Translations under genes and position numbers: made by a program | In this document: positions 1-64,000 of the stretch, one piece after another | Layout: every line of letters starts with the position of its first letter | Numbering within the stretch: position 1 is the first letter of the stretch | DNA from: Fistulifera solaris | Lineage: Eukaryota | Reading direction: 5' to 3' | Length of the DNA stretch: 64,000 nt | Assembly (NCBI GenBank): GCA_030295235.1 | Contig: AP026140.1 | Coordinates: 310,001-374,000, forward strand | Notes under the pieces: generated by a model | Seen by the model: the letters and a program-made list of their open reading frames with translations, nothing else | Told to the model about the DNA's origin: nothing | The model's database searches: none

Positions 1-19
1 TCCAAAAACATATACGTAC

Positions 20-1332
20 CGGGCTTCAGGTCTCTGTAAATAATGTCGAGACTGTGCACGTAACTGATCGCGAGAATGATTTCGGCTGCATAAAAACATG
101 CGCGAGGCTCTGGAAACTTTCCTATCTTTCCTAAATGAAAGAAAAGTTCACCGCCGGCACAATAATCCAGAACAAAGTAGAGCTTATCTTTCGACTGAAA
201 AGCCATGTTCATACCAACGATGAAAGGGTGGCGCACATACCCAAGAACACTACGCTCTGTCTTTGTATGCTCGACCTGATTTCGCTTAATGATGTTGTCT
301 TTTCTTAACACTTTCAGAGCATAGATCTGTCCGGTCATGTTTTCTTTGACGAGAAAAACCTTACCTGTAATAAGTCGACAAAGAAACGTGAGAACGATTT
401 GATTTGCGGTCTCACGAAGCGCTGCATCAGGACTTACCGAAAGATCCTTTACCGATCACCTTAATTAACTTGAAGGAATCTAGCCGCGGGGCAGACTGTA
501 TAGGTTTAGAGTTGAAAGCATTGTTACTGCTAAAAGCATTCTCGGACTGGGCTCGCTCGATAGCACCGCCAATGCCTCCAGATGCGCCCTTGATTGCGAT
601 TCCTCCCATTTTAAGCCCTTGTGGTACCTGAGCGTTCTGGTTTACATCATGCGTTCTGTGTTTGATTTCAGCCTGCAATTGTAACGATCTTCCTAAATGA
701 GACGCCCCAAGACTTTGCGCCAAGGATCCGATATCTTCCACCATTTCAACTTCGCCAGCGAGATCCATAAGCTCCATTTCTTCGGCATTTGTTATCGCTT
801 CATCCGTAGGTTTGTAACGTTCCAAGGCAGAGGGAATATAATCACCTTCATCAAAGTTGTCATCGTCTGCTACATCACCGTCGTCACCGGCCATGAACAT
901 ATCATCCATTTCCATGTCATCTAGATTGGTAGTTCCTCCACCCGCATGCGCGCCATTGGGAGAAACCCGCTGTGGAGGAGCTGGATTGAATTGCGTCCAA
1001 GCGACTCCTTCGTATTGCGGCGGAATCATATTTGCCCCTTGGCTGAGAAAATTGCGCGCTTCGATGGATTCTTGTACTCCTGGATACATTAGGATATTAG
1101 TCAGCCATTCCTGCAATTCATTTCTTGCCAACATCAGTGCATTTAGATCGTATCCAGGAGATAAGGAAGGAGGGCACGGCGGAAGGGATGGCAAGAATCG
1201 TGATAACGTTTCACCCAGAACTCGTAACTCGTCATGAGATCGAAAGACAGTCCATGATTGAACGGGCTGATTGACCGTAATAGCACAAACGAGCCCTCCT
1301 CCCAGAGTCGTTGGGGCGCACCCAACAATCAT
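20..1332 (-). CDS. AGC-family Ser/Thr kinase with N-terminal PX-like domain (SGK/Akt/S6K-like); 3' part lies beyond the left edge of the window
   Basis: Exon 1332-438, intron 437-365 (GTAAG..CAG), exon 364-20, then another donor at 19. Spliced product reads IGKGSFGKVFLV..YALKVLRK..HTKTERSVL..HPFIV..LYFVLDYCAGGELFFHL..IIYRDLKP. The N-terminus WTVFRSHDEL..LPPCP..RNELQEWL..ARNFL resembles a PX domain. Confidence 0.9.
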
Positions 1333-2573
1333 GACGGCGAATTGGGCTTGTTGTGAAGAGTCGGTCTGGTGGAAAAGTAGAAAGGATGATACTATGGTGA
1401 GAAAAGTGGATCACGATGTTTCCAAGGTGACAACTGTATGGCGTCCTCTGAAGAAAGCACCCAAAACAGAAAGAACGTTTTTCACGCGTAGAAAGGTTTT
1501 CGACTGAAGAATTCAAATGCAAGCGTGCGACGTTGATTCTCATTAGTTTCAAAGGGCGGGCACCGCTGCGTTTGAAAAGCCATAAACGAAAACCCAACTT
1601 TTCTTTCTTCACGACGAGTCTTTTTTTTCTTTCGTTTTCTCACCTGTATCTTCCCCGGCGAAGCCATGCTTTCACTCTATTGACTACTCAAGAAAGAAAG
1701 ACCGATATATTTAGTCGGATAAGATGTATAACAACTACAACAACGAGTCATGTGTCTGGTGTTAATAATGAGCTAACTCCATCACGAATCCTTCTGATTT
1801 TCTCCTCCGCGCCGCCAACGAAAATTCGAGAAAGAGCCAGGATGCGGAGGGAGAGTGAGCAGAAAGCCGAGGTTCGGATCTACTTTTTCACGCCACGAAA
1901 GCCGAATGTCCAGCTCATTGTACAACATTCACGAGCGCTTGTACTTAAAAGCTTATTTTGAAAATCCAGGCACTGCGCAGATTGTAGGCCCAACTTTAAA
2001 TACGTCTTTTTTTCTATGAGGTATCATGTACGTGATGCCTTCTCTTCGTACTTCGTAGCTTAGAGCTGTACCATCAAAAACATAAAAAGTAAAAAGTAGA
2101 ACGTCACATTGAAGATCGATTTATTTAGTACTTACTTTCTATTCTTTGCGAAATTTCATTGGTTTCCGCTTTTGAAATTTTTAGGTCTATCCGAGGAAAA
2201 TTTTTGCACAACGTAAAACGTCAGTCAGGAAGGTGAAAGTCGCACCGTGTTTCACATAGAGAAGCAGCGTTTTGGGATCGAAAACCTGAAACCTTACTTG
2301 AGGCGGAACGCAGAAATAGATCCATGTTGTTGTCATCGCTTTTTCTCGTTCGCCGCAAGAAAACTATTCGTTGCATTGCAAAAGAACGAGAAAACTATTG
2401 TTTCGATTGATCAATCACGTTCCGCTTTGATTCAAAGTAAGTACGATTTTGAATAAGCAGCAATCAACGTCGCGTTCATCGACGTTCTCTGAAACAAAAA
2501 GGCGTGCTGTTGTATTTGCGTGCGGTATATTTTTTCAAACTCGTTCTGATTCTCTTATTTTCAGCTCGAAAGG

Positions 2574-2792
2574 ATGGAGGCACTTCCTCCCAATGATCCG
2601 AACGACCCGAACCGTCGCCGCTTATCTCGTGAGAAAGAAATTCCTTATTCGTCGGGGCAGCGGCGAAGTGAACAGCGAAATGCAGACGGCACGATGGACG
2701 TCTTGGGCAATCTGCAGGATTCACCTATTGTCGTAGCAATGTTTTTAATTGGTGTTGCTAGCTGGTTCTTGCGAACTCGTTGCGTGTGCTGA
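2574..2792 (+). CDS. Putative small tail-anchored membrane protein (72 aa)
   Basis: ATG-initiated ORF with a polar N-terminus and one C-terminal hydrophobic helix (PIVVAMFLIGVASWFL), followed by AT-rich 3' sequence. No family recognised. Confidence 0.4.
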   Translation: MEALPPNDPNDPNRRRLSREKEIPYSSGQRRSEQRNADGTMDVLGNLQDSPIVVAMFLIGVASWFLRTRCVC

Positions 2793-3071
2793 GTGCACAC
2801 AAATTTATTTGCAGGTTCTCAGTAATCAGGAAGTAAATAAATCCACCAGGACTTTGCAGAGAACTCATTTCATTTTTCATGTATACATAGTTTTTCGTTA
2901 ACATTTGTTGTTGTCTCCCTAAACGTAGGGTGTAATCGTAAGCCCTTCGCGGCATGTATTTCTAACTTAAACAAACACGGTGCAAAAGCGGTTCTCTAGC
3001 AAGTGATAAAGAAGATTGTAATGTATGTATTGACAAAACCACTAAAACATTATTTAATCACTCCTTACGGA

Positions 3072-5341
3072 TTAGTTTTTCTCGGGTGTCACCATTGCGG
3101 GCATTGTTAACATTGTGTCCGTTGAGTCGGACTTGAGAACTTCGATACTTTCATCGTGGTACATTTCACCAGAATTCACCGCGTCAGATGTACCCGATGC
3201 TCCGGTCATAAAAGAAAGCTTCGGTCGCCTGGCTATGATTTCTTCCTCTTCTTCGTAAGTAGTCATGGATCTACCAAGAGAGAACGTGTTGGCGTGCATA
3301 AAGTTGCCGGATCTCATAACATGAGGCCGAGAAACAAGGATGGGTTCCGGTTTGTCAACAATATTACGAGGAGGAGAGTGATGAATGATCAGAGGCGACG
3401 ATGTGGGAGAAGGCGTTGACGCCGATCTTGGTATCATGTAGGGACTTCGGGGCGGCCTGGCACGGAATTTGTCATGACGAACGCATTGGCTTATGGCAGG
3501 ACTAGAAGACTTGTGCTTTCGCTCAATCGAGGCTTTCGCTGCCTCAAACAACAAGTTTCCCATCTCAGCGGGAGAATCTTCTCGTTCTTCACCTTCTTTT
3601 CCCGTGGCCCGGGTAGAGGAACTTTCTACTGTTTCCCGAAGAGAAACTAGTTCCGGGAGCCGTTCGAGATATGACACAATTGTTGGGGGCGGTCCTTCTT
3701 GCGACGAGATGGAAGCTGTCGTATGAGTGCCCGTTGTGCCTTCCGAAGTAGACGCGGATGTCGTCGTTCCGCTTTGTGTGCGGGTCATGCCACTGACCTG
3801 TGATCGAACAAAAGCAGTAATAATCTGCCCTGTTGATAGCGCCGTCTCCGTGAAAAAACGATCCAAGGGAACGTTGGCCCCATCGCGGAGAATTGGACTA
3901 TTTTCGACCGGTAAATAACAGTGTGTTGCTGTACTTCCAGTGGAGGAAGAATGGACACTCGCCAGATCACTCTCGTTTTTAGTGTGCGCACCAATCGTAC
4001 CGGTGACTCTTCTTCTTCTGGCTTCCTTGTTGGTTTCCATCACTTCGCGGTCGGTTTCTGAAATTGTCGACAGGCCGGATGCAGCGATGCTAGAACCGAT
4101 CGAGGCGGCCTGCGTTGCGTGACCCGAGCTCGAACCCGACGACCGGGCCGTCCCCGGTGACTCCGTTTCGCTAACATCTCCTGCTGCCATGCGCGTTGGA
4201 CTCGGACTGGGGAGTGTCTCCAGCTTTTGTCCGCCGAAGAGTATTTGATGCGAAGCGAATGTTCGTACTGCGTTTGCTCTTGTTGATTTTCCGCCTGATC
4301 TTCTACCACTTGCGGGCGAATGGGTGACGAGTTTGGGCTTTCCGACTGTAACTGGGCTTCAATGCGCTGATACGGTTCCTCTTCATTGTTTGCGACTTCC
4401 GTATCCTGGACTGGAGGACTATACATATCTTCGGGAGCCACTAGCATAGATTTGTAGTCAGGCTCCGTTATAACAGTAATAGACGTGTCGGGTGCCGCGA
4501 GAGATTCGGCCTTGGCATCCCCACCGGCCTTTTCTTTCGAGTTTTGTCCTTTCTTGCCCTTGCCACCGAATCGTCGTCGGCGACTCAACACACGCACATC
4601 TTCCAAGAAGCGAGCTGCCCGAAAAGCCGCTCCGCGTCTTTGCGGAGTGCTGGCTTGTGCGGGTCCTTTGTCGGGCGTCATGTCCATGACTTCAATGGAC
4701 GTACGCTCCATATCTTCCAGCTGGCATGCGTAATACTTGACGGGGTCAAAAGCGGATCTTCGGGGATGCGTCACCGAAGAGGTATAGTTGACACGCTGTG
4801 ACGGTAAGGTAAAGGCACTTCGTCCTTCCGTTCCAATAGAAGTGCACATGCTATTTTGACGAAAGGAGGACGGCGTCGAACTCGACCTTTGCATAGGGTC
4901 CAGCGGAATGGGCGGGGGCATGATATTGGATTCTTCCTGATCCATTTCTTGATCAAAGACCTTTGGTCGCCATTGAAGAGGCGACGAGCGGATATGTCGC
5001 AATTCAGGTTGCATCAAGTGTTGTGTGAAAGAGGATGGACCGTCGGTAAGCAGATTTAGATCTCCTTCTCCACACAGCTGCAAATCTTGAAGCATCTGGA
5101 TAGGCTGATCTTTGGCATCATTTATGTAGTTCTCCCATCCTTGAACGAGTCTCGATAAGGCTTCCGATCCAGTGTTCGCTCCGGGGACGAAGTTGCTCAT
5201 TACCGTCATATCTACACCGAGCGCAGCTGATACAGCCTGCAGTGGTTGAGGATATACAAGTGCCGTAGAGATCAATTCTTCGGCATCTGTTTCTTGTTGC
5301 GAAGCCGATTCGGCAGACGATCTTTCCAGAGGATCGGTCAT
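3072..5341 (-). CDS. Ser/Pro/Thr-rich, probably disordered hypothetical protein (~755 aa); one apparent frameshift
   Basis: ORFs 4040..5341 and 3072..4190 join into one frame if one base is added to the run at 4225-4228 (..SSADKKLETLPSPSPTRMAAG..). Confidence 0.65.
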
Positions 5342-6041
5342 TCTTATTAATAAGATAATCTGCAGTGAGAAAAGAATGGATCGACTTCATGAGACATTTT
5401 CAATCGAACAGAAACAAGACAGTCAAGAGTCCTGGGAATGTTCTCAACGAAGATCAACTGATCAGTGAACTCGATCAACCATCTCGTGGACGCACCTTCG
5501 ACCCCTTCGACAGCAATTTCTATTCATTCACACCTTTCGTTCTCTTTTCACAGCAATGCAGATCGCTCGTTTTCGAATTACAATTCCAATGCAAGCCTAT
5601 CAACTAATCAACACGTTCCTCGTTGTTGGCTATCGGAAATGCCAACGCCGCGATATCTCCCACCCATGGATCGCCGCTTGTCTAAGTAAAGCATTTTTTC
5701 GGGTATAATATGAGATTTATATACAGCTTTGTATCGTAGCTGACAAATTTTCATTTCCGTTGATATTCTTTGCGGCACTGCTATTGACTAAGTAGTGCAG
5801 CGCATACTAGCGCGCAATTGGATAGAGCGGTTACTTCAACTGAAAAGGGCGCGGCTTTTTTCCTCCCTCCACACGTCCCATCGTCGACCGTTGCCTTTGC
5901 TGCGGTTTCGTCGTCGTCCGCAAGAAGAAAAAATGTTTTCCGCTTTTCGCGTCCTGCTTTACTTACAAAGCAACTCGAAGTCCATCTTCTCAACTATAAC
6001 ACTTGTTGTTACTATTTTTCTTTTATCGAAAGTCAATCAGA

Positions 6042-8338
<2,297 letters not shown>

Positions 8339-8475
8339 ATTATATCGCGTATTACCTTGAAAATGTAATCCGATGAGGAAGAAACAATTAGTATTGAATT
8401 TACTAGATTCCAATACATTTATTATGGATGGTATATATCTTGTTCGGAGGATTCAACGCTTCTGTAAAAGCGTTT

Positions 8476-9606
8476 TCATCTTTGGGTCTTGCTTGCGGGC
8501 ATTTGTCGGGGTGCCATGCTCGGAACTTGCATGACCTTTCCACCCGCCGTGCGTCCTACTATCTTCCGTTTCTTGGTAGCAGAAGCAAAAGCTACAGCAT
8601 CGCCAAACGAAGATCCGTTCCGTTTACTGGAACTTTGTACCAGTCGTTGATGCGATTGCACGGCTTCTTGGCGTATCTTGGAGAATTTACTCACCGGAGC
8701 CACCGTGGAAGTTCCCTTGGCCACTGTTGAAGGTCGTTCCAGTATACTGTTTTGCTTGGCCGTGGCGGGTCGAACTTTGACTACTTTGGGTCGGTCCAAC
8801 GCTAATTTTTCTCGGGCTTCTCTCATCTTCTTGCCTTGACAGGTTCGCAAATTATCTTGTCGCTCCTTGAGTGCAGCAAACAGTTGTCTCCAACTCCAAC
8901 ACTTTTCCGCCAGTTCCATATCCTTCAACAACGCTTCATCCTCTGGAGATTGTTGACTCTGTGCATCCGACGCGAGCGCCTTCCACGACTGCAGCGTCTC
9001 TTCCAACACCTCGATATCACTCGCTGGAATTGTTTTATCCTCTTTGTAACGTTTCACCAATTTGCGCAACATCTTTCCCACTCCTGTCGCTTGTAAAAGC
9101 GCCACATTCATGGGCGATTCTTGTAACAACAGAATCACTAAACTGCGGGCATTCTCATCGTCATCTTCGAGCGTTGCCATGTACGTTTGGATTGTTTTCA
9201 CCAATTCCGGCCACGGCATCCGCAAGGCCCGCGGACGACTCATACCACCTCTCCGAAAGCGAAATTCGACACAATCCTTCCATACCAACCGATCGACGAC
9301 GGAACTTTCCGCCAAGTGTCGATTGTGTGCTTCAATTTGTGACAGAATCTTTTCCGACAAAGCCGGCGCTTGTCGTCCACTCCCATCCAAACCACCCGAT
9401 CCCGATCGTGGTTGCGTCTTTTGGTGTCTTAATTGAACCAAACAATCCCATTCTTCCGGATCACACAAACCAAAGACTTCGGGAGGATATTTTTCCAAGT
9501 GCGCCACCAGAACGGATCGACACAAATCGACGAGGGATGTTTCGTAGTGATCGCGTCGTTGTGCGGTAGTGTGCTGCTGTTGTTGCGGCGGACGTGCGGA
9601 TTGCAT
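8476..9606 (-). CDS. TFIIS N-terminal (LW)-domain protein, Elongin A-like
   Basis: ATG at 9606 (MQSARPP..). The LQESPMNVALLQATGVGKMLRKL motif is typical of TFIIS-N/Med26 domains. SLVDLCRSVL resembles a BC-box. Basic C-terminus. Confidence 0.65.
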   Translation of the reverse strand: MQSARPPQQQQHTTAQRRDHYETSLVDLCRSVLVAHLEKYPPEVFGLCDPEEWDCLVQLRHQKTQPRSGSGGLDGSGRQAPALSEKILSQIEAHNRHLAESSVVDRLVWKDCVEFRFRRGGMSRPRALRMPWPELVKTIQTYMATLEDDDENARSLVILLLQESPMNVALLQATGVGKMLRKLVKRYKEDKTIPASDIEVLEETLQSWKALASDAQSQQSPEDEALLKDMELAEKCWSWRQLFAALKERQDNLRTCQGKKMREAREKLALDRPKVVKVRPATAKQNSILERPSTVAKGTSTVAPVSKFSKIRQEAVQSHQRLVQSSSKRNGSSFGDAVAFASATKKRKIVGRTAGGKVMQVPSMAPRQMPASKTQR

Positions 9607-10067
9607 TTTTGTCTTATTTATTGATAATATGAAGGGAAATGTATTGTATAACATTCGAATTAGAAGGAATAAAAGCAAGGAATAAAAACGACACGACAGA
9701 ATGCGCGTGATGTGAACCTGCTCAAAAAAACGCACAGAAGAAAAAGAAATCGCGCTCCGCTTATTTCCTTGCGGTCGAATGACAAGCGAACGAATTATTT
9801 TAGTATCATCATTACTGTTCGTTATAACGGAAGGTGAGTTACTGTACTGTGGTCGTTGTGTATCATGACCGTTAACGCTATAGCTTACCGAGTACCGCTA
9901 GGTCAACGTTTATGGCTCCTCGAGCCAAAAAAGCAGCGACGAGCGTCGAGCCAAGGTGACCATGGCTTATAGTGTTTGAAAGCGCAGTAGAGCAAAACAC
10001 TCTTTTCTTCTCGCTTCAACAATCGAATTACTGGAAATTATAACAAGTACAGAATCAACATAACACG

Positions 10068-11081
10068 ATGACAACTGCAGAACCGAGAAATCCCGTTCCC
10101 GTCGACGCGACGCCCGGACCCATTTACATCGACACGCAGCACGAGGACATGGTCCACGACGCGCAGATGGATTATTACGGCTCCAAATTAGCCACCTGTT
10201 CCTCCGATCGCACCATCAAGATCTACAACGTCAGTGAGAATGCGTACGAACTATCGGCGACGATTCAGGGAGGACACGAAGGACCGGTGTGGCAAGTCAG
10301 TTGGGCGCATCCGAAATTTGGCGTCTTGCTCGCGAGTTGTTCGTTTGACGGAAGCGTCTTGTTGCATCGGGAAGTGCGTCCCCGCGAATGGACCGTCATT
10401 CACGCAGCGCGTCATTTGCACGAAAGTTCCGTCAATGGCGTGGCGTTTGCGCCGCACGAACACGGATTGCTGGTCGCCGCCGCCAGTTCCGATGGACGCG
10501 TCTCGGTCTTGCAACATGAAGCCGCCAACAACACGTGGGGTGTTCATTATTTAGCAGATTGTCCGTTGGGAGTCAATGCGGTGAGTTGGGCGCCTTGGGG
10601 TGCCTTCTATCAAGCGGATCAAGTCGAAGCGCCGCGTCTCGTGACGGCCGGTTGCGACAATCAAATTCGCTTCTGGATTTACAAGGAGGGACAGTGGACG
10701 ACGGATTCGTCCATTGTGTTGGATGTTTCGGAAGTCGCACACAAAGACTGGGTGCGAGATGTGGCGTGGTCACCGGTCTTGCTACCCAACCATAATATGG
10801 TGGCCAGTTGTTCGGAAGATGGATCCGTCATTGTGTGGACGCAAGTCCCACCCGCCAATGTGGATGGTGATGATACTATCCAGGAAAGTGTCTCCCAATG
10901 GAAGCCAACGCTGCTTCACAAGTATGATACTCCGGTGTGGAGGGTCAGTTGGAGTCTTACAGGTCATTTGTTGGCGGTTAGTGCCGGGGATTCCGATGTT
11001 ACTCTATGGAAGGCTGGATTGGATGGGGCATGGTCGCAAGTCAGTACTGTGGATGCTCAACCGACTTCACAAGGACAATAA
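10068..11081 (+). CDS. SEC13: Protein transport protein Sec13 (COPII/nucleoporin, WD40)
   Basis: HEDMVHDAQMDYYGSKLATCSSDRTIKI, GHEGPVWQVSWAHPKFG, HKDWVRDVAW and VWRVSWSLTG match the Sec13 consensus. Confidence 0.97.
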   Translation: MTTAEPRNPVPVDATPGPIYIDTQHEDMVHDAQMDYYGSKLATCSSDRTIKIYNVSENAYELSATIQGGHEGPVWQVSWAHPKFGVLLASCSFDGSVLLHREVRPREWTVIHAARHLHESSVNGVAFAPHEHGLLVAAASSDGRVSVLQHEAANNTWGVHYLADCPLGVNAVSWAPWGAFYQADQVEAPRLVTAGCDNQIRFWIYKEGQWTTDSSIVLDVSEVAHKDWVRDVAWSPVLLPNHNMVASCSEDGSVIVWTQVPPANVDGDDTIQESVSQWKPTLLHKYDTPVWRVSWSLTGHLLAVSAGDSDVTLWKAGLDGAWSQVSTVDAQPTSQGQ

Positions 11082-11204
11082 GAGCTTTTAGAATAAGTCT
11101 AGTAGGCAGTCCTTTTGATATCGTATTCGAAAATTAGAGAATTTTAACTAATATACCCCCGAATATAAAAACAACATAATCGACACATGTGTACAAACGC
11201 ATTT

Positions 11205-13008
11205 TCAAAAGGAACCAGTTTGATGGAGCTGATCACGGCTTTCTTCAGCCCGGGATGACGTCGTGCTACTGGGTCGCAGAATCATCGGAGTGAAGGAATC
11301 CAGTATTGATGAAGTCGCTACCGGTGAGGGCTTGGAACGCACCGAACTCAACCCAGTGTGGCTACTCATCCGCAGTCGGCCCGAGTATGCGGGTCTGTAA
11401 TTATTATTGTAAGAGTGCGCATGATTCGAAGAGGAATGGCCATAACCGTGGTTTTGGTGTGTCCCTACGGAAGGCTGATAATGGTCTTCAAGATAGTCGT
11501 GAGGATGTCTCGTTTGATTTCCAAGAAGCAAGCCCATATGCCCGCTCATTCCCGTGCGAAAGTTGATACCGCCTGAGGACCCGCCTCGGGCTATTTGACC
11601 CTGTCGTTCTCTCCATGCTTGAGCACCAGCGCGCATAGCGCTGGGTGACGGATGTGATATAGAAGGGAGGAGAGCACCGAGGGTAGCCTGATGAGGCATA
11701 AAGTCTAACAAGGAAGATGTTGGCATATCGGGTAGAACAGCACGGTCACTCGCGTAGTTATCACCATCGTCACCATCCCCGAAGAGTCGACCCGCAAAGC
11801 ATGAGAGTCTTGCATTCTGGAAAGGTGGTGTTGGTGGTCGCTGTTGAAGCTGGGCCTTTTCGATAGCGATGTCATCTCGTTCTGCCGTTGTGTCTCGACT
11901 TCGCACCTCTCCGTACGCTGCGGTTGGTGTAACGTCTACCTCTGAAGCGTCATCCAGAGCGTTGCTCGAGAATGCGGCGGCTACAATGACAGTCAAATCT
12001 TCATCATGTTCCATTGAGGCTTGCAGACTGTTCAGCATTCGAATAAACTGATTGTCGATATCACTTTGTTCAAGGCGCAGCTCTTTCTTTCTTTTCGAGA
12101 GATTTCTCAGTATCGCTTCCAATTTGCATGCGCGATCAAGCGAGTTCCCGACTAAAGAAGAACGAGTGTTAGACAGTGTCGACATGGTGGGAGTTTAGAA
12201 TATGAACTTCGATCTCACCTTTCACCAGTTGTTGCCGATCCGCTTTCACATAACCATATCCCCTGGCTAGTTTTGCCCATCCCGCGTCGACTGACACAAT
12301 CTGCACCCGATCGCCGTAACTTAATCTTGCAGGACTGTCTACACCGGCAGAACCCTCTTTACTATCTGAAATCCGAAGAAGAGTGTCAATATCTTCGTCA
12401 GCTAGAGAAACGGATTGTTCTTGCATTGCCGGTCGCTCCGGATAGATATCAAGTCCCTCTTTCTCGGCTACTGCATACGTCCCCGCCACTCCTACAGCGA
12501 GTGATGTACCCATCTTTATCTTTTCTTCCTCGTCATCCTCGTCATCATCATCAATCATGGACCCCATGTTACGAATTTCTTCCACAGCCACAGCCGCCGA
12601 CTTGTGCTCCGAATGTTCTCTCGGTGAGTCTGAATACTTCCCCCAGTCATCATGTGAGGAAGAAAGGGCTGTCACTTCCACGAGGGATAATAAAACGACA
12701 TTTTTCGGAAGGGGCAATCGTTTTTTCACTTTGCGAATTTGCGGATCACGGTTCTCCGCGGATCTCTGACGCCCGGAATTCGCCCAGCTAGATCTCGAAG
12801 GAGCTGTTGGAGAATGAGGTGCATTATTATCCGCGGGTGCATAATAATAGAGCGGCGTCCGACATTCCATGCACTTTTCGAGTCGCTGCGCGCATTGACA
12901 GCAAACATAGGTATGCCCGCAGGGCAAGACGACCGGATATCGATCTTCGAGCGTAAACTCTTCGTAGCAAACGAAGCAATGAAACGAAAACGGAGAATTT
13001 TGTGCCAT
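11205..13008 (-). CDS. RING-finger protein with SH3b-like domain and coiled coil
   Basis: Exon 13008-12219, intron 12218-12152 (GTGAG..TAG), exon 12151-11205. RING: CFVC..PVVLPCGHTYVCCQC..CMECR. LSYGDRVQIVSVDAGWAKL..YGYV resembles bacterial-type SH3. Heptad segment LEAILRNLSKRKKELRLEQ. Confidence 0.8.
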
Positions 13009-13631
13009 TTTCCTTTCAAGCAAAAGTATTCAGCAACAGCGGAAATGATTCTTCTTCTTCCCAGACTGCTTTTTGGTTGTGCAACAGATGTTCGGGTGAT
13101 CACATGCAGCCAAACTTTGGCAAGACACGATCTTTGTCAGAAAGGGCGGGCTCGCATCGCTGTTTCCGTTCCGAACTCTGCAACGTCGATTCAAACTGAA
13201 AAAACAATAGTAGAAAATGTGGATATCTCCAAGTGTGTAGTAACAAACGTTTTAAAATTAGGCGCCTAACTGCTAAATAACCAGCATGAGCCGTATTTGT
13301 GGCAACGCTTCATCATTGTTCAAAGAGACTATAAAGGCCATACAAGTTTAACTATACTGACTTACAATGTACTATGTCCTCAAAAACTATGGACTATGGA
13401 GGAGGAAACTTCAAACTAACTTCAAAGTGCGGAAGCCGTGGCGCGTCGTCTTATCTCAAAGTCTACAAAATCGGACATCATAAATCAAAAAGTCGGGCTG
13501 AACTAGCTAACGTCAGCGTGCTTTCTCTACTCTTCACAGAACTCGTACGGAGTATGCTTGATTACAAAGTATTTAGTTATTAGGCTGTCGTTGCTGGACA
13601 AAGTTGCGAGTCAAAGGATGCCGAGATTCAT

Positions 13632-15590
13632 TCATGGTAAATTATCTTTAGAGACCAAGAGAGATCGGAAAGCTCGTAAACGGCCTGAAACCAAATCTGA
13701 CAGCAATATCGGTTCAGAAGAGTTCAGTTTCTGAACTTCTTCGCAAGCCGAGCGCCATGTTTCTTTTCGCATCGCCAGTGTCTCTGCAGTTAACGACAGC
13801 AGGTGCTCACGAAGAACCTCAACAGTGCCGTCAGACAAGAGCTCGGCGAATAGGACACGAAAGTACGTTTTCTTTTCTTGGAGCAACTCGCTGGAGTAGA
13901 CATCAATGATTCCACCAGGCCAACAGTAGACCATGATAGGAATCGAGGATTTGGTGAATAAACCGTCATCCCCTAAATAGTGAAGAATTCCAGCAGAGAA
14001 ATAGTCAACACGGTGAGGAGGATTGTCAGTATCAATATCGTGCGGATAAGTAATGGTATGAATCAAATCAGTCTTTTTTCCTTTGTTCTCGGGTATGCGC
14101 GGAATGAGGAACGACGTCCCACCTCGGAGACAGCAAACAATATTGGGTACGGCATCTTCGCCCGACGTCTGGATGGAGCAACCAGCCCCAATGGCCGGGA
14201 AAGACATCAAAAATTGATCGTGAGTCCCTCGGATACCCCATTCAAATTCACCATCAACTAGATTCGTGGTGATAAACAGCACGCTGCCCTCGGCTAAGAT
14301 AGCAACACATGCCAACAGCGAGTCATCTTCTAGAGGTAGCTCGATACGAACAAAACTGTCTGTGCCACCGATCGGGACCCAAGGTCGATTTTTAAACTGA
14401 TGACTCGTGCAAGGCTCCAGTAAGCTCGTCGTTGGATCGATCACTTCCATCCCTGGTCGAGCTAGTAATGAAAACTCGTCCATTTGGACTTGGGTAGCGC
14501 TTTCATCATTTTGCAACAATTCCTGATAAGCCTTGGCTATCGCCGTGATATTCAAAACTTCAATCATGGCTGCTGTCGAAATCATTTCCTCTTGCTGTAT
14601 CGTAGCGATTAAGAATTCATCCGAACCATTTGGAATTTCATTATTTTCGGTAGAGATTTTGTGAGCAGGATGCTGGAGTTGCAGAACCGACCGAATTTCT
14701 GGGGCATTCGAAAAGAATCCGCGCCAGAGAAGCTTTTTCCGGTAGGTTGTTTCACTTTTCTCTGGAGCCTGTGAAGCGGCAATCACTTTTCTCGCCTGCT
14801 TGCGAGCCTCCAGCTTCCAAGCCTCCAATCGACCGGAACGGTAGCCAACAACGATTGCGCCTGTGCTCGTCGTTGTAACACATTGCAAACCAGTTTTCCC
14901 AGTTGCGAAAAAGGAGGTAACAAAACTGCTGTTTGGGTTAGAGTCGTCATTTAAATTGAAAATGTGGACGAAGCCGGCGACGGAAACAGCCACCAGGACG
15001 TCGTTGCCATTGCCAAGTACTGCCGGAGAACCAATACAGATTTGTGCGATTGCTGCTCCATCTCCAAGCGTAGAAGCGGATTCTGCCTCACCCTTTTCAT
15101 CTTGTTGCGTGTTTAATACTAGATCGGGTGTGTGGTTCGTCTGGATTTGAAACGCAGAAACTTCAGGCTCTAAGACAACATCGTGAAGACTTAATCCTTT
15201 GAAACGCTCTTCTCCTTCGCCGTCTTCAACTAAGTGATCGCCCACATCAGCTACATCGCTTCTCAGAACTTTTGTTAGATCCCACAGAAGAATGTGACCT
15301 GACAACGTAGGTGCTATCAAGTATTTTTCGTTCCAGATGATCGGAGGCGCGGACCATACATACGTCGAAGGATTTCGAGCGACCAAGGTAACTAAATGCT
15401 GAGGTGTTTTCGGTTTTTGCTGACACTGCTTCCAACCGTCGGATAATCTGAAAACCGCCGGTGAGCTGTCGATGGCGTCAAAATGCTTTGTTGATGTTTC
15501 GTCGCCTTCGTCGCCGCTCTCTGGACGAGACCTTCGATTTCTCGTGTTGCGATGATTTCTGCCAACATTATCAGGTTGTCCTTCGCACAT
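13632..15590 (-). CDS. Hypothetical WD40/beta-propeller-like protein (652 aa)
   Basis: Long ORF with repeated propeller-like segments (SGHILLWDL, AGFVHIFNL, SGRLEAWKL, GGIIDVYS). Confidence 0.7.
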   Translation of the reverse strand: MCEGQPDNVGRNHRNTRNRRSRPESGDEGDETSTKHFDAIDSSPAVFRLSDGWKQCQQKPKTPQHLVTLVARNPSTYVWSAPPIIWNEKYLIAPTLSGHILLWDLTKVLRSDVADVGDHLVEDGEGEERFKGLSLHDVVLEPEVSAFQIQTNHTPDLVLNTQQDEKGEAESASTLGDGAAIAQICIGSPAVLGNGNDVLVAVSVAGFVHIFNLNDDSNPNSSFVTSFFATGKTGLQCVTTTSTGAIVVGYRSGRLEAWKLEARKQARKVIAASQAPEKSETTYRKKLLWRGFFSNAPEIRSVLQLQHPAHKISTENNEIPNGSDEFLIATIQQEEMISTAAMIEVLNITAIAKAYQELLQNDESATQVQMDEFSLLARPGMEVIDPTTSLLEPCTSHQFKNRPWVPIGGTDSFVRIELPLEDDSLLACVAILAEGSVLFITTNLVDGEFEWGIRGTHDQFLMSFPAIGAGCSIQTSGEDAVPNIVCCLRGGTSFLIPRIPENKGKKTDLIHTITYPHDIDTDNPPHRVDYFSAGILHYLGDDGLFTKSSIPIMVYCWPGGIIDVYSSELLQEKKTYFRVLFAELLSDGTVEVLREHLLSLTAETLAMRKETWRSACEEVQKLNSSEPILLSDLVSGRLRAFRSLLVSKDNLP

Positions 15591-15833
15591 CTTTTTAGTA
15601 ACTGCAAGAATAAAGATCCTGCTTCTCTTGTCGTGGGTTAGAAAGCAGGAATATATGTTATCATCGTGAATATTGATTGATTTGGTTTTGGCTTCATTTG
15701 TTTATTGCGGCGTTTGTACGAAAGTCCGGGTTCGCTTGCTTCACTTTTTTCGTTTTGTTACTAAACTACTACGTGAAGGTTACGGTTTTCGTTCTGTTAT
15801 TGTTTATTCGCGGAATGATGCCGAACCGTGAAC

Positions 15834-16158
15834 TAGACCTCTGTCCGTTCTCAGTTAAACAGGGAATTCCCAACTGGGATCCCAGTTAAATTCCCTTCCC
15901 AGTTCATTTTCCAAGTTCCCTGTTGAACAGGGAATGAGTAGCAAGACGTCTTAACGGTACTCAGAGGCCTTTAACCATCTGTTTACACGGTAAATCAACT
16001 GAAAATCTCTAATCTAAAGCGTTAAGGATTAGGGACTGACTAGCATATTTCGTACACGGGACTTATTATCATGAACAGGGAACGCTCCCAGTTCACTCCT
16101 TGTTCGATCAAAATCCCTGTTCACTCCCCTCCCTGTTGTGGGAACGGACAGAGGTCTA
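15834..16158. mobile_element. Non-autonomous hAT-type MITE (325 bp)
   Basis: Perfect 17-bp TIR TAGACCTCTGTCCGTTC (15834-15850 / 16142-16158). 8-bp TSD CCGTGAAC (15826-15833 / 16159-16166). Several subterminal AACAGGGA motifs in both orientations. No transposase ORF. Confidence 0.92.
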
Positions 16159-16663
16159 CCGTGAACATTAACGGGAAAATGTCAACAAGAAGGTCACTGT
16201 TCATTCACGTTTTAGATAGTTAACACTGTTTTTCCGTATCTTAAGCCCTGAAACGATTTGCGAACCACTGTATAATCTCTACATTATCTTCGATAGCAAA
16301 TTCAGATGCATGTGACTTGTGACTTCAATTTCTACTACACTTTGCTCTATAGATCTAGGTCTTTCACGGTTAAGATTTGACCTCCGGGACTCACAACCTA
16401 CCTTGTACATTTTCTTACATACATCCCGAACAAGAAGGCAATAATAAAACATAAAACTAGCCGATTTCGCCTTTCTCCTTTGTCCATGTCTTCTCGTGAA
16501 TGAAGCACAGTGGCTTCTACTGTACTATAACTGGGGTTCGCGGTCTCGGATACCTTCGCCTAAGCCGACTTGTTCGATCGGTGCAAATTCACCCAACAAA
16601 CATCAAGCAAATAAAACAAGATCTCCCATTTCTTTTACATGCCTCAATAAACTAGCGATTACA

Positions 16664-18202
16664 ATGCAAAGTCCGGTCAAATCAGTCATCAAAATGCGCG
16701 GGCTTCCTAGCTTGCATTTTCCGCTATCACCGAGCTCGCCACAGCGGACGATTTCCGCGCGACGTGCGTTGTCCTCCGTTCGAGCGCCCCCGTTCCCTCG
16801 CGAGAGTTCGTGGGCTCTCAAAACAGGCGCCGCCGCGGCGGGTGCCTGCTGCATTTACGCCATCGATCAATCCTACTCGCAAGAACAAGTGAGTATCACC
16901 CGTACCGAGGGATCCTTCCTACAGCAGCCCAGTTTTTCTCTCGTCCAGGACCTCGCGCAAGAAGCCAAGAAAAGTTTGATCCAGCGATGCCTGACCAAAT
17001 CATGTGTTCCCTCCAGCGATCATCATCTATCGTATAAAGGACTCAATTTCAGCAGCATTTCTCCCCAAAGAGCACACCGAATCATTGCGGCGCTTCATTC
17101 TGGCAAAATACTCGACGGGGAAACCTTGATATCCTTATCCAATGCTGCGGTACAAGCATTCCAGTCCGAACCGACGGTTCTCGATCTACGAAACGCCGGA
17201 GATAACATTACTGTTGTAGGGGATGTACACGGGAGTCTCCCTTGTTTGAAGAAAGTCATGGATTTGGTCGGCAGTTTAGAAGATGGCGGGATCTTGGTCG
17301 TGGCGGGAGATTATGTTGATCGCGGTGAACACAGCCTGGAAGTCTTCTGCACCTTCCTGTTACTGAAACTCGCGTACCCCAACAGTGTTTACTTACTGCG
17401 CGGCAACCATGAAGACAACGAAATCTGCGCCGAGTATGGGTTTCTGGATGAACTGCAAGAAAAGTACGGTTACGAAACAGAAAGTGGGGGCATCTGGAAG
17501 GCTCTTTCGGATGTCTTTGCCGCGCTACCACTCGCCGCCAAAACAGAAACGTCACTGATTCTGCACGGTGGACTACCTTCTGCCGATTTTCAGCTTGCGG
17601 ATCTAGAAGCCATCGATGCCGAAACACGCTTTTCGTTCAAGACACTCACCGAGGCCAGAACCCCGGCGGAGAAACTCATCGAAGGCGTTCTCTGGAGCGA
17701 TCCATCATCTCATGATGGAATTTCACCCAATGAACGCGGATACGGCATTGAATTCGGCTCGGATATAGCAAAAGACTTCCTCGATCGTCACGGACTGAAA
17801 TACTTGATTCGGGCTCATGAACATGTGGAACAAGGATCGCAACTGCTCGACTGTGGCGAAGGCAAAGGAGTTGTTACGGTCTTTTCGACGGCAAACTATC
17901 CGTTTGGCGAAGGAACGAACGCGGGGGCTATCCTCAAACTCGATCAGAAGGGTGACTACGAGTCGATTTCTTTCACGTACTCTGACGCGAATATATTGGA
18001 TGCTTTCCGATACCTCGACACCGATAGCAACGGTATGGTGGCCCGATCTGAATTCCTTGCCGGCGTCGAAAAACTGAATCAAACTTTGCCGGAAGAGAAA
18101 CGTCTCAAGAATGCCGAAGAAGTTTACAACATTTTGGATCAACGAAAACAAGGTCAAGTTGACCTTGATACCTTTACTCAGTTCTTTCAGCGAACCATCT
18201 GA
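16664..18202 (+). CDS. PPP-family Ser/Thr phosphatase with C-terminal EF-hands (PPEF/RdgC-like)
   Basis: GDVHG, GDYVDRG, LRGNHE, HGG, LWSDP and IRAHE motifs. EF-hands DTDSNGMVARSEF and DQRKQGQVDLDTF. Confidence 0.9.
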   Translation: MQSPVKSVIKMRGLPSLHFPLSPSSPQRTISARRALSSVRAPPFPRESSWALKTGAAAAGACCIYAIDQSYSQEQVSITRTEGSFLQQPSFSLVQDLAQEAKKSLIQRCLTKSCVPSSDHHLSYKGLNFSSISPQRAHRIIAALHSGKILDGETLISLSNAAVQAFQSEPTVLDLRNAGDNITVVGDVHGSLPCLKKVMDLVGSLEDGGILVVAGDYVDRGEHSLEVFCTFLLLKLAYPNSVYLLRGNHEDNEICAEYGFLDELQEKYGYETESGGIWKALSDVFAALPLAAKTETSLILHGGLPSADFQLADLEAIDAETRFSFKTLTEARTPAEKLIEGVLWSDPSSHDGISPNERGYGIEFGSDIAKDFLDRHGLKYLIRAHEHVEQGSQLLDCGEGKGVVTVFSTANYPFGEGTNAGAILKLDQKGDYESISFTYSDANILDAFRYLDTDSNGMVARSEFLAGVEKLNQTLPEEKRLKNAEEVYNILDQRKQGQVDLDTFTQFFQRTI

Positions 18203-18281
18203 TGCGAACAACACGCTTTTTTATAATTTTACTTGTATAATAGATAGAGACAACTTGCATAGCACTTGCATATCTACTTAG

Positions 18282-21200
18282 TTAAGAGCCGCTCATATAG
18301 TTTTCGACAAGCGACGACGTGCCGAACTTTCTAACTTCATCCGGAGACAATAGCATAACCTCGACGAACAAAGGCTGCAGATAATTCCATGCCCTGTCAA
18401 ACCCCATAGTCGTTACAAAGGCGCCCATCAAAGCATGGAAAGAGAAAATGAGCACGGATGTATCTTTAGGCCCAACCTTTTTCGTCTTTCCGCAAAGTCG
18501 ACCACCTCTCAAAGCAGTGTAAACAGGATCCCTGTTGCTAAGAGACCGTTTCCGAAATTCTTCCGTCCCGCCAGGGACTAGCCAACCATCATGAAGATCC
18601 CAAGATTCTTGACCTAGTATTTCCGCTCTTCTCGAGTGCCCGAGAAAGTTGTCAGCGACACCATCGTCAAAGAGTGCGTGGTGAAGACCATTTTTAGTGA
18701 AAATGTATGCCAGAGTATCTTCCGAAACCACTATTGAAAAAAGCAGCATGAGGTCACCTGCAGTAATGTCCGGATACCTCTCGTATAAGTAGTTTGTTAC
18801 ACCGAGCTGCAGCGCTCTGCATCCGATGACGTTTAACATCTTTAGCAAAGACCAAGTGTCCTTAAGTTCGGCAAAGCCTGGCAAATCAGGACAACATAGA
18901 TTCTCGTTGTACATTGCGAAGTATTCGACTTCCGCGTTGTACAGAGAGCACAATATATGCGAAAGCGTAGAGTCATCCTCCTTGGCTTTCGATGTGAGTT
19001 GAGTGCCCAGCACCTTGTCAACTACTTCTAGTCCTTTCTTTAGCTTTTCGGAAGCAGCAGATGGTAAATTAGAGAAGTAATCTTTCACGACATTACTGCG
19101 CATCTTTCCCAACGGCGAGGACTCGAACAGTTTCTTTCCAGAAAAAGATATCGTTTCTGCTGACCCTTCCATCGGTAGCTTTGCTTGTTCTAGTAGCGTT
19201 TTGAGTAGTCTGAATTCCTCGTCGCATCTTTGGCTTTGCGAGGAATGTAGCCGCAACGCAGGCTTCAAATACATCTGAGAGAAAACAGTCAGGGAATTCC
19301 ACCGTTTCGCCTCTTTGCGAATGATTGTATGAGTACGCACTCGACCAAGAACAGCGCTTTGACAATATAAGGCGAGGCAGTCCGATTTTTAAAGCCCCGC
19401 GCGCGATTGAACGATTTTTGGTTGAAGTCGAGAGCGAGTCATAAAGGGCAGGGTGGGTCTCGCTCAACCTAAAATGCGACTCAGTCAACGCAAGCGCCAC
19501 AAAGAACGCCAAGACTCGGTCACCTAAGAACTCTAAGCGTTCGAAAGGTGTTGCCGCGTTCACAGTGGATCGAGCCGTCGCAAGATCCAGTAGATCAGTA
19601 AAACGGTGAGAAAACGCATCCACGTCTCGTATACTGTCAGGAGGTGTTGATGTCAATGAATCATACAAGCAGGAATGTATGGCCGACGTAGCAAGACGGC
19701 GTACATCAATCTTCCTTTCCAAAAACGGCATGAAAGAATCTGCGTGGTCCAGAACATAGACCAAGTCACGGGGAAGCGGAAGTAGAAAGCACAATTCAGG
19801 AACAAGATAAACCGGCTCAGGAAGCGTTGATTCCATAGGATTGGCATCAGCGTGCTTGTTTATTCTCGATGCCCTGATCATAGGCACATGCCCGTACTGA
19901 ATCCTTACATCATACCTGCGAAAATTGGAAGAATTGAGCTAACCCGTAGCTGCCAAGGAGTGAAAGTCAAAGTACGTACTTCTTCGAGTAATAATCGGAA
20001 AATGTTGCGGTATCAAGATCAAGGCCGAACCGTGTCTTGAGTTGCTCCATTTTCGCTTTATCCACATGGAACCCAATCAATTTTGAGTTCGATGAAACAG
20101 CTTGACTCGTGGCAATAGCATCTGGCGCATAGAGGTCACCGCAGTGCCGGAGAAATCGGTTGGATATTACACTCTCGCAAAAATTAGATTTTGGCTCCCT
20201 GCATACACCGAGCAACCCCCACATTAAAATGATAAATGCAAGTGCCTTTGACGACCAAGCACCCTGACCGACAAATGCACACCAGCCAAGAAAGAAAACG
20301 GCAATAACGGGAAAACGATTATCTAGCTTGCCCAGGTATGGAACCATCCAGTAGCCGTAATTCGCATCGTAAAGGGGACGGGCTTGTCGGATGCTGACTA
20401 TGTCATTGACGCAGACCCAGTCGATGCAGATTTCAGACGATTTGGAATCGAGAGGAACGAACATATAAGTCCGATCACGTAAATTGCATTCATGCTCAGC
20501 GTACCGAGATTTAGCTAATGCACACATCGCAGAGTCGTACTGCTTTCCAAATCCATATTGCTTCCATTTAGTTAGTAGCTCATTCAATGCAACAAGATCC
20601 TGTAATGAATTGGAAACGTTTTGACCTTCATCGTCATCAAACTGAAGGACTGTTCGGTTAACAAGCTCGACTTGACACGACGCCAACTTTCCATCTTCGA
20701 CCAACGCCTGAAATTGTATCGTGTCGGAGTATGAAGCACAAGCATCACCATCACTCAGTGGATCTTTCGACAGTAAAAGACCAATCCGCGTACATGCCTC
20801 CTTGCTGTGTATCCATGGGATCTTCTCTTCCGCAACCAGTCTTCCCGACCTCGTTTTCACTAAAAGCTCGTACAGAAAATAGGTTGTTTTTCGTTCGAAT
20901 GGAGCAGACGCCCATGACGGTAGCTTGTTGTTGTAATGTGCAGATTGCGGCAAGGCTTGCAGGATGCTTTTTCGATTGCTGTTGGCGTTATGAGGTGAAA
21001 GCCTTTTTATGGCATTAGTATCAAGATGCTTGTGCAATTCTTGAACTGCGGACTGCAAAGCAGCTGATTTCGAAGTAGATGAGGTTCCAGTAACGGTCAA
21101 TGGAATCGGATCTCGCACAAATATTTTGCAATACAAACGTGTCGGCTTTGTCAAATCCCAATCGTCGTATTCATCAAGATCGCTTTCTTGATGGAACGAA

Positions 21201-21928
21201 ATTTCCGGTTTCCGGATGCCCAAATCGTAAATCGTACGCACCCAATCCGGATACTGGTCGTCACATCCTTCTTCTAGACACTGTTCTTCTTTTAATTCAT
21301 CCAAAGGTATCGGCTGCTCGGTAACAAAAAGTGGAACAACTTCATCGTGCAAGCCCAATCGACTAGGATGCAGCCGTAATATTGCCACAAGCGCGCAACT
21401 CGCTTTGGCAGCCTGCTTCTTATCCCAGTAAACACATCCGTCGATTGTTGTGTATTCGGAGGAGAAAAATGTGCGCGTGACTTCCGCCAGTATCGTCGTC
21501 GAATCGGGATTTTGCAAGAGTGCTTGTGGGAGACCTGAGCTCAATTTCATGCCCGAAAGTGGACACTCAAAGTAAAATCGCCACCACATTTTACTTCCCG
21601 ACAAGGATTCGCATCGAAGGTTGTCTCGAACATTCAGTTTCTTTTCTTGGAGTCGCGTTCGTTGCGCTTTGTCATCGTAATACTCCATCAAAAGTGACAC
21701 GGGATTACGCGACGGTTCTTTCTGCAGCCACTCATAGAGTTGCAATACGGCTTCCTCGTCGTTGTTGATTGTTACGGGGCATTCGGTAGCAAGCGAGTCG
21801 AGAGAGGTGTCGTCTTCGTCGACGTTTCGGCTTTCATTTAAACCATCATACCTCGCAAACGAAAACGAAAACGGCAATTTTGAATCACAACACTTTCTCT
21901 GCAAGGGAGACTGTTTAATACCATTCAT
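18282..21928 (-). CDS. DCR: Dicer-like protein (~1190 aa): two dsRBD-like domains, platform, PAZ, RNase IIIa, degenerate RNase IIIb; no helicase
   Basis: Exon 21928-19980, 64-nt intron 19979-19916, exon 19915-18282 with one extra base at 19235-19237. Motifs: NPVSLLMEY..KKQAAKASCA and SKSAALQSA (dsRBD-like), YMFVPL..IDW (platform), TFSDYYSKKYDVRI and VYLVPELC (PAZ), FERLEFLGDRVL..LSDVFEACVAA (RNase IIIa), LKMLNVIGCRALQL..YLYERYP..GDL..FHALMGA (RNase IIIb fold). Confidence 0.88.
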
Positions 21929-22099
21929 TTGTTGTGATTATAGCAAGCAAGGTGCAGATAAGAGATACCTAACATGAAATGGCCGATCTGTCGCGTCTCG
22001 GTTCTTGCTTTAATTATTATATTCGCGTCGCGCGTCTCGATGAAAGATTTTGGATTCATTCATGACTGATAATCAGTCGTGGTTTCGTGGAACCAACAC

Positions 22100-22134
22100 T
22101 TTGATCTATAGTAAAAATTGATCTATAGTAAAAA
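22100..22134. repeat. 17-bp direct tandem duplication
   Basis: TTGATCTATAGTAAAAA occurs twice back to back upstream of the Dicer-like gene. Confidence 0.85.
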
Positions 22135-22459
22135 TACAACGTTATTGATACGCAAGCACGAACTGCGCACTGAGATTCTTATGATTTACACTAGCTGAAT
22201 GGTCATTGGAAATTAAACAGAAGCTAGAGCCAAAGGACAAAATGCGTCCGCATAAAGTCTTGTTTCGGTTTAGAGGAGGTGTCGTGATGAATAGGCCGCC
22301 TCCACGTTGGGTCTAACTTATAGTATCTAGGGAAGTCTACGATCGGCAAACTATTTCTACAAAAAGATTCATCGATAAGTGCATCTGCCGAAGCAATCGC
22401 ATATCGCATCGCAATGATAAGGATATTCTTAACTGAACGCTTATAGGTTATGGCCTGTA

Positions 22460-22800
22460 CCGCACTCTGGCTAGGAGCTAGAAGCTAGGAGCCGTGATTG
22501 GTGGTTGCGCATTGGGCTGTTTTTTTTATTACGCATTGAAAATTGAAAGACGACAAGGAGAAAGGAGAAAGGAGAAAGGAGAAGGAGATAGTCTAGAGAT
22601 AGGTCTTAATACATTCTTGGACCATGCTTGACCATTGATGCGGAAACCGGAAGCCAGACGCCAGACTCCAAACATGGCACTAGATTATTCAGTCTTTACT
22701 GTAAGGTTAGAGCACCTAGATCCTAGAGGAAGGACGAAGGACGTAGAACGTAGAACTAGAGGTAGAACATTGAAATAGAACATAGAATACGCCAGATGAA
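22460..22800. repeat. Intergenic tract of mixed 7-bp tandem duplications
   Basis: ATTGAAA x2 (22535), AGGAGAA x4 (22556), GCCAGAC x2 (22653), CGTAGAA x2 (22742), plus degenerate GCTAGGA/GCTAGAA units. Confidence 0.8.
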
Positions 22801-23008
22801 CTCGTGACTGTTTTGTATTAGCTTTTACTTAAGCCTTTTCTCGTCGGAGTCCTGAGCGTCCGAAACAAAGAGCGTTTCTCGCGTTGCCGCACGCTTCACA
22901 TTTTTTCGCAAACAATCTTCGTCCCGTTTGTTATCAAACCATCAAACTAACACTTCACCAAACAATTGATCGTTTTGAGACTGCAAACGCCACTTTCTCT
23001 ATCGCATC

Positions 23009-23794
23009 ATGAAAGTTCTTTTGATCATCTGGAGCTCTGTCACGATCCTTGCAGCTACTGCACATGCGGAGTTGAGCCTGGAGAACACCAGTCTTTTCAG
23101 CGGTCCGAGTCTGACTTCCGAACGTTGGCTTCAAGGTTGTAGCTGGTTCGGACGAAACGATGACGAAGACAAAGAGGACGAAGAGCCGCGATGTTCCAGT
23201 CCGGCCTCTTGCAATGCGCAGCATGCGTTCATTGCGTCCGTTCTTACGTATAATGATCAGCCCTGCGAATGCAACCTGTGCGGCGATGTCCTGACACTTC
23301 AATGTAATTACTGCACTGCGTGCGGCGCATTTCCCGGTAAAGACTCCTGTATTGAAGCTCGGACGACATTCGAGCTCACTGATTTGAAGAATGGTAACTA
23401 CACGTTCGTGAGCATTACAAACAGCGTCAAGTCGAGTGGTAAGGACAGTGCCTCCAATCATGTCGTGGCAGAGATCACCTTTGCGGAGAACACATTCAAT
23501 TGGACGCTTCTCAATGAAAATACCACGCTGTTGGGCAGCGACGACGACGTGACCCTTTCCCTAAATGGAGTAAACTGTCAGAGCATCTCGCTGGAACAAG
23601 ATGAGTGCGCCGTCTTCGATTGTCGAAACATTGACCCTGACTATTACTGGACTTGCAACGATGGCGACGAACTTATCAACGACACTGCCAATCCCTTGCA
23701 TGGGTTCATCACAGTTTCCGTGTACTGTCCTAAGGATGACCGTCGATTGGAACCGGCATCGAGCGAAATCCATTTGCCACCGCCTTTCTTTTAG
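23009..23794 (+). CDS. Secreted Cys-rich acidic protein; paralog of the C-terminal domain of 29936..31647
   Basis: Signal peptide MKVLLIIWSSVTILAATAHA. Shares CNLCGD, TD.KNG.Y, SG.DSASN, DCRNI...YW.CND, LHGF and YCP with the later gene. Confidence 0.85.
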   Translation: MKVLLIIWSSVTILAATAHAELSLENTSLFSGPSLTSERWLQGCSWFGRNDDEDKEDEEPRCSSPASCNAQHAFIASVLTYNDQPCECNLCGDVLTLQCNYCTACGAFPGKDSCIEARTTFELTDLKNGNYTFVSITNSVKSSGKDSASNHVVAEITFAENTFNWTLLNENTTLLGSDDDVTLSLNGVNCQSISLEQDECAVFDCRNIDPDYYWTCNDGDELINDTANPLHGFITVSVYCPKDDRRLEPASSEIHLPPPFF

Positions 23795-24440
23795 TTTTAC
23801 CCCAACATTATTCATATTACTTTAAAAATTGCATATTATGACAAGGATGAAATGTAAGGGATTTGTGAGTTGATTTAGTTATTGAAAGCATTGAATGATA
23901 CATTCGTTGTTTCGCTATCAATCTAGGCATTGAAATTTACAATAGCTCCAAATGTACTTCGTTTTTCCACGACTCGATTCCAGTCATGAAACATCAATCA
24001 TCCTTTCAAATACTTACATCATTGAAAGTTCCCCCCGTTGTCGTTCTTTTTTTTAGGAAATAGCCATTTGTTGCTCTTGAGATTGCTTTCGAAGGCGTTT
24101 TTGCAACAAAGACTGTAATTGAAGGGCAAGAAAAAAGCGCGACCGCTAGCAATAGTTCGTGACTCAAGTTTTGTTGCAGTCCTGAGTACCTTTTCGAAAA
24201 GAAACGGTCAAAAAGGGTTCGTCATTGACGATGGCCGTGACGCTCAAAAGAACGATTTATTATTATTTCGCACAAGTCGTGCTTTTTTCCTCCCTCAGAG
24301 CCTACCACAATCATCAATAGACACGAGAAAGTCGGGTAAATGCGTCAAACTAATACATCAAAGCCGTGAGAATGAAGAAGACTGGCGAAAAGCACCCCGA
24401 TCGTTTTCCGAAACGACCATCATCGTCATTTCCAACACGA

Positions 24441-25344
24441 ATGGTCGAAATTGTTGCGCCTTGTACCATGGTGGAAGGTAAGTTTCTGTTGTTTCTTTCT
24501 TTACGTTCGTTCATTATTACTGTCTCACCCAGTCGAGGTTGCGTTCTTGCAGGCTTTACCTTCATGGCGACTCATGACGGCGAATCGTTGCCCATCACAG
24601 TCGTACGTACCTCTTGTGAAATCCTGTTCTGCTCAGTACTACACCTTGCATTCACTCAACACACACATCATTCGTTTTTTCTTTCTTATTGGTTTGCAGC
24701 CTCGCGGTGGCGTCCAGCAAGGACAGGTGTTCTCCGTACGGTATCCAGGGCAGCGTGAAGTCGCGACCGAAATTACTCCCTTCTTTCTGCATCACACCGA
24801 TGAAGGATCCTGGAAGGATGACTGGTGGCAGTGTTGTCGATACGGGCCGTGTCACGTGAGTCTGTGGAATGCCATGTGCTGTCCGCAATTGCTGGCGGCG
24901 CAAATATTGACGCGACTGCAACTCAATCTGTGGGGGAATTCCGATCATCGCCATCACGGCAAACGAACCTTTCGGACTATGTTTCTTCTTGTCATTGTGT
25001 ACTGGTGTTTGATTCTGGCTTTGACATTTCCGTTGTCGTACAATGTACAAGCTGATCCCGTGGTACTTTCGCCGTTCACGTCATTTCTATACAACCTTAT
25101 CGCGTGGGGATTTGGTTTCTACACGTGGTTCCTTTTGACGAAACTACGAGCCGCCGTACGCGCTCGTTTCAAAATTCCATCGTCCTGGTGGGGAGAAGAT
25201 ACTTGCATGACATTGTGGTGTAGCTGCTGCTCCATTTCTCAAATGGCGCGACAAACGGCCAGTTACGAACAGCATTCCGCAATTTGTTGCTCCACGACGG
25301 GCATCGGAGCTCCCTTGCCGTATGAGTCCGTTCTTACCGTGTAA
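24441..25344 (+). CDS. PLAC8-family (Cys-rich) membrane protein
   Basis: Exons 24441-24477, 24553-24602, 24700-25344. W..DWWQCC, CCPQLL, RAAVRARFKIP and EDTC..LWCSCCSISQMARQ are PLAC8 motifs. Confidence 0.88.
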
Positions 25345-25441
25345 CTTATGACGTTGGGACAAGAGAGGTGTGCGGAGCAAGCAATTAGATAGAATAGAGA
25401 CACAAGAAGCGATGCAACTAAAATTTTTAGATTAGCTATTC

Positions 25442-26583
25442 TCATGACCTACGACCCAACATTTCTTGTTCCATGTACTTGACAATCAAAGGATGATAGA
25501 CCTCTGCGGTAACCTTACTATCACGCGACACTTGATACCGATCAAAGTCAAGGACCGGAATATTGAATAATCGTGCTACGGGAAGCAACGGTGACAAGTA
25601 TTCAATCATCACGTCGTTCGTGCTTTCCGTCAAGAAGGAAATATGGTTGGGAGAATCGGGTCGATCATAGACAATGGCAGCCCTTTTTGGAATGGGTTGA
25701 TTCAGAATAGAGCTCTCGGAGAGACGAACCACATCCGGGGGAATCGCATCCGGACTCGACAAGAACCGGTTGGCGAGACCGTCTCCCATCGAAGTCACTA
25801 AAAGATAATTGCCCTGCACGGGGCTTCCATCCCGTTGTCGAGTGAAACCCGAAATGAGAACACGCGCCCAAGAGTCGTCACCCGTCTGAATTGCTGTTCC
25901 ACAACCTAGTGAATGACCAATGATACCGTACGCGGACGCTCGTATGTTCCAGTCCTTCTGCAGGGTTTGCAGCAACGCATCCGTAATTACTTTTCGATCT
26001 AGTCCGGGCACGGGATCGTACGAGGAAGCCAACGACTCGGGATATTCGGCGGCTACACAAACAAAGCCTCGACTGGCCAAGACTTCAGCCAAGTGCGATA
26101 AATCAAAGCGACTTCCGAGATAGCCGTGCGCTAGCAATATGACGGGCATTTCTCGCCTCGGGTAGGAGAGTGCACTACCGTCTACCACATAATTTCCCGT
26201 TGGCTGTAGCGTATAATCACTAGCAAAAAATCGAGGAATATTCCATTGAGCGAGCATTTGACCGATTTTGCGCACCGAAATGCGATGTTCGTACGTCGGT
26301 TTAGTTGGAGTAAAGTCTTCGTTCGTATCGGATAAAGGAAACCAACACGCGACAGGGACCTTGGTGTTGAATTCAGGTATCGATAATGATTGCGATTTAT
26401 AAGCTACTGTAGACGGAGCGGTCGCAGGAATCACGTTACTTTGCAAAGCTAGGGCCGGCAAAGCGGTAAAGGCCAAGATCGTTGTCGAAAGATCTCGTAG
26501 AAACATTTTTCTCGTCACTAGTTGCGAGAGCGCGTCAGAAGGAGCTGTTAGACTAAACAAAAGAGGGCCGAACACTTATGCAT
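25442..26583 (-). CDS. Alpha/beta hydrolase (dienelactone hydrolase/PAF-AH-like), probably plastid-targeted
   Basis: PVILLAHGYLG, nucleophile GHSLG, NHISF. The ATG at 26583 becomes in frame (MHKCSALFLFSLTAPSDALS..) if one base is added at 26559-26562. RKMFLR..ALPALA resembles a thylakoid-transfer peptide. Confidence 0.8.
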
Positions 26584-27061
26584 ATGATATACAGAGTTAT
26601 GAATCAATATGCGTTCTCATTGTCTTCTTTGTTTTCGCAAGACGAGCCGCAACTATTAATGAGGTGGTGAGGAGTTGAAAAATATGTTGTTGTCGTTTCT
26701 TCTTTCGTTTTGTTGCACCCGAACCCGAAAGGATTTTCATGCCACGTTCACTTTTCAATTTGTTGCCTATGACTGTCCGCTCTCTAGTACTCCTAGACGT
26801 CGTACCGCGTTGCAGGAGAAGCGTCGCACGCAGCACAGACATTTTTGAACCGACGAAGTCTTTTTCTGCGCACCTCTCGCATTTCGCATTTATTGAGACA
26901 CTTCCAACTCATTCATTCTCTTCGATAATAGATATCGACACAACCATAATCAAAAGCAGCATTTGGGCTAATCTTGCTAAGAAGGACAAAGAAGGAAAAC
27001 CGCCGCTCGAAAGGTTTTCCATCGAAAGAACAACACGCAACAAAACCGCTTCAAACCGAAA

Positions 27062-28237
27062 ATGACTTCTCTGGCACCGCCACCGTTCCCCACTCCTGTC
27101 TTTTTATCGGCACGAAGAATCACAGGACATGTACTGACCGAAATACCTCACGACGAACAAGCCATGACACCGCCGACTCTGGAAAGAAGAGCGTCCGTGG
27201 CGGGTAATATATTGCTCCTCGAGGATCAAGGAGTGACGAGGGCGTATTCGTTGCAACGCAAAATCAAGGATTCCATGCATAGTTCCGTACGAGTCGGATT
27301 CGAATTGAATTTATTACCCGAGGTGGGGCCGGCGATGTATGAATTCGTTCCGGATAAACCAAGTGACAAACCGGAGAACGACAACAATGAAACGCAATAC
27401 AAAATGGTGACCGTGAAAGTATTTTCATTGCATGAAGAATCTATAGAAGAGACAACAAATGAAGTCGCCGCTCTGCAGTGGGTTACAAGCTCGGGGAAAG
27501 AGAGTCATCATTTACAGGGGCCTGTTCTCGTCGGCAAAGATGCCACACATATCTACATGATAACGCCTTATCACAAGGAAGAATCGCTGTTTGACTACTG
27601 CGGCCGAGTGGGAAGACTGAGCGAAAGCAAAGCTCGATGTTTCTTTCGTCAAACTCTTCAGGTGCGCATCGTCACATTTCGTCTCTACGTTCTCTCTGCC
27701 AACCTCCTCACAAGATTTTTCTACTTCAAGGGCTTGGAAGAATTGAAAGATCTGGAAATTTGTCATCGGGGTCTTGATTTGGATAGTATTCATCTCAAAG
27801 GAGCAACTTGTATCTTTTCGAATTTTGAACACGCATTAAGAATACCTGTATTTAATGGACAGAGCGCTTTCATTAGCTCGCAAGAACCGCACGGGAAGAA
27901 TCCTCAAAGCGTGGCACCAGAACTGCTGAAAAGTGAGCCATTTGACGGAAACGCTGTCGATTTATGGGCAGCTGGTGTCATACTGTTCCAGATGCTGTTG
28001 GGCTGTATCGCACTTTTTGATGCTCCAATCGCCGAGGATATAAAGTACGAAGAAATATGTATACGTTCCGATTTGAAAGGTGCGCTGCAGCGGTGGATGC
28101 CAGATGACAGCCATCCTTTGAGCGCCGAATTAGTTGATTTATTGGAAAGAATGCTCAAGGCGGATCCTCACAAGCGATTGACACTTTCCGGAGTACAAAA
28201 TCACCCGTGGGTGATGGCTGACAACAACGGAACTTGA
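27062..28237 (+). CDS. CAMK-like protein kinase fold, predicted pseudokinase
   Basis: In-frame intron 27662-27730. VTVK, NEVAALQ, VAPE, DLWAAGVILF and DPHKR are present, but HRD is HRG and DFG is NFE. Confidence 0.85.
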   Translation: MTSLAPPPFPTPVFLSARRITGHVLTEIPHDEQAMTPPTLERRASVAGNILLLEDQGVTRAYSLQRKIKDSMHSSVRVGFELNLLPEVGPAMYEFVPDKPSDKPENDNNETQYKMVTVKVFSLHEESIEETTNEVAALQWVTSSGKESHHLQGPVLVGKDATHIYMITPYHKEESLFDYCGRVGRLSESKARCFFRQTLQVRIVTFRLYVLSANLLTRFFYFKGLEELKDLEICHRGLDLDSIHLKGATCIFSNFEHALRIPVFNGQSAFISSQEPHGKNPQSVAPELLKSEPFDGNAVDLWAAGVILFQMLLGCIALFDAPIAEDIKYEEICIRSDLKGALQRWMPDDSHPLSAELVDLLERMLKADPHKRLTLSGVQNHPWVMADNNGT

Positions 28238-28539
28238 TGCTCTTTCTAGGGAATGACACAGAGTTGCGCTGCCCTTGTGCTCTCTATGCAATGGTAGCTG
28301 GAGTTCAGCGTTCACTACTCAGCAGATGGCGGCTGATGGCGGGATCTGAAATTTGATCAGTTTTTTTTGTCAAATTAAACAAACGGAAGCCAAGACTAGG
28401 GCTGCTTATAACTTACAACCTTTATGAACTAACTCTATATCCGTCGTTTCATGTTTGACTAGGACATAGCTTAGACACTTCAGTATAGGGATCAAGAGTT
28501 GGAGCGTGGAAATATCGAATAAGACTGGGATCATCGTAG

Positions 28540-29630
28540 ACTCTTAGACTAGGGACTAGAGACAAGAAACGAGAAAGGTTAAAGGTTAGACACTACCAGT
28601 ACAACTACAAGTTACAAGTACAAGTAAGTAGACACTCGACTCTCGAAGCTCGACAATCTACAGTCAACGGTCAACGATACTTGTACAAGCTGTTAAAACA
28701 ATTCGTGATTCGTCTGCAAATTTCTTTGTACAAGTACGAGCAAGGGGCCACACGCCACACGCCCACCCCAGACCCCAGACCCCACACCCGTTTCCGGAAG
28801 AACGAAAGATCTTTGACCAGGAAACGACGTTAAAATTCTGCCTCGCCGTAGGCTCTACGTAGAAATTTGTACTGCGAGGCAGAATTTTAACGTCCTTTCC
28901 AGAGACCAGGAGCCAGGAGCCAGGAGTCACAGTCACATGTCACACACACACGGTTCACATCTTCTCTCAATTAAGCCTGATTGGTGTCTTGTTGTAGTTG
29001 TATCAGAGGTACTACTAACTACTAGTTGCTAGTTGCTTAGGCTGAAGGCTTAATTACTAGGCAATAGTAATAGGTACTCCGTAATAGTTAGAGGTTAGAG
29101 GTGCTCCAAACTCCAAAATGATCGACGATCGATGATAAAAAATGAAAAATGATAAATAATAATGTTGATTTTACAGTACCTAGCGCTTGTTGCTTGTTAC
29201 TACTTGTAACTTGCAACTTGCAACCCGCAATGCCCGCAATTCATAATTCAGACTCCGTAATTCATAATTCATGTGAGAAGTGAGAATTAATGATGATTGA
29301 TGATGATTCATGATTCATGATTATTCGTTCATGGTTCATGGTTCATGATGATGGATGATGATGATGATGATTGATGATAGTACCGTACTGTCTGGTGACC
29401 GGTAACGGTAACCGGTAACCGGTAACTGGAAACCAATCGTGGTTCGTGACTTTATTTCCGCAGCCCATCGCCCATCACTTTAGACTTTAGATTTAGATAG
29501 AACTATTTGCTCGGTAACCTTATTGATCACTCCTTATTGTTTATTTCGGTTTTCTGACCTTGACATCATTGTTACTCTACTAGAGGTAGATGCAAACAAA
29601 ACAACTCGATTCATGATTCATGATTGTAGA
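28540..29630. repeat. Intergenic tract of mixed 7-bp tandem duplications and (GAT)n
   Basis: At least 13 perfect tandem 7-mer duplications of different sequence (listed in findings). Confidence 0.85.
28821..28899. mobile_element. 79-bp palindromic (hairpin) dispersed repeat, MITE-like
   Basis: 30-bp inverted arms match at 28/30 (GAAACGACGTTAAAATTCTGCCTCGCCGTA). The 19-nt loop contains the palindrome TCTACGTAGA. Flanked by CAG on both sides. Related copies at 49064-49215. Confidence 0.8.
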
Positions 29631-29935
29631 AGAAGTTCCAGTGTCAGCAGAGGCAATAGTCAAAGTAAATGATGGATACAAAAAGCAGATGCAATATGTA
29701 AACGTTCCGTTCACGAATATTTTTTTTCGCTTCACGAATGTAACAACTAAGAGAGCTACTACACTTGACATTGGCCGCTTTACCCTTGACTAATGGCTTT
29801 CTACCGACATCAGGGTGCAATTCTTGCTATGTAATCTGTCTCACAAATCGCAAATCGATCGATTGTAACCATTCATGGTAAGCGATCATCGTTCTCTCAT
29901 TTTACTTTAAGTGCAGCGTCAACATCTCACTAGAC

Positions 29936-31647
29936 ATGAATTTACAGATGCTCTTCTCTTTGACTGTTGTGTTTCTCTTCTTCGCAGTGCCGGCTGGGGC
30001 TCAGACTTGTCGTGATCTCGGCAGAGGATTGGTCGATCAAGGATGCACCGAAGATTTTCCAATATGCGTGCAACGCAATGGTGGCGTGGTGGCGAATGGC
30101 AGCACCGGTCGTCGCTGCGCATTGTGCATCAACTCTCAATTTCCAACTAACGCCGGCCAAGTCGCTCCCGACGAAGGATGTGATAAACAATACCCAGTCT
30201 GCGTTGGCACCCGCCAGCTGGCAGCGAACGTGGAAGGCACGGCATGTGCCGTCTGCTTCAACTCTATTTCATCCACTCAGAGCCCCAACAACATTGATGA
30301 TGGATGTCCTCCTCAGGCACCCATTTGTGTCAACGACGTCGGCGCGAGTCCGGCCATCTGGAAGCCAGGTACTAACTGTGTTGCTCAATGCGTCGATACG
30401 AGTGTCACTGGTGCCGACAGAGGGGTAAGTTGCTACCAGAGACGAAAATCTGTTTGTTGAATTTATGCATGCTCGATTTCTCTAACGGTTGATTGATGTC
30501 TATTGATTCAAAGTGTCCCCGACGTTTCCCGTATTGTGTATTGGAAGATGGATCCGATCCTTCGATTGGTGTACCTGGAATAAAGTGCTCCATTTGTTCT
30601 CCGGCGACTTGTGATGACAATGATCCTACAACGCAAGATTTTTGCGATCCGGAAAGTGGTTGTTACCACATCTACGTCCCCGTTCCTACTTTCTTTCCAA
30701 CCAGTGCACCGACTCGTTCGCCGACCAGTGCACCGACTCGTTCGCCGACCAGTGCCCCGACTCGTTCGCCAACTAATGCACCAACCCATTCGCCAACTAG
30801 TGCGCCCACCAAAGCACCGACTGCGACTCCGGCAACCTCCGCGCCAGTGGTGATTGAACCAACAACCGCAGCACCCATTCCGTTCAGGGAGCCAACAATC
30901 TCACCATCGGAGGCTCCAATCGAGCCAGCAACACTCCCACCGTCGGAGGCTCCAATCGAGCCAGATCAATGTGAAGGATCAAATATTTGTAGCGCCGAGC
31001 ACGAGTTGCTGACCGCCTTTCTTTCCGACGAGAATTTCCAATTCGAGTGTAATTTGTGCGGCGACCAACTCACGTTGTTGAGTCGATGCGACGGCTGCAG
31101 TGATGAAGCAGATCTCTGTGTCGATAGAACATTAAGCTTTTTCATCACTGATTTTAAGAATGGAACCTACGAAATGACGAAAACGCAAGGGACCGCGAGC
31201 GCTAGTGGCGAAGATAGTGCCTCCAACTACGCCGTATGGGAAAGCTTCCTCTCTTTTACGTTCGACACATCTTGGTTCGATGATATTCCCGGAAATTCCG
31301 AAGTAGTGGTGCAACTTCAAGGTAACAAGTTCTCACTAGACGGTGTTGCTTGCGACAGCTTCATTTTTGATGCCGAGAGCTGCATTACCGTCGATTGTCG
31401 AAACATAAACAGTGAATTTTACTGGGATTGCAATGACAGCCTGGAAATTTTGGATGTTACAAATTATTTTTTGCATGGATTCTTTGCGGGTGTGCGATAT
31501 TGCCCCAATGAGGTCGTTGCTCCTGCCATGGAAACGATGATGGCGGCGGCAGTTCGCTCACCCAATCTTTGCCAGAGTCCATTGGTACTTCTGATACCGT
31601 TCTCTTTCCGGAACTTTCTCTTTTCCCATTTAAAAGTATTTAATTGA
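29936..31647 (+). CDS. Secreted modular Cys-rich/mucin-like protein (candidate cell-wall or adhesion protein)
   Basis: Signal peptide; intron 30425-30513. Four D.GC....P.CV modules, a CDDND..TQDFCD..SGCYH module, PTSAPTRS repeats, and a C-terminal domain paralogous to 23009..23794. Confidence 0.85.
30697..30810 (+). repeat. 24-bp coding tandem repeat (PTSAPTRS)
   Basis: About 4-5 copies of CCGACCAGTGCACCGACTCGTTCG-like units. Confidence 0.85.
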
Positions 31648-31903
31648 AATATAGCAAGCTTTTACTTGGTCATTTGGACGTAAATGTGTACGGACTATTT
31701 TTTTTTTTAGCTTGTCAACAGATAAAGTAATACGGAGTATAGCTTGCCGTATTAGGCTTGTCGCACCGCTAATTCGACCTAATCGTCCTCGTCGCATGTC
31801 GCAAAAATAATTCGCATGGAAAACCGCCGCTTTGACGATTATTATTCGACGACTCACAAGAGTATATAGGACAAGGATCAGATTGAATCAACAACACACA
31901 AGC

Positions 31904-32711
31904 ATGACGACAAGCAAAGACACCCGAGAGGTTACTTTGATCAGCTCCGACAAGCAAGAATTCAAATTGTCCGCCGAAGCCGTCAAGCTAGCTCGTATGG
32001 TGCGTTCTTGTCGTGTGTCGCTCATCATGCAGCGGTTCGCGTTCTCATCAATTCTTGCTTCCGACAGGTCGCTTCCTCTCTCAATTTGATTCAGGGAGGA
32101 TGAAGACGCGGACGAGGAGGACACAGCTGCGGAACTGGATCCGCTCGAATTGTCGCGTGTCGAAGGATCCGTCTTGGCCAAGGTAGTCGAATACCTGAGC
32201 CATTACTTGGAAGAACCGATGAAGGAAATTCCGCAACCGCTGGGAGGAACGACTTTCAATGAAGTGAGTTCATTTCAACGCAAAGTAATTGTCGCAGTAT
32301 TTTGTGTAATTGCTAACACGCTCTCACTTTCTTCATTGTTTTCTGTGCATTTCCGCAGGTCATGACACAGGAATGGTATCAAACCTATGCTCACGGCATG
32401 TCGGACGAGCTGTTGTTTCAGGTTTTGACGGCCGCAAACTACATGGAAATTCAGCCATTGCTCGACTTGGCTTGTCTGCGCGTGACATTCCAGTTGCAGG
32501 GAAAGTCGGCCGAAGAGGTATGCTTGTTGCGTAGTGAGATTGAGGTGTTTTCTAATGTTTTGACTAACGCTACGTTGGATCACCTTTTCAATTATTTGAA
32601 CTGGCTGAACTGCATCAGATTCGCACAATTCTAAACTTACCAAAGTTGACGGCAGAGGAAGAAGCCCGTGCTCGGGAAGAACATCGTTGGGTGTTTGAAG
32701 AGACGAGCTAG
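31904..32711 (+). CDS. SKP1: SKP1-like protein, tandem copy A
   Basis: Exons 31904-31999, 32068-32263, 32359-32517, 32619-32711. VTLISSDKQEF, LAKVVEYLSH, AANYMEIQPLLDLAC, GKSAEEIR..EEEARAREEHRWVFE. One extra base near 32094-32096. Confidence 0.9.
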
Positions 32712-33326
32712 AGGACCTACTGATCAAACCTTTATACTATGTCTACTATTTATAGACATCTGTCGTCTACCCTTTAGTGAACAAGATTCCTCACAGATAG
32801 TGATAGAAATATGATTTTACAGAACTACACAATATTTGACTTTTTCTCGTATGTAGCTACAGAACTCTATTGATTCGAAACGCTATTTTTGAGCAAAGCA
32901 TCAATTTCGACTTACATCTAGATCCGACAGGGAGACGCCTTAGCTGGAACTGGAATGGGATTGGTCATCTAGATTATCCTAGAAACGATCGAAATATTTT
33001 GAATCACGGAGAATTGGTCCATCCGTGGTCCGTGAGGTGCGCCAAAGACCACGTACGAGTGCCGCGGTAACAGGTACTCTAATCCTTAGAGTATTTTAAG
33101 CGGGAAGATTCCAAGGACGAGTTACCGCGTACTTGTACCAGTAAGGTTTACCGGTACGGTACTTTTCGCGCCACTTGCGAAATGTTCGTCCGCAATGAGA
33201 CCCTGTTTCTTTCGCACACACAAAGCGGCAACGATAGATTTTTTCGGGCTCACTTTGACCGCAGCAGCGCAAAACCCATTTGCAAACAAACATTTCCTTA
33301 TACCCTTGCAACCCATAATTTCTAAC

Positions 33327-33987
33327 ATGCTTAGCGAAGGAGAATCCAAGATCGTTCTACGCGGTAGTGACGATGTCAAGGTCGAGATTGATGCGAAAGT
33401 CTGCGAACCGTCCGAGTTCCTCCGCAACCAACTCGAAGATATCGAAAATGCGGATGTTGGTGAGATCTCCGTGCCCAAGGTCGAGGGAGCTATCCTAGAA
33501 CTTATTGTCAAGTTCCTCAACCATCATGCCGAGGATGCCTTGGTCAAAATCGTCCACCCCATTGAAGGTGATACGGTGGAAGATGTAAGTTAGTTCATGC
33601 GAAGAACAGCGAAGCTTCAGACCCGCAAAACCCGTATCTCACTCCCTTTTTCGTTCACAGGTCGTGAAACAAGAATGGTACGCTACATTCATTAACGAGT
33701 TGCATGAAAAGGTTGTCTACAAGCTGCTCTTGGCCGCCAACTTTATGCACATTCAGCCGCTTTTGGATTTGGTCGTGCTTCGCATTGCTTGGCTCTTTTC
33801 GAAAAAGACTCCCGATGAGGTACGTGTCTTGCATTGTATAGCGTGCTTGATACATAGAGATATCTCGTGGCTTACTTTCTTCTCTTCTCGCTCTCTTTAG
33901 CTCAAGACCCTGCTCAAATTCGAAGGACTAACCCCGGAACAAGAAGAGAAAGCTCGCCGTGATCACCCCTGGATTTTTGAAAAGTAA
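33327..33987 (+). CDS. SKP1: SKP1-like protein, tandem copy B (more divergent)
   Basis: Exons 33327-33584, 33661-33819, 33901-33987. AANFMHIQPLLDL, KKTPDELK..EQEEKARRDHPWIFE. Its two intron positions are shared with copy A. Confidence 0.88.
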
Positions 33988-34192
33988 AGGTTGCGGCCTT
34001 TTTTTCGTTCATATCATAACCGTAGTGCTGACTTACAAACTCGAGCTGGGATTTCATTCGCGTGGAGGTTCGGAAGAATTGCTGTGACTCGGCTATGTAC
34101 GGTGTATTGAATTCCTTTCTTATACAATATAATAAGGCAAAACTTTCGCTCACATATTTACATGCAATTTCTAGCTAGAAATATCTTTCACT

Positions 34193-34642
34193 TCATATCG
34201 GTATAGGTTTGGCCTTGAAGTGGCAATTGATCAAACTCAACGATAGTTCTTTGATGTCTTGCGTCAATCGGTGAAATATCCGGAGTCCTTCGGGGTCTGA
34301 TGAACGCTCCACATCCGCCAAAGCTTTGATTTCTTTTGCCGTAAACGCAATGTGATTCAAGCCTACTTTACATTCCAGTTCATGCCGTCCTTCGTTTTCT
34401 CCTGGCTCGGGCCAGTTGGCATCGTTCACATCGGTTAGAATGGTGCTTTCGGATATCATTCGCTTGACTTCTTCGACAACAGCCGGACTGACATAGACTT
34501 CTTGTTGTATGTGTGGGTTATTCGAGTGTTTGCAGTAGTTGGCGTATTGCAGTTTCCCTGATGGAAATAGCTCAAACTCGAGATATTCGTGACCGGCCGG
34601 ACCTTTGTGCCCGACGTAGTAACGCATGTAAAATTCGTCCAT
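34193..34642 (-). CDS. MAGO: Mago nashi homologue (exon junction complex), divergent and intronless
   Basis: FYMRYYVGHKG..GHEYLEFE..GKLQYAN..WPEP..GRHELE..HIAFT..DPEGLRIF..QDIK..SLI..HFKAKPI follows the Mago consensus over the full length. Confidence 0.92.
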   Translation of the reverse strand: MDEFYMRYYVGHKGPAGHEYLEFELFPSGKLQYANYCKHSNNPHIQQEVYVSPAVVEEVKRMISESTILTDVNDANWPEPGENEGRHELECKVGLNHIAFTAKEIKALADVERSSDPEGLRIFHRLTQDIKELSLSLINCHFKAKPIPI

Positions 34643-35204
34643 ACTATATGGTCAGTGTTGTGCAATATCTAGGTAAGTTTGAGATGAGAGGAATCAGACC
34701 TTACAATTTAGTCAATAAGAGCAAGAAAGGTGATTTGTTTCGCTTTTATGCGCAACGTTCACATCAAAGCGTTTTGCGCGTACGTGTCTTTTTTCGCGGG
34801 TGATGTTTTTGTGGTGCGCACTTTTTGAAACCACGCTTAATCGTGACTGAATTACTGGATGCAATAATCGCACCGTTTTCGAACGCTGGACGAAAAATAG
34901 TTCAGTGGTCAACTATAGAGAGAGGGAGAGCATTTTGCTCCTATTCTGTCTCGCTTTTAACAAAAACAAATCAGCAGGCAAACTTTGTGTCAGTTTCGTA
35001 AGGAAAGCCATACACGTACTAAACTTTGGAACATTCTGTTGAAAAGATCGGTTGAAAGAGTAACATGTTTACGAAGATTGAAGACCGGCGGGAATGCTAA
35101 TCTAAGGCAATTTACTTGATTTGACTTAGTCATTCAAATGAGCTGTGTTGTCATCGATCTTTCTTCAAATATTTGGCGTAGCATTATCAATTATTCGACA
35201 GCCG

Positions 35205-35435
35205 TCAAAGGGTCGTCGCGGACGACTTTTGCTTGGGCGCGACGACTTCACCATGTTCTTTGTTGTGTGCAAGATGCTGACGCGTGTAGATATTACTTTG
35301 CTTGCGAACATCACCGGAAGGATCTCGTTCGACAGACTCTTCTTTGTCCGATACTTGAATGACGGGCAACGAGGCCTGCGAGGCAACGATGCCAGCGAAA
35401 AGGACAATGAGATGAGCGAACGTCGATGACTTCAT
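35205..35435 (-). CDS. Putative small secreted protein (~76 aa)
   Basis: ATG at 35435 gives signal peptide MKSSTFAHLIVLFAGIVASQA followed by a polar region. The 3' end is uncertain. Confidence 0.5.
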   Translation of the reverse strand: MKSSTFAHLIVLFAGIVASQASLPVIQVSDKEESVERDPSGDVRKQSNIYTRQHLAHNKEHGEVVAPKQKSSATTL

Positions 35436-36002
35436 TGTGAGTGTGAGGACTATCAATGAACAATTTGGAGTTATACCCTATGCGAATGAGATCAATACGG
35501 AGTTATAACAAAGTCTTGGATGCCTCATCCATGACGGTCATCTTCGTGATGGTGATTTCGAAAAAGCAAGAACAAACTCCAACGTCGATTTTATCGGCGG
35601 CTTTGGAGAGAACACGGTTTTAGACAGACAAGCGAAAAGTACTTCTTCGTCGATCGCGGAAAGGTGGACTTTCTTTTGCGTTTTGAATTTCGAAGCCGAA
35701 AGACACTACACCGCAACTGATAGTAACGTGTCGTAACGCGAAACACTCGTCCGGCTCGTCCGTCGCTCGGCAAGTTGCACTTGAAGGCCACCAGACACCG
35801 CACGAAAACGTTCCGCGGTGAAACTCAAACACATCATCGGTTTGACTTTATCGACCGTTCTTTGCCCTTCGTCCTGTCGATGAAAGCAAGGCCGATCCGA
35901 GATCTCCTTTTCGTCGTTTGTCGAAACCTCACATTGCAGTTTCAATTTCGACTCGAGCGGCAGCTTCTTTACCGCAACACAACGTTATAGGATCCGAATA
36001 AT

Positions 36003-38304
36003 ATGAGATTTTTGCATCTGATTAGTCTCCTTTCCGTCGCCACCGCTTGGGTACCATCGGCGAGCAGTCACATTCCCACCACCGCACTCTCCATGGTCGC
36101 TTCAAGTACCAGCCCCGCACAGAAAGTTGCCGAAATGCCTCGTGGAATGGATGGACGACTCGAACAAGCTTTTGCTTCCGCGAAGGAAAAGGGCGAAGCG
36201 GCGTTTGTCACATTTGTCACGGCGGGGTATCCGCAAAAGCAAGGTGCGTGCGTGTCTGGGAGACTTTTATCGATGATCTTTTGCTTTCAACGTAAGATTC
36301 GGCTTGTCTCACACCAGACTGTAATTAACTTTTACTACAGACACTCCGGCTATCTTACTGGCTATGCAAGAGGGCGGTGCTAGTATTATTGAGTTGGGTA
36401 TTCCCTACACCGATCCTCAAGCGGACGGCACCACAATTCAGCGAACGAACCAAAAAGCCATCAAGGGTGGTACAAAGACCATCGAAGACTGCTTGGCAAT
36501 GGTCAAGCAAGCTCGTGACGAAGGTTTGACCGTTCCTGTTGTGTTGATGGGATACTACAATCCTTTCCTTCAATATGGACTCGAGAAATTGTGCGTCGAC
36601 ACAAAAGAAGCCGGTGCCGATGGATTTATTGTTGTTGATCTGCCGCCTCAAGAAGGTGTTGAATTGAACAATTATTGCGTACAGAATGGCTTGTCGAACG
36701 TCCCGTTGGTTGCCCCCACCAGCAGCGATAAGCGTATCGAAGCCCTTACTTCCATCGCGAGCTCGTTCTTGTATTGTGTTTCGGTCACGGGTGTGACGGG
36801 TGCTCGGGATGCCTTACCCGATGATTTGGAAGATTTTATCGGTCGCGTTCGTGAAAAGACTCCCTTGCCCTTGTGCGTCGGTTTCGGTATCTCGACTCCC
36901 CAGATGGTACAAGGGGTGGCGGACATTTCCGATGGTGTGGTCGTCGGAAGTGCTATTTTGAATGCTATGGATTCCTTGGGCGAAGATGCCAGTACGGAAG
37001 AGAAGGCTGAAGCTATTCGTAAGGCTGTAGCTCATTTGAAGACAGGAACGAAACAATCCGAAACTGCCAAAAATCAAGCGACTGCTCTAGGACAGATTCC
37101 CAAGGCTTGGTCGGCATCGAAAGAACATCCCGGACGTTTCGGTGATTTTGGCGGTCAATACATTCCCGAAACACTCAGTGTTGCTTTTGAGGAATTCGAG
37201 GAATCGTTCGAAAAGCTCAAGAACGATCCTGAGTTTTTGGCGGAGCTGGATGAATACCGTCGTGATTTTGTCGGTGGCCCAACCCCTCTTCACAAGGCGG
37301 AACGACTCACTGAATTCGCCGGCGGTGCCACAATTTGGTTGAAGCGCGAAGATTTGGCACACACCGGTGCCCACAAAATCAACAACGCGATTGGACAGGC
37401 CCTCATGGCCAAGCGACTGGGCAAACCACGCATCATTGCTGAGACGGGCGCCGGACAACACGGTGTCGCCACAGCCACTGTTTGCGCCAAATTGGGATTG
37501 GAATGCATCGTTTACATGGGTGCCGTGGACTGTGAGCGACAGAAACTTAATGTTTTCCGTATGAACACTCTCGGTGCCAAAGTAGTACCGGTGGAGGAAG
37601 GGCAACGCACATTGAAAGACGCCATTAACGAAGCCATGCGTGATTGGGTCACTAACGTTCGCAACACACATTATCTGATTGGAAGTGCGGTAGGACCTCA
37701 TCCGTTCCCTGCCGTCGTACGAGAATTTCAGTCGGTTATGGGACGAGAAATTAAGCAGCAGATGAAAGAAAAAAGCGAACAAGCTGCCTGATGCCGTGGT
37801 GGCCTGTGTGGGTGGAGGCAGTAACGCCATTGGTGCGTTTGCGCCTTTGCGGACGACAAGGAAGTGAAACTGTACGGCGCCGAAGCTGCCGGACGCGGTA
37901 TCGAAGTTGACGAGGAGCATTGTGCGAGTTTGACCAAGGGAACACCGGGTGTTTTGCAAGGTGCCTTGACCTACTTGATTCAAGAGAAGTCAGGACAGAC
38001 TTTGAAGACGCATTCCATCAGCGCTGGACTCGATTATCCCGGCGTAGGACCTGAGCACGCTTATTTGAAAGCATCTGGCAGAGCTACGTACCTCGCTGTC
38101 ACCGATGACGAGGCATTGCAAGGATTCAAATGGATGTGTGAGCTAGAAGGTATCATTCCCGCTCTTGAAACAAGTCACGCTATCTACTTGGCGGTGCAAC
38201 TAGCCAAGGAAATGGGACCTGGCAAAGACATTGTTATTAACATGAGTGGACGCGGAGACAAGGATATGCCGCAGATCGCCCGAATTATGGGAGTTGACGT
38301 CTAG
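36003..38304 (+). CDS. TRP5: Plastid-targeted bifunctional tryptophan synthase (alpha-beta fusion)
   Basis: Signal peptide ending ATA-WVP; intron 36244-36340. Alpha motifs [31 protein letters not shown]. Beta motifs [41 protein letters not shown]. Two compensating single-base errors at 37769-37774 and ~37844-37848. Confidence 0.96.
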
Positions 38305-38427
38305 ACAGACTGCAGCACGTAATTACATAAGAAAGATTCTGTTAAAAGGCAATTAAAGTTTTGTCGATTAAATTTTTTTAAAATGTCTTCAGCGCTTAGA
38401 CACGACACGCGACTGTTGGTATGCTAA

Positions 38428-38664
38428 CTAAACCCCCACAACAATTTTTGGTTGTGACGGACGACTCATCACGCGCAGTATCGTCCACAAGGAGCCCATG
38501 ACTACCACTCCCAAACCAACTTTACGAGCTTGTCGCTTGAATCGAGTCAAGTTACTTTCGTGAAGGCTTCGATACGTCGTCAATTCATCGGCATTCCACA
38601 CGTTCCCTACGAAACAGCCCGCCAAGAACGTCACGGCGTAGGAAACAATAACACGGCTTGACAT
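38428..38664 (-). CDS. Small two-helix membrane protein (78 aa)
   Basis: ATG ORF between TRP5 and NUDC, with two hydrophobic segments (VIVSYAVTFLAGCFVG; VGLGVVVMGSLWTIL). Confidence 0.6.
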   Translation of the reverse strand: MSSRVIVSYAVTFLAGCFVGNVWNADELTTYRSLHESNLTRFKRQARKVGLGVVVMGSLWTILRVMSRPSQPKIVVGV

Positions 38665-38931
38665 CTAAACCGATTCTGTGTTAAGAGATAGACAAATTTT
38701 TGACTTCGCGTATTAGACTTTGCTTCCTGGTATTCATTTTTTAATCGAACGAATAAAGAAGCGAAAAAAGGTGCGCGCACTACAAACCACGATGACGTCA
38801 GGAGCGTGGACGGCCAGACGTTTGCGGAATTTTTGACATGACCGCGCAAGCGCACCGCGAAAAAGCAGCTCATTTATTTTGTTTGTTCGCATTGAAGTTG
38901 CTTGTGCAATTTTAAATAATTCCTTTCGATC

Positions 38932-39850
38932 ATGCCGGACTTCACAACAGACGAGCGCTTCGACGGGCTGTATTTGAACGTTGCGCAAACGGCGCAAGGC
39001 ATCGAGCCTCTTTTGGATACGGTGTTTTCGTTCTTGCGGCGCAAAACGGATTTTTTTCAGTGGCGGCGGAGGACCGGATGCTGCGATCAATAAAGTCAAT
39101 GAGGTGTTGCAAAAGCACGTAGATATTTATAACAAGGAGCAGCTGAAGAAAAAGCCAAAAACAGTAAAAAAGACCGAGCCGAAAAAGAAGGAAGAAGGAG
39201 AAGTAGTGGAAATTGGCAACGACGGTGTGTTTGATGTTTCCGATGCGCCAGAAGCAAGCCCAGCAGTAGCACCTTCTGTTCTTTCCGTAGAAGCTCCGCA
39301 GGCCACTAAAGAAGTAATATCGTCCAGCGACGACGTTCCTCCTTTAGGAAATGGAGGCACTGTGCCTGGCAAATACACATGGACCCAGACGCTGGCCGAG
39401 GTACAAATTACAGTGCCTCTCCCCACCGGAACTCGGGGGCGCGATATGAATGTCGTGATGGGTAAACGCCATTTAAAAGTGGGTTTACTGCGTCAGCCTT
39501 TGATTATCGATGCTCCGCTGCACAAAGCCATTATTCTTGACGATTCGTTTTGGACCATTGAAGACAACAATCGTCTTGTTCTCAACTTGCAAAAATCAAA
39601 CCAAATGGAGTGGTGGGATTGTGTATGCCAGGGCGACCCGACTATCGACGTTACCAAGATTCGTCCCGAAAATTCCAGTGTGTCGGACTTGGATGGCGAA
39701 ACACGGAAAACGGTAGAGAAAATGATGTACGATCAGCGGCAACGCGCTCAAGGCTTACCCACGAGTGAGGAAGAAGAGAAAATGAATATGCTCAAGAAGT
39801 TTCAAGAACAGCATCCCGAGCTCGACTTTAGTAATGCCAAAATAAATTAG
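38932..39850 (+). CDS. NUDC: Nuclear migration protein NudC (CS domain)
   Basis: ERFDGLYLNVAQ..GIEPLLDTVFSFLRRKTDFF (joined by removing one T at 39051-39057), GNGG..YTWTQTL, PENSSVSDLDGETRKTVEKMMYDQRQ, QHPELDFSNAK. Confidence 0.95.
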
Positions 39851-39928
39851 ACTAGCGTAAAATATTCATCTGCTTTAATTTAGTTATAGTACATACTCAT
39901 CGTTCTTACTGACTGCTTCAAAGGCTGT

Positions 39929-40684
39929 TTATAATCCAAACTTGTCATCACCTTTCTTCTTATTCCTACGATTGGGCTTCTTATTGAGCATCAAATCCCA
40001 CACGTTCGGTAATTCGGTCTTTTGCTTTTGCTGATCGGGTAAAGGTGTAGGATCCAGTTCACCCGTTGCCACGCCGTAAGCTACCCTCACGCCAAGTAAA
40101 AATATTCCGAGGCCGGTCACCCCGAAAAATCCGGTCGCCAACGAAATGATCCCCATAACGACGTTGCGAAAAACCGCTGCTAGGCGTTCCACAACATAAA
40201 AGTCCGAAACAACCGGATGACTAGCAAAAATTCAGCAGCAGTTGTCGTCAGGGTCCATAAACCGAACGCGGCCGCCAAAGCAAGTACTCCACCGATGGTT
40301 GTGACGACTGGGTTGACACCGTTCAGATTTCGAGCAGCAGCTATTGCGGCTTCACGTTCTTCGTCTGTTTTCTGAGAGCGAAATCCATCGAAGTTTTTAC
40401 TAAATTTAGATCGAGCGCCAAACTTTTCTTTCTGTTTGGCCTCTTGCAGTTCTTGCATCAAGCGTTCATTCACAGTCCCTGTCTGAGCCGCAAGTTGAGT
40501 TGCTTCCTCTGGTTTCGATGCGGCCGCCGCGGCAGTTGCGAGCGGCCCTAAAATTTCCCCCTTCTTCATTTGCCTTGGGAGGAGCTGCGTGAATTGGAAA
40601 GTGTCTAGTTTTTAACGGCGCCATTGTGAAAGAAACTCCACCTTCGATGAAGAGAAGCAATGCAATTATTATTCGACGAAGCAT
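39929..40684 (-). CDS. Plastid-targeted membrane protein, DUF3082-like
   Basis: Three ORFs join with single-base fixes at 40557-40561 and 40226-40230. Signal peptide ..GGVS-F, then two TM regions flanking FFASHPV..YVVERLAAVFRNVVMG. Confidence 0.7.
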
Positions 40685-41332
40685 ATCGCAGACCTGTTTT
40701 CGTGAATTGGCTCGACTCCAAGGGATATGTTTGGTAATTGGATACTTAGTAATAAAAACCGTGCCTTACTAGCACCATCTGAGCAGCAACAGCAGATGCG
40801 AGCATCATCAACATGCGATGATGCGATGATGTGAAAAAAATAAAAAGGATGCGCCGCGTGCGAGAGATGAGAACGTAAAGACGGACAGGCTTTGGGTACC
40901 GTTAGGACTAGTGACTCGTAATCTCGTTTGGTTATGGTAAAAGGGCATAGGTTCTTGAAAAGATTTGGAGTACAGACACTATCTGGTCACGACTAACATT
41001 TGATTCGTGCGCTTGTCGATTCCCATCTCCAATTGCAAACCGTCTAAACAGAGTTAGTCATCGCTAAATCGTGTTCCGACAGATGTCTGCGCTGTTATAA
41101 CTAACGGCTCTATCCATTCTATAATACCGAATGGTTTTTAATCGTTAGTAACTGGTAACTGGTGACTGTGAAAGGTGAAAGTGTCGAGGTACCTGGTACT
41201 GTATTATTTTGTTGACATTCGTTGACATCGCACGATCTCGGCTTTTTTCATGAACGACAAAAATTATTTCGCAGAAAAATGAGAGCAATTCCACCTCGAC
41301 AACGAAGTCGCACAGAGGCATCCTTGTGCACA

Positions 41333-41680
41333 ATGCCAATTGCCACTTCAAAACTTCAAGTGAAGAATGTAATTTTTGCTTTCCTTGCAATGGCTTTTCT
41401 CATCGAAACCAGCGAGTCCGTGCTCAGCGTAATCAAGTCGACAGTGAAGAACAGCCGCCGATTGGTGGGCCCGATGCTGTCATCCACAATAATGAGCAAG
41501 GAAGCGATTCCATTCACCCTACACGACATATTTCAACGCATCGAGTACATTGACTGCGATTTTGAAAACGATGGAAGCTTGGAAGACGTCAGTGGACGTC
41601 CTTCGAAGACACCTATCCATAGGACATTGCGGGGCACTATCGATCGGCATCACCCTTTGGACGCCCTAGTCATGCCATGA
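41333..41680 (+). CDS. Small secreted protein with RRL/LRG motifs
   Basis: Hydrophobic signal VIFAFLAMAFLI. Contains NSRRL and RTLRG, resembling the RXL processing motifs of diatom secreted proteins. Confidence 0.55.
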   Translation: MPIATSKLQVKNVIFAFLAMAFLIETSESVLSVIKSTVKNSRRLVGPMLSSTIMSKEAIPFTLHDIFQRIEYIDCDFENDGSLEDVSGRPSKTPIHRTLRGTIDRHHPLDALVMP

Positions 41681-42136
41681 CCACATCATCTGGTAGTCTC
41701 TGTCTATTTGTATTAAATTAAAGATTTTCTATTATAGTAAAATCTCTATTTTTTGCCCAAGTTACAGATGCAAATTGTATCGGCACACTTACTTCAGGGC
41801 AAAAGCGTATGAATCGCCCCACCTTTGTAGCATCGCGAAATGAGTTGTTAAATTAGTTATAACGTCATTTATTAGCTCTCTATAACTTGGGAGACTAAAG
41901 ACTGGACCTTGTTATCGTCATATTTATTTTTCATCGGCATCAAGTATAGTCCGGTACCGCTACGACTCCGGCCTCCAATCAAAATCGAACGCCGCGCAGA
42001 AGCCCGGTTCTTCGCTTTATTTCCACAACATTTTTTTCAACGGCAGAGAACTATTGTCGTCAATATAGACAATGAAACGCCAATCGCACGCTAGTCAACT
42101 AGACGAACGCCAAGCAAACGCCCCTGATAGAACGAA

Positions 42137-43361
42137 ATGACGAAATACGCGACGGTGAGAAGAAGGGAGAGCATCCCTCAAGAATTAGAAGACCCGGATG
42201 ATTGTACGGTGGGCGAAGCCCCCGCTCAGGATGATGATGTGTTGGTGATGTCGAGTCAATCCGCACTCTCGTTTTCTTTCAACAATTCATTTCAAAGCAA
42301 CATTGGAACCTTACCGAAAGAGATCCGGAACATTATTGGCGGCGGTATAGCAGGTATGGTGGCCAAGTCTGTGGTGGCGCCGGCGGACCGCATCAAAATT
42401 CTGTTTCAAGTCAGTTCGGTCGAATTTCGATTACGCAATCTGCCGCTAGTCGTGGGAACCATTCGAAGAGAAGAAGGCTGGACGGCTTTGTGGAAAGGAA
42501 ATACTGCTACAATGATACGAGTCATTCCGTATTCGGGCATTCAGTTCATGGTCTTTGAGAAGTGCAAGACGTACTTTTTACAACAACATTCGAAAGGCAT
42601 CTATCCCATCGATCAAGGAAGTAGTGGTAAGCACGGCCTGACTCCACTAGAATCCTTGCTCAGTGGAATGCTGGCAGGGTCGGTTTCGGTGGTCTGCACC
42701 TACCCTTTGGATTTGGCTCGAGCGCAATTGGCTGTATTAAAACGAAAACAAAACGCGGCGCATTCGATTAGGTTTTTGGACATCTTCCGTCAAAATTATT
42801 CCAGGGGTGGAATTACTGGCTTGTTTCGAGGGCTGAGTATTACTTTGGCAGGGATGCTACCATATGCGGGAATTGCGTTTGCTTTGAATGAACAGACGAA
42901 ACGAGAAGTGAGTGTCAGATTGTTCGCTTTGAGCATGGCTCGATACTAACGTTTAACGGACATCTCACAAATGCTTCAACGACTAGATTCAGCATGTGAC
43001 GGGTCGTGATTTGAGTACGATGGAACGAATTCAATGCGGTGCTTTGGCTGGATTGGTGGCTCAGACTGTGACGTATCCACTCGAGGTGACACGGCGGCGC
43101 ATGCAAACAATAGGATTGGTGGGTACTGATACGGCTCTGGCAGAAATTGGAAATAGGACAATACCAACTGTGGCTCCTCCAACCATTCGCGAAACGATTC
43201 GGAGTCTTTATGCAGAACAAGGTGTAAGAGGATTTTTCAAAGGCGTGACGATGAATTGGATGAAAGGCCCGGTGGCGTTTGGTATCTCTTTCACAACGTT
43301 TGATTTCGTAAAGAAATTCTTAGAAACGGAAGAGGAGCGACAGAGTCAAAGAAACGGGTAA
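42137..43361 (+). CDS. Mitochondrial carrier, SLC25A42/Leu5 (CoA carrier)-like
   Basis: Intron 42908-42986. Three Px[D/E]xx[K/R] repeats (PADRIK, PLDLAR, PLEVTRRRMQ) and LWKGNTATMIRVIPYSGIQF. Confidence 0.9.
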
Positions 43362-43461
43362 TGTTCTCTATTTGCTACATTGAAACGATGCTTGCCGTCA
43401 TGCTAGCTCAAATTACAAGCGATTAGCACGAGGTTCCCCTTGCCCACGAGATGATAGAGCC

Positions 43462-43901
43462 CTACAGCTCTTCTTTTTGCCTTAGCTTTTCTTCGTATGC
43501 TTCCTTTTTCCTACGTTCTCTCTCCAAGATATGTTCTATTTCTATGTCAGCGGGTACCATGCTCAACTTTTTGATCCGTTTTTGAAGTACTCCAATTTTC
43601 TTTTGATATTCTATCAAATCATCCTCGCTCAGCAAGCTAGCGCCACTAGCGTGATCCTTCAAGCGTCGCTTCGCATCCAGCAACAATTTCTCTATCTTTT
43701 CTTTGCGCTCTCTACGTTGTTCCAACACGTCTTCGCGCTGCCAAAAAACAAACAAAGACGTAAAGTTGGAAACGACGAAAGAAGAAAGTTCCGTACGAAG
43801 CTACACGTACCGTCATCAAGTAGTCGCTCCGTTGCCTTGCCGCCACTGCAGTTATGTAGAGGGCTGCAAGAAAGAAAAAGACTTTTCTTAAAGATCGACA
43901 T
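43462..43901 (-). CDS. Small secretory coiled-coil protein ending KEEL (tandem copy A)
   Basis: Exon 43901-43811 (signal peptide restored by removing one base at 43875-43879), intron 43810-43738, exon 43737-43462. Paralog of the next gene. Confidence 0.75.
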
Positions 43902-44581
43902 GATGTCAAGGTTAGTCTAGTGCTTACAGCAAGGTCCTTGTTGAGCGTCAACTGAATTTCGTGTCACTGATAAAAGTTATTGAAGGCCTCATTATTTTGC
44001 GCGCTCGCTAAAATAAGTGCGCGAACAATGATTGCTATAGTATAAAAGTGTAGTATCGTTGTTGTCCGTCTATAGCGAATTGAATACTTCCACGCGGATC
44101 TTCTCATGTCAGTTCTTGCTAGGGACGTCTTAAATGTCATGCATTAAACACCGTAGACTCATAATAGAAAAAATCTGCAAAACAAGTCGTACAGATAGGG
44201 ATGCTTCAGCTTTGATAGTAGATAAGAACTGGCGCGATGAAACGTCTATAATTATTCGCAGCGATAGCACAAGGGAAATCTGTTCTGAAGGCATTGCAAT
44301 GCATTGTTGATCAAGCATCTTCCCAGCTTTACGATTCAATGTGAATCTATATGCGTTTCAGTTGCTTGATGGTAAAGTATTTTCTAATTTGTTCTTTAGC
44401 GACAGCGCGATGGCCCGCTCTTGATTTGCCACGATACTGTCACGACGTCTATTTATAAATCGTAGCAGAAAGCTCATATTCGGTACACCATTCCCAAGAG
44501 TCTTTACAAAGTAAACAAGCATAGAAACGAATCTCTAATTTTGCTAAGGACGCACTGTCTTATGAATTTTCGTACACTCTT

Positions 44582-45032
44582 TTATAACTCTTCTCGCGCT
44601 CGACGACGCTCGTCGCTTCGCCTCTTCATCTCTCTTTCGCGAGCTAAGATACGTTCTACTTCATGTTCATCGGGTATTGTCCGCATCTTTTCGATTTTTT
44701 TGGTGAAAACTTCCACTTTCTTTTCCATTTTGGCCAATTCCTCGTCCGTGAGCAAACGAGTGCCGCTTTTGTGGTCAGCCACACGCTGTTTGGCGTCCAG
44801 CAGCAGTTTCTCCAGCTGATCACTACGCGCTTTGTGACTCGCTAGCAATTCTTCTCTCTGTATTCAAGCATAGGTGTTGTCAGAGGAATGAGCGAATGAG
44901 TTACAGTCAGAAGCGCCGATCTTTGGCGAGGCAAAAACCTAGACCTACCGTTGTCCACAAATCGGTTTCCGCTATCGACGAACCAAGAAAAAGCGTCGCA
45001 AGAAAGAGAATACTGCGGTTAAGGTTCAACAT
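44582..45032 (-). CDS. Small secretory coiled-coil protein ending REEL (tandem copy B)
   Basis: Exon 45032-44949 (MLNLNRSILFLATLFLGSSIA), intron 44948-44858, exon 44857-44582. Shares EKLLLDAK.R..DH.SG..LL and E.E.IL.RER with copy A. Confidence 0.82.
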
Positions 45033-45457
45033 AACTAAATTGTTTTTAATATGTATAAGGCTGCTACAGTTTTTAACAAATAATCGTTGCGTTCAAAGTT
45101 GTTCATTCCGTCGTCGTCGTCGTGCAGGTGGGAGATCTTGCGGGGCGATATTGATGTGACATGTGACCGCGCGCTGTGACTGCGTGAACTGTGACCATGA
45201 CCACTGTATTTCCGTTGGAGGTGGGGAGTGCGCTTTTACTCTAGTGCTCGAATGTAGACCACTTTTTATTGTAGTCAAGGCTGTCCTTCCACTTCCACGT
45301 GGAGACTGCCCCTCTCGATCATCAAGGCAACAAATAAATAATGCGATCGCACAATCACGCGCAAACCGCAAGCAGACGAACAAAATAAAAACAAAACAAG
45401 ATATCTGAGAAATCCTACAAACACCATTAACTACGCAACTACTCTCTTCATACAATC

Positions 45458-46213
45458 ATGACTGGTGTTATTCCTCCCTCCCAGGAGCGTCTTTTAGACG
45501 CGGAAGCTATTGAACAAGCGGCGTCTACTGTCTCACGACCAACAGCGCGTATGCATCTCGAGGCTCTGGCGAAAAAACTACGCAAAGAATCCGAGGCGTT
45601 ACAACGCGTGGAAAAGTCCTCGGCAATGGCTAATTCTGGAACCGAAGAAGCGGCTCCTGCTCCAGCGGCAGTACCAGTAGCGGCACCCGCAGAATTATCC
45701 GCTCCCGTCACAGCATCTCCGTCGGTCAAATACGTTTCAATTGATCGTTTTGCGTTCGACGCTGGAGGTTACGACGCTCCCTTTGTGACTCTGTATATTC
45801 CCCTTCCCGGTGCGGGATCTATTTCCGCAGATAATGTTCAGTGCAATTTCACCAAAGACTCGTTCGATTTGATTGTACGTGATTTGCAAGGAAAATCGTA
45901 CCGGTTGCTTAAAGACAATCTTGAAAAAGACATTGATCCTGCGAAAAGCAAATATATCATCAAGTCAGACAAAGTCGTTCTCAAATTGCACAAGGTGAAG
46001 ACTAGTGAATATGGTGGCTACGATTACTGGACGAAGTTGACGGACAAGAAGGATCGCAAGAGTTCTAGTAAGAAAGACGACCCGCAAAAGAGTATCATGG
46101 ATCTCATGAAAGACATGTACAATGAAGGAGATGATAATATGAAGAAAGTGATCGGAGAAACATTTATGAAACAACAACGCGGAGAACTGGGTGGAACTGG
46201 CATGGATTTTTAG
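45458..46213 (+). CDS. CACYBP: Calcyclin-binding protein / Siah-interacting protein (CS and SGS domains)
   Basis: ERLLDAEAI..RP..R..L N-terminus, PAAVPVA linker, CS domain, DPQKSIMDLMKDMYNEGDDNMKKVIGE. Confidence 0.88.
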   Translation: MTGVIPPSQERLLDAEAIEQAASTVSRPTARMHLEALAKKLRKESEALQRVEKSSAMANSGTEEAAPAPAAVPVAAPAELSAPVTASPSVKYVSIDRFAFDAGGYDAPFVTLYIPLPGAGSISADNVQCNFTKDSFDLIVRDLQGKSYRLLKDNLEKDIDPAKSKYIIKSDKVVLKLHKVKTSEYGGYDYWTKLTDKKDRKSSSKKDDPQKSIMDLMKDMYNEGDDNMKKVIGETFMKQQRGELGGTGMDF

Positions 46214-46948
46214 ACGCTCGCTAGAGATAGCGAAATAGAACGATCACGTTAGGACGATTTTAGGTTTTGACATGAGCTGATAGCGCAGACTTGTACCAGA
46301 TGTATACTTGTGTTATTTGCAAAAATTGACTATAACGTTGATCTTACTTAAGCTATCTAGCGGTTGCTGCTCACTGCTCACTATTGCGGACACCATCGTA
46401 CATAGAGCAGCGGTCACTCCCATTCTACTATCTGCTTTAACTGAAAGCAGACGAAAAGAAGGATCGGTGCCCTATTTTATTATTTTGAATTCTGTTTATA
46501 GAAGTTAAAGAGTAGAACACTGCTTCTATTATCAGAAATTTCCGGGGCTTGGAACGCTTGAGACACAAGTAGCCATCTCTAATTTTCATCCTTAACAAAA
46601 GAATCGTTCAACTGCAGCATCAGCAAGACAAGGCAAGTAAGACATACCGAGTGTGACTATTACGCAATTTGTGCCTAGTTTTTCTTTTTATATAAATTAG
46701 AGGAAGCCCTAAACTATCGCTCGACCCTAAGAAAGTGCCAGTAAGACATTAATATCACCACTGTACATTCGACAGTACTACCAGGAAAACAGTCAAACAA
46801 ATTCATTCCGCGTTTTCCGTTTAGCCTTTTTGACAATTGACATCTTCGCCTATTGCCTATTGCTGCTCTTGTTAATGACACTTTGTGACCAAACAATTAT
46901 TACCATTCAGCTCACATCCCTCTTGTAAAACATTAGTTTCTTAATCCG

Positions 46949-48304
46949 ATGGGTGCGGCAAACTCTAAGCAACAGAGTCTTATTAATAAGCGGCAAAAAG
47001 TCAATGATTACTCGAATCCGAAGGTCCAAATCACTTCGGAGCATCTCATGAGAAAAACTTATCCGCTTTTCGCTGTGCGACAAATTGCAAATGCATACGC
47101 GGCACGGGCAAAAGCTGCATGTCCTCCAGAATGCAATCCTACCATGCCACTGCTGTACGCACTGGGTAAGCGCTACGTACAGGCCTGATGTAAGAACCTC
47201 CATTTCCTGGTCTAAACTTGTCTGTTTCGGGCTCTTTTTGCAGCACGTTCCTGGGCGTGGGGCGCCGTGGCTTATCGATGTCAAACCCATCCGCAAGAAG
47301 CCGAAGCTGTTGACGAGAAAGGAGATACTACTCTACATTGGGCCTGCTTTGGAAACTGTCCAGCGGCGACGGTCGAATTGATCCTGCAGGCGAATCCATC
47401 TCAGGCCACGCTTGTGAATATAAAAGGCGAATTACCTCTGCATCTAGCATGCTCTTACCGTGCGTCAGCGGAAACAATTCGCGTCGTGTTGGAAGCGAAC
47501 CCAGCGGCGGCGAATGAATTCACACTAGCTGGCTCGAATCCCTTACACTTGCTGGCCGATTATGGTGGGTCTGCGGAAGCGATGTGGCACATCCTGAGAG
47601 CCAGTTCCACAGCTGCGACCGTGTGCGATCATCTGTACCAAAGGCGGCCCATGGAAATATTAAACGGACGCAAGAATATGCACGAATTTTCCTCTGTTCG
47701 TGAAACGCTCCGCTCCGTGCGTCGAAAACAGAAGCTTTTGCGAGAGGATTCGATAGAATGGAGCGACCTAGAAGTAGGTATCGAAGAATATCGTACAAGC
47801 GAGTTTTGGCAGAAAATCGCTCTTTTGGCTGTAGCAGAAAGTCGATTCGACGATGCTTTACTCCAGATGCAACCAATTGACCTTGTCAGTCATCCTGTGG
47901 TTCTAATGGCATGTGTTTCAAACGCACTGTGCCCACCCTCCATTCAGGAATTTGCAATTTTGTTATATTCACATCAACTTATGGTTCCCTACGACGGGAA
48001 CTTAGCACTTCACGAAGCAGTTAAGGCGGGGAGTTTTCACGCCTTACAAGACCTCTTGTTCTACGCTCCCGATGCGTCTCAAGTTCGCAGCGAAGAAGCT
48101 AAGTTACCACTAACTTACTTACTGGAAAGAGAAGATGCAACTTGGTTGGATGGTGTTGGATACTTGATGCAAGCCTATCCTCCAGCTTTGCAAGATACCG
48201 CTTTGCCTGTCGCCTATTACCCCATACTTTGGTCGCGATTTCCTCCCGACGTTCTCTATGCGTCTATACGATGCAGCCCGGATTTACTGCACAATTTTGA
48301 ATAG
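46949..48304 (+). CDS. Ankyrin-repeat protein with possible N-myristoylation (MGAANS)
   Basis: Intron 47166-47243. GDTTLHWAC, GELPLHLAC, GSNPLHLL and GNLALHEA repeats. Confidence 0.85.
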
Positions 48305-48345
48305 CCGTGTTGAAACTTGTGTCTATTACTCTTTTACAACTCCGC

Positions 48346-48765
48346 TTATAGGTCGTCTATGTTCTTGCCTTCCATTTCGTACTCAGCATCCAGTTGCATA
48401 GCCTTCAAATGAACTTGAAACATCATCTCATTTACTTTAGACTGCGCTGTTTCAAATTCTTTCGTAGTCTCGTCGATAAACTGGAATACAGCCGTGGGCG
48501 GCGTCGGTCTACTGTGCACGTCTAATTTGATGTCGAGTTTCGGGTTAGCTTTTCGAAATCGACTCGCTTGAACTTGTCGTAATAATTCCCGAGCGGAAGT
48601 TGTGCGATTATCGAAAGCTTTTAATATCAGATACCCGAGTGAGTGCTTATGATTATCGATAATCATCGACTGCATTACTTTGCACTTACGGTTGAATTGA
48701 ATGTCGATTGTTCGAACGTATTTGAATAGGTGCGACGAAACGTCCTTGGGAAATTTGATCGGCAT
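48346..48765 (-). CDS. MRPL53: Mitochondrial ribosomal protein mL53 (L53/L44 family)
   Basis: Removing the in-frame intron 48689-48618 gives IDIQFNPFDNRTTSARELL..KANPKL..P..VFQF.D, typical of mL53. Confidence 0.75.
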   Translation of the reverse strand: MPIKFPKDVSSHLFKYVRTIDIQFNRKCKVMQSMIIDNHKHSLGYLILKAFDNRTTSARELLRQVQASRFRKANPKLDIKLDVHSRPTPPTAVFQFIDETTKEFETAQSKVNEMMFQVHLKAMQLDAEYEMEGKNIDDL

Positions 48766-49063
48766 ACTGATAAGGATATCGACTGTGAAAAGAAGCAAAT
48801 AAAGATATACTTCTCAGATCCTAACCAATAATGAATAAACAGATATTTGTTGCGAGCAGTTGGTCACTTTGCTGGCAGCAAAATAAAGTTTGCATCATGG
48901 TCGCTTTTATTTTTTGATGGCCGTGTGTGCAGAGTGCGATAAACCAGTACGGTTAGAGCTATAACCACTTAGGACTCGTGTTTTCGAATCCCGTGTCGTG
49001 GCAAATAACTCTAGGGCAGTGCTTACCTACCAAATACCAAACAAGTCTTTCATGATTCACCGG

Positions 49064-49215
49064 GAAACGACGTTAAAATTCTTCCTCGCCGTAGGCTCTA
49101 CGTAGAAATCTGTACTGAGAGGCAGAATTTTTTTCCGAAACGGCGTTAAAATTCTGCCTCTCCGTAGACGCTACGTAGAATCTTGTACTGGAAGGCAGAA
49201 TTCTAACGTCCTTTT
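49064..49215. mobile_element. Two tandem copies of the 79-bp palindromic repeat
   Basis: Copy 49064-49135 (right arm lacks AACGTCC) and copy 49137-49215. Both align end to end with 28821-28899. Confidence 0.85.
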
Positions 49216-50111
49216 TCGTTACTTTTGACGAAGTCTCGTTCTTTACAACGCCGATGCACCGACTTGGAGTTGAGCAGTTTAAAATGCTCCCGCTAGTAAT
49301 ATTAGTACAGTCATGGAGTCGTGATTTCCCTGAACGTCATCCATGTGTTTTTTGTCTGCGCATCTGAATCACGATCTGAACTATTAGTCGTTTCATTGTA
49401 AGGATATCATAATCCATCCGTGAACCTGAGAGCTAAGCCCCCGCGAGAAAGATATACTTTGTTCTTTTCAAAACGCTAGTAGCGAGAGAAGAAGCAGAAG
49501 CTCATCTGCTCTTGTTTTCTTGTTTTATAGGCGAGCTATGAGAACCCTTTCTGTAATGACGATTATTATGGTGGTTTTGTGGATGATGACGATGTGGTGA
49601 GTAACCTGCAAATGGTTTGAAAGTGTGAATTATTCTCAAACAAAGCTACTGACGCTCAAGGTCAAGCTTCTAAGAAGCTGTTTAGTCTGCAACGGAGTTT
49701 TTCGAACTTCCGTTTCACCGCAACTGTAAGACTCGAAACTTAGAATTTACAACTTGGTTCATGTTTTATACTTAGTTCCGCAGCACTTTCGATAAAATCT
49801 GAACTAAACAGCAAGGTTTCATGTTCCACACCTACGGATGACATTTTACATTTGCCCTTCAAAAATAAGCACCTTTCAAGTCGTCGCCGTTCCGATCATA
49901 ATTCGCGTCAGGATCATTTTGAGAAGCCCGAGTTGTTTCGTCGCTATTCGCAGCCTCCTCTGTGCATTGTCAACCCCGGCATACATTTTTCGTTTCGCAG
50001 GTAGGTGAATTATCGAGTATTTAGCTCTTCCTGGTTTTCATATTCTAAGCGATTTAATGATTCTTTTCCTCACAAAGTTCTGACAGCACAAAGTTCATCC
50101 TTTTCGGAAAA

Positions 50112-51171
50112 ATGAAGGTAGCGAAAACGCTGGAAAAGAAGCGCAAGACGGTCAAAGACGGGCCACGTCGTCCTCTCACGGCTTACAATCTTTTCTTTCA
50201 AATTGGCCGCCAACGTCTAGTAAACGGAGAATCCGTCGACGACATCTCCGTTACTGACATTGACAACATGACTATCCACCAACAAGCAAGGCACAAGCTG
50301 AGGACTACACACCAGCGAACTCACGGAAAGATTGGTTTTCAAGAGCTGGCCAAGACATTGGGCGAAAAGTGGAGGGCTCTCGATCCGCTTTGTAAACGTC
50401 GCTTGGATGAGCTCGCAGTACAAGAGAAAAAGCGGTATGCAACGGAAATGGCCGCTTGGAAAAGAATCGAGAAGCTTCGTCTTCCAAGAATGCTAAGAAT
50501 ACTACCCTTGTGAGACCTTCCTCCATGAATCTTCGAGCGAGGAACATCTCTGCGCAGTCAAGCAAAAGAAAATTCCCCAGACCCAACCAATGCCTCGGTA
50601 CGCAATTGCGAAGCACCCCGTTGACCATACGCCAGGCTACCATGATGAAGGAAATGACGTAGCGAATCCAGAGGGCTTTCACAGATATGTACCCCCTCCT
50701 ACAGAAATTCAAGCGGGTTTCCATCCGTCCAGCTTGCAAAATGAGCACTTTCAACAGTACACGGCATATATCGAATCGTATCATAACCATCCGTATGATG
50801 CACCGACGGGTGTGTGGCAAGGGGCGACCGGTACCACGCAAACGTCTTCACAGCCCTATTGTACGGTACCTTGTGAAACCTTCCATCCCCTTTCGCCGCG
50901 GAAGGTCAGTCTCTCTAGCTGTCAGACCATGGAGCGCGCCGCATCCTACGATGGTATCGAACCCGTACAAATCAAAGAGTGGACTCAGCCGCCGCCGCAC
51001 AATGCTTATGAAGACTATCTTCATCGATATCCGGTGGCTCGCCCTATCGAGCAACACGCTCATCTCTCGTGCGAAGAGACCAACATGGTTCATTCCTTGA
51101 CCAACATTGACATGGACTTTTTGTCCGTGCACTGCGAAGACAACGATGATATCTCGGTCCTGGGTATGTGA
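50112..51171 (+). CDS. HMG-box transcription factor
   Basis: PRRPLTAYNLFF..HQRTHGKIGFQELAKTLGEKWRAL..EKKRY. Three ORFs join by adding one A at 50460-50463 and one at ~50564-50572. Confidence 0.88.
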
Positions 51172-51879
51172 ACTCACCACTATATACATAAGCTGTAATT
51201 GTTTCCGTTGCGGCAAGCATGCTTCGATGGGAACTCTCTCCTTGATTATTACTCCGTAAATAGATACATGCTGCGTTTGACCTCAGGGTGCCTCTTTTCA
51301 CTTTTAGTGCGCTGGTAAATTAAAGTATCGCGGTAAACGAGCATTGTCAACCAAGCTTCAAATTAACTTTTAGTTTCTCTTACTTCGTGCGTCCCTTTTT
51401 TGGTGTAAGTAAATTGATTGTTTTGTCAGCCAGTGCTATTTGCCCCGGACCTCGACAGCCCTTTGGCTCCATCACACGATTAAGTAATCAAGGCTTATAA
51501 ACTTAGTACAAACCTCACAGCGAGAGAGTGTCAATCATACTAGAAATAAATCATCATCGCATTCATCATCAATCATCGCATTCATCGACGCATTATTATG
51601 CTGCTGCGTACTGGTGAAAGAAAAAGCGAAGAGAATCAATCGATCATTCACAAGAGTGTTCTCGCAATACCGCTCTCTAAGTAAAAAATGTGAAGCATGT
51701 TCTGAGCGAAAATATCCATTAAACATAAACCGTGTATCAAAATCTGCACCTATTATATATTGCACCCTCTGCTGCGCGTTTTCTTCCCATGCAACGGATC
51801 ATTCGATCTGGGGGCGACGAGGGAGTGGTGTCAACAAGAAGCAAACTACAATAAATTCATATTCTATCAAAGATTCACC

Positions 51880-52576
51880 ATGACAACTTACTATCAGGTT
51901 CTGGAGGTACCATCGGACGCGTCGCTTTTAGACATCAAAAAAGCGTACCGACGTTTAGCGCTACAGCATCACCCCGATCGGAATCACGGAAGCGCCGCAT
52001 CGACGGAGCGTTTCAAAAGCATCAGTGAAGCGTACGAAGTCCTTTCCGATCCGGAACAAAGGAAAGAATACGATCGGAGTCTGCGGCTCGGGGCATCTAC
52101 AACAACAGCGCGACCTTCCTATTCTGCACCACCTCGTTATAGGAATCCGTACGATCAGTTTGACGATTTATTCCGCAATGATCCGTTTTTCAGCGAAGCG
52201 TTTCGCGATCTGGACGATGCTTTCGTACAAAAGTTTCAAAGTAAGGCTCCGCGATCGCAAAAACATCCGCAAGGTTGGCTTCCTTGGATTTTTGAACATG
52301 TGCGGTATTGATTTGGAGATGAGCACCACCTACCGATCGAACGATGGTACCTTCACCGCAACTCAATACAGTTCCAAGGCGGGAAAGACGTACACGGACC
52401 GCAAGACGAGAACGTATCGAGATGAGCGGGGTCGGCAAGTCACCGTGCATTCGATGGAAAAAGATGGTGATAGGATTGAAGACAAGTATATTGATGACGT
52501 GCGGGTAGAGAGAAGCATCAATGGAGTTCGACTGCCCATCGAATCGGTCATGTCAGAAGACTCGGGAATACAATGA
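51880..52576 (+). CDS. DnaJ (Hsp40) protein, DNAJB6-like
   Basis: [37 protein letters not shown], then an F/D-rich linker. The C-terminal ORF joins by removing one T at 52289-52293. Confidence 0.92.
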
Positions 52577-53309
52577 TGAGAAAGGAAACGCTTTCCTGTT
52601 GTCAAGTCTTTTATTTGCGACAAAGATGTGCGTTGGAAGTAGGTATTCCACTCCTCCCATGTCACTTTTTGCAGGCTTTTTCAGCTCTGATTGTTGAGGA
52701 GAGTTTTATGTCAACACCGTGGTTCTCTGCATCGGCAAGGGCTGGTACGAAATTCGAGGCTTACAGTTATTATAAGCAACAAGGGTAAAGGGAGCCATTT
52801 CTATAAATGATGCCGACCGACTTTCACCTATCCGGATTCGACTGTTGCCATGAGTAGTCCTAGACTAATCTTACATGATTCAACGTATCTATAACTTCAT
52901 TTAGTCAGTCCTGCGGATCTGTTTTCGCGCGGATCGTCTTTGTAGCTGCTGCAGTGCAGGAAATTGACGTGGGCAAAAAAATCTGAATGAAACAAGCTTT
53001 ACTCAAAGACTTTCGTCTCCATCATCTCAACTTTGTGGAGAACTTTTGTCGATTTATAGATGATAGCCACCAATGCATTGCATCTTCGATAACCTCTTAT
53101 ATTATGTAGCTAAAAAATTACTATAGTCCCAAGTGTAGGTTTACAGTCACCAAGACTGCATTTCAGTGAGTCACGATTTCCATTGAATTGTTTTAACGAT
53201 ATGATGCTTCAAATGTTTTACTCGTTTGAACTTTGAACATTGAGAGGTCGGTAAACGATTGAACTTAGAATCAGCGACAAGAAGAAGGATTTTTCAAAAG
53301 AAGTCGACG

Positions 53310-54747
53310 ATGCTTTCGCAATCACTGAGACGCTTGCGACCGATTTGGGGGGAACTTGCAACTACTAGGTCTCGTAACTCGCCTCTCGAGATGTGCCTTT
53401 CGACGGCTCATAACAGCAATCATAGTCATACGAACAGCCAGGACGACACTACACGCGACTGGGACTATCAATTTCAAAAACTCCGCGAACACATTCTAGC
53501 CATTGAAGCCGGAAAACGACGGAATGCCCATATTCCGTATCCACAAAACGACCCTGTCTTGGCGAAATGGATGAAGCTTCAAAGGGATGTCTACTATTCT
53601 CGACTAAAAGGCAAAACGAGTCCGTTAACACAACAGCAAAAAGAAAAACTTGAAGCGATCGGCTATCCCAATCCTACACATTCAAAGTTCTGGGAGGAGC
53701 GATTTTCCCAACTAGAAGACTTTGTGCGTTCACATGGCTGTTTTCCGTACGATCGAGAGCTCTCTGAGCTTTCGGATGCGGATCGGAAGCTTTACTGGTG
53801 GTGCGAGAGTCAGAAAAAGGCCTACAAATTGCAACGAACGGGACAAACTTCGCCCATGACGGCCGAACGAGAACAAAAATTGAATCAATTGGGGTTCTGC
53901 TGGAATGCGGACGAAGAGAGTTGGCACAATCGTTACCAGGAACTAGTAGAATATCGCAAAGAACACGGAGACTGTCTCGTACCGGCAAATTATGTCAATG
54001 CGTCGCTGGCGAAGTGGGTGGGGCAACAACGATTTCAGTACAAACTATTCATTGAGGGCAAACCGGGTGGTATCGCGAAGGAGCGTATTGATTTGCTTAA
54101 TGAATTAGATTTTGTATGGAATGCATTCGATGCGATTTGGTCGGCACGATACGAAGAGTTGCGTCAGTATCGTGAGCGTCACGGTAATTGTCGTGTGCCT
54201 TTTGACTATCCCGAAAATCCGTCTTTGGCGTTTTGGGTGATTGAACAAAGGAGACTTTACAACAACAATGCCCATGGAATGCCGGGAGAGCGAATTCAGC
54301 AGCTCGAAGACTTGGGTTTTGAATGGAATGTACAAGATGCTAAATGGTGGGATCATTACAACGAGCTGCGAAAGTATCATCAGCAACGTGGGGATTGCTT
54401 GGTCCCGACTAAATACCCGGCGAATCAATACCTTTCAAATTGGGTGCAGCGACAACGAAAACTCGGCAAAAGTGAAAAAGTTGATCAAGAACGCATCCGT
54501 GCACTAGAGTCGCTCGATTTTTGTTGGGACGCGCGAGATGCGCTTTGGATGGAACGATACAAAGAACTTGAAGAATACGTTAAAATGAATGGGTACGGAA
54601 ATGCTCCTTCGGCCAAGCATCTTCCGTCACTGAAAAAGATGGTTCAGCAACCAAGTAAAACAGCAAAGGCTTCGCCTGGAAGGACAACCGAGTAGTATGA
54701 CCGAGAGTCGATTGCAACGATTGAAGAAACTGGGTTTTATTCTTTAG
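53310..54747 (+). CDS. Helicase-associated (HA) domain repeat protein with six repeats and a mitochondrial-type presequence
   Basis: Repeats of W..RY.EL..Y...HG.C.VP..L..WV..QR..L..LGF.W. The sixth repeat is completed (LKRWFSNQ..RLKKLGFIL*) by removing one A at 54633-54637. Confidence 0.88.
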
Positions 54748-54874
54748 CCATTGAAAGCTGGCATAATACTGGAACGCGCAATTTAGACTGTGCATATCTC
54801 GCTGTCTTTGGCAAGCACCATTTACTGGTGGCGGGTGACTGTAATATTTGTTAGTGGCTCGGTCGATGACGCAT

Positions 54875-56931
54875 TTACTTGCGCTTTTGTGGAGGAGTAA
54901 AGAAGTCGTTCATATCCATCCCAAAATATTCTTCGAAGTCTGCAATGGTGGAGCGAAGATCCGTGAGACCTGATAAATCAAGTGTGAAAAAATACAGCAC
55001 AAGCGGTATCCTTACCGTCAAATCGCAAACCGAGACCCGAAAAGTCACTTTTGACTTCGTTCCACATGTTCCCCCTCGATTCCATCTTATCGGCTAGCTT
55101 CGCTCTCCTTTGTAGTTCCTCGAACCCCCACGTAGCCTCTTCCGATGTAGTAAAGCACCCAAAGTAGCCATGAGGGACGGCGACGCCTAAAGAAAGTCGA
55201 GTGATCGGTCCCCGAGAAACGTCGCTTGCATTCAATATAATCAGCTCACTTTTCTTTCTTCTTTCCATCGTACAAGACGGATAAGATGTAACCGGAATTC
55301 TCTGAGACTTCGCCACCCTTTCTCGGTGCGTACATGGGTTCACCACAGAATTCATGTGATTCTGGCATCCAGGTTTGAACTTGTTGTGTCTCGCAATCGA
55401 AACAGGCAATGCCTTGAGGTGGTGCTGCCTGTGCTCCAGTAGCACCGATGTTCATATACATGAATCTATGGCGCTGTGTGCTGTACTCTGGATTGATCAC
55501 TCCGAAACAAGAATGGCCTGGGAAAAGTTCAGTCTTTGTGATCACTCCTCGGCGAGTATCAATAGTATACCGCCATAAGGATTTTCGAGACGCAACGGCA
55601 CGATAGTGTTCGAGCGACTCGGCCCATGGCCATTGCAGCGACCGACTAGCATCGAGTGACGAGCCATCTGATCGAATAGCATCCATGATTATGTTATCTC
55701 CATCTTCGTAGGCGTTAATAAATTGTGCATTAGCGTCCGAAACGTCATCCACCGGAATAGAAAAACTCTCCGGAGCTTTGCCACTTCCGGGCCGTGGAAT
55801 CAAATGCAGCATGGCGGGTCCATTCCCCACAGTCAGCACGGAACCAGGCTCCTTGGACAGGAGGAATTTCATCCCATTTACTGAGATATCCGGCTGTACA
55901 AACACTCCATAATTCGTGGTAGCAGCAAAATCGTTGATGAGCGCCAAGCCAGGAACATTCGTCAAAGAACGACCTCCTTCCACCAAAGCGAAGTTGGCGT
56001 CAAACTCATAGGTAACAATCTCGGATTGTTTCGCACCCGTTTCCACAGAATGGAACAAAGCTCGTTTCTGGATGGGATCGTACACCATTTTACAACTAAA
56101 GGGCATTTCCTCTTTCGGAATGGCGCCACCCAATCGGGATCGTCCTTCGGTCGACAATGCCAAGGCGTCCATTTTAAACGGTTGACCTCCATCCCACAGA
56201 CTGATCAGTCGTTTCGCCCAATACACAGGTCTCGTATTCGATGTATTTTTACGCAAACGATTGAGCCCGGGTTGTAAATGATACCGAAACAGTGGCAACG
56301 GGATATCATTGGCCAAGGAAGGTCCCAATTGACGTGTCGAATCCATGCCTTCGTATAATTTCATGCCTTTTTTGCGTTCGTTGGTGAATCCGGGTGTACG
56401 TACGTATCGAAACCGTGCCGTCACTTCCACCGACGATCCCTCCTCGCCGTCGTTCGCACGAGGAGAAAAGGTAATACCGAGTATGGCACCATCTCCTTCG
56501 TAGGGATGTTGTACCATACGCTCCGGTTGTTGACCATCGGGAACAGGATCCTGTTTGGGTTGTACAATCACCGTTTTGGGTGGCTTGATCGAGCCGGCAC
56601 TGAACATGGCTGGACCGGAACGAAAATAACTGCCCACTAGATCATCAGGAATTTCTCCCTGGGTGGGTATGCACAAATGATATGGTAATTCTGTGAACAC
56701 GGTCGTATAACCTGACGCGAAAGCGGTCATGTCAGGTTCTTTGCTTGTCGTCGAAGGGGTTGTTGTCGTCGAAGAGTCTTCCTGTGGTATCGTCGCCATT
56801 TTATACCGTTTCCATGTCCTTATTTCATTGTTTGAAAAGGGCGATTGAAAGGCATATACCGAGTGTGATCTGAACATTATCAATGACAATGTCAAAACAC
56901 AGGAAAGATCTGCCGATAATACAGACCTCAT
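54875..56931 (-). CDS. Plastid-targeted carotenoid oxygenase (RPE65/CCD)-fold protein lacking the iron ligands
   Basis: Signal ..SVYA-F. GEIPDDLVGSYFRSGP, HPYEGDG, RYVRT, KNTSNT, NAYED, GEPMYAP, GYILSV, SELIILNA. One extra base at 55250-55253; intron 55015-54940; last exon 54939-54875. Confidence 0.88.
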
Positions 56932-57683
56932 CGTGTGATCTTTGCTTTCTTGATAGTAACGTAGCAGCGTATTTAGATCGTTTTGCTCACCCAGAGATAA
57001 TAAAGTCAAATGCGGTAAACGGGGTCGTTGAAACGGGTCGTTGTGAAAATTCGATTATAGGACTTGCTTTGTTCTTCTTCCTTTCAACAAAATCTTCTGT
57101 TTTCCTTTCTCCTTCGGTCGCTCTGAATCATTCCTCGATTATTGTTTGACGATGATGTGAATGATGATGCTGCACAGCAGTGGACGCGGGACGCGAGCAA
57201 TAGGCGCGGAATAACCAGCCAATAGAAATTCATCAAAGGAACGTCAGCGCGCGCGCCCGCTTATTTGCTCCAAAATACAGAGGACTACGTACAGTCGTAC
57301 AGACATGCACTCGGGGCTCACAAAATCACACAAGAAAACTAAGTTCTTGGGCAATCTAGATTCTCTAGATAGAAGAATTACTCATGCGACAATTGGTTGT
57401 GTTTATTAGGTAGTTCGACGGCACTTGCTACGTAGTGTGATTGCATAGTCGAATTACTTTCGCAGAAAGGGCACAGCCACGCCGATTTCCACTCGATGCT
57501 CCAATTTTCTAATTCAACTATCTAAGCTTTCCTTACAAACATCTTCTTCAAGCCTTCCCAAGCTGTGATTGTGCCGCGCGGTAGGGCTCGTGTCGTTTTC
57601 ATTTCGCGAGTTAAGAAAACCCGTGTATGCATCATTTTTTAACAACCAACTCATAGAAACGCCGAAGTTCCCTCCATTGCCGA

Positions 57684-58201
57684 CTATTCGTCGTCTGCAA
57701 GTGCAGACGATTCTTCGCTTGTTTTGAGCTTCTTCTGTTGACTTCCCACTACCACCACGTCTCTCTTTTTGTGACGAAATGGAGCGTGTTCAGTTGCCAT
57801 GGCCAATTCTTCCACAACAAATTGTGTTACATCGTTCTCCTTCGGCCGAACCTGGGCCAAAATTAACGTTTTGTGCAAATCGGGCATACTTCGTACCAAT
57901 GATTGCATTTGTCGCCAGTCCAGATAGCCGTCTATGATGCAGCAACAATAATATCAGCACAATAGAGTCGTTTACACGCGACAAAATCTGGTCTTTTTAG
58001 CGAAATAATCCAACACAAAAAGGTCGTACCTTCCTGTACAACATGAACACAAAAGTCGGAGTGAACTCGAGAAGGATCATCGGCATACAAGACCAACTCG
58101 CAGCCAAACTGCAATCCAGAATGCACCCGGTAGCCCTTGGCTTCGAAATGCTTTCGGACAATGCGGACGCGCGATTCCCACGGATCCGATACAACTTCCA
58201 T
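57684..58201 (-). CDS. tRNA-splicing endonuclease catalytic subunit (Sen2/Sen34-like), 139 aa
   Basis: Intron 58029-57932. GYRVHSGLQFGCELVLY..DP..VHS..R...LHKTLILA retains the Tyr/His/Lys triad. Confidence 0.85.
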
Positions 58202-58508
58202 TCTTCCGTGTCGTGATTGATAAAAGATAAATAAAAGTCAAGGATCTTCAACCACAAAGCCAGAATACCTGTATACTTTGTATAGAGAAGGCAGGCAATC
58301 TTCAAGATTTTTCTGCAAAAGATTTCTGCGGTATGACGATATCCATATATGCAAGCGCAGACGGACGGACATAGCTAATTGGACTCCAACGATGCGAGAC
58401 TCAATAAAGAAATCCAGTCCCGGAAATATATTGACCGCTATTTTCAAATTTCATTTTCATTTCATCAGATTGTTCCGCTTGATTGTTTTGAACGAATCAT
58501 TCATTACA

Positions 58509-59549
58509 ATGTCATCACCCGCCTCGCTTCCACGCATAGGTCTTGGTATGGCTGCATTGGGGCGCCCAGGATATATCAACTTGGACCGATACATTACGTT
58601 CGGTTCCGATCATTCGCAACGGACGGTCGACCGGATGCAGACGCAAAGCAACCTTGTTTTGGATCGGCTTTTCCAACTCTGCTCTACTCTTCATCAATCG
58701 AATGCTGCTAACAATTTATCAGGCAACAACTGCAGTTCTCTGCCATGGATCGATTGTGCCCGATCGTACGGGCTGTCGGAACGATTTGTTGGCGAATACT
58801 TGCGATCGCGTCACATTTCCCCGAACGATGTGTACGTGAGCTCCAAATGGGGGTACGCTTACGTTGCGAATTTCGCTGTTACATTGCCCGGAACTGCACC
58901 CCACGAAATCAAAGATCATTCCGTGGAACAATTTCTGAAACAAGTGAAAGAAACGGATTCGTTTCTCGGGGAATACATCAATCTGTATCAGATTCATTCC
59001 GCAACCTTCGAGTCCGGCGTTCTCGAAAACGTTCAAGTACATCATGCACTGGATCAATGTCGCCGAGAGCGAGGATGGAAGATTGGATTATCGGTATCGA
59101 GTCCGCAACAGGATCAAATTATTCGTGCCGCCATGAAGATTCGCGTCGACGATCGACCACTATTTGACTCAGTACAATGCACTTACAACCTACTCGAGCA
59201 ACGCCCGGGACCTGCACTGCAAGAGGCGCACAACATGGGGATGGATATAATAATCAAAGAAGGCTTGGCCAATGGTCGGATACTACGCCAATCTGCCGTG
59301 ATCCGATACAGTGAACAGCTAGCGTGTCAACCGGATCAACTTGCTTTAGCTGTAATTTTGGCACAACCTTTTCAACCACGTGTCTTATCAGGTGCCGTGA
59401 CGCCCGAACAACTCAAGTCGAATTTTCAAGTTGCTTCCGTCCAAGAGAAGCTGCAAGCGAATCCTTCCTTGTTGAAAGAAATTATGGAAGCTTGTGTGGT
59501 TCCCAGTGAGGAGTACTGGGCAGAGAGAGCAGCGTTAGAATGGAATTAA
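58509..59549 (+). CDS. Aldo/keto reductase
   Basis: GLGMAALGRPGYINL, DCARSYG.SE, SSKWGY, LYQIHSA, IGLS, Q.TYNLLE, KEGLANG, VLSGA. Confidence 0.92.
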   Translation: MSSPASLPRIGLGMAALGRPGYINLDRYITFGSDHSQRTVDRMQTQSNLVLDRLFQLCSTLHQSNAANNLSGNNCSSLPWIDCARSYGLSERFVGEYLRSRHISPNDVYVSSKWGYAYVANFAVTLPGTAPHEIKDHSVEQFLKQVKETDSFLGEYINLYQIHSATFESGVLENVQVHHALDQCRRERGWKIGLSVSSPQQDQIIRAAMKIRVDDRPLFDSVQCTYNLLEQRPGPALQEAHNMGMDIIIKEGLANGRILRQSAVIRYSEQLACQPDQLALAVILAQPFQPRVLSGAVTPEQLKSNFQVASVQEKLQANPSLLKEIMEACVVPSEEYWAERAALEWN

Positions 59550-59961
59550 GATATCGAAATAACTTTGCTACTAAATTTAATGAATTACAGCTTGTCATCT
59601 TTTTCGGTTTAAAAAATTAGGTACAGTAGTGAATAACAAAGTCTTTAGTAGAAAATCCAGTCACGAGTCGTACCGGTAAGCAATTCTCCGCCGCTTACGG
59701 AGTATTATTTTCTGACTTCTGACAATAAAACTTTGCTAGAGATAGATGGACGATCGACGATGGCGGACGATCGTTGTTTGGTCATCAGTCAACGTTCACA
59801 AACAATACTGGACAGCTAATAAATTCATGGCACGAAAGAAATCGCTCAATCTCGCTCTTTGTTGCTATACACTCTTTGCGAAACGATATTCGGTCGAGTG
59901 CTCATTCATAAAAGAAAGAACCCTTTGTTTTCCTGCTCATCGACAAGTTCACAGCTTCTCC

Positions 59962-60639
59962 ATGACAGCCATGGAAGATCCAGTGGCCAAGATGGGACTT
60001 CCAGGTCCTCTTATATTAGGATCTGGATCTTTTACAAGAAAGCTTATATTAAAAGAAATGGGCATTAACTTTCAGGTCATCAAACGACCCATCGATGAAA
60101 AAAGTTTGGGCGATCGAACATCCAATCCGGAGGACTTGGTTCTCACCCTAGCTAAGGCTAAAATGGACCATTTAGTTAATGAAATAATAGCCGGTCGCTG
60201 CGATGACGAACTGCCGAAGCACGCCGCGTCAGAATGGATTGTTTTGACGGGCGATCAAGTTGTCGTATGCGACGGATCCATTTTAGAAAAGCCCGACTCT
60301 GTTCAGGAAGCCAAGGAGTTTGTCAGCAAGTATGCGTTGACGCCACCTAGTACAGTCGGATCTTGTGTGATAAAGCATATCCCCTCTGGTATTCAAGTCG
60401 AAGGAGTGGATACAGCCACCATCTACTTTAAGCAGGCGTTGAATGCCGATGAATTGGTGGATAGACTGCTAGCGAGCGATGCCCCCATCTTAGGTTGTGC
60501 TGGAGGCCTTATGGTGGAGCATCCTTTTGTTCGAGAATACTTAGACAGGATTGATGGAACGGAAGACAGTGTTTTGGGACTTAGTAAACGTCTTGTGTTG
60601 AAACTACTTGATGATCTATCGGCAAAACTAAGGAGCTAA
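59962..60639 (+). CDS. Maf-like nucleotide pyrophosphatase
   Basis: LILGSGSFTRKLIL, IDEK, LAKAK, TGDQVV..ILEKP, CAGGLMVEHP, IDGTEDSVLGL. Confidence 0.92.
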   Translation: MTAMEDPVAKMGLPGPLILGSGSFTRKLILKEMGINFQVIKRPIDEKSLGDRTSNPEDLVLTLAKAKMDHLVNEIIAGRCDDELPKHAASEWIVLTGDQVVVCDGSILEKPDSVQEAKEFVSKYALTPPSTVGSCVIKHIPSGIQVEGVDTATIYFKQALNADELVDRLLASDAPILGCAGGLMVEHPFVREYLDRIDGTEDSVLGLSKRLVLKLLDDLSAKLRS

Positions 60640-60919
60640 AGCTATGAAATAATGCAACACTTCTATCGACAAATAATTGGTCAGCTTAGACGCACCAATC
60701 CTTCATTTTTATTCTTTTACCAGAAAAGATTTCGTTACGATCCCAATCTCGTTCTGTGTTAGTATATTTCGACAAGTAGTTGTGAGAAGCACACCAAGGT
60801 CCATGGTAAGCTTCTACGCTATACAATCGCGAAATGTGAGAAGTAACTTTCATTTTTCTCCACCTGTATTTCTGGAGACACCTGTGTATGGACAAGATAT
60901 ATAATTCACGCCAAGACCT

Positions 60920-62300
60920 GTCACGACCGCCAGCATGCCGCCAGGACCAGGACCAGGACCCCTAACTCAAACCTCAAACACCTCCAAGGAGCACGAGATA
61001 CCGCAAACCGTCCTTGTGCCTCTATTCCGTCGCAGATAGGAACAGCAAGGAACAAAAGCAGTTTCTCAGCAACTTTATTGAACAGCTTTTCCAGCATTCA
61101 TGATCGTCACAAAATCAGCCTCGAGATCGTAAATTTTTGAAACGTGTGCGGAGGCGTCTTTCGTAGGCTTCAATGACCTGTGCTTGACTTGTTTGACCTT
61201 TGACAGGAGTCGACATCTCTTTCGGATCTTAGCCCCGAGATTATCTAAAGTTCTCTACAATCAACGCTATTTCTAAGTTCGCATTCCGCATTATTTGCTC
61301 CGGCCTCAGGGTCATTGTTCATTGTTGTTTGTCACTGGTTAATCGGTAATAATGTATTGCAATGAGGAGACTTTGTGGGCAGTTTTAAATACAGCATAAT
61401 AATGAACAATTCATTAATGTTTCGGAGTTTCTCCGTTCAAAGAACACCTACTTTGAATTACGGATTACGGCAGTAATGGGAAGTTTCAATTCGCTTTAAT
61501 GAAATTACACCATTTCCACCGGATAATATTTCACTTACGGTGTTGATCGTGAAAATCGGCATTGAGAATTAGAGAGAAGCTGTAATAAGTTATAAGTAAA
61601 GTAAGTCGAATTCGTTGAGTAGTATGATAAAGCTTGGTATCAATTGAGTGTATTTATTTGTGTAGCCACGTGGCGAAATCACGTTTATCGTTTATCGTCC
61701 TTTCTGTGTTCGGCGTTCGGCGTCTTCATTGACATTTTTGTTACACTCTTTTGGAAACAGATAATAGTTTCTGTTTCATAGCTCTAGGCTTATACTTTCC
61801 TTTGAGTTGTTCATGTTTTATGTTTCATGTACTAAATGTCTCAGATAATTAATACGGAGTAAGAAATAAGAAATGACAAATAATGACAGAATGATAAATG
61901 ACCCTTTATGACTGCTTAAATCAAAAAATGTTAAAGTGTTTTGTCGTCCGTCATTCACCCATCTTAAAGGCGTTGAGTTTATGATTTGTACCTTGTACCA
62001 GTACTTAGGATTCGGTACTATACTTTGCGAAAAGACTTGATGTATCATATATCATATCTATTCGCGGAATTAGCATGCATACGTAGTACAAAAGAACAAG
62101 GACATAATGACTATAAGAAGCTTATTTGCCGTCAGCTTCTTTCGAACTTACGAGATGATGGTCTGGATGATTACAGGTCATCTTGAGGTCCGTTCTCCGT
62201 TCCCGTTTCCTTCTCGCGTCTCACTGACAAAACAACAAGCAACAAGCGCAAGACACAAGCGGTACTGGTATCGATTACGGTATCGGTACACTACGTGCGG
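60920..62300. repeat. Intergenic tract of mixed 7-bp tandem duplications
   Basis: CTCAAAC (60966), TCATTGT (61312), ATTACGG (61457), TTTATCG (61684), TTCGGCG (61709), TAAGAAA (61860), TATCATA (62043) and AACAAGC (62234), each x2. Confidence 0.75.
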
Positions 62301-62589
62301 TCGGCGATCTCATTGTAATTTTTGTACCCAACACACGCCAACAACTCTCCCCGTCGCCCTTCTCGTCTCAACACAAATTTAATTTTGAAAGCTCTCTGTT
62401 CGATCAACAGCATTCGGCGTTGGTCCTTGTCCCTCATCATTTGCTCATTCATTTTATTGGATGATTGTTTTTGAGCCGATCTCTAGTTTTCCCTTTCTAG
62501 ATTGCAACAAATGCCAAATGACAAAATCAAGCGTCGTCTGGACGAATCAGAAGCGGAAGAACGTAAGTTGACGAACACTTTTCTTTTAC

Positions 62590-63966
62590 GTGATTCAGAC
62601 AATCACTCATCAAAACAGCCGTCTCCTTGTAAATCCAGCCGCCGAGAAAAAACAGCAACTCGAGGCAACTCAGTCTTTGCGAGAGCTGGAAGAAAGGAAA
62701 ATGGACGACCATCTCAACCGCAATAACGAGTCCATGAGTCAAGTTATGTCTGTTCAAGCCTTACTGAACCGAGGTATTGGCAACGCCGCCCTCGCGCAGA
62801 TTAACTCTCAGAATCAGTTGACAACTGGCATCCGCTCGAATGCGGCACTGCACATACTTTCGCAAGAGAGGGCCAGGGCGGCATTGCAACACAATCTTTG
62901 GGCCAGTGCACCGGATTTGATGTACCAGAATGTGATGAACGCAAGCGGTGCTAACCGAGCGGTTCCAGCAGAAATACCTCACCCCTCTGGCGTTTCGCCG
63001 ATTGTTTCTGACTACCTCTTGTCCGACTACAATCGAAGGATCGGCGCAGCAATCACCAATAACACGTCACGTGCCGTACCGCTTCCGGTTTTGCCACCCG
63101 CTGCGACTAGTGGGCTCTCGCAACTACAGCTAGAGCAGGTTCTCTCCAGAGCGAGTGCGCTGAATTATCAGCGAAATCTTGACCAAGCGCTCGCGATCAT
63201 CAGAGAAAATGAGACGGCCCGAAGAGTACGTCAGCTACAGCTTTCTCAAGGCACAACAGGGGCGCGGCCTAATCTTTATTCCGCAGTGATGTGGGACAAC
63301 GCCCAGAGACAGCAAAGTGCCCCGCAGAATCCAATCTGTGATCCAATTCAAACTGCACAACGGTCATTGAGTCTTCCAACTGACGCTTCTAGCTTGAATC
63401 CGACAGTAGAAGCCCTTCATCGAGCGCGCGCTGCTGCAAGTACTCTAGGAAACCGCCAAGGATTCGTCGGGCTTCCTCCATCGATTGCGGGAAATGTACG
63501 CAGCACTAGACGGCACGACTCGTCTGGAGTGTTATTGGCAACCGACGAAGATGAAAAGAATCTGTCGGAATATCAGACGTTGGTACGGAAGCAATTGGAG
63601 TTTTTCGAAGCCAGTGAGGAAGATGTCAGCTTGACAACCCAAGGTCGCAAGAAGGTTGTCTACATTGGCCAGGTAGGGATCCGGTGCGTACATTGTGCTC
63701 ACCGTCCTGCCAATTTACGTAGTCGAGGGTCGGTCTACTTTCCTTCAAAACTCAGCAGTGTTTATCAAGCCGCGCAGAACATGGCAGTGAGTCACTTGAT
63801 GGATGCATGCGACGAGATTGACGAAAGTACTCGCCAGCAGCTTTCATCGTTGCGGTCTCGAAAGGACACGGCAGCTGGGGGCAAAGCTTACTGGGCTTTA
63901 TCGTGTGCGAAAGTTGGCGTTTCTGAAACGGAAACAGGATTGAGATTGGGGAATCCTCTGCGCTAG
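62590..63966 (+). CDS. Diatom-type putative nuclear regulator: Q/N/A-rich region plus C-terminal Cys/His domain; 5' end uncertain
   Basis: C-terminal LSEYQ..VRKQLEFFEA..QGRKK..GQVGIRCVHC..GSVYFP..VYQAAQNM..HL..C..GGKAYW, a motif I recall from uncharacterised diatom proteins. First in-frame ATG is at 62701. Confidence 0.75.
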   Translation: MIQTITHQNSRLLVNPAAEKKQQLEATQSLRELEERKMDDHLNRNNESMSQVMSVQALLNRGIGNAALAQINSQNQLTTGIRSNAALHILSQERARAALQHNLWASAPDLMYQNVMNASGANRAVPAEIPHPSGVSPIVSDYLLSDYNRRIGAAITNNTSRAVPLPVLPPAATSGLSQLQLEQVLSRASALNYQRNLDQALAIIRENETARRVRQLQLSQGTTGARPNLYSAVMWDNAQRQQSAPQNPICDPIQTAQRSLSLPTDASSLNPTVEALHRARAAASTLGNRQGFVGLPPSIAGNVRSTRRHDSSGVLLATDEDEKNLSEYQTLVRKQLEFFEASEEDVSLTTQGRKKVVYIGQVGIRCVHCAHRPANLRSRGSVYFPSKLSSVYQAAQNMAVSHLMDACDEIDESTRQQLSSLRSRKDTAAGGKAYWALSCAKVGVSETETGLRLGNPLR

Positions 63967-64000
63967 GATTCACTCATCTTGATGCCTCTTCCGTTTTTTC

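Follow-up and report, generated by a model that had tools for sequence, protein, structure and literature searches.

A hydrophobic insert between platform and PAZ: a candidate membrane anchor in a diatom Dicer-like enzyme

Can a Dicer carry its own membrane anchor? Dicers are soluble enzymes by textbook, and when silencing is tied to membranes, a partner protein normally makes the connection. The question is raised by a gene in a stretch of 64,000 nucleotides from the diatom Fistulifera solaris (GenBank assembly GCA_030295235.1, contig AP026140.1, positions 310,001 to 374,000 of the forward strand), the whole of which is called the window here. A sequence-only reading of this DNA had proposed a Dicer with a dead RNase IIIb domain and a putative transmembrane hairpin inserted between platform and PAZ. 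The gene is co-linear with the Fistulifera solaris model P0004 (1194 aa), to which it is 81% identical over the searched part, and has the following layout:

18282..21928, minus strand: the whole Dicer-like gene, with its ATG at 21928, its stop codon TAA at 18284..18282 and two exons
19980..21928, minus strand: exon 1, with the N-terminal region, the platform, the hydrophobic hairpin and the first half of PAZ
21371..21496, minus strand: first dsRBD-like (DUF283-like) alpha-beta-beta-alpha unit, P0001 residues 148-189
21026..21247, minus strand: second dsRBD-like alpha-beta3-alpha unit, P0001 residues 231-304
20417..20473, minus strand: platform motif RTYMFVPL...CIDW, residues 489-507
20201..20314, minus strand: 38-residue hydrophobic insert FPVIAVFF...LLGVC, P0001 residues 542-579, in exon 1 and in frame
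19777..20161, minus strand: PAZ domain, beginning at NRFLRH (residues 593-598), interrupted by intron 1 and reaching the PELC...PRD region
19916..19979, minus strand: intron 1, 64 nt, GTACGT...CGCAG, which splits PAZ between KK and YDV
19234..19542, minus strand: RNase IIIa (Pfam Ribonuclease_3, 38.2 bits), acidic ERLEFLGD and SDVFEA kept
19234..19235, minus strand: frame break with one surplus base, separating the two long downstream ORFs
18381..18842, minus strand: RNase IIIb, catalytically dead, acidic residues lost

Once the 64-nt intron 1 is removed, the junction KKYDVR of P0004 is recovered. A second intron between the two downstream ORFs was considered and rejected, since their frames are offset by just 1 nt; the break is a 1-nt assembly indel at 19235, a letter that the contigs of sequencing run X1 omit at a depth of 31.2 of 31.2. 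The same contigs cross intron 1 without joints and X1 therefore behaves as DNA; it is possibly the sample from which the window was assembled. Two other runs, X2 and X3, yielded no contigs here. The genes adjoining the Dicer-like gene are unrelated to it.

The Dicer identity proposed before holds. Pfam detects PAZ and two RNase III domains. PAZ scores 37.0 bits on the intact P0004 (cut-off 28.8) and 20.5 bits on the exon-2 piece of the window alone, intron 1 dividing the domain there. For Ribonuclease_3 the scores are 38.2 bits (P0002) and 31.9 bits (P0003) against a cut-off of 27, and two stretches of P0004 match. The AF2 model of P0004 (pLDDT 78.2, pTM 0.71) aligns over 327..1191 with the mammalian Dicer in the dicing state (7zpi_A) with a VIA-align Z of 23.1 and an rmsd of 4.8 A for 584 aligned residues, and its top Foldseek match is Arabidopsis DCL3 (7vg2_A, E 6.5e-16). 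The window gene thus encodes a Dicer-like enzyme. Helicase families are absent from P0001 and P0004 in the Pfam scan, which does detect helicase domains in P0066, a canonical helicase-bearing Dicer, and a C-terminal dsRBD was not found by Pfam. Alignment of RNase IIIb to the RNase III of T. maritima (1o0w) pairs EKLEFLGD with KMLNVIGC and LADAFEAL with LIFSFHAL, so that all the acidic positions (4/4) are replaced, by N, C, F and H. This agrees with the earlier claim: judged by these replacements RNase IIIb is catalytically dead, and the protein is a Dicer by architecture but with one active centre per chain.

The regions that precede the insert can be assigned with graded confidence. The first dsRBD-like unit consists in the AF2 model of H148-158, E162-165, E168-171 and H174-189, and Pfam Dicer_dimer matches P0001 residues 162-194 weakly (E 0.026, below the cut-off). 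The second unit (H231-238, E245-250, E268-274, E280-283, H290-304) is called from the order of its AF2 elements alone. For the platform motif, positions 488-520 of the family profile align with residues 1082-1114 of Arabidopsis DCL1 (7eld). On the other side, N593 and F595 at the PAZ start are invariant in the family alignment A1.

It is between the platform RTYMFVPL...IDW and the PAZ start NRFLRH that the insert is placed. The translation of 19967..21937 on the minus strand contains ...RTYMFVPLDSKSSEICIDW...GKLDNRFPVIAVFFLGWCAFVGQGAWSSKALAFIILMWGLLGVCREPKSNFCESVISNRFLRH..., and the hydrophobic peptide quoted in the sequence-only reading is indeed present, at P0001 residues 542-579 (20314..20201), within the interval 20195-20345 that had been given without a strand. 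In the 656-aa exon product the 19-residue Kyte-Doolittle (KD) profile peaks at 1.73 and 1.64, and the top 15 windows all lie at residues 546-573. With windows of 15 residues the insert reaches 2.35 and 2.50, compared with a maximum of 1.28 elsewhere in the exon 1 product, in which the hydropathy scan found no further hydrophobic segment and no N-terminal signal-like stretch. An independent X1 contig (record 6, 19335-20549) spans the segment and shows 0 differences and 0 gaps. There are likewise no indels in the segment in P0004 (81% identical, 28/38 segment residues identical) or in P0005 (63% identical, 17/38), and the substitutions within the Fistulifera clade remain hydrophobic. The segment is neither a chance feature nor an assembly artefact, and the compensating indel errors that had been named as a possible refutation were not borne out.

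We compared the insert across 39 family representatives at 50% identity, 33 of which span the platform-PAZ junction, scoring 15-residue windows with a KD of at least 1.6 as hydrophobic. Two such windows were found at the junction in 22/33, one in 1/33 and none in 10/33. Eight of these ten (P0011, P0012, P0027, P0028, P0031, P0036, P0042, P0043) have a hydrophilic link of about 25-40 residues between IDW and the beginning of PAZ, and P0066, the canonical Dicer, is also without the insert. Three more (P0023, P0038, P0035) are ambiguous; their inserts are of similar length and weakly hydrophobic or single-peaked, and hence hydrophobicity of the insert is not obligatory. The segment, which exists in frame, is a true insertion relative to other Dicers, as had been claimed, and its hydrophobicity is conserved in most family members, two transcript-derived ones among them. 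The proteins with names belong to Fistulifera, Attheya, Extubocellulus and Chaetoceros. A protein search with the family alignment gave 4 matches among 8000 word-sharing candidates, and the Attheya protein as query gave 3; the ESM Atlas returned for residues 525-595 bacterial clusters only, with a best score of 0.91, a value often reached by chance.

What is conserved at this position is character rather than sequence. Even in relatives of about 25% identity two hydrophobic stretches occupy this position of the alignment. The hydrophobic cores have no sequence in common, with zero invariant columns within the insert (alignment A1), uncharged runs mostly comprise 17-29 residues and the charged loop of the relatives ranges from 1 to 67 residues. 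Hydrophobicity that is kept while sequence and loop length drift is a signature of membrane helices. Hessa-scale sums over 19 residues, to be taken as approximate, are +2.43 kcal/mol for the window, +3.47 for P0004 and +4.28 for P0005; most relatives lie at about -2.5 to +1.5, and 16/29 scored rows are negative. Few hairpins in the family are as short or as weakly hydrophobic as that of the window. A single charged residue between the helices is also seen in P0007 and P0041, both with negative sums. Over 26 rows, K+R per residue is 0.212 in the C-flank after helix 2, 0.123 in the N-flank and 0.131 in the loop, which is net acidic (D+E 0.162 per residue). A C-flank richer in K+R than the net-acidic loop fits flanks-in and loop-out, but the bias is modest and the N-flank is no more basic than the loop. 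Pro-Pro occurs at helix 2 or just past it in 11/26 rows (read by eye from the table). P0010 has three hydrophobic peaks at the junction, which, taken literally, would place the two protein halves on opposite membrane sides. In a quick LG+G4 tree of 38 rows, in which the outgroup joins a long branch, at least 4 gains or losses of the insert are needed, and forms that lack the insert or have a degenerate one branch among those that carry it.

The structure prediction bears out the earlier description of two hydrophobic helices with a short linker. AF2 gives a helix(16)-turn(3)-helix(16) arrangement in two models, with a pLDDT of about 65-78 for the hairpin:

20270..20317, minus strand: predicted helix 1 of the hairpin, residues 541-556 RFPVIAVFFLGWCAFV; AF2, pLDDT blocks 77/72
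20261..20269, minus strand: turn GQG, polar tip of the hairpin, residues 557-559; AF2
20213..20260, minus strand: predicted helix 2 of the hairpin, residues 560-575 AWSSKALAFIILMWGL; AF2, pLDDT blocks 78/71

Helix 1 has a mean KD of 1.92 and a hydrophobic moment of 0.31, among the lowest moments of the helices of this protein, and helix 2 a mean KD of 1.42 and a moment of 0.04. Both have the top mean hydropathy among all helices of at least 14 residues, and compared with their moments of 0.04-0.31 the others in this class mostly have 0.5-1.7, with one exception at 0.21. In the models, the insert is helical and non-amphipathic. Short buried helices of RNase IIIb reach a similar hydropathy (1.99 over 11 residues, 1.64 over 12), and therefore hydropathy by itself cannot exclude burial of the hairpin. 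Each of the window helices has 16 residues, corresponding to about 24 A, and in this clade the modelled hairpin may only just cross the bilayer or may lie in it as a monotopic wedge.

We consider it probable that the segment is a real, translated, lineage-specific insertion that forms a membrane-embedded hairpin with both large halves of the protein in the cytosol, and that this helicase-less Dicer-like enzyme is thus an integral membrane protein. We infer that the hairpin enters a bilayer and has an N-in/C-in topology, and likewise which membrane is involved and what the anchor is for. In this mechanism the first hydrophobic helix would emerge from the ribosome some 540 residues into translation and take the nascent chain to the ER, where the helix pair would enter the membrane as a hairpin whose polar tip (GQG-AWSSK) is very short. 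The N-terminal half with the dsRBD-like units and the platform would remain on the cytosolic side, as would the C-terminal half with PAZ, RNase IIIa and the dead RNase IIIb. With both halves cytosolic, the dsRNA-end-binding head would be fixed to the surface of the membrane, with the RNase III ruler directed away from it, and small-RNA production would be limited to the surface of the ER, the outer nuclear envelope or the chloroplast-ER continuum.

The same hairpin might serve a soluble protein, as a protein-protein or intramolecular packing element such as a four-helix dimer interface. We regard this as rather unlikely, although several observations speak for it. RNase IIIb is without all four acidic residues and dimerization of some form would help to explain double-strand cutting; with RNase IIIb dead, pairing of two chains would put two active RNase IIIa sites on one dsRNA. 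The window helices are short (16 residues) with positive Hessa sums, the hairpin pLDDT is only 65-78, and buried helices elsewhere in the protein are equally hydrophobic, though shorter. However, an interface normally keeps its sequence and geometry, and in this family the sequence drifts freely and loop length runs from 1 to 67 residues. In most relatives each helix comprises 17-29 uncharged residues and the Hessa sums are strongly negative, the hairpin helices are hydrophobic on every face, and eight representatives work without the insert. A membrane origin of the segment is retained in another explanation, which we judge improbable, namely that an ancestral anchor of the diatom family has become shortened and non-inserting in the Fistulifera clade and is heading to a degeneracy like that of P0023 and P0038 or to loss. 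In favour of this, of all two-peak rows the three of this clade show the smallest loop and the largest Hessa sums, and in the tree insert-free and degenerate forms lie among insert-bearing ones. Against it, the segment is free of indels in the clade and its substitutions stay hydrophobic (28/38 and 17/38 identical), the 15-residue cores are still very hydrophobic (KD 2.35 and 2.50), and tight hairpins are also found in P0007 and P0041, where the Hessa sums are negative.

There is very little chance, finally, that the segment is absent from the mature protein, either as an in-frame retained intron or through compensating indel errors. An in-frame GT...AG pair of 84 nt can be read by eye, from GTGTGC (W555 codon) to TGCAG (R580 codon), and a real 1-nt assembly error does exist elsewhere in the same gene, at 19235. 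Against this, the candidate donor is weak and the intron would excise only part of the hairpin, and the X1 contig is identical over the whole segment. The true intron 1 is not conserved between the window and P0005, in contrast to the segment, which is conserved without indels, and the hydrophobic character is retained at 25% identity. Two proteins derived from MMETSP transcriptomes, from Attheya septentrionalis (P0018) and Extubocellulus spinifer (P0029), retain a homologue of the insert, which argues that it is not an intron. The 84-nt candidate (GTGTGC...TGCAG) was rejected on this conservation and the transcript evidence from homologues.

Returning to the membrane-anchored hairpin, a wider proposal can be made, to which we give an even chance: that most diatom Dicer-like enzymes are integral membrane proteins, that the two-helix anchor between platform and PAZ was gained early in the family and pins the dsRNA-end-binding head of a Dicer with a single active site to the ER, the nuclear envelope or the chloroplast-ER, and that small-RNA biogenesis in diatoms is membrane-bound. 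If this is true, the organization would be one not known for any other Dicer. An intrinsic anchor beside the RNA-end-binding pocket would fix where dsRNA is measured and cut in a major group of marine primary producers. Models of transposon silencing and of RNA-virus defence in diatoms would be constrained by it, and it may help to explain the non-canonical look of diatom RNAi. The proposed membrane hairpin and the dead RNase IIIb together pose the question of how both strands are cut by a Dicer that is held at a membrane and has a single active site in each chain. Gene-silencing tools in diatoms, for example in the oil-producing Fistulifera solaris, are also concerned. One functional study in diatoms reportedly deals, by its title, with Dicer-dependent heterochromatic small RNAs. 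Diatom Dicer-like proteins were described by De Riso 2009 (PMC2724275), in the available part of which the words "transmembrane" and "hydrophobic" have 0 occurrences, and the mechanism of diatom RNAi is unresolved according to the available part of a review (PMC11910954). Our literature search did not turn up a Dicer with a transmembrane segment of its own; Grypioti et al. 2024 lay outside its coverage and may bear on the novelty.

Membrane links of Dicers have a precedent. In the accessible part of one report, human Dicer is bound to the ER membrane protein CLIMP-63 (PMC3526294). This places Dicer at the ER surface, as proposed for the diatom protein, but the link is a separate membrane-protein partner, whereas the diatom anchor would belong to the Dicer polypeptide itself. 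With the canonical Dicers (mammalian 7zpi/7yyn, Arabidopsis DCL3 7vg2, Drosophila Dicer-2) the diatom protein has in common the core of platform, PAZ, connector, RNase IIIa and RNase IIIb. Unlike them it is without a helicase or a C-terminal dsRBD by Pfam, its RNase IIIb has lost the acidic residues and a hydrophobic insert, predicted as two helices, is added. The Dicer of Giardia intestinalis (2ffl) shares the helicase-less architecture of platform, PAZ and two RNase III domains (profile E 1e-12 to 2ffl_A, VIA-align Z 14.8), and the diatom protein departs from it by additional dsRBD-like units at the N-terminus, by the hydrophobic insert and by a dead RNase IIIb. The Giardia enzyme is soluble and has two active RNase III sites. 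Fission-yeast Dcr1 is enriched at the nuclear periphery and pores and acts in heterochromatic small-RNA production. It is peripheral, held via its C-terminal domain and not known to use an intramembrane segment. Dcr1 is thus a Dicer held at the nuclear envelope, while the diatom anchor would be an intramembrane segment instead. In its layout, the insert is similar to monotopic or tight hairpin anchors, with no sequence relationship. The wedges of the reticulon and caveolin type and the hairpins of lipid-droplet proteins have about 30-40 hydrophobic residues, a short polar turn and both ends on the same side. In contrast to these monotopic hairpins, the helices of most diatom relatives are long enough, and their loop large enough, for a true double pass.

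The gene that carries the hydrophobic hairpin lies on the minus strand of the window, and its product is a Dicer by architecture. A stop-to-stop frame (19967..21937, minus strand) yields the 656-residue exon 1 product, P0001, which reads ...RTYMFVPLDSKSSEICIDW...YLGKLDNRFPVIAVFFLGWCAFVGQGAWSSKALAFIILMWGLLGVCREPKSNFCESVISNRFLRH...TFSDYYSKKY, and Pfam matched PAZ and Ribonuclease_3 in two frames downstream of it. The gene has the following features.

21928, minus strand: start codon ATG
20314..20201, minus strand: hydrophobic stretch of 38 residues, P0001 542-579, by translation
19980, minus strand: end of exon 1
19979..19916, minus strand: intron of 64 nt, GTACGT...CGCAG, which splits PAZ
18381-18842, minus strand: RNase IIIb, with N, C, F and H at the four catalytic acidic positions, by alignment to 1o0w
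18284..18282, minus strand: end of exon 2, stop codon TAA

The closest named relative is P0004, a Fistulifera solaris gene model of 1194 residues that is co-linear with the window gene and 81% identical over the searched part. Pfam finds PAZ (37.0 bits, cut-off 28.8) and Ribonuclease_3 (58 bits) in P0004, and no helicase family in either P0004 or the window gene product. The AF2 model of P0004, built from a 47-row family alignment, has a mean pLDDT of 78.2 and a pTM of 0.71. Its best Foldseek matches are all Dicers, led by DCL3 (7vg2_A, E 6.5e-16) and followed by Dicer-2 and mammalian Dicer; VIA-align superimposes model residues 327..1191 on mammalian Dicer in the dicing state with Z 23.1 and an rmsd of 4.8 A over 584 aligned residues. 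By the order of elements in the AF2 model, the N-terminal third may comprise two alpha-beta-alpha units that resemble a dsRBD or DUF283, with one weak Dicer_dimer match (Pfam, E 0.026) as sequence support. In some homologues, P0036 and P0019, the N-terminus is extended by about 450-550 residues, in which Pfam finds no family.

RNase IIIb had been described as dead in the sequence-only reading, and this holds: against Thermotoga RNase III (1o0w), EKLEFLGD aligns with KMLNVIGC and LADAFEAL with LIFSFHAL, so that all four acidic positions are replaced. The acidic catalytic residues of RNase IIIa are intact. By eye, the consensus RDTLxxVGxxALQL suggests that the loss is general in the family, or shared by most relatives. 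If it is general, each chain of these Dicers would have a single active site, and one possibility is that both strands are cut through dimerisation, perhaps aided by a membrane.

Between RNase IIIa and IIIb, one surplus base at 19234-19235 (minus strand) breaks the Dicer frame. Contigs of the sequencing run X1 lack a letter there (at 19235, depth 31.2 of 31.2), and without it the gene is again in the frame of the F. solaris model; the break is a 1-base assembly indel rather than an intron or a pseudogene. The 64-nt intron is present in the X1 contigs without joints, and these contigs thus behave as DNA. Over 18000-19320 they come in pairs, one equal to the window and the other about 6-7% different (15-16 differences in 210-253 bases); therefore the X1 sample holds two diverged gene copies or haplotypes. 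The product of the convergent neighbour (16448-18202, plus strand) is a calcineurin-like metallophosphatase (Metallophos, 113 bits) that carries two EF hands at its C-terminus. Two further neighbours, a PLAC8-family ORF (24376-25344, plus strand, 39 bits) and an alpha/beta-hydrolase-like ORF (25442-26575, minus strand, PAF-AH_p_II, 26.5 bits), are not obviously connected with the Dicer gene.

The family was gathered by an exhaustive HMMER search with P0001, which yielded 39 representatives (50% clustering; identity mostly about 25-30%); its named members are all diatoms. The 47-row alignment holds these representatives and some cluster members, including near-duplicates (P0050 of P0019, P0053 of P0024, P0061 of P0023, P0063 of P0030, P0064 of P0008, P0065 of P0007, and P0006 of the window). 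Hydrophobic peaks (15-residue windows with a Kyte-Doolittle value of at least 1.6) were scored from the IDW motif of the platform to the NRF motif of PAZ, and the counts given here are for the representatives only. This junction is spanned by 33 of the 39; two of the six that do not span it, P0022 and P0032, show two hydrophobic stretches before the sequence ends. Two peaks are found in 22 of the 33, a single one in P0035, and none in the remaining ten. Eight of these ten (P0011, P0012, P0027, P0028, P0031, P0036, P0042 and P0043) lack any insert and link platform and PAZ by about 25-40 hydrophilic residues, while the insert of P0023 and P0038 has the normal length but is weakly hydrophobic. 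In P0066, a canonical Dicer (helicase, Dicer_dimer, PAZ, two RNase III, dsrm), 28 residues separate IDW from the next conserved block. The hairpin is thus an insertion between platform and PAZ, as had been proposed, and lies outside the conserved Dicer core, since these eight and P0066 do without it. Of the named diatoms, Fistulifera, Attheya and Extubocellulus have the insert in their proteins; the 1664-aa Chaetoceros debilis protein P0036 does not. A quick maximum-likelihood tree was computed from 38 rows and 994 columns, leaving out those of the insert; its outgroup, the canonical Dicer, attaches beside a long branch, which the program flags. Insert-free rows fall in three places on this tree, and at least four state changes are needed. 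This distribution makes the insert old and widespread in the family, and is compatible with one gain and several losses or with another history.

The hairpin is the most hydrophobic part of P0001, with 19-residue Kyte-Doolittle peaks of 1.73 and 1.64, all 15 best windows at residues 546-573, and 15-residue maxima of 2.35 and 2.50 against at most 1.28 elsewhere in the 656 residues. The two hydrophobic helices with a short linker recur in both AF2 models as two 16-residue helices and a 3-residue turn: 539-554 and 558-573 in P0004 (pLDDT blocks 71, 73, 65, 76, 71), 541-556 and 560-575 in the window exon 1 product (77, 72, 78, 71). Among helices of at least 14 residues in both proteins, this pair ranks top in mean hydropathy (window 1.92 and 1.42). 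Its helical hydrophobic moments are low (window 0.31 and 0.04, P0004 0.10 and 0.18; other such helices mostly 0.5-1.7, one exception 0.21), so the modelled helices are hydrophobic on every face; polar residues cluster at the turn, GQG-AWSSK.

Across the family the insert has no invariant column and its hydrophobic cores share no sequence, while most uncharged runs span 17-29 residues. The length of the charged loop between them varies from 1 residue (window's clade, P0007, P0041) to 67 (P0010). Approximate Hessa-scale sums over 19 residues are below zero in 16 of 29 scored rows (lowest -2.46). A proline or Pro-Pro and then a basic residue usually follow helix 2 (Pro-Pro in 11 of 26 rows, by eye). 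Basic residues (K+R) are most frequent just after helix 2, at 0.212 per residue over a stretch of 15, against 0.131 in the loop and 0.123 before helix 1, and the loop is net acidic (D+E 0.162 per residue). This pattern is consistent with a modest positive-inside signal that fits both flanks being cytosolic, and at the level of sequence the properties of the insert resemble those of membrane helices. P0010 has three hydrophobic peaks, the outer two 67 residues apart. An odd number of passes there would separate the platform from PAZ/RNase III across the membrane; the explanation is a middle stretch that does not cross the membrane, or else a fourth pass.

We regard the hairpin as probably an anchor embedded in a membrane, with the two large halves of the protein on the cytosolic side. 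Helix 1 would emerge and target the ribosome to the ER, the hairpin would insert, and the platform/PAZ head, which in known Dicers binds dsRNA ends, would be held at the bilayer surface. The size of the two extramembrane halves, about 60-70 kDa each, would be expected to keep the protein on the ER, the outer nuclear envelope or the chloroplast-ER continuum. That the segment is an artefact or an intron is barely credible. It does contain one in-frame GT...AG pair (84 nt, by eye), but the donor is weak and splicing would excise only part of the hairpin. A single X1 contig runs through 19335-20549, hairpin included, and matches the window fully (0 differences, 0 gaps), X1 possibly being the window's own source sample, so that compensating indel errors, which the sequence-only reading had considered, are unsupported. 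Most homologues are ORFs on genomic or metagenomic contigs and hence silent on splicing (the P0005 ORF reads through the intron), but the transcriptome-derived P0018 (Attheya septentrionalis MMETSP) and P0029 (Extubocellulus spinifer MMETSP0696) show two strongly hydrophobic helices there. No indel occurs in the segment within the window's clade; 28 of its 38 residues are identical in P0004 and 17 in P0005, and substituted residues stay hydrophobic. The true intron, by contrast, is dissimilar in the window and P0005.

A soluble hairpin for packing or dimerisation is unlikely, yet has a point in its favour: short buried RNase IIIb helices (11-12 residues) are similarly hydrophobic, so hydropathy alone is compatible with burial. 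The divergent cores and the variable loop speak against it. The weak point of the membrane anchor is the window's own clade, where each helix is just 16 residues long and the approximate Hessa sums are positive (window +2.43, P0004 +3.47, P0005 +4.28). There the hairpin may barely span the membrane, form a monotopic wedge or be decaying; the same short helices and sums would suit a relic in this clade, which we consider quite improbable.

Grypioti et al. 2024 is the chief functional study of a diatom Dicer. Full-text searches turned up no account of a Dicer that has a membrane segment of its own, and exact phrases for one gave no match; the segment may already be visible in that study, its supplements or automatic annotations in databases. 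De Riso 2009 (PMC2724275) describes the diatom Dicer-like proteins as having two RNase III domains, in some cases along with a dsRBD, and has 0 occurrences of "transmembrane" or "hydrophobic". Human Dicer is reported (PMC3526294) to bind the ER membrane protein CLIMP-63; there, the link to the ER is made through a partner protein.

Follow-up and report, generated by a model that had tools for sequence, protein, structure and literature searches.

We have identified a gene in a 64,000-nucleotide stretch of the Fistulifera solaris genome (the window) whose product, from sequence comparison, is probably a plastid pseudo-oxygenase, encoded in the nucleus and belonging to the ACO branch of the carotenoid cleavage oxygenases (CCOs). 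The protein is predicted to keep the propeller of these enzymes, lacks the four histidines that bind their iron, and ends in a conserved tail; the same genome encodes a paralogue with four histidines and no tail. The family itself is known. A member that is an iron-free pseudo-oxygenase of the plastid, bears a red-lineage tail, and is complemented by a catalytic paralogue has, it appears, probably not been described: a literature search, with most subscription papers outside its scope, returned no account of either the tail or the iron-free subfamily of diatoms. Diatom carotenoid oxygenases were functionally uncharacterized as of late 2025, according to the available text of PMC12654249, and close homologs are annotated in databases as active apocarotenoid oxygenases.

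Gene Model, Splicing, and Selection

The gene and the features that define its reading frame are as follows.

54875..56931, minus strand: whole gene, ATG at 56931 and TAA at 54875
55249..55252, minus strand: extra base in an A-run, a frameshift of the assembly and not of the organism (55250 base missing from the X1, X5, and X2 contigs)
54940..55015, minus strand: 76-nt GT..AG terminal intron, donor at 55015 (skipped in one X4 contig)
54875..54939, minus strand: last exon, with the acidic tail end and the stop codon (X4 contig; DD-EE-F conserved in orthologues)

The preliminary description took the gene structure to be intact. As assembled, however, the frame is broken by a +1 frameshift in the A-run near 55250; the first open frame, before the break, encodes 561 amino acids, and a product of 659 amino acids is expected by length count after correction of the frame. 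An X5 short-read contig spanning 55210-55400 lacks the 55250 base and differs at 0 other letters, and the X1 and X2 contigs agree in having one base fewer at this position. An X4 contig skips 54940-55015 with 0 mismatches, which indicates that a transcript exists; this evidence for splicing is a single contig (depth 4.4, 20 letters on its short side) from a run whose kind was guessed as RNA. Since the extra base is missing from the short-read contigs and the 76-nt intron is spliced out in another contig, the gene is expressed and the frameshift at 55250 is an error of the assembly. The alternative of a small intron at this position was ruled out by inspection, since the nearest GT..AG would remove conserved residues.

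The homeolog on contig C20 carries the same frame break plus a second homopolymer slip. The dN/dS between the two homeologs is 0.36 over the leader (residues 1-64), 0.09 over the propeller, and 0.025 over the tail portion of the exon, where 1 of 44 codons has changed. The gene is thus shown to be under purifying selection. That both homeologs are frameshifted as assembled might suggest a decaying pseudogene or an annotation artefact, a reading that we regard as hardly credible given the short-read contigs without the extra base, the spliced intron, the propeller dN/dS, the full-length diatom relatives at 50-90% identity, and the finding that other CCO loci of the assembly are broken likewise. 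A real frameshift or pseudogene was ruled out by the short-read contigs, the splicing, and the homeolog dN/dS.

Frameshifts split four of the eight loci that the assembly holds for the CCO family: C12 (L002/L010), C20 (L007/L012/L013), C26 (L008/L009/L011), and the window at 55250. The frameshifts examined (window and C20) sit in A-runs, and "broken gene" calls in the F. solaris assembly need a short-read check. Among the database proteins, P0003, P0004, P0061, P0126, and P0127 apparently read through the intron near the C-terminus, which leaves their last residues or their entire tail wrong or missing.

The convergent neighbor at 53244-54695 (plus strand) encodes five HA (helicase-associated) repeats (Pfam E 2.4e-76) and adjoins the C20 homeolog as well. 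Four further plus-strand genes, assigned with Pfam, are unconnected to the present finding: an HMG-box gene at 50061-50513, a DnaJ gene at 51706-52576 that runs on in a second frame (an intron or a frameshift), an aldo-keto reductase gene at 58224-59549, and a Maf-like gene at 59746-60639. A minus-strand ORF piece at 57932-58237 was judged by eye to resemble a tRNA-splicing endonuclease catalytic subunit, part of which it may encode.

Propeller, Leader, and Inserts

55250..56736, minus strand: RPE65/CCO seven-blade propeller, part before the frameshift (PF03055, ACO match, orthologue model)
55152..55249, minus strand: last blade of the propeller (second ORF piece, end of the Pfam profile)
56851..56931, minus strand: predicted signal peptide, residues 1-27, ending at an A|F plastid-type cleavage motif (hydropathy, sequence)
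56737..56850, minus strand: predicted transit peptide and S/T-rich linker, residues 28-65 (sequence; dN/dS; orthologue pLDDT <50 at 13-61)
56521..56607, minus strand: diatom-clade proline-rich insert 1, residues 109-137 (absent from ACO and from non-diatom relatives except P0131)
56254..56346, minus strand: diatom-clade insert 2, residues 196-226 (ACO alignment, comparison with non-diatom relatives)

The first piece of the protein matches the Pfam RPE65 family (PF03055) with E 1.7e-68 and 232 bits against a cut-off of 27, over profile positions 3-434 of 469; the second piece covers positions 435-468. An AlphaFold2 model of the orthologue P0005, which is 60% identical to the window protein, was obtained from a 59-row alignment with a pLDDT of 79.5. 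The best structural match of this model is ACO of Synechocystis (Z 41.4-41.6, rmsd 2.3, 456 aligned residues, 29% identity), and the propeller fold is shown to be intact as far as the orthologue model can represent it.

The leader consists of a hydrophobic stretch followed by A|F at residues 27/28. A Phe of the ASAFAP type after the signal peptide is a mark of nucleus-encoded diatom plastid proteins. An A, S, or G before Phe was found within residues 15-40 in 80 of 100 full-length rows, by a loose pattern with no shuffled control. Targeting of the protein to the plastid is plausible from this leader.

Both inserts are well conserved within the diatom clade, with 14 of 29 columns of insert 1 and 16 of 31 columns of insert 2 at least 90% conserved. 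A His-His pair in insert 2 is kept in 118 and 119 of 121 rows. Insert 2 takes the place of an ACO loop that we take to be the membrane patch of that enzyme.

Loss of the Iron Site

56089..56091, minus strand: K281 in place of the Fe ligand His183 (ACO alignment, codon mapping; Lys in 114 of 121 rows)
55933..55935, minus strand: N333 in place of His238 (ACO alignment, codon mapping; S 62, N 50, H 2 of 121 rows)
55723..55725, minus strand: Q403 in place of His304 (ACO alignment, codon mapping; Q 99, H 9 of 121 rows)
55161..55163, minus strand: Phe in place of His484 (family profile; F 61, H 40, Y 18 of 121 rows)
56191..56193, minus strand: D247, equivalent of second-shell Glu150 (ACO alignment; Glu in 113 of 121 rows)
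55507..55509, minus strand: C475 in place of second-shell Glu370 (ACO alignment, codon mapping)
55339..55341, minus strand: E531, equivalent of second-shell Glu426, retained (ACO alignment; kept in 120 of 121 rows)

Synechocystis ACO is the best sequence match (E 1.8e-41 to 2biw), and alignment to it with codon mapping bore out both the motifs and the coordinates that had been assigned to the four ligand sites in the preliminary description. The His484 site lies past the frameshift and was hence placed by the family profile instead of by direct ACO alignment. Relatives with four histidines read PHGLHG at this site, which shows that the "PHG" His at 55170-55172 does not occupy the ligand position. 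By sequence and profile alignment, the four-His Fe(II) center of catalytic CCOs is replaced here by K, N, Q, and F. Two of the three second-shell acids of ACO (Glu150/370/426; PMC13734108, available text) are acidic in this protein (D247 and E531), and the full set is thus incomplete.

The available text of PMC5643517 states that iron is held by four His and presents this as common to all CCOs, and that of PMC6060882 reports that ACO activity is supported by Fe(II) only. On these grounds, oxidative carotenoid cleavage by the window protein is very unlikely, as judged from the alignments. A search with the first piece returned 262 proteins at E <= 1e-20. The best 120 of the 262 are 50-90% identical to the query, and the named members among them are centric and pennate diatoms. 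None of the four His is present in 71 of these 120, one in 47, two in 2, and more than two in 0. The earlier proposal of a pseudo-oxygenase is therefore sustained by orthologues that lack the His, by splicing of the gene, and by purifying selection.

The shared and divergent features of known systems place this loss in context. Synechocystis ACO/Diox1 (apocarotenoid-15,15'-oxygenase; 2biw, 4ou9, 5kk0) shares the propeller and several tunnel residues, whereas the window protein is without the Fe-ligand His, has lost Glu370, and has gained two inserts, a plastid leader, and the tail. The RPE65 retinoid isomerase and lancelet BCOLg have an altered chemistry or second shell but keep the 4-His iron center, according to the accessible portions of PMC5643517 and PMC13734108. 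Phycomyces blakesleeanus CCD-like genes without the expected His are an anecdotal precedent; these genes differ in being fungal and, in the excerpts available from PMC5133782, are not described as conserved or functional and are reported with neither a plastid leader nor a tail.

An alternative is an enzyme that works without a metal or with a different one, such as a xanthophyll-synthesis isomerase, hydratase, or dehydratase, and that could use the new Lys, the retained Glu, or the His-His pair. The Lys at the His183 site (114 of 121), the His pair of insert 2, and the Cys in CGEP are all conserved, and the RPE65 fold is known from the available text of PMC5643517 to host nonoxidative chemistry, though with iron. 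Against such an enzyme, the replacement residues vary between and within lineages (K/S/A/G/T/F/R), H, C, D, or E fills at most two of the four sites in the 120 close homologs, and conservation is maximal in the tail and surface inserts rather than at the propeller axis. We regard this explanation as quite unlikely.

The C-Terminal Tail

55016..55109, minus strand: conserved C-terminal tail, a basic helix followed by the WNEVKSDFSGLG motif (W at 55062-55064; column conservation, homeolog)

The tail is the best-conserved segment of the protein, with 23 of 31 columns at least 90% conserved versus 102 of 367 in the main propeller (120 close homologs), and it is identical to that of the homeolog at 40 of 40 residues. 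The W, N, F, S, G, L, and G are near-invariant across 133 tailed proteins. The consensus, W-N-x-hydrophobic-x-[S/G]-x-F-S-G-L-G, marks a red-lineage clade. The tail had been described as an extra appendage of this protein; instead, it is older than the diatoms and its most conserved segment.

In the P0005 model the helix past the propeller (594-609) is confident and the motif (612-628) has a pLDDT <50. A low value in a monomer model is as expected if the tail folds on a partner, and it may alternatively reflect the shallow alignment (59 rows) behind the prediction.

The tail touched six Pfam families, each on 1 of 17 members and none at its cut-off. A search of the PDB gave three matches only (E 0.69-1.2), which were treated as chance; one of these is a weak likeness of 55029-55064 (minus strand) to the photosystem I subunit PsaL (9ygv_L 111-125, E 1.2) and is probably fortuitous. 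In the ESM Atlas, the first match of the tail (0.78) was uninformative, and the core returned RPE65 clusters only. No copy of the tail was found elsewhere in the F. solaris genome beyond the two homeologs. Searches of prokaryote genomes with P0143 patterns found no relative, and with the C-terminal piece gave two matches, both to residues 1-34 only, which are the end of the propeller; a phage search also found no relatives.

The tail has also to be weighed as an amphipathic membrane anchor of a carotenoid or apocarotenoid carrier or sensor, whose iron-free tunnel would bind pigment. Such a role is compatible with the tail-dependent binding protein that we prefer (see below). The equivalents of the tunnel-side ACO residues T136, W149, E150, F69, and F371 persist, where the tunnel role of the first three was taken from the titles of PDB mutant entries and F69 and F371 are assumed by us to be tunnel residues. 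Within the tail motif, W, V, F, and L fall at helical spacing. Apo-ACO stays folded with its site accessible, according to the portion of PMC6060882 at hand. The anchor itself fares less well: the hydrophobic moment of the tail 11-mer is not above that of shuffled sequences, 17% of which reach the same value, and the polar N, S, G, and G are near-invariant from red algae to diatoms, which a simple lipid anchor would not usually show. The membrane loop of ACO has been replaced, and the W149 and E150 equivalents are lost in several non-diatom His-less members. A carrier or sensor is, in our judgment, unlikely though worth keeping in view.

Distribution of the Tail and the Histidines

Beyond the diatoms, relatives were collected by a profile search of 1.84 billion representatives, with the 150 best inspected, by 20 diverse tailed queries, and by name look-ups. 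The tail was found in 4-His proteins of Galdieria, Cyanidiococcus, Cyanidium, Porphyridium, Ectocarpus, Scytosiphon, Pinguiococcus, and Rhizochromulina, and in His-less proteins of Rhodosorus, Chattonella, Chrysoparadoxa, and Polarella, as well as unnamed ones. It was present in 0 of 18 named cyanobacterial ACOs.

The tail and the His were counted in a diatom-heavy set of 509 proteins, of which 463 were scored after removal of 46 with an incomplete His site. Proteins with at most two His number 143, and the tail (>=15 bits) is present in 142 of these, a count that is dominated by diatoms and made with a tail profile built from 17 of the same tails. The exception, P0155, scores 9 bits and has a degenerate tail by eye. 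All 7 proteins with three His are without a tail. Among the 313 proteins with four His, the tail is present in 64 and absent in 249.

Red algae make neither fucoxanthin nor diadinoxanthin. The tailed orthogroup, including the His-less and tailed member of the red alga Rhodosorus marinus, is nevertheless present in them, and the role specific to these two pigments that was suggested at first is therefore unsupported.

The tailed 4-His ACO-like proteins (Galdieria partita g7507, Cyanidiococcus F1559_003337, Porphyridium KAA8491528, Ectocarpus, Pinguiococcus, Rhizochromulina) belong to the same clade and share the tail motif with the window protein but differ in keeping the four His and the acidic second shell. 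For g7507, mRNA and protein log2FC values of 1.94 and 3.46 are given in supplement file 4 of PMC12145455; g7507 was matched to P0149 by gene number, and the direction, photoautotroph over heterotroph, was read from the time course. In the available parts of the same source, g7507 is placed in cluster 1, which is enriched for plastid and photosynthesis genes, and it drops on glucose and returns on greening; the tail-less g5293 is likewise in cluster 1 and is missing from the protein table. Since g7507 is the 4-His form, its expression would bear on the His-less protein only indirectly. Knockout of the Cyanidioschyzon merolae "NCED" CMS362C, a possible orthologue of these tailed proteins, left the alga without ABA, as reported in the text available from PMC5002421 and PMC5750630.

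Paralogues, Split Pairs, and Phylogeny

F. solaris has one tailed locus, present as two homeologs, and a 4-His tail-less paralogue on C11/C12. The latter keeps HHHH/EEE and has a plastid-type leader, and it is 29% identical to the window protein. Similar proteins in Nitzschia, Cylindrotheca, Ditylum, and Mayamaea fall in the same red-lineage clade. The best 52 matches of the paralogue comprise 49 4-His tail-less proteins, 2 tailed ones (one of which groups with Pinguiococcus), and 1 incomplete. Its search gave about 50 diatom-clade matches at 41% identity or above, whereas the 120 listed matches of the window gene are all at least 50% identical. From these figures, the catalytic paralogue looks less constrained, and may be patchier, than the tailed gene.

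Four CCO-family genes occur in the genome on the pairs C11/C12, C13/C14, C19/C20, and C25/C26, each pair about 90% alike and with the same neighbors, as would fit a diatom with an allodiploid genome. His motifs are retained in the other three genes (the third His of C25 was placed by eye, as the profile misplaced it).

The same split is found elsewhere, though the per-genome inventory covers F. solaris only. In Cylindrotheca fusiformis, P0065 is His-less and tailed versus P0433 with four His and no tail; in Chrysoparadoxa, the corresponding proteins are P0181 and P0156. Across dinoflagellate species, Polarella P0152 is His-less and tailed versus the 4-His tail-less Scrippsiella P0325 and Durusdinium P0463. 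A pairing in Chattonella is probable, its 4-His copy (P0356) being incomplete at the fourth site. A tail-less duplicate exists in Galdieria, and its sister keeps the His.

A quick IQ-TREE analysis was made of 49 rows with the His columns and the tail excluded. The 44 eukaryotic rows form one clade against the 5 cyanobacterial rows (SH-aLRT 100); another clade, also at SH-aLRT 100, unites P0131 with the His-less rows of the diatoms. The tail-less 4-His groups need at least four changes on starred branches, so that repeated loss of the tail is supported by this tree. Loss of the His requires 3 changes in the quick tree, and no more than 1 is forced by the starred branches. The AU test did not reject a common origin for the 13 His-less rows (p 0.686; constrained lnL 10.9 higher), and five long branches weaken this test in both directions. 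Repeated independent loss of the His is on this account not established; a single early duplication followed by differential loss, or long-branch attraction, may explain the pattern. Within the red-lineage clade, P0225 (Asterionellopsis glacialis), P0199, P0226, and P0265 form another group with long branches, four His, and no tail.

Proposed Function

We consider it reasonably probable that an ancestral moonlighting plastid CCO was split into an enzyme and a noncatalytic, tail-dependent binding or scaffold protein. The red-algal ancestral protein would have had two jobs, carotenoid cleavage with four His and a noncatalytic job that requires the tail. After duplication, one copy would have kept the iron and lost the tail (F. 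solaris C11/C12), and the other would have kept the tail and lost the iron (the window gene). The tail most likely would fold upon binding a conserved plastid partner, with the propeller as the platform; this partner would probably be located at the photosynthetic apparatus or the thylakoid. The conserved Lys that replaces His183 lies beside the retained Glu150 and Glu426 equivalents and may fill the empty metal site.

This proposal is favored by the dual-trait proteins of Ectocarpus, Scytosiphon, Pinguiococcus, Rhizochromulina, Cyanidiococcus, Cyanidium, Galdieria, and Porphyridium, by the lack of a clear His-less tail-less protein (142 of 143 tailed), and by the split pairs within named species and genomes and across dinoflagellate species. 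Also in its favor are the 49 of 52 best paralogue matches that have four His and no tail, the single eukaryotic clade, the low dN/dS of the tail, the low model confidence of the motif, and the expression and cluster placement of g7507. Counting against the proposal are the unrejected single origin of the His-less rows, the tail-less duplicate of Galdieria together with the presence of g5293 in cluster 1, and the retention of one or two His in 47 + 2 of the 120 close homologs.

Pseudoenzymes often regulate active paralogues. The window protein might accordingly serve its own catalytic paralogue as a subunit for regulation or assembly, in which case the tail would be a dimer latch and would bind a CCO propeller in trans. 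Every named pair found does include a 4-His tail-less paralogue. However, the two diatom paralogues are only distantly alike at the 29% identity given above, and the enzyme, as noted, appears less constrained and perhaps patchier than the tailed gene. We give this possibility a slim chance.

More tentatively, and as a possibility that we would not yet lean on, the split of a moonlighting CCO can be extended to the whole lineage. The tail would then mark a conserved protein-binding function of red-lineage plastids, for example photosynthetic-complex assembly or carotenoid delivery, which would have moonlighted in the red-algal ancestor and then been handed to iron-free copies several times independently (diatoms plus a sister lineage, dinoflagellates, raphidophytes, Chrysoparadoxa, and some red algae).

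With the iron site lost from one paralogue and the tail from the other, the pair is a clear candidate for subfunctionalization. An iron-free, diatom-wide subfamily annotated as an active oxygenase would mislead models of carotenoid turnover and of the ABA pathway. The split pattern points to a plastid interaction that is testable in Phaeodactylum, Cyanidioschyzon, or Galdieria.
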